Source of the DNA: Candidatus Altimarinota bacterium
GTDB taxonomy: Bacteria; Patescibacteriota; Gracilibacteria; UBA1369
Direction: 5' to 3'
Length of the DNA stretch: 64,000 nucleotides
NCBI GenBank assembly: GCA_963677745.1
Contig: OY782391.1
Coordinates: 288,001 to 352,000 of the forward strand
In this document: positions 1 through 64,000 of the stretch, piece by piece
Position numbering within the stretch: position 1 is the stretch's first letter
How the letters are laid out: each line of letters starts with the position of its first letter
Program-made: the position numbers and the translations under genes
Notes under the pieces: generated by a model
The model's database searches: none
What the model was told of the DNA's origin: nothing
What the model saw: the letters and a program-made list of their open reading frames with translations, nothing else

Positions 1-234
1 AAGCAAGCTATTCAACTTTGAACATAATTTGCTTATATCACCGACCAGTTTCACCTTTCGTGCCAAATCATCATCCTTCAAAATCGATAATAATTCTGCA
101 TCTTTCTGTTCGATTTCGAGACACATTTGCCTGAGCGAAACTTTGAATCTTTCACACTGGTCTATCTGATCCTGGGTATTTAGGGATGCTGGGATTTCCG
201 TTCCGGACTCCTCTTGGATTTTATCAACATTCAT
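1..234 (-). CDS. Hypothetical protein, partial (runs off window start)
   Basis: ATG at 234 (minus) after an AT-rich leader; hand translation MNVDKIQEESGTEIPASLNTQDQIDQCERFKVSLRQMCLEIEQKDAELL... is open to position 1. Confidence 0.6.
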   Translation of the reverse strand, partial: MNVDKIQEESGTEIPASLNTQDQIDQCERFKVSLRQMCLEIEQKDAELLSILKDDDLARKVKLVGDISKLCSKLNSLL

Positions 235-413
235 ATTAATAAAAACTGATTACAATATTATAACACACAACAAGCCTGATTAAAACAAGCATAGAAGCCG
301 GTCTAGCGCTAACTAACAGCCTAAAACGGGAGCTTTTTGTTTTCGTCCTGAGCTGATTGACAAATGCTGTATAAACTGTAATAATAACACGCTAAAACCC
401 TATATTCCCTCTC

Positions 414-1205
414 ATGACAGCGGAAAAAATGGAAACCGATTTGGAAACACTAACCCTGCGCATCCGGGCTATTCGGGATCAACTTCAACTGGGAAAAGAC
501 AATTCAGATCTTGAGTCTGAATTGCGGACAATTGCCAGGAATGCGGAAGGCCTGGAAGATGACCTGAGAGAAGAGATTTCCTATCGGGTGGCCATTGTGA
601 TGAAATCAGTTACGATGATAAAAATGGCCCGGATCAGAACACTGGCGGTTGAAGGTAATTTTGTCGATGCCATTCCCCTGTTATTTGAGCTTTCCCCCGA
701 TGAGAGACTGGACATTCTTTGCGAAATCCGCAGAGGTCTCTCCGATGAAAAGATCTCCGCTGTCCTACAATATATTGCGACGGAATCACACCGTCATCTG
801 AAACAAATTTTTACCGACAACCTTCGACTCACCAAAATATCAATGGCAGACCACCCCTATGCCGGGCGGTTCCCCACAGCCATCGAATTCGAAGACGATC
901 ATCAAATGGACTCTCTAATTAAAGATGGCTGGATACCGGTTGGAGAAAATTTTCCAACCTTCGGCCCCGGGGACAATACCCCGGAAACAGTTCAAAACGC
1001 CTGGGAAATACAGGATTTCCTAAAAGAAGGTTTCGAGGCAACCTGCACAGCCAAAGCTTATGCTTTTGAAAATCCGGCCAGCAAAAAAATTGAGGACTAT
1101 CACACCCAGATTTTCGTTCGACCCAAAGCAGGCATCGAAATTCATCCCGCCTTCAGACAATACTACGACACTGTCAGAAAACTCATACTCGGGGAAAAAA
1201 GTTAA
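414..1205 (+). CDS. Hypothetical protein
   Basis: 263-aa ORF preceded by a TTGACA...TAATAA/TAAT promoter-like sequence; no recognised motif. Confidence 0.7.
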   Translation: MTAEKMETDLETLTLRIRAIRDQLQLGKDNSDLESELRTIARNAEGLEDDLREEISYRVAIVMKSVTMIKMARIRTLAVEGNFVDAIPLLFELSPDERLDILCEIRRGLSDEKISAVLQYIATESHRHLKQIFTDNLRLTKISMADHPYAGRFPTAIEFEDDHQMDSLIKDGWIPVGENFPTFGPGDNTPETVQNAWEIQDFLKEGFEATCTAKAYAFENPASKKIEDYHTQIFVRPKAGIEIHPAFRQYYDTVRKLILGEKS

Positions 1206-1212
1206 GGTAGGG

Positions 1213-2556
1213 TTATTTTTTCTTTAGATAAACAAAGGTAAGAATACCGCCAATCAGAATTACTCCACCGGACAGGACAATGTAAAGCACTGCCGGTTGC
1301 TGTTTATCATCAGATGAAATTGGAACGGTGCTTTCGGATACCACAGTATTGGCAGATACCGGTGCCGCTGTTTGTTCTGACGATAAAGATTTTTCAAGTA
1401 GAGCAAAATCGATCTTATCCGCATTGTCCCAGGTGTCTTGTTCCAAGATAATGTCAAAATTATCTTTGATGATTTTTCCTGAAATATCCACATTTGCCAT
1501 CTCTCCTCCGCTAATATCGACAGTCTCGCTACCATTTAAAGCTGTAAACGAGATTTTACCTTCCAGCACTTTAATGCCGGAAACCCCATTTGTTTCACTG
1601 GCAACAAAGGTTGTACCTTTGATACCGGCAACAGCCTGATTCATTTCCATGGACATTGAGCCATCATTAACCATCTTCTTTAAATTCACCCATATATTGC
1701 CGGCTACCAGTTTAATTTTACTTTCTTTTTCCGGAGGTGAATCAATCACAACCTCCGAATCCGGCTTCAAAACAAAGGTGGACTTATCAGAAAAGCTCAG
1801 AATTGCAGTACTGTTCTCCTGGGTTCGGATATGAGCGAAAACCGGCAGTTTGGTACCCGGTTTGCACAGTTTCCAGCCATCCGGATCGTCATCCGCCCGC
1901 CATTCCACCTGCCCGGTCATCCCTGAAAACCTTGCTCCGGAATCAACCTGAACCTGGTCGCTATCGGGTGTGTCCGTCGTCTCGGAAACACCGTACTCAC
2001 TCAGACGCCAGACAACGATGGAAGAATAGGCCAGAGAACTGGAATTGTTTTCTACAGAACCGTCAGCCATGCCCTGCTGCCTCTCTTCATTTGTATTACC
2101 CGTATAGCGGATCACAACCTGATCATCAACGACCTGACCGGTAAAGCTGCCCTGGGTATCGGCAAGCCAATGTGCTTTGATATCGGAAACACCGCCGTGC
2201 CAGACATCATTCATGTCCAGTATAATACTAAAAGTGCCTGACAGCTGGCCGTCACTTTTGTCATAATCTCCATTCATTTTTATACTTGCAGTGCCATTGA
2301 ACCCCTGGTTTCCAACGGTAAAGCCAATGGGGATTGACCGGTCCGCAGTTATTTTACCGCTTTTTATATCCACATTGGCCGAGCTGAATAAAACCCTTTC
2401 CGCTCTTGTACCAGGCATTTGATCAGCCCCCATATTTCTGACACCCAGATAGAGAAAGAAATCCGCCTGTGGAAAAACCGTATCGCCTGCGAAAACCGGT
2501 AAAACAAGAACAAAAGTTAAAAACAGGGCTGCTAAATAAACAGAAATTTTTCGCAT
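1213..2556 (-). CDS. Secreted FecR-domain protein with C-terminal membrane anchor
   Basis: N-terminal signal peptide; FecR-like segment (IRTQENSTAILSFSDKS...LVAGNIWV...AVAGIKGTTF...VLEGKI); C-terminal TM helix followed by KKK. Confidence 0.75.
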   Translation of the reverse strand: MRKISVYLAALFLTFVLVLPVFAGDTVFPQADFFLYLGVRNMGADQMPGTRAERVLFSSANVDIKSGKITADRSIPIGFTVGNQGFNGTASIKMNGDYDKSDGQLSGTFSIILDMNDVWHGGVSDIKAHWLADTQGSFTGQVVDDQVVIRYTGNTNEERQQGMADGSVENNSSSLAYSSIVVWRLSEYGVSETTDTPDSDQVQVDSGARFSGMTGQVEWRADDDPDGWKLCKPGTKLPVFAHIRTQENSTAILSFSDKSTFVLKPDSEVVIDSPPEKESKIKLVAGNIWVNLKKMVNDGSMSMEMNQAVAGIKGTTFVASETNGVSGIKVLEGKISFTALNGSETVDISGGEMANVDISGKIIKDNFDIILEQDTWDNADKIDFALLEKSLSSEQTAAPVSANTVVSESTVPISSDDKQQPAVLYIVLSGGVILIGGILTFVYLKKK

Positions 2557-2638
2557 GATATTTAAATGAAGTTAAACCAATTATACACGTTTATCTTCAA
2601 AACCACGCGACAGAAAAGCCTTTGGCAACAAGGGCGTT

Positions 2639-3451
2639 TTAAATTTTGTGCTTAACACTCCCGTTCCAAACCGCCTGGCGGGCTTTTTGGGCATCATATG
2701 GGACTTTCAAGGCAGCATGCAAATCCCCTAATTTACTGTCTAAAAACTGATGTTCTTCCCCTTCAAATGTTCTTAATTTCAAAAAGGCGGTAAAATTTGG
2801 CGCCACCATAATATTCCACCAATTAGGAATCGGCCGAAGGCCGAACTTGGAAACAAAGTGGTTGATACTTATCTGGTCCGTTTGGGGATGTGCTTTATCA
2901 TAGATATACAGATCAGCTTGTCCGCCAAGCATCTGATAAATCGCCTGCACCTCAGCATTGCTTAATATAACGCGGAAGGGAGCCTTGTATGGTCTCGAGG
3001 TGTATGCCTGTTCACATTCGCCCCTAAAGGTAACACCATAATAACAATCCAAAGATTCGACCTCCAATTTAAATACTTTCCCCCCAACTGTAACTGAAGG
3101 AATCGTTCGTTTCATCAATGAATTTTGCGTGTTAAATCGCTGGATCGCCTCCTGATGAGGCAAATAGGTAACCATAGTTTCAATTTCTTCAAAGTTCTTT
3201 TTTATGCGGTCATAAACTTCCTTAATTTCTTTTTCCTTTTTTGTCTTTTCGACACTTGGTGGTCTTTGTGCCACATGACTTTCGAGAGTATCTTCAAGAA
3301 CCGGCTCCGAATTTCTGCTGATATTTTGGTTAAAGGCGACGACCAATCCTAAAACTGCAGCAGCACCGGTAAAAACAAACAACTTTTCGGAAACTCCCGT
3401 GCTATTATCCGGATACAGAGCCTCAATATCTTTTGCATAACCTTTTTCCAT
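2639..3451 (-). CDS. Hypothetical membrane-anchored protein
   Basis: 270-aa ORF with one N-terminal hydrophobic helix. Confidence 0.65.
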   Translation of the reverse strand: MEKGYAKDIEALYPDNSTGVSEKLFVFTGAAAVLGLVVAFNQNISRNSEPVLEDTLESHVAQRPPSVEKTKKEKEIKEVYDRIKKNFEEIETMVTYLPHQEAIQRFNTQNSLMKRTIPSVTVGGKVFKLEVESLDCYYGVTFRGECEQAYTSRPYKAPFRVILSNAEVQAIYQMLGGQADLYIYDKAHPQTDQISINHFVSKFGLRPIPNWWNIMVAPNFTAFLKLRTFEGEEHQFLDSKLGDLHAALKVPYDAQKARQAVWNGSVKHKI

Positions 3452-3605
3452 AGCTTTAGAGTTAATAATTGGAGACTATTATCACATAATTTTCATCAAT
3501 CCGTCAAATATAACGTTAAAACAACGAGAGACTGAAGCCCTTTGAAACAAGGGCTTTTTATTGTATGGTAAAGCCAGCGGATAAAAAGTCCCTAAATAAA
3601 AGTTT

Positions 3606-4244
3606 ATGAAAAAAACACCCTCAATCTTCACAATATCATTCATTTTCTTCACAGCCCTGATCGCCGTAGCCTGCGCGCAAACCAAAGTGCAAACTCCGCC
3701 CACCGGCAACACACCGGACGGAGGAAAGACGGAATCCCCCATTGTCAACGCGCCGGATAATGGAAACACTGTGTCCCCAGTTGCCTGTACCATGGAAGCC
3801 AAATTGTGCCCGGACGGTTCGGCTGTCGGACGCTCCGGCCCCAATTGCGAATTTGCACCCTGTCCCGGAGCCACTGCCAATCCCGGAACTGTTTCCCTTG
3901 CCAATCCGGCATCACAAAATTGCACCAAACAGGGAGGCAAACTGGAAATGCGCAACAACAAGCTGGGCCAGTACGGAATTTGTTTTTTTGAAGACAACCG
4001 CCAATGCGAAGAATGGGCCCTGATGCGCGGCGATTGCCCGGTAGGCGGCCTGAAAATCACCGGATATGAAGATGATGCCCAGGTTTACTGTGCCATCACC
4101 GGCGGAAAGGTTGAGGGCGTGGGAACAGCAACACCAATGTGCCGCAGAACCGACGGCACGCTCTGCACCGCCCAGGCCAATTTTGACGGCCAATGCCCGG
4201 ATCCAAGCAACCCCGGTCCCAACGCCGGAAATGTGGAAGCCTGA
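3606..4244 (+). CDS. Cys-rich lipoprotein with DUF333-like domain
   Basis: Lipobox-like AVAC; CTMEAKLCPDGSAVGRSGPNCEFAPCP motif; LANPASQNCTKQGG...C...CEEWALMRGDC (DUF333-like). Confidence 0.75.
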   Translation: MKKTPSIFTISFIFFTALIAVACAQTKVQTPPTGNTPDGGKTESPIVNAPDNGNTVSPVACTMEAKLCPDGSAVGRSGPNCEFAPCPGATANPGTVSLANPASQNCTKQGGKLEMRNNKLGQYGICFFEDNRQCEEWALMRGDCPVGGLKITGYEDDAQVYCAITGGKVEGVGTATPMCRRTDGTLCTAQANFDGQCPDPSNPGPNAGNVEA

Positions 4245-4301
4245 CAAAAAACAAAGTATCCGTACAAATCGGAACAGCCTGCGCCCGAACATTAATCCAC
4301 T

Positions 4302-5795
4302 TTATGGTTGTTGCGCCTGCAAATCATCCTGCGCCGCCCTGGAATAAAAAAGCGGAATAATACCATTGATGCATTTAAATCCTTTTTTGGTGACCTTTAA
4401 TATTCCGTCCTCCAGCATCATCAGACCCGACTTCAGAACAAAATCAATTTCTTCCCGAAAATGATACCTCAAATCAATCCCGAAACTTTTCCCCAGATCG
4501 TCCAGCCGGATCACGCCTGAATACAAAGAAATGGCAAAGGCCTTGGCAATCTGTTCCTCCACCGGCAATTGATAATAATCCTGCAAAGGTAATTTTCCTT
4601 CACGGATACTGCTATAATAGCTATCAAGAGTTTTATCCTTTTGCCCCTGGTTATAAGCAATTCCTTCGGGAGTTTTTGACTGTGCCCCCATCCCCATTCC
4701 CAGATATGAAACGCCTTTCATAGACCGGTTTTCCAGATAAGAACTCAAGCCCAACTCGCCGTTATTGCGGGAAAAAGTGTTCTGGCCATAGGTGGCCTGA
4801 TATCCCTTTTCCTTAAGATGCTGGTAGGCGCTATCGTAGAGTTTGTTAACATATTCCAGTGAAACCGCCGACTGGTGTGACTCGATATCCGTATCCTTAA
4901 AATGGGTACGGTAAAGCGTAATGACCTCCGGATGCTGTGATATGGCAAAATCCAGCGTGGCTTTCAGAGTATCTTCTCCCTGGCTTTTAAATCCATACAT
5001 CAAATCCAGATTCAGATTGTCAAAGCCCGCCTCTCTGATATTTTTAACCGCCTGTTCCACCACCACCGCAGAATTACCAACCTGTCTCAACTGTTCAATG
5101 GAATGACTTTTCACCGCCTGCACACCCATACTGATACGCGAGAATCCCAATTTTCTAATTTTTCTCAATTTATCCAAACCGGCAGCGGCAATTTTGGGAG
5201 TTGTCTCGATGCTCCTTATAATCCCCTTCCGGAAATCGCAGTGTTTTTCAACGGCAGCCACAATGCGCCCGATCTGCTCCGCTGAGAGCATGGTGGGAGT
5301 TCCCCCTCCCAGGTCAAAACCCGCTAATTGCTTGCCCTCCAGGGCCGGTGCATACAGCTCAATCTCTCTGATCAGAGCCTCTACATATTCTTCACGCTGC
5401 ATCTCGTTGGTACCGGGCACCACGGCATAATCACAGAATTTGCAGCGGGAAACACAGAAAGGTACGTGAATATATATTGATAAGGGTTCAGCCTGCCTCC
5501 ACACCTCCAGCACTTGTTCCCAATCGGGAGTAGTGCGGTAAGGAGCCCACAACTGCTTATGAATTGGATAGGCAAAGTTCGCCAGATGATGCTGTTCGAG
5601 CCCCTTCTTAAATACGTCGTAAAGCCGGGCTTCCCTGGCGTCTACAATCGCCTGTCTGATCCGGTCGACTATCACTGAAACCGGTTCGGTAAAATCAGGT
5701 GCCGTATCAACGGAGTCATTAACTACCGCCCGGTACTCGATGGGAGCCGGCAAAGGTTTGCCTTCCGATGTTCTTTTCTCGCCGGATACGGACAT
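4302..5795 (-). CDS. HemN/HemW-like radical SAM protein
   Basis: IYIHVPFCVSRCKFCDY (CxxxCxxC), GGGTPT, RISMGVQ, NLDLMYG, YLGMGMGAQS; HemN-type C-terminus. Confidence 0.85.
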   Translation of the reverse strand: MSVSGEKRTSEGKPLPAPIEYRAVVNDSVDTAPDFTEPVSVIVDRIRQAIVDAREARLYDVFKKGLEQHHLANFAYPIHKQLWAPYRTTPDWEQVLEVWRQAEPLSIYIHVPFCVSRCKFCDYAVVPGTNEMQREEYVEALIREIELYAPALEGKQLAGFDLGGGTPTMLSAEQIGRIVAAVEKHCDFRKGIIRSIETTPKIAAAGLDKLRKIRKLGFSRISMGVQAVKSHSIEQLRQVGNSAVVVEQAVKNIREAGFDNLNLDLMYGFKSQGEDTLKATLDFAISQHPEVITLYRTHFKDTDIESHQSAVSLEYVNKLYDSAYQHLKEKGYQATYGQNTFSRNNGELGLSSYLENRSMKGVSYLGMGMGAQSKTPEGIAYNQGQKDKTLDSYYSSIREGKLPLQDYYQLPVEEQIAKAFAISLYSGVIRLDDLGKSFGIDLRYHFREEIDFVLKSGLMMLEDGILKVTKKGFKCINGIIPLFYSRAAQDDLQAQQP

Positions 5796-5852
5796 TATTT
5801 TTATAAAATATTATACAAGTTCATTATAACACAAAATACAGTATTAGTCCTC

Positions 5853-6491
5853 CTAACATTTGAGTGCCTGTTCCTGCCGGAAGTTGGAAGAAAGTCCGGA
5901 TTGTTTGCTGGAATTCCCCCACAACCCCCGTTGATTCAGAACAGGATAGGTTAGCAGAGGTACCACCGTCGGGATAGTTAAAAACGGAACCTCCGTACTG
6001 CAGGGAATTTTGATCATTTCATCCAGAAATGACCTGTTTTTGGCGGAGAGGCCTTTGTCACCGCCGATAACCGCAACATCGGCGGCTCCCCAATGATAAT
6101 TAAGTGCGTTCACTCCTTCCGACGGAGATGTTCCCACCAGACGGAAACCCTGTTTTTTCAAATCCTCCAGAGTTGCCGGCTTTCGCGGAATCGATTTAAT
6201 CGCCTCCTCTGAAATATTCCAGGACATAATTTTGTTCCTGATTTTCGGCTGCATGAAATCCAGTGACTCCCCGATCAGATAAGTCGCCACATGCGGTACC
6301 GGGCGCGCGTCAGATTCCCGTGTTATGGATCGTCCAGCGATACCGGTAGCCAGAATTACCTGCGCCAGTTGGGCCAAGTCTGACGGCATATTCACGTTCA
6401 CCAGAGCCAGCCTGACCGGCGGAACCCGGCATAGAGATTCCCAAAGTTCCCACTGTTTTTCATCCCAGTTTTGAAGCGGCAATTCAGACAT
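5853..6491 (-). CDS. Divergent SPOUT (SpoU/TrmH-like) RNA methyltransferase
   Basis: LKKQGFRLVGT...AVIGGDKGLS...DEMIKIP...FLTI resembles SpoU motifs 2 and 3; motif 1 is degenerate. Confidence 0.6.
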   Translation of the reverse strand: MSELPLQNWDEKQWELWESLCRVPPVRLALVNVNMPSDLAQLAQVILATGIAGRSITRESDARPVPHVATYLIGESLDFMQPKIRNKIMSWNISEEAIKSIPRKPATLEDLKKQGFRLVGTSPSEGVNALNYHWGAADVAVIGGDKGLSAKNRSFLDEMIKIPCSTEVPFLTIPTVVPLLTYPVLNQRGLWGNSSKQSGLSSNFRQEQALKC

Positions 6492-6509
6492 CGCAAAAAA
6501 GTAAATGTA

Positions 6510-6770
6510 TTAATAAACCTGATTGTGGCTGCCGACATCCACCAGCAACACCTCGGCATAATCATCAAACTCTTCAAAAACGATTCGGACATCCCAAGTC
6601 ACCCTGATCGCCCGTTTACCTTCCAGATCGCCGCGCAATGCATGATTGTCCAAAACAGGATCATGAGGATTGGCTTTGAATAATTCAATTGCCTCCTCCA
6701 CTTTTTCCTGCATCTTGGGAGTCAACTTGTGCCAGGCTTTTACAAAATGTTTTTGGAAAAATAATTTCAT
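6510..6770 (-). CDS. yafQ: Type II toxin, RelE/YafQ family mRNA interferase
   Basis: LDNHALRGDLEG..., C-terminal DVGSHNQVY; overlaps the upstream antitoxin. Confidence 0.85.
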   Translation of the reverse strand: MKLFFQKHFVKAWHKLTPKMQEKVEEAIELFKANPHDPVLDNHALRGDLEGKRAIRVTWDVRIVFEEFDDYAEVLLVDVGSHNQVY

Positions 6771-7063
6771 TTCTTCTTTGCTTCTAATTTCTTAAAATGA
6801 GCCGCCGCTTCCCGAACATTTTTTGCCTCAACTATGTTAATACCCTTTTTCGCCTCCGCCGCGGCTTTCAAAATCTCCTGTTCCTGAGCCACGGTCAGAC
6901 CGTTTTCAGTCAGCAGCTGTAATGGAATACCCTTATAAATTATAATCTGCTTTAAATAAACCTTGATGGCCGAACTAAGGTCCAGGCCCAGATCTGTCAG
7001 GATGGCCTGAGCGTCCTTTTTGGTTTTTTCATCTATTCTGATTTGAATTTGAGTCATTTTCAT
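6767..7063 (-). CDS. dinJ: Type II antitoxin, RelB/DinJ family
   Basis: IQIRIDEKTKKDAQAILTDLGLDLSSAIKVYLKQII..KGIP ribbon-helix-helix signature. Confidence 0.85.
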   Translation of the reverse strand: MKMTQIQIRIDEKTKKDAQAILTDLGLDLSSAIKVYLKQIIIYKGIPLQLLTENGLTVAQEQEILKAAAEAKKGINIVEAKNVREAAAHFKKLEAKKK

Positions 7064-7107
7064 ATGCTGTTTGGGGTAAGGTTCAATTTAATTTTACCCC
7101 GAAGTAA

Positions 7108-7157
7108 TGACATTGTAAATACACATCAATACAGTCAGTCGTATCGTTACAATGTCA
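7108..7157. promoter_or_regulatory. Inverted repeat upstream of the TA operon, probable autoregulatory operator
   Basis: TGACATTGTAA (7108-7118) and TTACAATGTCA (7147-7157) form a perfect 11-bp inverted repeat. Confidence 0.5.
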
Positions 7158-7211
7158 CAACCAATATATCCCGGTCACATTAACCGGAGCTAAAATAATG
7201 CATAAATAATC

Positions 7212-7874
7212 TTACTGGCTGTATTCCGACTTCTGCAGTTTCCCCAGTTCTCCGGTAAAGACGGACAGATGCTGATTATGCCGGTCCATCAGTCGTCTCT
7301 GCCTGTCCCCAAAACTCTTCTCATTATCCAGCGCCGCCTTCTGCAAAGAATTAAACTCTGTTCCCAGAGTCTCCATATTAAAAGTTAAATTTTTACCCGT
7401 CATGAAAATCTTCCCCTGATTGGTTATCGCAAAGTCCAGCAGGGCCATTTTGTAATACTGTCTGCCTGTTTCCAGGACCTTCAAATCCTCAAAATCCTTG
7501 CGGAGTCCGTCATATGCCTCCTGTAATTCCGCTGTGATCGGCGCCGATCCGGCATATTTGGTTTTTAACTGCTCTGTCTTCGCCACCATAGAATCAAACA
7601 CCTGATTGTTGATACGCTCGGTTTCCATTACCACCTTGGCGGCCGACTGCAACCGTGTCATATCCGTAAAAAGTTTTTTATCCTCCAGCGAAAAAGCGGC
7701 CCCGGCACTCTTTACTTCCTGTTCGGCTTTTTTCTTATATTCATCCATTGCAGACAGATACTCTTTGTTGATCCAATAAGACCAGCCGGAATTATTCATA
7801 CTGAATGCCCTCATGGTCAGAACAGCCACCGGAATCAGGATCAGAATCATCAGAACCAGAATTATTTTTTTCAT
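7212..7874 (-). CDS. Secreted helical protein, paralog of 35605-36276
   Basis: Signal/TM helix; shares W.Y.I..EY, FSL.DK...TD.TRLQ, KTKYAG, LQ.AYD.L.KDF.DLK and RLMD.H.QHL..F..ELGKLQ with the 223-aa ORF. Confidence 0.75.
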   Translation of the reverse strand: MKKIILVLMILILIPVAVLTMRAFSMNNSGWSYWINKEYLSAMDEYKKKAEQEVKSAGAAFSLEDKKLFTDMTRLQSAAKVVMETERINNQVFDSMVAKTEQLKTKYAGSAPITAELQEAYDGLRKDFEDLKVLETGRQYYKMALLDFAITNQGKIFMTGKNLTFNMETLGTEFNSLQKAALDNEKSFGDRQRRLMDRHNQHLSVFTGELGKLQKSEYSQ

Positions 7875-7955
7875 ATTTGTTAGTAATTGCGTGCAATCAT
7901 ATTAGACAATATCAGACTTATGGGAAAATTTTCAACTGTGTTGGGATTTTCGATA

Positions 7956-9074
7956 TCAGATCTCCCCCCGCTCTTTCATTCCTTTCAGCAGATTATGGAA
8001 ATTCTTCAGGTTAATATAGAATCTGCTTTCATCAATCAACGGGGTTCTGTCCTGTAAATCAATGTGTCGGTCATAAAAAGAAGAAACGGTTGATAATTCA
8101 GGCAAACGGCGGCTTCCGCCACCCGAGCTGGTATAAGTACACAAATCCACCTGCCGGGGTTCCAGCTCTTTCAGCACAGGGGCCAGTGCGTTCAATGTGT
8201 CGCCGCTATTGTAGTCATTTTCACAAACCAGAATCTTCGCACCTTTCCGTACCGCCTGCCCGGACTGATCTTTGCCCATGTTCTGCCACCGGGGACCCGT
8301 CTTCCAGTCTTTGTGCCATTCTATATAACGCACCTGCTTGCCCAAAACTTCCAGCATCAAAGCCAGCGGCACACCCGACCGCAATACGGGAACTATCAGA
8401 TCATAATCCATTTTGGCGATTTCCATAGCGGCATTGACTATGGCCACCCGGCTAAAAATAAAATATTCATCCAGCCCGTATTTAGAGCAATAATCTTTCA
8501 ACAAAAGGGTAATTTCATCCACCAGCGGGTTCAATTTACTATATTCCAGCCTGTCAATTCCATAAACACGCCAGCCGGAATCATCCGCGGCCGCCAATTG
8601 CTCCGCCACCTTATTCCGCTGTGCCTCCGTGCCAAATTCCAGGGCCAGATTAAATAAGGAATCCGCTGTCTGACAGGTAACCTTGTGATTTCTTAGCACC
8701 CTGCCGAATAAATGTTTTTCTTCCTGTCTTAAAAATCTCACGCCATTCAGGGCAGTCCGATAATAATAATCATAAGGCTGAACCGGCATATGTTTTACGT
8801 TGGCCGTCACCATCTTCCGCACGGCATCTCCGATATCGTCAATCACCTCCGGCGCATATACCGGCGGCAGAGGCTGACCTTCCCAGACATCTCTGATAAT
8901 AGTCGAATCCAGGCCGTTTTCGGCAATTCTGGCCTTGACCTCGATCTCGGCGGCTATATGCACATTCACACTGTCTTTTCTGGCGCGCTTGGCGGACTCA
9001 CGATAATAGGCCGCTTTTTCAGCCCAATCTTTTTGCAAGTCCTCCAGTAATGATGATGGGAAAATTTCTGACAT
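7956..9074 (-). CDS. Protein with C-terminal phosphoribosyltransferase-like domain
   Basis: YDLIVPVLRSGVPLA and KILVCENDYNSGDTL (variant PRPP-binding loop). Confidence 0.6.
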   Translation of the reverse strand: MSEIFPSSLLEDLQKDWAEKAAYYRESAKRARKDSVNVHIAAEIEVKARIAENGLDSTIIRDVWEGQPLPPVYAPEVIDDIGDAVRKMVTANVKHMPVQPYDYYYRTALNGVRFLRQEEKHLFGRVLRNHKVTCQTADSLFNLALEFGTEAQRNKVAEQLAAADDSGWRVYGIDRLEYSKLNPLVDEITLLLKDYCSKYGLDEYFIFSRVAIVNAAMEIAKMDYDLIVPVLRSGVPLALMLEVLGKQVRYIEWHKDWKTGPRWQNMGKDQSGQAVRKGAKILVCENDYNSGDTLNALAPVLKELEPRQVDLCTYTSSGGGSRRLPELSTVSSFYDRHIDLQDRTPLIDESRFYINLKNFHNLLKGMKERGEI

Positions 9075-9098
9075 ATTTTAGTGATTTTCTGTTTGCCG

Positions 9099-10082
9099 TT
9101 ATCTCTTCAAATCAACCGGTCTTTTCCACTGGACGTCCCAGGCATCAGTCTCCGGATTGTGAGCATAAGAGACAATCTGCGGATCGCGCACCTGACGGAT
9201 AAAACTTTCATAAGCTTTCAGTCTCCAGGAAATTTCTTGGGGGCTTTGCAGATAATTCAAAATACTGCTGCCATGGGCTGCTCCGTAAATCACGGCAATT
9301 TTCTTGTCGCGGGACAGTTCGTCCCGACAGAGATCGTCCAGCGCCCGTACCAGATAGACTTCCCTGAAATCATTCAGATCAAATTTGAGAGCTCCCAATG
9401 TACCGTTGCGGCCCAGATTATCCAGATCATGCGCCTGCACCCGCAAATCATGTTCCGCTTCCGAGGCCAGCGGTAGAATCATCATACCTCCCAGCAAACC
9501 CAGCGCTCCCTGCAACATCCGTCGGCGTGAAACAACCTGTTTGTCCACTTCTTCCGCTGCGGGAACTACCACCTTTCCCGAAAGTTCATTGCCCAGTTTT
9601 CGGATTCCGTCATCAATTTTGGGAATAAAAGCAGTGGCAACGCCGCCTGCGGCGGCCAAATATTTGGCGATGGAAATATTATCATTAGCATTCACCAAAC
9701 CGCCCTCATCCAGCGGGCCCGGATCAATCACTATCAACGGATGATTATGTTTGGCGGCCACTTTTTCCAGTCCGGCAAAAAAACGGGGCGTCGATCCGTT
9801 GACAACCATTTCCTTAATCTGCTCATAAGAAACCGCCATTCCCTGACTACGGCTATAATCATAAATTCCCCGGATAATTTCCGGATCAAAAGCATGTTCG
9901 GCTGCCGGCGCACCTTCCACAATCACCAGGTCGGCCGACTTCATAATTTCTTCATAATGAGCCATGTGCCTCTCCAAAAGTTCACCGTGATGCACCACCC
10001 GGTGCAATTGGACATTGCGGCCATTCAGACCGGTCTCAATGGGCTCAATCCATCGTGATAAATCACTGTATTTCTCGGACAT
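9099..10082 (-). CDS. Hypothetical membrane protein (weakly TraB/PrgY-like)
   Basis: Two hydrophobic segments, internal SRRRMLQG, C-terminal IAVIYGAAHG. Confidence 0.55.
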   Translation of the reverse strand: MSEKYSDLSRWIEPIETGLNGRNVQLHRVVHHGELLERHMAHYEEIMKSADLVIVEGAPAAEHAFDPEIIRGIYDYSRSQGMAVSYEQIKEMVVNGSTPRFFAGLEKVAAKHNHPLIVIDPGPLDEGGLVNANDNISIAKYLAAAGGVATAFIPKIDDGIRKLGNELSGKVVVPAAEEVDKQVVSRRRMLQGALGLLGGMMILPLASEAEHDLRVQAHDLDNLGRNGTLGALKFDLNDFREVYLVRALDDLCRDELSRDKKIAVIYGAAHGSSILNYLQSPQEISWRLKAYESFIRQVRDPQIVSYAHNPETDAWDVQWKRPVDLKR

Positions 10083-10168
10083 ATTTAATGATTAAAAACA
10101 CAAGATGTTAAATTAATACACTTTTGTGTTTTTGTCAATCGCAGGCAGACTTTAAACTTTCATATGAA

Positions 10169-16916: not shown

Positions 16917-19739
16917 TTACGAGGATCTCGTTTTTATGTTTTTTTTCTTTTCTGGAATCGGATACGTAATCATTCTTATGTTTTCTGGTCGGATTGCCCT
17001 TACTTTCTTCTTTACTTCAACCTTCTTGGAAATCTTTGTCCACAATTCAAACAAGTATTCAATTCTTTCCTTATCAGTGCTAAAGTTTTTCCTTCTATAG
17101 CATTTATCTACGGCATTATCTAGATCTCTGTGTGCCTTAACTAAATCGCGAGGCATAGTTAATGGATCATAAAGATATGCCAAACTAACTGATGAATATT
17201 TCACTCTTATTTGCAAAATTTGCTTTACGATACTTTCGACCTCATCGATTTGGTGTTTTGATGGGTTCTCAGGCCAAGGGTAATTATTATAAACAAGTTT
17301 ATTCGAATATCGATAGTCACTTTTCAGTCGTCCACAAACATACCTCACCCAAACCATATGCATTTCTGATGTAAGCACTCCAAAATGGTATAGATTTATC
17401 TTAGGTATTACCAAACAGGTATCACCAGCAATAACCGCTGGGCCTAAAACGCCCATCGGAATATATTTTCTATGTTCCGATGATACCCTCGGAATAAGTA
17501 GATAATTATCAACAGGTTGCCTAATTTCACCAAAAAGATATGGCGTAGAAGCCAATTTTTTTGTTGCAGGTCTTTCACTGTTTAATCTATACGCCCTCAC
17601 CTCCATAATTCGTCTATAAACTTCCGTATTGTCTTTCATTTCTTGTGGATTAGCACCCACAAGCCAAAAACACCATTTCTTTACCTTATTTATAAATTCA
17701 TAACTTCCAACAAAAGGCTTAATAAAACTTTCCGTTGATGGATCACGTTTGAGCAACTCATTTTTTTCCATATCAGATAAAAGTAAATGGCCGCCATCAT
17801 TGGGCATATTACCAAATACTATTTCGGGGACGGGTGAAACCGGCTTGCTTCTTGAAAGGATAACAACATCATCACCTTCAACAAGATAAGGATTGATATT
17901 ATTAACTCTCAATTTACTAGGCAGGCCTTTAATATCTGAATATTCAAACAAATACTTCTTCTTAATATCAAAATTGGCATAACCGATGATCACCACGTGA
18001 ACCGCAGCTTGACCTGGAGCCTCGTTTGACCATGAAAATGTTCGATGAGCAAAATGAATCTTAATTTTGTATGTATTGAACAACTCATTCCATAATATCC
18101 CAACTTGCTCTCCTTGTGTGATTGAATTCGTGGAGACAAAACCTACTTTTATTTTTGTACCTTGTATAAATTCAGCTGCTTTTATATACCAAGCAGTAAC
18201 ATAGTCTAAAACACCCGCACCTTTAACGCCCCTGAAAACATAAGCCATATCCTCTTTTTGCTCTTTACTTTGAAATTGCTTACCAACAAATGGCGGATTA
18301 CCCAAAATGTAACTCAATTCATTTTGCGAAATCACCTCTTTCCAGTCGCACCTTAAGGCATTCCCAACATAAATATTTGCTACCTTTTTTAACGGTATTC
18401 GAATGAAATATTGTCCAAGTTCCTCATAGACCTTCATATTCATCTGATGATCAACTAGCCAAAGAGCTACTTCAGCAATTTTCGCAGGATAATCATCCAA
18501 CTCAATTCCATAGAAAGAATCAACATCCAACTTTATCAACATTTTTATATCTATAAAAGTCGTTTGTCCGGCACGAATCTCACTTTTATATAAAGTTTTT
18601 AAAACTTCAATTTCTAAAAGTCTTAATTCTCGATAGGTAATCACTAGAAAGTTACCGCAACCGCACGCTGGATCAAAAAATTTTAATGAAGCAATCTTCT
18701 GATGGAAATTTTCCAAAGACTTTCTATTATTTTTTATGCGATGGAATTCTTCATATAAATCCTCTAGAAAAAGTGGCTTGATAATTTTTAAAATATTGTT
18801 TTCTGATGTATAGTGCCCACCAATATTACGTCTCCATTCCTTATCCTTAATTGATTGAAATAGCGAACCAAAAATTGCTGGTGAAATATTACTCCAATCA
18901 AAACGACAGCATTTCAGTAGAGAATTACGCATTTTACTATCGAAGGCTGTTATTGAAATGGTTTCTTTAAATAGTGCACCATCAACATATGGAAAAGCTT
19001 TTAAATCATCGTCTAACGTAGTAGGCCGATTATCTTCAGGCGTATTAAGCACCTGGAACAACCCTGCCATACAACCTCCTAAATCACTTCCATCCTCTTT
19101 TGTTTTCAAGCAAATGTAATCCTCAAAAATCCCTTTTTCAAATATTCCTGTATCATCTGCAAATAAACTGAATAGTATTCTTATTAAGAATAAATCTAGA
19201 TCTTTTCCATTGTAGCCTGAACTTAATAAGTCATCGTAAAGCTCGCCCATTAATTTTGCAGCTTTGATATTGGCGGGGTCCTCGGGTTCGATAACAACTC
19301 TTGAATAACCTGCAATAAATCCAAACAACTTAATATTTTCATGTAATTTTGAAACCTCAAATTCATTTACCTCTCCATTTTCCAGGTCAAAAAGGCGAAT
19401 TTTAGCGAAATCAGAAACAGCTATATATCTTGGAAATTCCTCATCTTTTAAATTATGAGTATAACTTAACGCCTGCTCATATGCTTTATCTAAACTTAAA
19501 TCTTTAGATTTAGCCTCCACCATCATTGTTCCTGGCCAAAAAAGGTCGATCCATCCTCTTCTATTATCTAATTTTTTGGCAGGTTCATCGAATGTGGCTA
19601 CACGCCTTCTCGAAACGCCAAAGACATTAAAGAACTCATTCCAAAACGTCTGTGCTTCCGCTCGTTCACGCGATTCATCAGACCAATTTCTAGAAAATTC
19701 TATAGCTCGTTTCTTGATTTCATTCCAGCTTAAAGGCAT
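16917..19739 (-). CDS. MmeI-like Type IIL restriction-modification enzyme (N6-adenine MTase plus endonuclease)
   Basis: Probable start MPLSWNEIKKRA; ERAEAQTFWNEFF, WIDLFWPG..VEAKS, GGHYTS, FFDPACGCGNFL, ILGNPPFVG, GRLKSDYRYS. Confidence 0.9.
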   Translation of the reverse strand: MPLSWNEIKKRAIEFSRNWSDESRERAEAQTFWNEFFNVFGVSRRRVATFDEPAKKLDNRRGWIDLFWPGTMMVEAKSKDLSLDKAYEQALSYTHNLKDEEFPRYIAVSDFAKIRLFDLENGEVNEFEVSKLHENIKLFGFIAGYSRVVIEPEDPANIKAAKLMGELYDDLLSSGYNGKDLDLFLIRILFSLFADDTGIFEKGIFEDYICLKTKEDGSDLGGCMAGLFQVLNTPEDNRPTTLDDDLKAFPYVDGALFKETISITAFDSKMRNSLLKCCRFDWSNISPAIFGSLFQSIKDKEWRRNIGGHYTSENNILKIIKPLFLEDLYEEFHRIKNNRKSLENFHQKIASLKFFDPACGCGNFLVITYRELRLLEIEVLKTLYKSEIRAGQTTFIDIKMLIKLDVDSFYGIELDDYPAKIAEVALWLVDHQMNMKVYEELGQYFIRIPLKKVANIYVGNALRCDWKEVISQNELSYILGNPPFVGKQFQSKEQKEDMAYVFRGVKGAGVLDYVTAWYIKAAEFIQGTKIKVGFVSTNSITQGEQVGILWNELFNTYKIKIHFAHRTFSWSNEAPGQAAVHVVIIGYANFDIKKKYLFEYSDIKGLPSKLRVNNINPYLVEGDDVVILSRSKPVSPVPEIVFGNMPNDGGHLLLSDMEKNELLKRDPSTESFIKPFVGSYEFINKVKKWCFWLVGANPQEMKDNTEVYRRIMEVRAYRLNSERPATKKLASTPYLFGEIRQPVDNYLLIPRVSSEHRKYIPMGVLGPAVIAGDTCLVIPKINLYHFGVLTSEMHMVWVRYVCGRLKSDYRYSNKLVYNNYPWPENPSKHQIDEVESIVKQILQIRVKYSSVSLAYLYDPLTMPRDLVKAHRDLDNAVDKCYRRKNFSTDKERIEYLFELWTKISKKVEVKKKVRAIRPENIRMITYPIPEKKKNIKTRSS

Positions 19740-20136
19740 TTGTTTTTTGTTTTTATATCTACGTATTTTATCATAAAAACCTATTCCTTCATAGGCTACA
19801 AGAGGCATGAATTAAGCAAACATAACAAGTCCTCATCGCAAGACGGGTGTAACTTGGCTACCACTAATCAACCTATTACATAACTGTAAACAGCTAACGC
19901 ATTGATAACGTTTAGTATAAAACACTATATTTTTAGCGAAATCTGTTTTAACAAGGCGAATAACGGCTTAAACGTAATCTCCTTTGAAAAGTAAACAGAG
20001 CTAACAGGAACCCTTTCAAAAAGGCCTTAATTCTACCATCATGTCATATTTGTATGTATATTATTTACTCACTCGTGAAGGTTTTTGCTATAATGTCCAG
20101 TTAGTGTTACAATTAACATGATTAATATATATTGCC

Positions 20137-21960
20137 ATGCTTAAGAAAATTGATTGCCTAAAAGTTATTAGAGACTATAAATCAAAATATGCTTTAGATA
20201 CTACCGATGAAAACATAATTGCCGCCATTCATTTGATGAATACTCACGGAGTGCATGTTGACGCCGCACTTGATCAGAGCTCGCGGAGTAGTAACGATCA
20301 TGGTATAGATGCATGGTTCTACAACGAAATAAGTAATGAATTATATATTTACCAAAGCAAATTAAGTAATAGTAAAACACAGGCGCTCTATGGTTTCGGA
20401 GATCTTGATGCATCGAGACAATGGCTTGAACAAGTTATAATCACGGGAACAACCGAGAAAGCACCAACAGATAATCAGTGTTTATACAACCTATATTTGA
20501 AACTTGGACAATTTAGAAAGAATGTTAAAAAAATCCACTTTATTCTTATTTCTCTTTACAACCAAAATGAAATTGAAGACTCCGTTGAATTTGAAAAATT
20601 AAAAAATGACCTCATAAAATCCGCACTTAATACCTATATAACAAAAACCTTAAAAGGTTCTCTCGTCCTTGATACTTGTGAATACAATCTAGAAAAACGT
20701 CTTCCAGAATCAGTAAAAATATATCCAATAGATAAAATTCCAAATACCGAAATAAATATCAGAGCCAATGCAAACCTAAATCTCGCATATATAAAACTTG
20801 AAAGTCTAATCCAACTTTATAGACAAAGAGGAGATATTCTTTTCGATAAAAATGTCCGTCTATCTTTACTTTCTAATAAAGAAGCACGACAACGTCTTGT
20901 TCACCCGATGGAAGAAACATTTATTGCAATTACAGAAGGGAAATTAAGCCCAAACATTTTCCCCTTCTACCATATAGGCATTACCATTGCAGCTTATAAG
21001 TCAACAAATATAGAAAACAACCTATTACAACTCGAGGCTCCAAGTATAATCAATGGGTGTCAGACAATAATGATTGCACATGAATTCCTTAAAAAACTCG
21101 AATTATATAATAACAAAAAGGCTATTGATCTATTTAAAAAAATAAATGTTATTGCAAAAATAGTTGTAGGAACATCAGATGAAGAATTAAAAGAAATTAC
21201 TAACTCCAACAATCGTCAAAATCCTATTGAAAACTGGCAGCTTTTTTCAAATGAATCAATTCATATTGAGATTGAAACAAGCCTAAAAGATGCAGGAGTT
21301 TTTTATGAACGTCAACAAGGAAAGTTTGATGCTTTAATGAAAAATGCCGACAACGCAAAAGATTATCCATCTACCGGCCGCGCGTGTGTTAAAGTTGTCG
21401 ATCTTGGGCAGTCAATAGCATTAGCACGTTACAATCTTCAATGGGCAGCCAAACCGTCTGAAATATTTCTGAACAAGATTAATCACGATAAAATCTTTGA
21501 CCAAACCATCCCAGACTTTCCAAATGACATTGTATTTGTGTCAAATATATTTAAAGCAATGAAACGCGGGTTATCTACATTTCTCGAAACCCCATCACAG
21601 GCAAACAGCACATCACCATTAATTTTTAGAAAACCTATTGTACGCATGCATATTTTTTATTTGACGCTGTTGTATTTCTATCAAAATAATTGGAAACAAC
21701 AAGCACGTGCCGAATTTCATCAAACATTATTAAAAAAAGCCAACCCAAAATTGGTTGAACAAACTCACACATTTTTTCAAAAATTTATCACAAAAACACG
21801 AAATTGGTATGTAAATGAATCAAAAAACCTAGCAATAGATGTATCAAAACGTAGCCTAGATAAATATTTTGAAGGTTTAGCTATTGAACTTGGCATTGAT
21901 GCAACAAAAGGCACTATTCCTTTTACAGCAAATGCAATTGATTGGAAAAAATATATTTAA
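20137..21960 (+). CDS. AIPR (abortive infection phage resistance) family protein
   Basis: NDHGIDA..YIYQSK, LFDKNVRL.L, FPFYHIGITI, SIINGCQT, ITNSNNRQNPI, FYERQQG. Confidence 0.85.
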   Translation: MLKKIDCLKVIRDYKSKYALDTTDENIIAAIHLMNTHGVHVDAALDQSSRSSNDHGIDAWFYNEISNELYIYQSKLSNSKTQALYGFGDLDASRQWLEQVIITGTTEKAPTDNQCLYNLYLKLGQFRKNVKKIHFILISLYNQNEIEDSVEFEKLKNDLIKSALNTYITKTLKGSLVLDTCEYNLEKRLPESVKIYPIDKIPNTEINIRANANLNLAYIKLESLIQLYRQRGDILFDKNVRLSLLSNKEARQRLVHPMEETFIAITEGKLSPNIFPFYHIGITIAAYKSTNIENNLLQLEAPSIINGCQTIMIAHEFLKKLELYNNKKAIDLFKKINVIAKIVVGTSDEELKEITNSNNRQNPIENWQLFSNESIHIEIETSLKDAGVFYERQQGKFDALMKNADNAKDYPSTGRACVKVVDLGQSIALARYNLQWAAKPSEIFLNKINHDKIFDQTIPDFPNDIVFVSNIFKAMKRGLSTFLETPSQANSTSPLIFRKPIVRMHIFYLTLLYFYQNNWKQQARAEFHQTLLKKANPKLVEQTHTFFQKFITKTRNWYVNESKNLAIDVSKRSLDKYFEGLAIELGIDATKGTIPFTANAIDWKKYI

Positions 21961-21986
21961 AGATCTACAAAAGATAAGATAAATCA

Positions 21987-23540
21987 TTATTTCATCTTCC
22001 CCATCACCCTCACCATCGCCAGCGTGTCCCGCTCGCAATAATTCAGCAGATTCTGCCGCACCCGATCCGCATCCTCCAAGACCTTCCCAAAGTTCAACTG
22101 CAACCACCGGAGACCCGCCATCGTCCCCTCCCGGATGTCCTCCAGATTGTCATAGGAAAGTTCCGGCACCAGCGCGGGCAGCACCGCCTTGATCGAAGTG
22201 CTTCCCCGAAAATCCGGATGCACATATAAAAGATCTTTGAAGATATCCCGCAGGTCATAAATCCGCCCGTTCACCGACTCCAGAAAATCCCGGTACTCCG
22301 GGTACATTTCGGCCATTTCCTGATTGCGCGTCATTTCAAAAGATTTGTACCAGACAATCACCGACCCCTGATCATCGGCGATATCGTGCTGTAGTTGTTT
22401 TAGCAGACCCGGCACGGGATTCTCGCGGCCTTCAGCCAGGTGTTCATAATGTTCCAGCTTGCCTTTTGCGCCCTTTTTCGGCAGCCCACCCTTTTCGACC
22501 GTTTTACCCGCTGCCATCGTTTTACCCGCTGCCCCCGGCTCCCGCCGCACATGCAGCGAATATTGAAAACAAACCTGCTGATACGGGCGGGTAGAGTCCC
22601 ACAACGGAATGGCCGGCCCCACCGTCTCGTAATCCAGAAAGTAGAGCGGATATTGGAGCTTCTTGAGGGCCTTTTTGATCCCCGCGCGGTCAATAATCGG
22701 CTGCTGCGTCTTGGCGGTTAGCACCTGGGCGGCCTGCTCTTTGCCGAGCTCGATGTCATCGGGAATATCCTCGATGCGCCTGATGCCGCGATCCAGCAGT
22801 TCCACCAAGGTACTTTCGCTGATTCTGGTCAGATCATAGATGCTGTTGGTCTCCGGAATGCCCGCCTGCGGCCAGCAATACGGGATAAAAGGGCATTCGT
22901 AGGGGGCGTAGCATTGCTTCACGATGCGCACCTTTATTTCCTCCGGCGCTGCCATCGCCTTGATGGCTTCCGGGATCAGGGGCTCTATTTCTTTTGCGGT
23001 CGCTACCACGTCGTCCGTGATGTCCTCGATGGTCAGCAGCTCCTGCGCGTCAATGTCGCCCTGGCGGACGTATTCGTTGTTCAGGTGCACCAATGCGGTT
23101 TTGCGCACCTTGTACCCGGCCTGCTCGAACGTCAGTTTCTGAAAAGCCAGATCCGGCAAATGCTCCGGTTTGACCTGCGTGGTGGATTTGACCTCATAGA
23201 TGTCGTAGGTGTCGCTGTCCGGGTCATGCGTGACGAAGTCGGCGCGGGCATAGAGCATCACTTTACCGCCCTTCGTCGCCTCGTGCGCACCTGCGAGCCC
23301 CTTATACTGCGCCCTGGCCACCAGCTGAGGCTGCGCCCCCGGCAAAAGTTTCGCCGCATAATCCTCCACTGCAAAACCCTGATCAAAAATCGCCTGCTGC
23401 TGCTCGCTCACTTCTTCCGGCAGCAAATCCCGCCGGTTCTTGTAGAGCCACAGGTACTTCTCGCACTGCAAAAACTTCATAAAATCGGACTTGGAGAGCA
23501 TGGGCGTGAACTTGGCCGTATAGGCGGGCTTGGCAGACAT
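21987..23540 (-). CDS. DUF2779-domain protein (Cas4-like PD-(D/E)XK nuclease plus exonuclease-like domain)
   Basis: LSKSDF..FLQCEKYLWL, ARAD...IYEVKSTT..DLAFQ, CYAPYECPFIPYCW, YPLYFLDYET..FQYSLH, GSTSIKAVLP, YCERDTLAM. Confidence 0.85.
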   Translation of the reverse strand: MSAKPAYTAKFTPMLSKSDFMKFLQCEKYLWLYKNRRDLLPEEVSEQQQAIFDQGFAVEDYAAKLLPGAQPQLVARAQYKGLAGAHEATKGGKVMLYARADFVTHDPDSDTYDIYEVKSTTQVKPEHLPDLAFQKLTFEQAGYKVRKTALVHLNNEYVRQGDIDAQELLTIEDITDDVVATAKEIEPLIPEAIKAMAAPEEIKVRIVKQCYAPYECPFIPYCWPQAGIPETNSIYDLTRISESTLVELLDRGIRRIEDIPDDIELGKEQAAQVLTAKTQQPIIDRAGIKKALKKLQYPLYFLDYETVGPAIPLWDSTRPYQQVCFQYSLHVRREPGAAGKTMAAGKTVEKGGLPKKGAKGKLEHYEHLAEGRENPVPGLLKQLQHDIADDQGSVIVWYKSFEMTRNQEMAEMYPEYRDFLESVNGRIYDLRDIFKDLLYVHPDFRGSTSIKAVLPALVPELSYDNLEDIREGTMAGLRWLQLNFGKVLEDADRVRQNLLNYCERDTLAMVRVMGKMK

Positions 23541-23545
23541 AATAT

Positions 23546-24022
23546 TTAATTATTTTTACGTAATTTTAATTTGGTCAGGATTTGAAGCCCCTCTGCCAAA
23601 AACAGTGTCACCAAAGTCCAGTATTCGTTCATATAAACAAAAATCCAAGGTGCTCTGAAAATGTCGTAACGCACCGGTGCATCAGGACCGCAATCACATC
23701 CAAAATCAATATAATAATCACTTTGTGCGAGCACATTATTATGGACAATTAAAACAACAAATAAAATCAGGATTAATGACGTTAAAATAAAAAATATAAG
23801 TGAAAAACGCCTCTTAAAATACAAGATCGCCGCAGGAATCAAAAAGAGTAGTGAAATTCCCCAGAAAATAAAAAAAATTTTATAATTTGAACTCCAAAAC
23901 AATTCATTGCCATCCCAATACCCCGCAGGTGGCCGAGCAGGACAAGAACAAGCCATCACCACAGGTACAAATAACAGAAATGCGGCAATCAACTGGAACC
24001 AGCATTTTCTAAAAAAATTCAT
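23546..24022 (-). CDS. Hypothetical membrane protein
   Basis: Several hydrophobic helices; CSC and CDC motifs. Confidence 0.6.
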   Translation of the reverse strand: MNFFRKCWFQLIAAFLLFVPVVMACSCPARPPAGYWDGNELFWSSNYKIFFIFWGISLLFLIPAAILYFKRRFSLIFFILTSLILILFVVLIVHNNVLAQSDYYIDFGCDCGPDAPVRYDIFRAPWIFVYMNEYWTLVTLFLAEGLQILTKLKLRKNN

Positions 24023-24191
24023 AAAATTTTTATTTTAACTTTTTCTTCCGCAATATTTTAACATAAATTTCACCTTAGCTTAATCTCAACCATTTATGAT
24101 CGCTTCAGCTGGCCCCTGGGGGTACAGCACAGTCTTTTCCTGTATTATCTTCCGGATTTCAGGTACAGTTAAGAATCCTCTAAACAACCAC

Positions 24192-25715
24192 ATGAAAAAT
24201 CATAAATATTTGTACATTGTTCTGGCGGGACTGATCGTCAGCCAATCTTCATTCACGGCCCTGGCATCCTTCAGCGATGTGCAGAGCGGCAACACCTACG
24301 CGGACGCCATCAATTACGCCGAACAACAGGGCATAGTTGGCGGCTATCCCGACGGCACTTTCAAACCGGCCAACAACATCAACCGGGCTGAATTTACCAA
24401 AATCATCATCGGCGCAGCTTTGGATTATAATTCCGCACAGGATCCTTCCGGTTATGACATTTATGCTCTGGCCGGAGTACACTTCAGCGACGTCCAGGCA
24501 GGCCAGTGGTATATCCCCTATCTCCGCAAGGCCCTGGAAAACCAGGTGATCGGCGGCTATCCCGACGGCACTTTCAAACCCGCCAACAAGATCAACTTTG
24601 CCGAAGCTGCCAAAATTATCGTGGGAGCCTATAAATATGACATAACGGCAGATCCGACCACCTGGTACAAACCCTATGTGGAGAAACTGGCTGAAATGAA
24701 AGCCATACCGGCCTCCGTCACGGGCTTTGATTACCGCATCAACCGCGGAGAAATGGTGGAAATAATTTATCGTCTGCAGCAAAAGATCACCAACAAAGAT
24801 TCCAAAACTTATGCGCAACTGGCCGGCACCTCAGGTGGCACTACGACACCACCCGTCTCCCCGCCCGCCACCACCAACACCAATCCGCCCAAAATCGGCA
24901 GCTGCCAGATCTACCCCTCCGACAATGCCTGGAACCGGGACGTCTCGGCCGATCCTGTGGATCCCAATTCCGCCAATTACATTGCCAGCATCGGAGCATC
25001 CGGACACCTGCACGCCGACTTCGGCGGTAATGGCGAATATGGAATTCCCATCAACATTGTAGGAGCAGGTCAGGCATTGGTACCCATCAACATCACCGAC
25101 TATCCCGAAGAAAGTGATCCGGGACCGTATCCCGTCCCGGCTGACGCTAGAGTGGAAAATGGCGGGGATGCCCATCTGCTGACCTTGGACACCGCCGGCT
25201 GCATTTTATACGAACTGTATGTCGCCGCTAAAAACGGTAGCGGCTGGGACGCCGCCCAGGCCTCCAAATTTGATCTGAAAAGCAATGCCCTCCGCCCCGA
25301 AGGCTGGACTTCCGCCGACGCCGCCGGCCTGCCAATTCTGCCCGGGCTGGCCCGCTATGACGAAGTGGCCGGCGGCGCAGTCAACCACGCCCTGCGCTTC
25401 ACGGTATCCGAATCCCAAAAAGCCTACATTCACCCCGCCACGCATTATGCCAGCAGCAACACCGACTCCAATCGGCCGCCTATGGGGCTGCGTCTGCGAC
25501 TGAAAGCAAATTATGACCTGTCCGGTTTCACCGGCGAATCATTGGTAATTCTGCAGGGATTGAAAAAATACGGCATGATTGTGGCCGATAACGGCTCCAA
25601 CTGGTATATCACCGGTGAAGCCGACACGCGCTGGAACGACGACGATCTGAACCAGCTGAAAACCGTCCCGGGCAGCGCCTTTGAAGTGGTACAATCAGGC
25701 ACATTGATTAAATAG
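24192..25715 (+). CDS. SLH-domain surface protein with conserved C-terminal extracellular domain
   Basis: Signal peptide from ATG 24192; SLH repeats GGYPDGTFKP; C-terminal FP/YP.DNAWN.DVS..PVDPNS, TSADAAGLPILPGL, LKKYGMIVADNG. Confidence 0.85.
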   Translation: MKNHKYLYIVLAGLIVSQSSFTALASFSDVQSGNTYADAINYAEQQGIVGGYPDGTFKPANNINRAEFTKIIIGAALDYNSAQDPSGYDIYALAGVHFSDVQAGQWYIPYLRKALENQVIGGYPDGTFKPANKINFAEAAKIIVGAYKYDITADPTTWYKPYVEKLAEMKAIPASVTGFDYRINRGEMVEIIYRLQQKITNKDSKTYAQLAGTSGGTTTPPVSPPATTNTNPPKIGSCQIYPSDNAWNRDVSADPVDPNSANYIASIGASGHLHADFGGNGEYGIPINIVGAGQALVPINITDYPEESDPGPYPVPADARVENGGDAHLLTLDTAGCILYELYVAAKNGSGWDAAQASKFDLKSNALRPEGWTSADAAGLPILPGLARYDEVAGGAVNHALRFTVSESQKAYIHPATHYASSNTDSNRPPMGLRLRLKANYDLSGFTGESLVILQGLKKYGMIVADNGSNWYITGEADTRWNDDDLNQLKTVPGSAFEVVQSGTLIK

Positions 25716-25817
25716 TCCCGATCAGAAAATCGGCCAACAGCAAAACCCCGGTCAGTCATTAGACGAAACGGGGGTTTTATGGTAAAATAATATAAATAAA
25801 GTAAAAACAAAAATTTC

Positions 25818-28800
25818 ATGATCAATTACCGACTTTTCCGCAAATTTTGGCGCAAAAACCGCTATCTGCTGCTGGCAGCCCTGCCACTGGCAATTGCCGG
25901 TTCTATTCTGCTCCAGTCCGGAGCTCCGATTCAAGCCGACATCCTGGCCGTTACAGAAAATCCCGCACCGGTTTTCCCCACCCTGATTCCGGATCAAGCT
26001 TATGTGCTTCAGGATAACGTCAACTACAAACTTTATTATGCCGGAAATGATTTTGCCTCCATCAATCTGGCCGAATCCTCAGACGGAGTGACCTGGACTC
26101 CTTATGTGGGCAACCCGGTTTTGGCCGAGGGGCCGGGAATACAGGGCGAACACGCCAACGTTCATTTTTACAGCGCCGGCTTCACCGGCGCCAATAGCGG
26201 AACCAATCCCAGCGCCACCACCATGTACTACCGTATGTGGTATCAGGGCGCAGTTTTTAGCATCGCGGGATGGAGATATGCCGAATCCCCGGATGGGATC
26301 ACTTGGAACAACCGCATGGCCGTCACCCAGTCCGGCACGCCGGTCTATAGCGCCGCCACTGGAGCAACCTATGGCATCGCCGACGCGGTCTATACACCTG
26401 GAGGTGAAGGCGGAGACCCGGCCAAAACTTTCCGAATTTATGCCAATGTCCAATGGGAAATTGCCCCTTATGCCGGTAATGAACTGGTGGTAATGGCCTA
26501 TTCGCCAAACGGTTACGTCTGGACCGGTTACGATCCCGGCGCCGCCGGCTACGCCACTCCGGTTTTTGCCGGAACGCTTACCCCCGGCGATTTCGACAGC
26601 GATCACATCGGCTGGTTCAAAGTAATTAAAAACAGCGACACCGACTGGGAAGCTTTTTATTCCGGCGGCGAAGGTACTACTTTTCAAAACTTAAACGGTA
26701 TCGGTTACGCCACTTCCGCTGATGGCATCAGCTGGGCGCGCCGCAAAACGCTTTTCACCACCAACGACCCCGTACTCTGGCGCGCCAAAAGCGTCTGGAT
26801 GCCTTCGGTGGTCAAAACCGGAAGTAATACTTATAAAATCTGGTTTCTGGGATCCGACAATCCCGCCATCGGCGCCTCCGACTGGATTCAATGGAAACTC
26901 GGTGGAGCTGACTTGATCAAAGACATCACCTCTCCAACCGTAACTGTCACCAGTCCCGCCGCTGCCGCTTCCAATATCTCACCCGGCCAGGGCGTCACAG
27001 TAACTTTCAGTGAAGCAATGGATCCCGCAACCATCAACGCCACCACCTTTACCTTATCAAAAGGAGCAGTCCCGGTGGCCGGAACGGTAACCTACGCCGG
27101 ACTGAAAGCAATTTTTATACCTAACGTCACTCTGGATTCCTATTCAACTTATACCGCCACCATCACCACCGGCGCGCAGGATGCTGCCGGAAACGCCCTG
27201 ATCTCCTCCACCACCTGGAACTTCACCACCGGCTGGAATTATCATGACTGGACCGATCAAGGGTTGAATTATACCGCCCCGACAGGCGACGCCTATTATC
27301 CCAGCGTTATTTATGACTCAAACGGATTCGGCACGGCCGCCCCGCAATACAACATGTGGTATTCGGACGGAGCAGGAGCAACTTTTCTGGTAACCTCCAC
27401 CGACGGAACAACCTGGGGAGTGCCCACCACCATGGTCGGACTTTCCAATTCCCACCATGTGCAGGTACTTTATGACGCTAATTGTTTCGGCACACTTCCC
27501 TGTACCGCCCTCACCACCAAATACAAAGTCTGGTTCTGGGATATCGGCGCACCGACCATTTACAGCATTTCCTCCCTGGCCACCGCCGAATCGGCGGACG
27601 GCATCAACTGGACCGGCAAAACCGCCGTCAGCCAGAATCCGGCTGCCAAACTGATTCAGGACCCCGACTCCGGCCTCGGCTGGAATCGCGGCACCTACGG
27701 ACCGGTTAATGTATTTTATCAACCGGCCGGAACTAACTCTGGCACCGAACCCTGGAATTATAAATATGTGATGTACTACAACGGTACGGACGGCAGTTCC
27801 GAAGACACCGGCCTGGCTTATTCCGCCGACGGTCTCACCTGGAACGCCTATACCGTTAATCCGGTTTTGAGCGGCTCCAATATCGGCGGCACCGAAGCCT
27901 GGGATTGCGGCAGCTCGACTTACGGCACCATCTACAAGGACGCTTTGGGATTTCATTTCTTCTATAGCGGCCGGGGACAGGATGACGGGCTGGGAGGTTG
28001 TACTTTCCCGCCCAGTTTTGTCGGAATTGGACTGGCCTCATCCACAGACGGTAAAACCTGGGGCAAAGACCTCACCCCAATTTTCGAAATCAGCGACGGA
28101 ATAGCTTATCGCGCCGGCAGAATCTATACGCCATCCGTGATCAACGATGGATCAGGAGTACTGCGCATGTATTTTTCCGCCAAGGATTCAGTGGGTGGAC
28201 CCAAGACAATCGGCTATGCCACTCTAACTCCCCCTGCCACCTTGCAGGTAATCAAAAATGTGATCAATGATAACGGCGGCACCTCCACGGCCGGCTCGTT
28301 CAATTTACATGTCAAATCCGGTGGAACCGATGTCAGCGAAAGCCCCCAAGCGGGAACCGCTTCACCGGGTACGCAATATGCTTTATCTGCCAGCACTTAC
28401 ACCGTCAGTGAAGATTCCAACAGCAGCTATACAGCAGCCTTCAGCGGCGACTGCGATGCCACCGGCAACGTGACTCTGACAGCCGGACAGAATAAAACCT
28501 GCACCGTCACCAACAATGACATCGCCCCGTCTGGTGGCGGAAGCAGCGGCGGAGGCGGAGGATCGGCCATGTTCGGCCAACCTGCCAGCAGCGGCGGGGT
28601 ACCACTAACTTCCGATCTTCATGGTTCAGCAGTAACCCAAATCTTTCCCGAACCATCCTGCGGCAGAACCGTAAACACAATTGTCCCCTTCACCGACAAC
28701 AATACCGGCTGGTCCCAAGACTACATCGATACACTTTATAGGAATTGCATCGTCGACGGAAAAACCGAAAATCTTTTCCACCCGACCGACAATATCAGTC

Positions 28801-37088: not shown

Positions 37089-37492
37089 TCCATCCAGACG
37101 GGCAAAGTGATATAAGGTGCAAAAATCACAATCAACACCAGAAAAACAATACCCGCTAACATCAGGATTTTTTGTTTTGCAGTGCCCTGCCTGATGATTC
37201 CGCCAAAATAAACCTTCACAATAAACACAGCCATCAAAGCGCCCCACCCTATGCCCAGATAATTCCACCAGGGATGCCTCACCGGCAAGATGGCCAGAAT
37301 AATGGCATACAGTCCCAGCAAAATCGCCAGCGCCAGATCCATATCCTGCCGCTTCACCGCCCGGCGGAACAGTATGATACCATTGGCAAAATTCACCACC
37401 ACCGCCAGCATCACCAGCACAAACAGCGCCAGCAGCAGATTATGAATCATCAATTGAACGACCTGTTCAGACATCTGCCGGAAAATAATCAT
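37070..37492 (-). CDS. Hypothetical membrane protein
   Basis: Four hydrophobic helices. Confidence 0.65.
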   Translation of the reverse strand: MIIFRQMSEQVVQLMIHNLLLALFVLVMLAVVVNFANGIILFRRAVKRQDMDLALAILLGLYAIILAILPVRHPWWNYLGIGWGALMAVFIVKVYFGGIIRQGTAKQKILMLAGIVFLVLIVIFAPYITLPVWMDYIPAV

Positions 37493-37547
37493 TGTACTGA
37501 TTCTATCATACCAATGGTATTATTTTTTCTGAAATAATATATTTTTC

Positions 37548-38060
37548 ATGCCCAAGCCTTTCCTCATTTCTTTCGCCGGCCCGATCGGCAGTTCCAAAAC
37601 GCCGATCGCCCACTACCTGAGCTGTGCTCTGGAACTGCCGGTTTTCGACAACGACGCCATCCGCTCGGAAGTGGCCGAAGACTGCGGACATTTCGACGAG
37701 ACCGAATATCTGAAAAGACGTGACACCCGCCTGCGGAAACTTCTAAAAGAAAAAAAATCCTTCATCTATTCGACCAGCGTGGACCGCGCCTGGAGCAAAT
37801 ACCGCGGGGAAATTCTGGACAAACACAATTACAGAACCTTTCTGATCAGCATCAACATCAGCAAAACCCGCCTCAAAAAACTCTGCCTGACCAAAAACTA
37901 TCACGAAACATTGAAAAATATTGACGAAAATTACCACGACCATCTGAAATTCCTGAAAGAACATCAAAAAGACATCAATCTGCACATTACCGACGCCACC
38001 TTCCCCAACCGTCTGGAAATCAGTCTCCAGGCCGTCAAGAAATGGCTAGCCAAAGGCTAA
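37548..38060 (+). CDS. P-loop kinase (AAA_33-like)
   Basis: LISFAGPIGSSKTPIA..L...DNDAIRSE (variant Walker A). Confidence 0.7.
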   Translation: MPKPFLISFAGPIGSSKTPIAHYLSCALELPVFDNDAIRSEVAEDCGHFDETEYLKRRDTRLRKLLKEKKSFIYSTSVDRAWSKYRGEILDKHNYRTFLISINISKTRLKKLCLTKNYHETLKNIDENYHDHLKFLKEHQKDINLHITDATFPNRLEISLQAVKKWLAKG

Positions 38061-38152
38061 AAGCCCGTTTTTTCATCTTTCAGCCCGACCCCCCTGGAAA
38101 CATTGACAAACACTATCTAAAGTGCTTTAATACGCTCTATTTTTGATTTATC

Positions 38153-41100
38153 ATGATTCTCACTACCTCACCGCTGTCGGATCAATCAGAACAGGCGGAA
38201 CAATCAGACCTCCTGAAACCAAACACTACGCCCGATATCCCCGGGTTTACCGATGTTTATTCGCAACAAGCCAGGGAAAAGGCCTGGAAAAACGTCCTGG
38301 AAGTGGCCGGCACACTGACTCCCGGCAAAACCATGGCACTGATGGAAGACCGGTTCGCGCCATATTGCATCCCGCTGATCGGAACTTTCACAGCTGAGGA
38401 TATTGATCAAAAATTACCGGAATTTGCCCATCAAATCCTCCATGAGTTTCAGCATGAGCTGATTTTTTCTCTGCTGGACAACCGGTTGTATCAGTCCCAA
38501 AAAAACGGCTCTTGTTTTGTCTTATGGGCCAAGAACCTGCTGGAAAACACAGCTGTCCCCCCCACACTATACAAGAACTGGAAAGCCGGATTTCCGGATG
38601 ATTTCCAAACCAATCTGGTTATTTTTCTGCAATATCTGGAAGCCAGCCACATCAATTATGACCCCAATTATTTTATCGAAACGGTCAATCAGGTGGACCG
38701 GGATTTAAGTCCATATCTGACCAACCGTCTTCAGGGAGACAGCCTTTATCTAAAAGTCATGTCGGCCGCTGCTCTGCAAAGACAGGAGATAGAAAAAACC
38801 CAGGTGCTTTTTGGCAATAATGCCTGGGTCATGCACCCCTTTACCGATGTGATTTTGGAAATGATTCAGGCAGCCTACCCCGGGCAAAAACTGATGACCG
38901 GACACCCCCAGACCATCCTGGATTATCCGGAAGAAGTCCACCAGGCTTACCTGCGGGACATGGGCAGAATTTTCGACCGACATCCCGAATTGACCCGTCC
39001 CGCTGATATCCCCGTAAATGTGGCAGGTGACTTTGAAGATCCCCTGAGAATCGGCAAACAATATTGGGAAATCCTGGCCTCTACTCCCCTGCCTCCGGAA
39101 ATAATCAATAACCCGTCCACCGCCAAAAAATACATGAACCGTCAGGGATCGATTGAAAAAATCGGCAACAATGTCTTCCATCAGTGGGGAACTACGCTGG
39201 TAAAAAACCTGCCGGACAAACGTGCCGATGGCACCGTTATCAACTATACCAGCGACAAAAACATCAGGTTTTACACCGAATATCAGTCCAGGATGAGACA
39301 GCTTCCGCTGTTCCTGGGCATCGACGTGTTCCTTGATATGTACAGACATTGTACCGGCCTGAAGAAGACCCAGTTTTTCCGCGCTCAAGTAGCCCCGATT
39401 CTGGATTCAGACCCGTCGGGAGTCAGCCTTTACAAATTTTTTAACAATTACAACTGTGATCCGGATTTCCGCCGCGATTTGCTCGGACTCTTGAAACACA
39501 AGGAAAAGTATCTTGACCATTTCATTTCATTGGCCGGAAATGCCCGGATCCCCCGACTGGCTGCCTTTGCCATGAAAGTACTGGCCGATTATTGCGGCTC
39601 CAGCTTTCCCCCTCCAAATTCCGACGGTCTCCTGATACCGGTTGTGGAAAAAACAAATCCACGACTGAAAAATGTAATCAGAAAATTGTTTCCTGATGAA
39701 GAATCCCTTCATGACCAGGTACTGGCCGAAAATTTCATGGTATTCACTTATTTTGTTTACGCCAACAATTTCACCTATAGCCACAACCAGACATCCAACG
39801 GTATAACGAAAAACCCCATTCTCATGTCGAGCAGGGGTGAGGTAACTCCTTATCAGAAAGAACAACTGTATATCCGTCTCTTCACCACCATTCTGAACCG
39901 CAGGGAATTTTTGGATAAATTTATTCTGGAAGAACTGAGAACAAAAGGACTGACCTATCTGGCAGTTGGATTAAAAGAACGCCTGGCCGCCTTACCCGTC
40001 CTGGCCAGACAGAGCGAAGAACATCTGGGAACTATCCGGCTGCGACTGGCTTCTCCCAAAAGAGCCGGACAAGAAACTTTTGAACTTCTAAAAAAGATCG
40101 ACCGGTCCAATCAACCGGATTTCGATAAAAGTGAAAATTTCGTCCGGAACTGTCCTCCTGCTCCCTGCCCCCTGAATTGCGTAATTAGCGTCGACCTGAC
40201 CGGAAACCCCGGTGAAGACTTTTATGTCGTAATCGGCAACACCACTCCGCAAATTATCCCTCCGGTCGACTTTCCAATGCATCTGATCAGACCACGGCTG
40301 GTATCCGACGCAGTACTGCTGGAAAACATCACCCACAATCTGCCCGACGGAGAATCCGACAAAATCCCCGATGAAATAAAGGCAATTATTTACCGGCTTT
40401 TCATCTGTGCCGTCTACACCTACCTGCTGGAAAATCACAGTGATTTATTGGTACCTCCGTCCGACTCCACTCCACCGGCCATCCTGCCCGGAACTCCGGC
40501 CGCAGCCGCATTGCCTGACTCCGCCCAAGCAATTCCTCCCGTCCCGGACCGGCGGCGTCCCAAAAAGAAAGACGACAAGGACACGCTGCTGACTGTGGAT
40601 ATGCGTGATGACCAACAGGAGGAAAGAAGCCGTATGTCCACGCGCATCAACGCCAGACTTACCGAAAACCAGGAGAATCTGCTTAAATTCCTAAACGGCC
40701 AACTGCCTGCGGATGAACTCCCCAATCTGGTTGTACACCGCCAGCTGCCCGGCATGGAGGAAAAACAGTTCGTTTATCAAAGAATCAAACCGGAAGATCT
40801 GCCCGCCATGCTGGCCGCAGGAACACTGTTCGGACCTGATATTCATATTCTGGTTGGAACGCCCTACCTCTGCGCCCAGGGTTATCTGGGACAAAAAAAC
40901 CTGCCGCTCCGGCAAAGTATTTACCGCATCTCCCGCGACACCAGAACCCTCAATGCCGAAATGGCCTATTATGACTATTACCAAAAATCCGGACTGCCCG
41001 ATCTGGGACCACTACACAGCGTGGATGCCGTCTTGCGCCTGCGTGAAAACGCCGACCCCGGACAAAACGGCGACTGCGCCTCGATTAAATACAGCGATCA

Positions 41101-42217
41101 TCTGGGCAAAGAGCATGAAGTAGTGGGAAAAGTTTCCCGGCCCGATCCGGCCATCCATATCATGCAGAGACTGCAGAACGACGGCTATATGGATCATTGG
41201 ATACAATCACAAAAACGTGTACTGGAACAGGAAATACTCGCCGCCCAAAACGACACCCGCCTGACCGACGAACAGAAAAAGCTGGAAACCACCATTAGAA
41301 CAAAAGAGCTGGAAAGTCTGGAAGAACTTAAATTAAAGCTGCTCTACAACACCCGTCTGTTGCCCGACAAAATCCGCGGGGAAACAGGCTCCTCCATCCA
41401 GATCGGTTTGGGTTGGGTGGAAACAGATATTTCTTTTAACCAGGGAACTTATATCAGTATGGAAGAATTTCTGATCGCCCATGCCGACCAGTTCCCGCTG
41501 CTGACAGACTTTATTAAAATTCCTGCGGAATGTCCCGAGCAGAAACGGCCAAAAACCACACTGGAACTGGAAAAACAGGATATTATCCGTGAAATTCATT
41601 CTTTGGCCGAGCTGGTTACCTATCAGAAATACAAGGATATCTTCGGGCAGAAAACCGACGCCGCCAATGGCAACGGCAATGGTAATGGGAATGGAAACGG
41701 GAACGGACAAGCGGTAAAAAATTCGGCCGACAGCCGTCAGAAAACGATGCTGGCCTGCGAGGCCCATTTGTCGGCGCTCATCACACTTTACAAAGACCTC
41801 CAGCCGGTCATGGACCGGGTGCTGGTCGGCTCGAAAAGTTTTGATCTGCTGACCATCCGCGGCGACCAGGCTTTCCTGTGGGAGGTAAAAAGCATTAATA
41901 CCGGCGACCGCAACGAAGATAAACAATTGCGCGCCGCCCTCGGCCAGCTGCCTGAATATCAGTTCTTCGGCATCGAAAACCGTCCGGAAATAAATTCGGG
42001 AATCACCACCGTCACCAAGGCCGTTTTACTTAGTGAAAAACCCCAAATGCTCAGTAATGGCAGCAACCAGACCGCCCAAAATTACCTGAAGTTTCTGGAA
42101 AACCAGCTGGGCATATTCACTTTTTGGCTGGAGGAAGGCCGCCTAAACGGATCACCCGCGGCCATGGAAAAGCTGAAAAATTTTCTACTGCCTGACCAAT
42201 CCGCCCCACCCGAATGA
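38153..42217 (+). CDS. Large hypothetical protein with C-terminal PD-(D/E)XK-like nuclease domain
   Basis: 1354 aa; FDLL...LWEVKS...QLRAALGQLPEY near the C-terminus, after an (NG)n linker. Confidence 0.7.
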   Translation: MILTTSPLSDQSEQAEQSDLLKPNTTPDIPGFTDVYSQQAREKAWKNVLEVAGTLTPGKTMALMEDRFAPYCIPLIGTFTAEDIDQKLPEFAHQILHEFQHELIFSLLDNRLYQSQKNGSCFVLWAKNLLENTAVPPTLYKNWKAGFPDDFQTNLVIFLQYLEASHINYDPNYFIETVNQVDRDLSPYLTNRLQGDSLYLKVMSAAALQRQEIEKTQVLFGNNAWVMHPFTDVILEMIQAAYPGQKLMTGHPQTILDYPEEVHQAYLRDMGRIFDRHPELTRPADIPVNVAGDFEDPLRIGKQYWEILASTPLPPEIINNPSTAKKYMNRQGSIEKIGNNVFHQWGTTLVKNLPDKRADGTVINYTSDKNIRFYTEYQSRMRQLPLFLGIDVFLDMYRHCTGLKKTQFFRAQVAPILDSDPSGVSLYKFFNNYNCDPDFRRDLLGLLKHKEKYLDHFISLAGNARIPRLAAFAMKVLADYCGSSFPPPNSDGLLIPVVEKTNPRLKNVIRKLFPDEESLHDQVLAENFMVFTYFVYANNFTYSHNQTSNGITKNPILMSSRGEVTPYQKEQLYIRLFTTILNRREFLDKFILEELRTKGLTYLAVGLKERLAALPVLARQSEEHLGTIRLRLASPKRAGQETFELLKKIDRSNQPDFDKSENFVRNCPPAPCPLNCVISVDLTGNPGEDFYVVIGNTTPQIIPPVDFPMHLIRPRLVSDAVLLENITHNLPDGESDKIPDEIKAIIYRLFICAVYTYLLENHSDLLVPPSDSTPPAILPGTPAAAALPDSAQAIPPVPDRRRPKKKDDKDTLLTVDMRDDQQEERSRMSTRINARLTENQENLLKFLNGQLPADELPNLVVHRQLPGMEEKQFVYQRIKPEDLPAMLAAGTLFGPDIHILVGTPYLCAQGYLGQKNLPLRQSIYRISRDTRTLNAEMAYYDYYQKSGLPDLGPLHSVDAVLRLRENADPGQNGDCASIKYSDHLGKEHEVVGKVSRPDPAIHIMQRLQNDGYMDHWIQSQKRVLEQEILAAQNDTRLTDEQKKLETTIRTKELESLEELKLKLLYNTRLLPDKIRGETGSSIQIGLGWVETDISFNQGTYISMEEFLIAHADQFPLLTDFIKIPAECPEQKRPKTTLELEKQDIIREIHSLAELVTYQKYKDIFGQKTDAANGNGNGNGNGNGNGQAVKNSADSRQKTMLACEAHLSALITLYKDLQPVMDRVLVGSKSFDLLTIRGDQAFLWEVKSINTGDRNEDKQLRAALGQLPEYQFFGIENRPEINSGITTVTKAVLLSEKPQMLSNGSNQTAQNYLKFLENQLGIFTFWLEEGRLNGSPAAMEKLKNFLLPDQSAPPE

Positions 42218-42254
42218 TCCCCCTCCTCCGAACCTCTCCCGTCAGAAAACGTTT

Positions 42255-42288
42255 AAAAAGAGCCCGGCGGTTACGCCGGGCTTTTTTC
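42255..42288. terminator. Bidirectional intrinsic terminator
   Basis: AAAAAGAGCCCGGCG-GTTA-CGCCGGGCTTTTTT between convergent genes. Confidence 0.85.
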
Positions 42289-42301
42289 ATATTTATAATT
42301 C

Positions 42302-45300
42302 CTAACTTGTTTCACCAACCACAATCATCTTGGCCGATTCGGCGCGTGTGACATTATTGGCCGGACCGCAGACACCGGTCGGATTGCCGCTGGCATCTTT
42401 ATATCCGCCGACAATTCCATGGGCTAAAGCAAAATTGAAATACGGAGCATACCATTCCGACTGAATCACATCGGTACAAGCGTTGTTGGCAGCCGCAGCA
42501 GCAACCTGTTCAGGGGTAACCCAGGTCAGCAAAATCATTTTGAGTGCCTCACTGCGAGTGGCATTGGCGGTAAGTTTGAAAGTACCATCGGTATAACCTC
42601 TGACAATTCCAAGCTCCTTGGCCTTGGCAATATAAGCCGCAGCCCAATGACCGGCAGGGACATCGCGGTATGGAGACACCGTAACCGCAGGAAGTACTCC
42701 ATATTTTACTTTCATCAACAAAACAATCAGTTCGGCACGCGTAATCCGATTTTCGGGTTTAAACTGATGAGTCGCATTGCCGCTGGCATCGGTATATCCA
42801 TCCACACCGGCCTGATGCAGTTCATTGATAAATGTCTCCGCCCAGTGACCGGCAACATCGTTAAAGAAAGCTGTTTCACCGGTAGTTTCCGTAGTCGTGT
42901 CGGTGGCAGTAGTGTCATTAACATTGTTTCCGGTGGTACCGGTACAGTTGGTACCGCTGCAGGACGCACGACCAAAGGCCGCCGACCCACCACCTCCGCC
43001 TCCACCTCCGCCGCCTCCGCCGGCACTGACAACCGTAAAGGCGAAGCTGTTGGTACCTGATAAAGCATTACCGGCCAAATCCTTGGCGGTGGTCAAAGTA
43101 ATAGTCACGGCAGATCCGGCCGTCCAGGCGACCGCATGGGTCAGCGTTACCGTCTTATTGGCATTGGACCATACCGGAGCAGCATAAACCTTACCGGTAC
43201 TGTCGGTGAAAGCAAAAGTAGCCGTATCGATAGCTTCACTGAAATTGATAACTACCGTTCCCGCCTGAGGCACACTCACGGCCCCATTGGCCGGTGCGCT
43301 GGAGGACATTGTGGGAGGAGTATTGTCTGCATCATATTCACTGAAACCGGTAACATCATACGTAAGAGTCTGAGCCAGGGCACTCCAAACGAAATTGGAA
43401 ACCGTACCATGCCCGCCGCTCAGCACATAGGAATCCAGCGGACCGGCAGTATTGGGAATATTTTCAATCACAGCACCCAGATCATCTTTCACCGTTAAAG
43501 CGGGTTGCACTGCCGTAGGCATACGCATCATCAGAGTGGCTCCATAGTCCAGAGCGTAAAGAGCCGAGCTGTCCACTCTCATCACAGTATTGGAAATTGT
43601 CACGTTGGTACCGAAAGCCGACAGCGCATTTACCGTCCCCATATCAGTCAGATTGACCGGATCGGTAAAGGTAAGTCTGCCATAATCATTCACACCATCA
43701 TTGGCATTGAAAGATAGTCCGACAATATTGGTGAAATCGATAATATCGGAAAAATCAGTCGTAAAAGCATTATTCAGATAGGTAAACGCCGGATCAAATT
43801 TCGGATTCACGTTGAATACCCCGACAAATGTGTCTGAGAGATTGCTTTCAGTAATATTCCCCGCATCATCAATTAACTGGAAATTCATCACGTAACCAGT
43901 CTGCTGGGAAGGCCAAGCTGAAAGATTGGCCAGGTCAAAATCAGAAGTTGAGGAAGTGGGGCTACCCACCGTCATAGGATCAGCTTTGGCAGGATTGGCA
44001 AAATCCCCGGTATTGCAAAGACTGTTCGGGGAATCATCTTCCATGGAAGTAAAACAGAGATTTACAGCCGCCAGAGGATTACCATCAACCTCAACGATAT
44101 TATTCACCTGCACTCTCACATGATCCTCTGCCGGACTGTCATAGTAATACCAAAGGTTGGTAGGCCAAGTGGTTGCCGCACCGGCCTGGGTGAGTGCCAC
44201 GACCGGAGTAAGCACAGTAAAGAGAGGTTTAATAGTATCAATCGTATAGTTGTTGGTGCCGGCGGTTGTCGTTACATTTCCCGCATCGTCAGTGACAGTC
44301 ACGGTAACGTTGTTGTTAATATCGTCCTGTGAGGTTAAAGCCAGAAAACTCGTATAAGTACTGGCACCGGGAAACGATCCGTTGCCTGCCGCAGGACTTC
44401 CCGAACCATCAAGATCCACAGTATTAAAATCGACCGAAGCAATATCATCATTGGCACCACTCAGATAATCAGCGCAACCTGCTGTGTTATCCCAGGTTGG
44501 CGTGGCAAAATCGCCATTGTTGAAAGCTCCACCCGTTCCATGCGCACCCGCAACAGAAATACAAGCAGTCGTCACAACCGGAGCCTGCGTATCAATATTA
44601 AATACGGCCGGAACACTCGGACCTTCCACGTTACCCGGTACATCCGTAGCCAAAGAACTTTCGACAGTAACCCCCACACTCTCCTCGTCAACATCGGTCA
44701 AATCAAAAGTTTCATACCAGATATTGGGACTGTTCCATAAACCATTGGTAATACCATCAGCATTGGACACAAAAGCCCCTACATTTCCGGCAAAAGTAAT
44801 CGTAGGAGTTGAAAGCGGATCCATCGGTTCGCTATAAATAACCGTAGCATCCTGTAACAAAGTTGTGTCATTGAGCAATACCGATCCACGATAGACATTT
44901 GCGATAGGAGCAGCCTCGTCATCAACAGTTGCAGCCACCCAATCCTGCGGCTGATTACTATTTACATCAATTACATTACCCAAATTAGTAAAACTCAAAG
45001 TGGGCGATACCGCACCACCGGTTTTGCCCGCATCGGCAGACACATCCAATCGCACATCAGACCCGACTGCCACACCAGCATAAGCATTGGTTATATTGAC
45101 ACTGCCCGGATTGGGAAAAGACCATTCCCCTCCGCCAATACCCGACATGTTTACAGGCTCGGTAAAACTGACATCAACGCGGTCTACCGTACCGTCGGAA
45201 GTTATATCTTTATAGTCATAATCAATCGGCACCGGATTCGCATAATCAAACATACCGGTAATGGTAAAATCGGCGGAATTATTAGGATGAGCACTGGAAT

Positions 45301-46807
45301 CAACAATGTTATTGCCCGCGGTAAAACTCAAGTCCGGTTCTGTTCCGGCAATACCTACTCCGGTAATATCCGCATTGGCAGTAGCATCCAAAGACACTTG
45401 ATCCTGATTTGTACAGCTACTACAACCGGTAACATCAAAACCTGTCAGATCATTTGGTGTCGCCGCCCAGTCAGTATCCTGATAGACATATGTCACTCGT
45501 TCGGAAAAAACCACCCCGACATAATCAACCTGTCCATCATTATCAGTATCAACATAATGTGCCCCAAGCATAATCGGAAGAGCAAAATCCGTAGCGGCAG
45601 TGGCCCCCCCCTCAATGGCAATGCGATTTCCTGCTGCATCTCCTAAACTCCCGTTGGCAGTAATCTGTACCGTGGGTGTAGCAGCAGAGTCACAACCACT
45701 ATTATTGACACGAACACATGAACCGGGATTTTCCAATAATTGAACCAGAAATTGATCATCGTTGGCCACTCCGGCGGTATCATAACCGGTAACCGTATAG
45801 CCCGGCACAGTTACTGTCAGCGTGGAAAAATTATCATTTAAATTTTGCGAGGCAAACATTCTGATCGCATCAATTTTACCATTGGCATCCTGATCTTCCG
45901 TATGCCGGGCCACAATCGTCGGGGTGATTGTATCAACGGCAAGCCCTTCTCCACCACCCAAATTATCATTAACCTGATCATTACCATGAACATCGCGGGC
46001 ACCAATAATACTATTTGCTAAAAGAGTTACTTCCTCATTGACATCGGCTACTGTAAAAAACGCCCGATAGGTGTTTTGGTCCATCCAATATGATGAACCT
46101 GTATTAGTCAGAGTACCTGAAGTAATGATGTTTGGAGTAAAACCAAAGACTGGAGGTAGCGGGCTCATATTATCCTCACTACCGGTAATCGGATTCGTAA
46201 AATCAACCGTGATATGAAATGTATCAACACCGACCAGTGCATCATTAATTAAAGTAGTACTCAAAGCAGACGGCACCACATCTGACACCGGAGCGGCTGT
46301 ATCCACCAATTCCGCCATATTGTTACTGAACCCAGACGCTGCGGCCGGATCATCGGAATCCGAAGCCGTTATCATAACTTTAGAAGACGGACTTCCGCCA
46401 GCCACATCAATTCCGCTGGCACCGGCATCGGCAATCATAAAAGTTGTTTCCCAAAGATCATTGACACCATTATTACAGGTATCCACCGCCAAAGCCTGCA
46501 TGAATGAACCTCCATAAGTTGTTAAATCAACAGTTACCGTTGGAACTGCAGTAGTACAATCACCATTTGCCACATTATCGGTATTGCTGATGTCCGCATC
46601 GATTTCTATGGTATCACCGATATTGGCAAAGGTATTTCCATCGGCATCAGTTAACAAAGTTAAGGAAACACTATTGACAGTGATACTCCCCGGTGCCGCC
46701 CTGGCCACCTCAATTCCGGTTGCATTTAAAACCAGACTGGCTGCCAGAACAATCAGTGAAAAAGGCACTAACGGTGTTCGCCGAAAGTGTCGGTGAAATA
46801 TTTTCAT
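42302..46807 (-). CDS. 1501-aa SLH-anchored acidic surface protein with Ig-like repeats
   Basis: Signal peptide, D.D.NG.ID Ca-binding-like motifs, Big_5 (VVINFSEAID), poly-Gly linker, three SLH repeats. Confidence 0.85.
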   Translation of the reverse strand: MKIFHRHFRRTPLVPFSLIVLAASLVLNATGIEVARAAPGSITVNSVSLTLLTDADGNTFANIGDTIEIDADISNTDNVANGDCTTAVPTVTVDLTTYGGSFMQALAVDTCNNGVNDLWETTFMIADAGASGIDVAGGSPSSKVMITASDSDDPAAASGFSNNMAELVDTAAPVSDVVPSALSTTLINDALVGVDTFHITVDFTNPITGSEDNMSPLPPVFGFTPNIITSGTLTNTGSSYWMDQNTYRAFFTVADVNEEVTLLANSIIGARDVHGNDQVNDNLGGGEGLAVDTITPTIVARHTEDQDANGKIDAIRMFASQNLNDNFSTLTVTVPGYTVTGYDTAGVANDDQFLVQLLENPGSCVRVNNSGCDSAATPTVQITANGSLGDAAGNRIAIEGGATAATDFALPIMLGAHYVDTDNDGQVDYVGVVFSERVTYVYQDTDWAATPNDLTGFDVTGCSSCTNQDQVSLDATANADITGVGIAGTEPDLSFTAGNNIVDSSAHPNNSADFTITGMFDYANPVPIDYDYKDITSDGTVDRVDVSFTEPVNMSGIGGGEWSFPNPGSVNITNAYAGVAVGSDVRLDVSADAGKTGGAVSPTLSFTNLGNVIDVNSNQPQDWVAATVDDEAAPIANVYRGSVLLNDTTLLQDATVIYSEPMDPLSTPTITFAGNVGAFVSNADGITNGLWNSPNIWYETFDLTDVDEESVGVTVESSLATDVPGNVEGPSVPAVFNIDTQAPVVTTACISVAGAHGTGGAFNNGDFATPTWDNTAGCADYLSGANDDIASVDFNTVDLDGSGSPAAGNGSFPGASTYTSFLALTSQDDINNNVTVTVTDDAGNVTTTAGTNNYTIDTIKPLFTVLTPVVALTQAGAATTWPTNLWYYYDSPAEDHVRVQVNNIVEVDGNPLAAVNLCFTSMEDDSPNSLCNTGDFANPAKADPMTVGSPTSSTSDFDLANLSAWPSQQTGYVMNFQLIDDAGNITESNLSDTFVGVFNVNPKFDPAFTYLNNAFTTDFSDIIDFTNIVGLSFNANDGVNDYGRLTFTDPVNLTDMGTVNALSAFGTNVTISNTVMRVDSSALYALDYGATLMMRMPTAVQPALTVKDDLGAVIENIPNTAGPLDSYVLSGGHGTVSNFVWSALAQTLTYDVTGFSEYDADNTPPTMSSSAPANGAVSVPQAGTVVINFSEAIDTATFAFTDSTGKVYAAPVWSNANKTVTLTHAVAWTAGSAVTITLTTAKDLAGNALSGTNSFAFTVVSAGGGGGGGGGGGGSAAFGRASCSGTNCTGTTGNNVNDTTATDTTTETTGETAFFNDVAGHWAETFINELHQAGVDGYTDASGNATHQFKPENRITRAELIVLLMKVKYGVLPAVTVSPYRDVPAGHWAAAYIAKAKELGIVRGYTDGTFKLTANATRSEALKMILLTWVTPEQVAAAAANNACTDVIQSEWYAPYFNFALAHGIVGGYKDASGNPTGVCGPANNVTRAESAKMIVVGETS

Positions 46808-46926
46808 AATTAAAAATTAAACTTTACTGCAAAAGAAAATACATCTTTATTACAAAATGTTCTTTAAAAATGCTTGCCCAATTTCCGTTTTAAAGCGTGC
46901 CTCCGATTAATCCGGTCCACCACAAT

Positions 46927-46959
46927 AAAAAGAAGCCATCCTTGCGGATGGCTTCTTTT
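46927..46959 (-). terminator. Intrinsic terminator of the large ncRNA
   Basis: Minus strand: AAAAGAAGCCATCC-GCAA-GGATGGCTTCTTTTT. Confidence 0.85.
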
Positions 46960-47546
46960 GTACCTAACTAAAACCTTACTCTGTCCCCTAAGATTTTTTA
47001 AGATTGTTCACAAAGTTGAATACAAGATAAGTTATATCTGGCTTTACAAGTGTATTTCCCTTGAAGCGACCCGACTTGCGTCAAGCGACCCAAGCTTAAT
47101 TGGTGATATTCAGACACGAACCTTGGTAAAGACTTTCTTCACCAGTATTTCATATAGATGATCTTACCTTGAACAGCGTTACCACTATTCTCGTTCAATC
47201 ACAGAATGTTTTCTTCCTTTCCTGTCTTTCGATAAGAAGGATCGTTAACACCCTCATAGAACCAACCAGTTCAAACACATTTCTTTTTTATTCATCCTTC
47301 GGGACTCCCCGAGAACGACATAAAAAAGGAACAATCCCTATTGAGCGTCCCTCATAACCCCTTTCGAAGTTACTTAAGCGAGCAAGACCGAAGTCTTACT
47401 TTAACAACAGGTTTTCTTAGAGAACCTACCCACTTTCGTGAGGAGGAAAGTTTATAGGAAGGGCCGAAAAACCATTTTATGGTCTCTCAACTCTTCCTAA
47501 AAGCTTTTTTTTGTGATGTCAAAGAACGGTTTCTCTTTTCAGTCTT
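46927..47546 (-). ncRNA. Large (~620 nt) structured non-coding RNA, family unassigned
   Basis: No credible ORF; own promoter, boxA and terminator; about 10 hairpins with GNRA/UUCG loops and G.U pairs that work only on the minus strand. Confidence 0.75.
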
Positions 47547-47581
47547 CATATCATTATACTACCGACAAACTAATATTGCAA
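47517..47581 (-). promoter_or_regulatory. Sigma70 promoter and boxA-like element of the large ncRNA
   Basis: TTGCAA (47581-47576)-17 nt-TATAAT (47558-47553); GTTCTTTGACA (47527-47517). Confidence 0.75.
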
Positions 47582-47667
47582 GAATAATCTTTTATCGTCT
47601 GCCTACTTACGATAAGATTTTGAACGAATGGTTTCTGTTATAAGATAGCAGTCGTAATCACCACCGT

Positions 47668-48465
47668 ATGAATAAACATTTCCGACTTAAATCCATAGTG
47701 GGCCGCGGTGCCCAGAATATAGTCGGCAGACTGGAAGATGACGACCGGCTGATCAAATTCCCCCACTGGACCGGTGCCAGATGGGACAAAAGCAGCGCGA
47801 AAAGCATCCTCGGCGATCTGGGAATTCATCTCCGCCGGAGCAATCCCATTCCGGAAACCAGCGTTGTGACCGAGCCTACCATTGATTTCGGCAGAAAAAT
47901 CATCAAACCGCCCTTTGCCGTGCTGGCCGAGGAAATCAGGGGAAAAGCACTGCGTGAAGCCGATCTGGTTAATCCGGACATCAAAGACCAGTTCAGTACC
48001 CTCATCAAAACCTCTCTGGCCATCCGGGAAGAAACCGGCTCCGGCGTGGACTTCATGGGCTTTGAATCAATCGGACATCTTTTTGAATATTTCCTGGGCA
48101 AAATTTCCGCTGACCAATTGGCAGCCTGTAATATTTTGATCGATTCCCGGGGACAAATTAAATTGATCGACACCAGTCTGCTTTCACCGGCCCGCGCCCC
48201 CTTCGGAGTGGGCTGGGCCATCGATTTCCTGATCGACGTACAGCACGGTTTGATGGCTGAAGTCCTGCAGGACCAAGAGCTGCTGGGTAAATGCAGCACA
48301 GACAACCACTCCCGGCTGATGACAAAACTGGCGGAAAAAGTTTATCAGTTGTCGCGCAGCCAAGATCCAGAAAAATTACCGGATCTCAGATCACCCCGTC
48401 ACCAAAATTTATTAAATGCCAACCATGCCCTCCCCCTTCACGGCCTACATCCTGGAGTGCAGTGA
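47668..48465 (+). CDS. Divergent protein-kinase-like fold protein
   Basis: VGRGAQNIV...LIKFP...NILIDSRGQIKLID. Confidence 0.5.
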   Translation: MNKHFRLKSIVGRGAQNIVGRLEDDDRLIKFPHWTGARWDKSSAKSILGDLGIHLRRSNPIPETSVVTEPTIDFGRKIIKPPFAVLAEEIRGKALREADLVNPDIKDQFSTLIKTSLAIREETGSGVDFMGFESIGHLFEYFLGKISADQLAACNILIDSRGQIKLIDTSLLSPARAPFGVGWAIDFLIDVQHGLMAEVLQDQELLGKCSTDNHSRLMTKLAEKVYQLSRSQDPEKLPDLRSPRHQNLLNANHALPLHGLHPGVQ

Positions 48466-48700
48466 TCAAACTCTCTATATTGGTTCCACCAACGACCTGC
48501 CCAAAAGACTGCATGCCCACAATCACCTCAAATCGGGGGCCAGATATACCAAAGCCCGGCGTCCGGTCCGGCTTATTTATCAGGAAAATTTCGAAACTTT
48601 CAGCGAGGCCAAAAAACGCGAGGCCGTTTTAAAAAGACTTTCCCGCAAAGAAAAACTTCTGCTAATCGCTGCCGGATTGCCCACTACAGAACGGATTTGA
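48425..48700 (+). CDS. GIY-YIG nuclease, UPF0213/YhbQ family
   Basis: YILECSDQTLYIGSTNDLPKRL..HN...GARYTKARRPVRL...A.KRE..LKRLSR..K. Confidence 0.85.
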   Translation: MPSPFTAYILECSDQTLYIGSTNDLPKRLHAHNHLKSGARYTKARRPVRLIYQENFETFSEAKKREAVLKRLSRKEKLLLIAAGLPTTERI

Positions 48701-48716
48701 TACAGCCTTTCCATTT

Positions 48717-49406
48717 TTACCAGAGCGGAGCTTCCACCAGTTTTGCCGTTTCTCCCCAGACTTTCAGAGGATTTGACTGATGAGGATGACCTTCCACCTG
48801 TACTATTTTCCAGGGAACCAGCTGATCCGTTGGCAAACCGTCCTTTTCCAGAATGGCTTTGGAAGGCAAAAAGACCAGATTCTCCTCGTCCATCATGCGA
48901 ATCACCACCATAGTATAGTCCTGCTCAAACTTTACCGAAACAATGCGACCGCCCAGCGTAGTGTTTCGGTCAAAATCGTAACTGTCCCTGGGTTCAAAAT
49001 TCTGATCGGGTGACCGCTTGATGGTATCAGGATTCATCTGATAGTTGATGGCTGCTATCTTCCAACTGCCGTCTTCTTTGGCAAATCCCACCAGCATTTC
49101 AATCCGCTGTGTTTTACCGGGATTCTGGACGTCGTTAAGGTTGGCAGTCAGATTAAGCGCAGCTTTTTCTCCTTCGGTTCCCAAATTTTCCACCTGATAA
49201 GAGATAGGCTGCATGGCCACCGCCATATCGGCAAACTGCGCCAGCTCCTCCGGTCCGATTTCCGGCGGATACATCTCCGACTGTAACCGGCCGGTTAAAA
49301 GTTTTTTGGCTTCGTCAAAATTTCTGGCGCGCACCGCCGAAACATATTGATCATAGACAGCCTGTAAATCGGCGACAGCAGGTGAATTGGAATTATTTTC
49401 GGTCAT
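48717..49406 (-). CDS. Hypothetical protein with NTF2-like N-terminal domain
   Basis: YVSAVRARNFDEAKKLL...F.KEDGSWKI. Confidence 0.6.
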   Translation of the reverse strand: MTENNSNSPAVADLQAVYDQYVSAVRARNFDEAKKLLTGRLQSEMYPPEIGPEELAQFADMAVAMQPISYQVENLGTEGEKAALNLTANLNDVQNPGKTQRIEMLVGFAKEDGSWKIAAINYQMNPDTIKRSPDQNFEPRDSYDFDRNTTLGGRIVSVKFEQDYTMVVIRMMDEENLVFLPSKAILEKDGLPTDQLVPWKIVQVEGHPHQSNPLKVWGETAKLVEAPLW

Positions 49407-49456
49407 GGTAAATAATTAGAAACTAATCCAATTATAAACCTTTTTACCAAAAATCT

Positions 49457-50143
49457 TCACGGCAAATCTGACCAGTCATCATCAAAATCAATCTTCAATT
49501 CTTCAAGATTGTGTTTTTCATTCTTGTCCCGGACAATCGTGCTCACCACCAGGCGCTTGAAAAGAGCCTGATTCAAACGATAGATCAGCACGCCCCCCAA
49601 CTTCCCCAGGCAGGTTAAATCTTCTTCCCGGATTTGAGAGACAACCTGAATTACTCTTTTCTGCTGGCTCAGATCATTACAGCGATCGATAAATTTACTT
49701 TCAATAAATAATTTTACCTTTGCCAGCCAGTCTCCCTCCAGATCAAACAGATAAACTATCCCCTGATCCACCAGTACCCTTTCCATCTGTTGCGGCGTGG
49801 GAGCCAGTTGCTCCTCCTCCATTTCAAACAGATAAGCCATACGTCCTTTCAGACGGGGCAGTTTACCAATATCCCCCGCGGATATTTTGGCTTTCACTAT
49901 CCTTTCAAACACCGCAATCGCCCGGCGCTTAACGGCGCTGATAATGCGGCTGCGTTCCTCTTCTTCAGAAGCCAAAGTCATCTCAGACAACCTGGTGCCA
50001 TTGAGCAATACCTGCTCCATCAAATCATGCACACACCTCTGAAAAGGATCCAAAGCTCCCAGTACTGGTGGATTACCGGAAGTCTCCGTTTCTTTATCAT
50101 CTATTTTTTCTGAATTGTCTTTCATCAATCTGGCCATCATCAT
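49457..50143 (-). CDS. Hypothetical protein
   Basis: 228-aa ORF; start codon uncertain (ATG at 50140 or 50137 likely). Confidence 0.6.
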   Translation of the reverse strand: MMMARLMKDNSEKIDDKETETSGNPPVLGALDPFQRCVHDLMEQVLLNGTRLSEMTLASEEEERSRIISAVKRRAIAVFERIVKAKISAGDIGKLPRLKGRMAYLFEMEEEQLAPTPQQMERVLVDQGIVYLFDLEGDWLAKVKLFIESKFIDRCNDLSQQKRVIQVVSQIREEDLTCLGKLGGVLIYRLNQALFKRLVVSTIVRDKNEKHNLEELKIDFDDDWSDLP

Positions 50144-50253
50144 AGATAAGACGGTATCTTATCTCATTTTAGCGTTTTGTCAACAGCCTTTGAGCTTCTA
50201 AAACGATCGTGAATTCTGTAAAATCAAAATGTGTTTTTAATTTAAATTCCAAC

Positions 50254-50610
50254 ATGAATCTAAAAAAACAAATGATCGGAATAGGACTCTTAACAACCAT
50301 TTTACTGGCCGGATGCGGCGCAGCCACTTTCGAGAATTTCAGTCTGATCGGTTCGGCCAAAGATGTTAAAGATTCCACCATCGGAAAAAATATCCAGAAA
50401 ATATATATGACGGACGGTAAACTGGAAGACGTGTGCAGCGAACAGGCCAATCTGATTACCGCCGCCAACTGGAAAGTCAGTGACGAAATGCGGAAAGAAA
50501 GCACTTACCATACCGCCACCTACACCGACGGCCAGGCCTATCTGACCCTGATGTGCAGCCAACAGGAAAACAATGCCGGCATCAAAGTAACTTTGACCCT
50601 GCAAAAATAA
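50254..50610 (+). CDS. Lipoprotein
   Basis: Lipobox LAGC after ATG 50254. Confidence 0.7.
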   Translation: MNLKKQMIGIGLLTTILLAGCGAATFENFSLIGSAKDVKDSTIGKNIQKIYMTDGKLEDVCSEQANLITAANWKVSDEMRKESTYHTATYTDGQAYLTLMCSQQENNAGIKVTLTLQK

Positions 50611-50629
50611 ATACCTAACAACTTATCTT

Positions 50630-50926
50630 ATGTCCTTTAAAAAAGCAGTCTACCTTTTTCTGACGATGATTCTGTTCGTGATGCTGATGAGCATCATCCA
50701 TACTTTTCTGAATTTCTGGTATTTCTACGCCTTCGCCACCGAGCTCAGCCAGCCCACGCTCACCACTTTTTGGCTTTTCTCCACCTATCTGCCGGTCTAT
50801 GTTCCGGTCCTGTTGCTGATCGCCGGACTGATCAGCGGCTTCTTTGTCGGCATGCGCTGGTGGCAGATTGTATATGTGGAAAAACGGCATTGGAGCTTCC
50901 GGAAAAAGACTAATCGAAAAAAATAA
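50630..50926 (+). CDS. Small two-TM membrane protein
   Basis: Hydrophobic; G..WWQIVYVE motif. Confidence 0.7.
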   Translation: MSFKKAVYLFLTMILFVMLMSIIHTFLNFWYFYAFATELSQPTLTTFWLFSTYLPVYVPVLLLIAGLISGFFVGMRWWQIVYVEKRHWSFRKKTNRKK

Positions 50927-52461
50927 TGAAAAATTTTTTCAGGATTCTGCTTTTTTCTTTTATTATTGGCAGCTTTTCCTCAACCGCGCTGGCGGTACCG
51001 CCACCTGATTTTCTTTTTAATATCGGTGGACAGTTGATTCAGGTTTTTTCCATATTGATGATTTTTTTGTCGGCCGCCTCAGTCACCGTTACCCAGTTTT
51101 TAAAAGCCTACCTGAAAAAATTCAAACATAAAAAAGCGCTCTGGATCGGATTGGCAGTAGCGATTGTGGCAATCTCTTCCCTGAGTGCCTATTTTTATCA
51201 GCAATACGCTCAAAAACAGGCTTATCAGGAGTGGATTTCCGAAAGTGAAGCGGCTCAACCAGTCGGTGACAATTTTGAAAATCCGCTGGATCAGCTGAAA
51301 ATTGCCGACACTGCCACTTCCACCACTCCCGCCTCAGCAGCACCCGCCATCGCTGCCCCGTCCGAACCGGAAAGCCGCTATATCCAATTTATCAGACAGT
51401 ACTATTCCAATCTGACCAACGGCAAAATCGACGAAGCCTATGCAGTCTCCAAAAAATCCGTACCCCTGGAAACCTTCCGCAGCTGGTATACCAACACCAG
51501 TGCTATTTCCATCGACAGCCTTCAGTCTATCGACCAATATAAATATTCGCTGCGTCTGACCCTGACCGAAAATAATGAGACTCAGTCCTATGCCACTCTG
51601 CTGACCCTGGCCGAAGATGCTTCCGGACAAATCCGGATCGCCGAATCCCAGGTCAGAACACTGGGTGCGCCCGTACCGGTTACCACCACTTCTGCCGCAA
51701 CTACTGCAACAACGATTCCTGCCACTGCGACCGTTCCGGCCGCGACGCCCGCCGCCCAGCCCTCTCTTCCGACTTCCGACGATAACAGTTTCTTCAATCA
51801 AAACCGCACTCTGCCCGTAGCAATCAATAACACTGACTTCCAAAAAGCAGCCGGAACCAATCCTCTTCTCTATGTTCTGGATGCCCGCGAAGACGAGGAA
51901 TATGACATCGGGCAGTACCCGGGCAGTCACCACATCCGTTTTGCCGACCTGGCGGCGGGCGAATGGATACAGGTACCCACCGACCGCGTCGTTTACGTCT
52001 TCTGCTGGTCGGGCATGCGCGGCAAAGAAGTGGCGGATTTTCTGCGGACCAAAAATATCGTCGCCCGCTATATTGAAAATGGCGCCGACGACTGGGTGAA
52101 TTTCGGCGGCCAGTGGAACGGCAGTGTCAAATTTTCCTCCCGCTATGGCGAAGCCCGTTATCAGAAAGTTTTCACTTTGAGCGAAATGAAGAAACAGATC
52201 GAAACGGGCACAGTGATCGTGGACTCCCGGCCTGCCAATAAATATGCCAAACACCACCTTCCCGACAGCATCAATATTCCGATGATTTACACCTCCACCA
52301 GCAAAATACCGGCCGCCCTGGCCCAGGTACCGGCGGGCAAGACAGTAATCACCGTCTGCGATGATTTCATCAGTTGTTTTGACGCCAAAGTCACGGGAAT
52401 CAAGCTGGAAAAAGAGGGACATATATTCTTAGGCCGTTATAACAAACCATGGGAATTTTAG
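50926..52461 (+). CDS. Membrane-anchored tandem rhodanese-domain protein
   Basis: VLDAREDEEY..G.YPGS, VFCWSGMRG; IVDSRP..Y...HLPDSINIP, TVC. Confidence 0.8.
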   Translation: MKNFFRILLFSFIIGSFSSTALAVPPPDFLFNIGGQLIQVFSILMIFLSAASVTVTQFLKAYLKKFKHKKALWIGLAVAIVAISSLSAYFYQQYAQKQAYQEWISESEAAQPVGDNFENPLDQLKIADTATSTTPASAAPAIAAPSEPESRYIQFIRQYYSNLTNGKIDEAYAVSKKSVPLETFRSWYTNTSAISIDSLQSIDQYKYSLRLTLTENNETQSYATLLTLAEDASGQIRIAESQVRTLGAPVPVTTTSAATTATTIPATATVPAATPAAQPSLPTSDDNSFFNQNRTLPVAINNTDFQKAAGTNPLLYVLDAREDEEYDIGQYPGSHHIRFADLAAGEWIQVPTDRVVYVFCWSGMRGKEVADFLRTKNIVARYIENGADDWVNFGGQWNGSVKFSSRYGEARYQKVFTLSEMKKQIETGTVIVDSRPANKYAKHHLPDSINIPMIYTSTSKIPAALAQVPAGKTVITVCDDFISCFDAKVTGIKLEKEGHIFLGRYNKPWEF

Positions 52462-54488
52462 AAAACCTGATTGTGTTTCCACGGGATTTTGACCGGTTCA
52501 AAGAACAGATCGGCAAAAAAACTCTCAACCTGAAACAACTGGTTGATCTGGACTACCGGGTCCCGGGCTATCTTGCCATTCCCTCCTCCGTCTGCACCCG
52601 GATTTTTCAGGACTCCGGAAAAATCCTGCTGGATCAGATTTGCCGGCAGATCAGGGAAGAAGCTCCCTATTCACTTTATGCCGTCCGCTCCAGCGCTTTG
52701 ATCGAAGACAGCAGTGAAAAAAGTCTGGCCGGCCAGTTTCACACCGAAATTGAGGTTGCCCCCGACCAACTGGCCAGCGCCATCATGACGGTACTAAAGC
52801 AGGCTCACCATTTTTTGGACGGCCAACTCGGACAATTTTCCATACTGATCCAGCAATATATTATTCCGGATTACGCGGGAGTTGCCTTTACCCGCGACCC
52901 CTTGGGCAACCGGGAAATTGTCCTGGAATATCATCGCGGCCGCGGTGAAGAATTGGTGAGCGGTAAAATCAAACCGGAGCGGCTGAAATTTCTGCCCGGC
53001 AATGTCCCCGCCGTATCGGCCCTTCCCGATTTAAAAAATATTGCGCGAAAATTCCGCGAAATTGAAAAACATTTCGGATTTGCCCAGGACATCGAGTGGT
53101 GCCTGAAAAACGGAACATGGTATTTTCTGCAGACCAGACCGGTTACGACCATCAGCGTCAGTCAGTATGAACAATGCCTGTACCTTGATCAAATTTTGCC
53201 TGCCGGAGAAAATTATTATTATGAAAAGACCGAAATTTCAGAGATTGCACCCGCTCCCACACCTTTCACCTGGAGTCTGCTGGAGAAAATCTATGCTCCC
53301 AATGGACCGGTTTCCCAGGTCTATCAAAAATACGGAGTCCATTACGCCGGAAAAAGTTTCCTGCTAAAAATCGGCAATGAACTGCTGGTGGACCGGGAAC
53401 GGGAATTGGCAAACTACCTGCCTTCCTACAGTTATTTTTCCGGGAAACAACTCCAGCCACGTCTGGCCCGCCTGTCGGGAATTTTTAAAACCATTGGAAA
53501 CATCCTGGCACTGAACCGGATTTCACTTCAAAACGATACTCTGTCCAAAACAATCAAAGAAGCACTGGAACAACCGGCGGAAAAATCTCCGGACTTCACG
53601 GAGCTGCTGCAACTGTTTATGAACAATTACCAATTGATCTTCGAAGCCAACCTGCTGGCCGACAAAGCTCTGAAAAATCTGACCCTGGCCGTTAAAAACG
53701 AGCCGATCGGTATCGCCGATTTACTGGGGGCCAGGCCCCCCTTCAATTACGAACCTCCGCCGGTACCCGTTCTGCCCGATTCCAGTTGGACTGGCAACGC
53801 TCTGGAGATCGCCAATGAGGAAAATTTCACGGTTTTCTCCCCCGCAATTCACGGCAGCAAGACGGTTGACTCCTGGTGGAGAGACCTTCCGGCCTGGAAA
53901 CAAACCTGGCTGAAACCGGTTATCTCCCAGGCTCTCTATTTCACAAAAATCCGCGAATACGGACGCTGGCTGACCGTCAAAGGAATCAACCAATTACGCC
54001 GGGAAATTTTGGAACAAGCCCGGCAAGCCGGCTTCAAAACTCCCCGGGATGCATATTTTGCGGAAATCGAAGAACTTCTCACGGGAAATTTCTCCGAAAA
54101 AAATTGTCGGCCCCGCAAAATCATCTTTGAAAAACAATCACAATTCCATTTTCCGTCACGGCTGACCAATATCTGCCATGAAGAAAAAAAACAACTGCAG
54201 GGAGTGTCCGCCGGCGTAGCCGGCGGACAACTGGTGACACTCGACCAGTTAGACGCACCGGGGGATAAAATTCTCTATACCAAGACTTTGACACCCGATC
54301 TGACAGCCTATTTCGACCAAATCAAAGGAATAGTTTCCGAAGAGGGAGGTTTGCTTTCCCACCTGGCCATCATGGCCCGTGAAAACAAACTGCCGGTGAT
54401 AGTCGGATTCAGCCTGTCTGACAGCAAGATCAAAATTGGCGACCGCCTGCGGATCGACGGTAATACCGGAACGATTTCCAACGGTTGA
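52449..54488 (+). CDS. PEP-synthase-like ATP-grasp plus phospho-His swivel protein (rifampin-phosphotransferase-like architecture)
   Basis: AVRSSALIEDS..SLAGQF, AGVAFTRDP, QDIEW, FLQTRPVTT; C-terminal GGLLSHLAIMARE..LP. Confidence 0.8.
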   Translation: MGILENLIVFPRDFDRFKEQIGKKTLNLKQLVDLDYRVPGYLAIPSSVCTRIFQDSGKILLDQICRQIREEAPYSLYAVRSSALIEDSSEKSLAGQFHTEIEVAPDQLASAIMTVLKQAHHFLDGQLGQFSILIQQYIIPDYAGVAFTRDPLGNREIVLEYHRGRGEELVSGKIKPERLKFLPGNVPAVSALPDLKNIARKFREIEKHFGFAQDIEWCLKNGTWYFLQTRPVTTISVSQYEQCLYLDQILPAGENYYYEKTEISEIAPAPTPFTWSLLEKIYAPNGPVSQVYQKYGVHYAGKSFLLKIGNELLVDRERELANYLPSYSYFSGKQLQPRLARLSGIFKTIGNILALNRISLQNDTLSKTIKEALEQPAEKSPDFTELLQLFMNNYQLIFEANLLADKALKNLTLAVKNEPIGIADLLGARPPFNYEPPPVPVLPDSSWTGNALEIANEENFTVFSPAIHGSKTVDSWWRDLPAWKQTWLKPVISQALYFTKIREYGRWLTVKGINQLRREILEQARQAGFKTPRDAYFAEIEELLTGNFSEKNCRPRKIIFEKQSQFHFPSRLTNICHEEKKQLQGVSAGVAGGQLVTLDQLDAPGDKILYTKTLTPDLTAYFDQIKGIVSEEGGLLSHLAIMARENKLPVIVGFSLSDSKIKIGDRLRIDGNTGTISNG

Positions 54489-54506
54489 ATTACTCCCGCC
54501 GGTCAA

Positions 54507-55307
54507 TCAAAGACACCCGCAAACCGCCGCATCCAGTTGCCGGGCAACTTCTGTTTCCGGACACTTGAGAACAAGGGACATTTCCCGGGCCAGCATTTCC
54601 CGGGCCTTTTTAAGCAGCATGCTTTCGCCATAGGACAGAATGTTTTTTTGAACCTTGGTTCTGGATAAATCGCGAAAGACCTCTGCCAGATCAAAGACCG
54701 ATCCGGTAGTCATTTTCTCTTTATAAACACGGAAACGCCTGACCCAGATTTCATCCGAATCTACCGGACGGTTTCCCAGAATTTCAAAAATTTCCTGTAC
54801 CTGCTCGCGGGGAATCAGCAGACGCATCCTGACCTCTTTGGACATTTCCAGAGGAACCATCACTTTGTGCTCGGTGTTGATTATTTTTAAGACAAAAAAC
54901 TTTTGTTTTTGCCCGGCAATAATCATCTCTCTCAATTCTGTCACTTCCGTTACACCGAAGCCGGGATAGACCGCCAAATCTCCGACCTTAAATCCTTCCT
55001 CCGCCTGTTCGGAAACCAGCTCGCCTTTCTTAACTTTCACCCCGTGATCATCCGGCCGGCCATAAAGCCCCTTCACTTCATCTTTTTCCAGCACCGAAAC
55101 GGCAATTTCATATCTTTTGTTCTCGGCTTTGCGTATTCCGGCCACCTCTCCGGCCACTTCATCCGGCGGCTTGGGTCCGCTGGGCTGTACTACTTCGGCT
55201 GCCTCAATGCTCTGTCCGTCTTCCAAATCCCTGTCAGCCTGCCAAACCAACAGATCTTCTTCAGCCGTCGACAAAACTTGCCCTTCGTTTTTATTGTCCG
55301 GCATCAT
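54507..55307 (-). CDS. carD: CarD family transcription regulator with acidic N-terminal extension
   Basis: FKVGDLAVYPGFGV...KVMVP...WVRRFR...G....AEVFRDL...LSYGE..LL.KA...LA.E. Confidence 0.85.
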   Translation of the reverse strand: MMPDNKNEGQVLSTAEEDLLVWQADRDLEDGQSIEAAEVVQPSGPKPPDEVAGEVAGIRKAENKRYEIAVSVLEKDEVKGLYGRPDDHGVKVKKGELVSEQAEEGFKVGDLAVYPGFGVTEVTELREMIIAGQKQKFFVLKIINTEHKVMVPLEMSKEVRMRLLIPREQVQEIFEILGNRPVDSDEIWVRRFRVYKEKMTTGSVFDLAEVFRDLSRTKVQKNILSYGESMLLKKAREMLAREMSLVLKCPETEVARQLDAAVCGCL

Positions 55308-55412
55308 GCAATTACATTTAATTACACCACAAGCTTGGAACCTGTCGTATTTTTTGTCAATAGGAGCTGGCCGTAAGACTAACCCCAAACCCACAACTAA
55401 TCCCCGAAATTT

Positions 55413-56603
55413 TTATCCAACAAAAGTCAGAGCCATCCCGCGTTTTTCGGCGCGGCCTGTACGTCCGATCCGGTGTATATAGTCGTCATAAGTGGCCGGC
55501 AAATCGTAATTGATCACGTGACTGACATCGGCAATGTCCAGGCCGCGCGCCGCCACATCCGTGGCGATCAGTACCTGCACCCGGTTGGACTTGAAATCAT
55601 TCAGAGCCGACTGTCTTTTGCCCTGGGATTTGTTGCCGTGAATGGAAGCCACCTTAAAACCGTTATTGATCAGATGTTTGGACAGCTTTTCCACACCGTG
55701 TTTGGTTTTGCCAAACACCAGTACTTTCTGGAATTCTTTTTTGACCAGCAATTCCTGCAATATATCAACTCTCTGTCTGCCTCCGCTGATGCGGATAACG
55801 TCCTGATCGATAGTGGCCGCCGTATCACGAACCTTCACGGAAATCCGCTCGGGATTTTTCAAAAAGTCATTGATTAGTGCCTCCACCTCGCGGGGTAGAG
55901 TCGCAGAAAAGAACAGCGTCTGGCGATCCTTGGGAATGGTGGAAAATATCATTTTGATATCGGGCATAAATCCCATATCCAGCATCCGGTCAGCCTCATC
56001 CAGCACCACATTGTGACAAATGCTGAGATTGAGCACCTTTCTCTGAATCAGATCTTTGATGCGGCCGGGAGTACCGATGATAAAACTGACGTTTCTGCGT
56101 AAATCACGAATCTGCGCCATAATATTGGCACCACCGATACAAAGTGCGGTTGTAATCCCCAGACCGGAAGAAAAGATAATAAACTCCTCTTTGATCTGTT
56201 GGGCCAGTTCTCTGGTCGGAGCCAGAATCAATACTTTTTCATTGCGGTTTTTCAGTACTTTATTCAGTAACGGCAATAAAAATGCCGCCGTCTTGCCGGT
56301 ACCGGTATTGGCGATGCCCACCAGATCCTTGCCTTCCAGAATCAACGGGATGGACTGATCCTGAATTGGCGTAGGCTTCAGGTAGCCCTTGCGGATGACA
56401 TTTCTTTTCAGGCTTTCTTCCAGGGCAAAATCTTTAAACAAGTACTTGGGAACAAATTCCTGAACCTGTTCGGTTGCCGCGGCTCTGTTGATAAATTTGG
56501 ACACGTCAATCTGCTGGTCTCTGAACCCGCGTTTTTGATTTCCTCCAAAATGTGACGGCCCCCCCCTTCTGCCGCTGCGGCCGCCGTAGTTTCTTCTATA
56601 CAT
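55413..56603 (-). CDS. DEAD-box RNA helicase
   Basis: PTPIQ, ANTGTGKT, PTRELA, TPGR, DEAD, SAT, ARGLD, HRIGRTGR. Confidence 0.95.
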   Translation of the reverse strand: MYRRNYGGRSGRRGGPSHFGGNQKRGFRDQQIDVSKFINRAAATEQVQEFVPKYLFKDFALEESLKRNVIRKGYLKPTPIQDQSIPLILEGKDLVGIANTGTGKTAAFLLPLLNKVLKNRNEKVLILAPTRELAQQIKEEFIIFSSGLGITTALCIGGANIMAQIRDLRRNVSFIIGTPGRIKDLIQRKVLNLSICHNVVLDEADRMLDMGFMPDIKMIFSTIPKDRQTLFFSATLPREVEALINDFLKNPERISVKVRDTAATIDQDVIRISGGRQRVDILQELLVKKEFQKVLVFGKTKHGVEKLSKHLINNGFKVASIHGNKSQGKRQSALNDFKSNRVQVLIATDVAARGLDIADVSHVINYDLPATYDDYIHRIGRTGRAEKRGMALTFVG

Positions 56604-56695
56604 AAAAAGTTTATAGCTACTAGAAAACCGATAATATATTAAGAACACAAGAAAGTCAATAGCGCAACTATCAAATCACCAGGAGAAATTTTCCC

Positions 56696-57412
56696 CTAAA
56701 GCAACGACATTTCCAGGCGCACGGATTCGGCGATTTGCCGCACTTCCCACTCCGCTTCCTGAAGCGGAGAACTGCGGTGGAACTGCTGGGATGTCAACAA
56801 ACGTTTTCTGCGCAAATATTTTCTCAGGTATTTTTTATTGAAAACCCACAATACCAGTCCGCAAACTATAATAATTCCCGCCAGCTGGATATTGATCACC
56901 ACCGACTTTAACAGTTCCAGGTTTTTGCCCAGCGTATATCCCAGACTGCCCATCAATGAAGCCCAGGCCAGACCACCGGCTATATTAAGTCCCAAAAACA
57001 GCGCATAAGGCACCTCAAACACACCGGCCAGCAAAGCCGCATAAATTCTGAGCAGCGGCGTGAATCTGCCGATAAAAATAGTGGAACTGCCGTATTTAAG
57101 AAAAGTAATTTCAGCTTTTTTTATTTCGTGGGCCTTCATGATCTTCCATTTCTGCAGTTTGGCAAACAGGAAGTCTCTGCCCAGTTTTCGGCCGATCCAG
57201 TAACCAAAATTATCGCCGACTATCGCCGCCACCGCGGCCAATCCGATCACCGCAAAAATATTCAGATGTCCCTGGGCAGCCGCAATACTGCCGATCAGCA
57301 ACACCGTCTCCCCGGGAAACGGAAAACCCGTACATTCAATCAATATACCCAGAAAAATCACCCAATAACCGTAGGTTTGAATCAGATTTAATATAAAGTC
57401 CCAGTTTTCCAT
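56696..57412 (-). CDS. dedA: DedA family membrane protein
   Basis: E..GFPFPGETVL, GDNFGYWIGR, FIGRFTPLLR. Confidence 0.9.
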   Translation of the reverse strand: MENWDFILNLIQTYGYWVIFLGILIECTGFPFPGETVLLIGSIAAAQGHLNIFAVIGLAAVAAIVGDNFGYWIGRKLGRDFLFAKLQKWKIMKAHEIKKAEITFLKYGSSTIFIGRFTPLLRIYAALLAGVFEVPYALFLGLNIAGGLAWASLMGSLGYTLGKNLELLKSVVINIQLAGIIIVCGLVLWVFNKKYLRKYLRRKRLLTSQQFHRSSPLQEAEWEVRQIAESVRLEMSLL

Positions 57413-57515
57413 TAGTCACAATAAAAAACGACTTAAGTCAAGCACGGGGAGTATATCCTTTTCAAAAAAAGAAAACCAGCCCAAAAATGGATCTTTTAAA
57501 AGGCTTTTTCTCCCG

Positions 57516-58274
57516 TTAAAGCACATTGGCACCCCGGCCCCCGTCAATTACGGTTACCTGACCGGTGATATTGCGTGCCTCCGGGGAAACCAAAAAATAA
57601 ACCGCGTTGGCAATATCCTGCGGCATATTGAAGCGATGAAGGGGAATCGAACTGATCCGGCGCTTCACCTCCGCCGGATTTTTCATAAACGACATAAACC
57701 CGCTCCAGGTATAGCTGGGAGCAATGGCGTTGACCCGAATCTTGGGAGCCAGCAGCAGCGCCAGTGATTTACTAAAATGTATTACCGCCGCCTTGGCCAG
57801 GGCATACTCAAAACTGCTTTTGCGCGGATAAAGACCGGCCACCGAAGCAATATTGACGATATTGCCCTTGATTTTCTGTTCCAGCATTTTTTTAGAAACC
57901 ATCTGTGAGATGAAATAGACGCTTTTCAGATCCACCGACATGGCATGATCCCAGTTTTTTTCAGTTGATTCAAAAAAGCCGTTTTCAGGATATACCCCTG
58001 CATTGTTGACCAGAACATCCACCCTGCCGAATTTTTTATAAACTGCCTGTACCAGCTTTTTCATCTCGGACATTTTGGAAAAGTCCGCCTCAAAAAACTC
58101 GGCCTTTACTCCATAATCCTTGCGCAGGGACTTCAGCAGGTCGTTCTCCTCTTTATCCCAGACATGACAATGCAGAGCCAGGAAAGCCCCCTCTTTGGCG
58201 AAGCGTTCGGCGGTCGCCCTGCCGATAGCCCTGGAAGCACCCGTAATAAACACAACCTTTCCTTTATATTTCAT
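57516..58274 (-). CDS. Short-chain dehydrogenase/reductase (FabG-like)
   Basis: TGASRAIG, LVNNAG, YALAK, IRVNAIAP, ITGQ...DGG. Confidence 0.9.
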   Translation of the reverse strand: MKYKGKVVFITGASRAIGRATAERFAKEGAFLALHCHVWDKEENDLLKSLRKDYGVKAEFFEADFSKMSEMKKLVQAVYKKFGRVDVLVNNAGVYPENGFFESTEKNWDHAMSVDLKSVYFISQMVSKKMLEQKIKGNIVNIASVAGLYPRKSSFEYALAKAAVIHFSKSLALLLAPKIRVNAIAPSYTWSGFMSFMKNPAEVKRRISSIPLHRFNMPQDIANAVYFLVSPEARNITGQVTVIDGGRGANVL

Positions 58275-58297
58275 ATTTTGATTTTATTTTTAACATT

Positions 58298-64000: not shown

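What the first reader, a model, noticed from the sequence alone, without database searches (positions are those of the whole stretch)
46927..47581. ~620-nt ornate non-coding RNA gene with its own promoter, boxA and terminator
Seen on the minus strand: TTGCAA-17-TATAAT, then GTTCTTTGACA about 20 nt after the predicted start, then dense hairpins. Examples: TAGGAAG..TTGAGAGACCAT-AAA-ATGGTTTTTCGG..CTTCCTA; CTCAC-GAAA-GTGGG; GTAAGAC-TTCG-GTCTTGC; TAACTTC-GAAA-GGGGTTA; TTTTTTAT..TCGGG-GAGT-CCCGA..ATAAAAAA; AATAGTG-GTAA-CGCTGTT; TGGTGAAGA-AAG-TCTTTACCA; TTGAC-GCAA-GTCGG. A GCAA-capped terminator ends the unit. GNRA/UUCG loops and G.U pairs all favour the minus strand. Established: boxA recruits Nus factors for untranslated RNA transcripts; ROOL and OLE (~600 nt) and GOLLD are large bacterial ncRNAs. 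Inference: a stable large ncRNA. I could not match it by eye to tmRNA, RNase P, SRP or 6S, so it may be a new class or a divergent ROOL/GOLLD/OLE-like RNA.
Basis: partly seen in the sequence, partly recalled or inferred. Interest (0 to 1): 0.85.

Follow-up and report, generated by a model that had tools for sequence, protein, structure and literature searches.

The report
New large structured RNA in CPR bacteria
This is a real gene for a roughly 620-base, densely folded non-coding RNA found only in one order of tiny uncultivated (CPR) bacteria; it matches no catalogued RNA family, so it looks like a new class of large bacterial RNA whose job is still unknown.

Summary
Window 46921-47546 (minus strand) is a stand-alone gene with a sigma-70-type promoter, a boxA-like motif, about 22 helices and an intrinsic terminator. 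The sense strand folds far better than shuffles or the antisense strand. No Rfam 15 family matches it or 7 diverged homologues. RNase P RNA and tmRNA lie elsewhere.

I collected 23 full-length homologues. All named ones carry Peribacteria, Peregrinibacteria, Gracilibacteria or similar CPR titles. Of 193 consensus pairs, 129 show changes on both sides, against 73.1±4.2 in shuffles and 51-69 in slid controls. No ORF is conserved.

The RNA was found in 3 of 19 families of one order (16 of 151 genomes). It was found in no other order of the class or phylum sampled. Its tree follows the host families. Neighbouring genes are not conserved.

Contigs from four metatranscriptome studies lie on it.

Best reading: a new, abundant, trans-acting large ncRNA, dispensable in many lineages. 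It is probably transcribed with Nus/boxA help and probably works as an RNP scaffold or RNA machine. Function is inferred, not shown.

The parts
47576..47581 (-). -35 hexamer TTGCAA of the RNA's own promoter
   Evidence: Promoter scan, 10 of 12 matches with a 17-nt spacer. A comparable hexamer pair (9-12 of 12 matches, spacer 16-18) lies upstream of the boxA-like motif in 23 of 23 homologues.
47553..47558 (-). -10 hexamer TATAAT; the transcription start is predicted near 47546 (inferred, not mapped)
   Evidence: The -10 region is aligned and conserved in alignment A1.
47516..47527 (-). boxA-like motif GTTCTTTGACAT in the single-stranded 5' leader
   Evidence: Position. It matches GTTCTTTGAAA at 8-11 of 11 positions in 23 of 23 homologues. 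The 16S rRNA leaders of G000, G196, G040, G205 and G161 carry GGTCATTAACA, GTTCTTTAACA, GCCCTTTAACA, GATCTTTCAAA and GTTCTTTAACA. Function is inferred.
47455..47499 (-). 5' hairpin H1, with an invariant base (UAGGAAG/CUUCCUA) and a tip of variable length
   Evidence: 17 pairs, 11 with changes on both sides, 92.3% of cells paired (helix 1). Coordinates.
46971..47453 (-). Core domain closed by the long-range helix AAACUUUCCUC (47453-47443) / GAGUAAGGUUU (46981-46971). It holds nested multi-way junctions and hairpins capped by GAAA, UUCG, GAAA, GAGU, GAAA, GUAA and GCAA loops.
   Evidence: RNAalifold consensus. Pair counts on 23 sequences: 193 pairs (terminator included), 91.9% paired, 129 with changes on both sides. 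Coordinates.
47048..47282 (-). Central sub-domain (helices 13-21) used to build covariance model R1
   Evidence: Alignment A3 and model R1: 237 positions, 58 pairs. R1 scores 213 bits on the window and 133-237 bits on homologues.
46960..46970 (-). Conserved unpaired 3' tail (UUAGUUAGGUAC region) between the closing helix and the terminator
   Evidence: Near-invariant GGTTTTAG block in alignments A2 and A4. Unpaired in the consensus.
46921..46959 (-). Intrinsic terminator: 14-bp stem AAAAGAAGCCAUCC-GCAA-GGAUGGCUUCUUUU followed by a U run
   Evidence: MFE fold. Helix 23 has 14 pairs, 10 with changes on both sides, 94.4% paired. Not listed by the simple scan.

Best explanation
Window 46921-47546 (minus strand) is an independent gene for a roughly 620-nt, highly structured non-coding RNA. 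It belongs to a previously uncatalogued class confined, among the genomes searched, to three families of one order of Patescibacteria (CPR). That order's records are titled Peribacteria, Peregrinibacteria or Gracilibacteria.

Shown:
- The gene has its own sigma-70-type promoter and an intrinsic terminator, both kept in all homologues.
- The fold has about 22 helices and is supported by compensatory changes.
- It has no coding capacity and no conserved neighbouring gene.
- It is mostly single-copy, is inherited mainly vertically and has been lost many times.
- It is present in contigs of RNA libraries from four studies.

Inferred:
- The boxA-like motif at the 5' end recruits NusB/NusE-type antitermination factors, as at the rRNA leaders of the same bacteria. 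RNA polymerase can then finish this long untranslated, structured transcript without Rho termination, and perhaps with help in folding.
- The mature RNA acts in trans as a stable particle. Most likely it is the scaffold of a ribonucleoprotein, in the manner of OLE RNA. Less likely it is an RNA-only assembly or a ribozyme.
- Its function is accessory, because many relatives live without it.
For: Fold: sense MFE -211.1 kcal/mol, z -7.4; antisense -152.4.

No known family:
- The only Rfam gathering hit in the 64-kb window is a SAM riboswitch elsewhere.
- At E<=10 there are 21 weak hits, all far below their gathering scores, and none to a large RNA family.
- Nothing lies at the RNA in 7 diverged homologue loci.
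- RNase P RNA (170.5 bits) and tmRNA (105.7 bits) lie elsewhere in the genome.

Homologues: 9 of 41 relatives by BLAST; 10 of 16 genome-collection and 6 of 27 metagenome pattern hits confirmed by nhmmer.

Covariation:
- 14 sequences: 92.2% paired against 82.8% shuffled; 112 of 211 pairs with changes on both sides against 55.8±4.6 (0 of 500 shuffles); slid controls 38-49.
- 23 sequences: 91.9% against 80.6%; 129 of 193 pairs against 73.1±4.2 (0 of 500); slid controls 51-69.

Independent unit: promoter-like hexamers and the boxA-like motif in 23 of 23 homologues. The terminator covaries. Flanking genes differ between loci.

boxA: near-identical motif in five 16S leaders of the order.

RNA libraries: 12 RNA-labelled runs hold 21-52% of its sampled words. 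Of those, 4 runs from 4 studies were laid. Contigs of 269-488 nt lie on 46963-47450 with 0-9 differences, at word depth up to 128.

Inheritance: the RNA tree groups by host family, with 5 label changes against 11.8 in shuffles (0 of 200).
Against: - Function is untested and no partner protein was found. The divergent neighbour P0001 does not co-occur with the RNA: it is in 3 of the 16 RNA-positive genomes and in 11 RNA-negative ones.
- The two-genome comparison gave no RNA-related candidate.
- The boxA-like 10-mer is not over-represented in the genome (24 against about 19 expected). The 23S leader's motif is less similar. Nus binding is only inferred.
- Contigs cannot show strand, ends or level, and RNA libraries can carry DNA (tool notes).
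- The RNA is missing from 28 of 36 genomes of its own family, including a complete one-contig genome (G020). It therefore cannot be an essential housekeeping RNA.
- The shuffle control does not keep relatedness. The slid control does, and it agrees.
- Absence from print rests on a few full-text searches and on Rfam 15 only. Supplementary files of papers were not available.
Confidence: 0.62

Rival explanations
1. It is a ribozyme: a large catalytic RNA that cleaves, ligates or otherwise processes itself or a substrate, rather than a passive scaffold.
For: - Its size, nested multi-way junctions and many GNRA-capped hairpins are typical of large ribozymes.
- Blocks of invariant nucleotides sit in junctions and internal loops: 74 invariant columns in 23 sequences.
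- The two GGUCGC blocks of helix 21 hardly vary.
- Two RNA-library contigs end at 47450, just inside the closing helix. That could mark a processed 5' end, though one of the two carries a loose end there.
Against: - No match to any ribozyme family in Rfam.
- It does not interrupt a gene and has no flanking exons, so it is not an intron.
- No pseudoknot or catalytic-core-like covarying tertiary helix was found among unpaired columns.
- Contig ends are not RNA ends (tool note).
Confidence: 0.15
2. It is a very diverged member of a known large RNA family (OLE, ROOL, GOLLD, HEARO, raiA, RNase P, SRP) that the Rfam models are too narrow to detect.
For: - Its length of about 620 nt equals that of OLE (about 600 nt; abstracts of PMC9723947 and PMC12054373, seen in the listing).
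- It is ornate and patchy in distribution, like those classes.
- No SRP RNA was detected with the small-SRP model in any of 36 genomes of the family, nor with the large-SRP model in the own genome. An SRP RNA is therefore unaccounted for.
Against: - Sensitive cmscan at E<=10 on the window and at E<=1 on 7 diverged homologues gave no hit to any of these families.
- RNase P RNA and tmRNA are found elsewhere.
- The RNA is present in only 8 of 36 family genomes, while SRP RNA is undetected in all 36. The two patterns are therefore not complementary.
- There are no phage or mobile genes nearby, unlike what is often reported for ROOL and GOLLD (that report is recalled; contexts).
Confidence: 0.05
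3. It is a long cis-acting leader or riboregulator of the downstream 1501-aa SLH-domain (S-layer-like) gene at 42302-46807, ending in an attenuator.
For: - It has the same orientation as the SLH gene, which starts 115 nt after the terminator.
- An SLH-family ORF lies within 8 kb of the RNA in 6 of 13 loci examined.
Against: - The immediately downstream gene differs in nearly every genus: ATP synthase a, RecR, MarR, an HD-domain protein, an oxidoreductase and others. In several loci it is on the opposite strand.
- The genome has about 24 SLH loci, roughly one per 56 kb, so proximity in 6 of 13 related loci is near chance.
- The strong terminator is kept with covariation in all 23 homologues.
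- No alternative anti-terminator pairing was seen.
Confidence: 0.03
4. It belongs to a mobile element or prophage and spreads horizontally, as is often reported for ROOL and GOLLD.
For: - Patchy presence: 8 of 36 genomes in the family and 1 of 5 in genus g19.
- Two copies in one genome, G005.
- Variable genomic context.
- A small GIY-YIG nuclease gene lies about 850 nt upstream in the window (48416-48697).
Against: - The RNA tree follows host families: 5 label changes against 11.8 in shuffles, 0 of 200.
- The 24 neighbouring proteins scanned include no integrase, transposase, reverse transcriptase or phage structural genes.
- It is single-copy in the window's complete genome.
- The pattern did not hit any non-CPR genome truly: 6 of 16 hits were chance matches in other phyla.
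- The viral collection was not scanned.
Confidence: 0.05
5. The region is protein-coding or a decayed gene, and the conservation is not due to RNA structure.
For: Antisense ORFs of 67-108 aa exist in G000, G002 and G015, and their translations resemble each other at 54-77%.
Against: - Those identities are what 75-85% DNA identity gives.
- The longest start-to-stop ORF varies from 29 to 108 aa and changes frame and strand among the 23 homologues.
- Substitutions are compensatory in helices.
- G-U pairs and the energy gap favour the sense RNA strand.
Confidence: 0.01

Closest known systems
OLE (ornate, large, extremophilic) RNA of Bacillota
   Same: About 600 nt, an intricate multi-helix fold with blocks of highly conserved nucleotides, patchy distribution, and a function not tied to a cis target. 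OLE works as a ribonucleoprotein particle (abstracts of PMC9723947 and PMC12054373 seen in the listing; abstract of PMC12286853 seen in the listing).
   Different: - No sequence or structure match to the Rfam model.
- A different phylum: CPR, not Bacillota.
- It stands alone with its own promoter and terminator, rather than inside an operon (the operon setting of OLE is recalled).
- I did not search for OapA/B/C-type partners.
ROOL and GOLLD RNAs
   Same: Large ornate bacterial RNAs of unknown function with many GNRA-type loops. They form RNA-only homo-oligomers in cryo-EM (abstract of PMC12286853, listing). That is a possible mode of action here.
   Different: - No Rfam match.
- No phage or tRNA context (the phage/tRNA association of ROOL and GOLLD is recalled).
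- Vertical inheritance within one CPR order.
- No self-complementary loop that would suggest kissing dimers was seen by eye in the loops listed. Oligomerisation was not tested.
raiA motif RNA
   Same: An abundant, stand-alone structured ncRNA of unknown biochemical function. It is reported as comparable in abundance to rRNA and tRNA in one species (abstract of PMC12968392, listing).
   Different: raiA is about 200 nt (recalled) and is found in Bacillota and Actinomycetota. There is no Rfam match here.
boxA / Nus-factor antitermination at rRNA leaders
   Same: A GTTCTTTGACA-type motif lies right after the promoter of a long untranslated structured transcript. The 16S leaders of five genomes of this order carry the near-identical GTTCTTTAACA type. 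BoxA binding by NusB/NusE in rRNA is described in the abstract of PMC4807359 (listing).
   Different: - Here the motif precedes a 600-nt ncRNA, not rRNA.
- The GTAGTAGAGAAG block that follows boxA in the 16S leaders is not present after it.
- Binding and antitermination were not tested.

Membership tests
Any Rfam 15 family (including OLE, ROOL, GOLLD, HEARO, raiA, group I/II introns, 6S) | Covariance-model score at or above the family's gathering threshold | tested here: not met
   No gathering hit at the locus. At E<=10 the best hits overlapping the RNA score 11.7-24.4 bits against gathering scores of 40-440, and none is a large-RNA family. There is no hit at the RNA in 7 homologue loci at E<=1.
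RNase P RNA / tmRNA | Being the genome's copy of that housekeeping RNA | tested here: not met
   RNase P RNA is at C1:405247-405740 (170.5 bits). tmRNA is at C1:701797-702237 (105.7 bits). Both lie outside the window's locus.
SRP RNA | Match to the SRP models, and presence in every genome that needs SRP | tested here: not met
   No SRP-model hit at the locus at E<=10. The RNA is in 8 of 36 family genomes, while small-SRP RNA is undetected in 36 of 36. It therefore cannot be the family's SRP RNA.
OLE RNA | Association with OapA/OapB/OapC proteins and membrane localisation | not tested
   I ran no search for Oap homologues. The partner set is known only from the abstracts in the listing.
ROOL/GOLLD-type RNA-only assemblies | Homo-oligomeric quaternary structure | not testable with these tools
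   Needs cryo-EM, native gels or SEC-MALS of an in vitro transcript.
Independent ncRNA gene (as opposed to a cis leader) | Own promoter and terminator conserved, and no conserved downstream gene | tested here: met
   Promoter-like hexamers in 23 of 23 homologues. The terminator helix has 10 of 14 pairs with changes on both sides. Neighbours are not conserved.
Structured RNA with an evolutionarily conserved fold | Compensatory base-pair changes above controls | tested here: met
   129 of 193 pairs have changes on both sides, against 73.1±4.2 in shuffles (0 of 500) and 51-69 in slid controls. 91.9% of cells are paired. One search gives the same result on 14 sequences.
boxA-dependent (Nus factor) transcription unit | boxA consensus at the 5' end of the transcript, like the organism's own rRNA boxA | tested here: inconclusive
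   The motif is kept in 23 of 23 homologues and is close to five 16S-leader boxA motifs. The 10-mer is not rarer than chance genome-wide, and binding was not tested.
Expressed RNA | Discrete sense transcript in RNA-seq | tested here: inconclusive
   Contigs from 4 RNA libraries of 4 studies lie on 46963-47450 with 0-9 differences. Contigs do not give strand, ends or level, and no raw reads were available.

The most novel reading that the evidence does not exclude
This is the first large 'ornate' RNA class of the Candidate Phyla Radiation. It is a roughly 600-nt RNA machine made like rRNA: a strong promoter, boxA/Nus antitermination, and possibly processing at the closing helix. It accumulates to high levels and acts as a ribozyme or a self-assembling or ribonucleoprotein particle, with a biochemical function not yet known in any organism.
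Probability: 0.3. Interest if true: 0.9.

Novelty: categorically new. Interest (0 to 1): 0.78.

Why it matters
Only a handful of large bacterial RNAs with complex conserved folds are known, among them rRNAs, RNase P, tmRNA, group I/II introns, OLE, GOLLD, ROOL, HEARO and raiA. Each has either revealed new biochemistry or remains a well-known puzzle.

This would be a new one. It would also be the first tied to CPR/Patescibacteria, whose reduced genomes of 1-1.5 Mb leave little room for non-essential DNA.

It is a good target for structure work. About 620 nt are available in 23 natural variants, and 129 base pairs change on both sides.

Its rRNA-like boxA offers a testable link between Nus-factor antitermination and the making of a non-ribosomal structured RNA.

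Because related genomes with and without the RNA exist, including two complete genomes of one genus, comparative genomics and metatranscriptomics could reveal its partners and role.

My choice of 'categorically new' means that it has no detectable relative in any catalogued family. The loose category of 'large orphan ncRNA' is itself known.

Tried and rejected
**Known-family search.** Rfam at gathering and relaxed thresholds gave nothing on the window or on 7 homologue loci.

**Housekeeping identity.** RNase P RNA and tmRNA lie elsewhere. 6S gives only a sub-threshold 41-bit candidate elsewhere. SRP models found nothing in the own genome or in 36 family genomes. This does not complement the RNA's distribution.

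**Cis-leader idea.** Rejected by the lack of synteny. The recurrence of SLH ORFs near the RNA (6 of 13 loci) is explained by about 24 SLH loci per genome.

**Partner protein 1.** P0001, the divergently transcribed 265-aa neighbour, has no Pfam hit. It is found in 14 of 151 order genomes. Only 3 of these are among the 16 RNA-positive genomes. Rejected.

**Partner protein 2.** I compared G000 ORFs with complete genome G196 (RNA present) and with 73% of G020 (RNA absent).
- 118 ORFs were 'in G196, not in the G020 part'.
- Most sit in two syntenic blocks of core genes, including RNA polymerase- and ribosomal-protein-sized ORFs. Their G020 copies probably lie in the 400 kb I could not fetch.
- The rest looked like an SDR, a small GIY-YIG nuclease, TspO and a HAD hydrolase.
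- By eye, from sequences printed and not scanned, the others resembled a uracil-DNA glycosylase-like, an Fpg-like, a SixA-like, a PRC-barrel-like and a PRPP-synthetase-like protein.
- There was no RNA-related candidate. The result is inconclusive.

**DNA synteny between G196 and G020.** Too diverged to be useful, at 67-72% identity in short patches.

**Pseudoknots.** No helix of 4 or more pairs with covariation was found among unpaired columns. There is only a 4-bp UUGA/UUAA pairing of doubtful meaning.

**boxA enrichment.** Not enriched genome-wide. The 23S leader has a less similar motif.

**Uncovered flanks.** In the four RNA runs laid on window 45400-49100, nothing lay on 45400-46887 or 47508-49100. 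The same applies to the contig ends at 47450 (X6 without a loose end, X7 with one) and at 46998 (X11, X12). No DNA run was laid.

**Literature.**
- 'Peregrinibacteria' plus 'noncoding RNA': 0 papers.
- Searches listed no CPR large RNA. I saw listings and abstract starts only.
- One search was badly framed and returned unrelated papers.
- PMC11109978 and PMC5737381 do not contain the CPR taxon names in their main text (find mode). Their supplements, which hold the motif lists, were not available and could bear on novelty.

Full report
**1. What is there**

Read on the minus strand, the 830-nt gap runs between an ORF ending near 47638 and the 1501-aa ORF starting at 46807. It holds no sense ORF above 39 aa.

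- TTGCAA-17-TATAAT sits at 47581-47553.
- GTTCTTTGACAT sits at 47527-47516.
- A chain of hairpins follows, and then a 14-bp GCAA-capped stem with a T run at 46959-46921.
- The sense RNA folds to -211.1 kcal/mol against -154.3±7.7 for 20 shuffles (z -7.4). The opposite strand reaches only -152.4 (z -4.6). The strand assignment by G-U pairs and GNRA/UUCG loops therefore holds.

**2. Not a catalogued RNA**

- cmscan of the whole window against the 4227 families of Rfam 15 gave one gathering-level hit, a SAM riboswitch at 12437-12547.
- With relaxed filters on 46700-47800, 21 hits had E<=10. All were far under their thresholds. They were mostly terminator look-alikes or microRNA and snoRNA models. 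None was OLE, ROOL, GOLLD, HEARO, raiA, an intron, RNase P, SRP or 6S.
- Seven diverged homologue loci gave nothing at the RNA.
- In the window's complete 1,335,835-bp genome, RNase P RNA, tmRNA, 16S and 23S all lie elsewhere. The RNA is single-copy.

**3. Relatives and taxon**

- BLAST found it in 9 of 41 related genomes, the own genome included, at 68-85% identity.
- A degenerate 23-position pattern from the alignment hit 16 stretches of the species-genome collection and 27 metagenome stretches. nhmmer confirmed 10 and 6 of these. The other 6 and 21 were chance matches in unrelated organisms, with no similarity outside the pattern.
- All confirmed records with informative titles are Candidatus Peribacteria, Peregrinibacteria, Gracilibacteria, Altimarinota or 'Patescibacteria group'. 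One is a 16.9-kb contig titled Bacteroidia from the same site. It gave the same nhmmer score and span as the Gracilibacteria-titled contig L032.
- A covariance model of the central 237 positions (R1) was run on samples of genomes:
  - family: 8 of 36 genomes, 7 of 25 genera;
  - order: 16 of 151, made up of f1 5/22, f17 7/21, f18 3/11, and 0 of 96 in the 16 other families;
  - class: 5 of 151, all in the same order;
  - phylum: only the own genome, of 151.
- Scores are bimodal: 133-237 bits or nothing. The gaps therefore look like absence rather than drift beyond detection. For searches of more than 40 genomes the tool uses stricter filters and scores only 14 candidates per genome.
- A complete one-contig genome (G020) lacks the RNA, while another complete genome of the same genus (G196) has it. 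One genome (G005) has two diverged copies that are sisters in the tree.
- The RNA tree separates f1 (plus the four metagenome sequences) from f17+f18. Labels need 5 changes against 11.8 in shuffles (0 of 200). This fits descent with repeated loss better than frequent transfer.

**4. The fold is conserved by selection**

- On 14 sequences (A2), the RNAalifold structure has 211 pairs. 92.2% of cells are paired against 82.8% in shuffles. 112 pairs have changes on both sides against 55.8±4.6, and 38-49 when partners are slid by 1-3 columns.
- On 23 sequences (A4), there are 193 pairs in 23 helices. 91.9% are paired against 80.6%. 129 pairs have changes on both sides against 73.1±4.2 (0 of 500), with 51-69 in the slid controls. 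The covariation score is 0.461 against 0.245.
- Every helix of three or more pairs except two (helices 3 and 12) has such changes in at least half of its pairs.
- The architecture has these parts:
  - a 5' hairpin with an invariant base and a tip of variable length;
  - an 11-bp long-range helix (47453-47443 with 46981-46971) that closes the core;
  - inside the core, nested junctions carrying hairpins capped by GAAA, UUCG, GAAA, GAGU, GAAA, GUAA and GCAA;
  - a hairpin with two nearly invariant GGUCGC blocks;
  - a conserved unpaired tail before the terminator.
- No pseudoknot was detectable with 23 sequences.
- No ORF is conserved.

**5. An independent transcription unit with an rRNA-like 5' end**

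- In all 23 homologues, a -35/-10 pair with 9-12 of 12 consensus matches lies 5-25 nt upstream of a motif matching GTTCTTTGAAA at 8-11 of 11 positions. In one homologue the best-scoring pair lies 59 nt upstream.
- The 16S leaders of the own genome and of four other genomes of the order each carry GTTCTTTAACA-type boxA motifs, followed by GTAGTAGAGAAG (own leader also). A fifth handle, G024, had no 16S match.
- There are limits. The 10-mer occurs 24 times in the genome against about 19 expected. The 23S leader has a looser version. No binding was tested.

**6. Context**

- The genes next to the RNA differ from genus to genus. They include an SLH/Big_5 giant protein, ATP synthase a, RecR, MarR, a DEAD-box helicase, a trehalose-phosphate synthase/phosphatase, STAS, an HD-domain protein and methyltransferases. 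They lie on either strand.
- No integrase, transposase, reverse transcriptase or phage gene was seen among the 24 neighbouring proteins scanned.
- This argues against a cis-regulatory leader and against a mobile element.

**7. Expression**

- Twenty public runs hold part of the 641-nt stretch. Twelve are labelled RNA: metatranscriptomes of sediment, soil, rice paddy and estuary from studies P3, P4, P6 and P7, plus one guessed RNA run of P5. These hold 21-52% of the sampled 31-mers.
- I laid four runs from four studies on window 45400-49100. Contigs of 488, 481, 324 and 269 nt lie on 46963-47450, 47001-47450, 46998-47316 and 46998-47255. They carry 9, 6, 2 and 0 differences, at word depths of 128, 26, 31 and 5.
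- Contigs show presence in the RNA libraries of four studies. They do not show strand, ends or level.

**8. What it does**

- Nothing ties the RNA to a pathway.
- Shown: it is a conserved, folded, independently transcribed, non-coding, dispensable RNA that is present in RNA libraries.
- Inferred: boxA-assisted synthesis and a trans-acting role as a stable particle. I rank an OLE-like RNP scaffold first, a ribozyme second, and an RNA-only assembly as a variant of the first.
- Two attempts to find a partner protein failed.

**9. Novelty**

- Rfam 15 has no match, and the full-text searches run found no CPR large RNA.
- I therefore rate it a new class.
- Two reservations apply.

Noticed in passing
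window 12437-12547 (+): A SAM-I riboswitch aptamer (50.3 bits, above the gathering score of 44.4). It is the only Rfam gathering hit in the window.
   Followed up: no
whole genome G000 and 35 genomes of its family: No SRP RNA was detected with the small-SRP model in 36 of 36 genomes, nor with the large-SRP model in G000. The same searches ring in most control genomes. The SRP RNA of this lineage is either very diverged or missing.
   Followed up: partly
G000:C1:136623-145832 (outside the window): The 16S and 23S rRNA genes are unlinked. 16S (144335-145832, minus) is followed by a terminator-like hairpin. Two tRNA genes follow, with what looks like their own promoter, and then apparently coding sequence. 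23S (136623-139636) has its own TTGACT-17-TATAAT promoter and leader.
   Followed up: partly
G000:C1:405247-405740: The RNase P RNA match spans 494 nt for a 367-position model, so it carries sizeable insertions.
   Followed up: no
G000:C1:602254-602414 (-): A 6S RNA candidate just under threshold: 41.1 bits against a gathering score of 46.4.
   Followed up: no
window 42302-46807 (-) and genome-wide: A 1501-aa protein with a signal-peptide-like N terminus, a Big_5 domain and three C-terminal SLH repeats. About 24 loci in the 1.34-Mb genome carry SLH-like C termini. This is a striking expansion of envelope-anchored proteins for a CPR genome.
   Followed up: partly
window 38153-42217 (+): A 1354-aa ORF with no Pfam match at E<=0.01. 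It is convergent with the SLH gene.
   Followed up: no
L008 and L010 (G005:C82 and G005:C87): One genome carries two copies of the RNA. They are sisters in the tree but long diverged (branch lengths 0.42 and 0.39), and both keep the fold. They are retained paralogues, unless the bin is a mix of two strains; contamination is given as 5%.
   Followed up: partly
window 48416-48697 (+): A 94-aa stand-alone GIY-YIG nuclease-domain ORF lies about 850 nt upstream of the RNA promoter and overlaps the end of the 265-aa ORF. A 61.5% identical copy in G196 lies about 100 kb from that genome's RNA.
   Followed up: partly
window 47450 and 46998: RNA-library contigs of different studies stop at the same places: 47450 (X6, X7), just inside the closing helix, and 46998 (X11, X12). 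X7's contig continues into 31 unrelated letters. These could be processing sites, strain variation or assembly breaks.
   Followed up: no
L039 against L032: A contig titled 'Bacteroidia bacterium' (16,894 bp) gave the same nhmmer score and span as a 16,902-bp contig titled 'Candidatus Gracilibacteria bacterium' from the same site. This is probably a mis-binned CPR contig.
   Followed up: no
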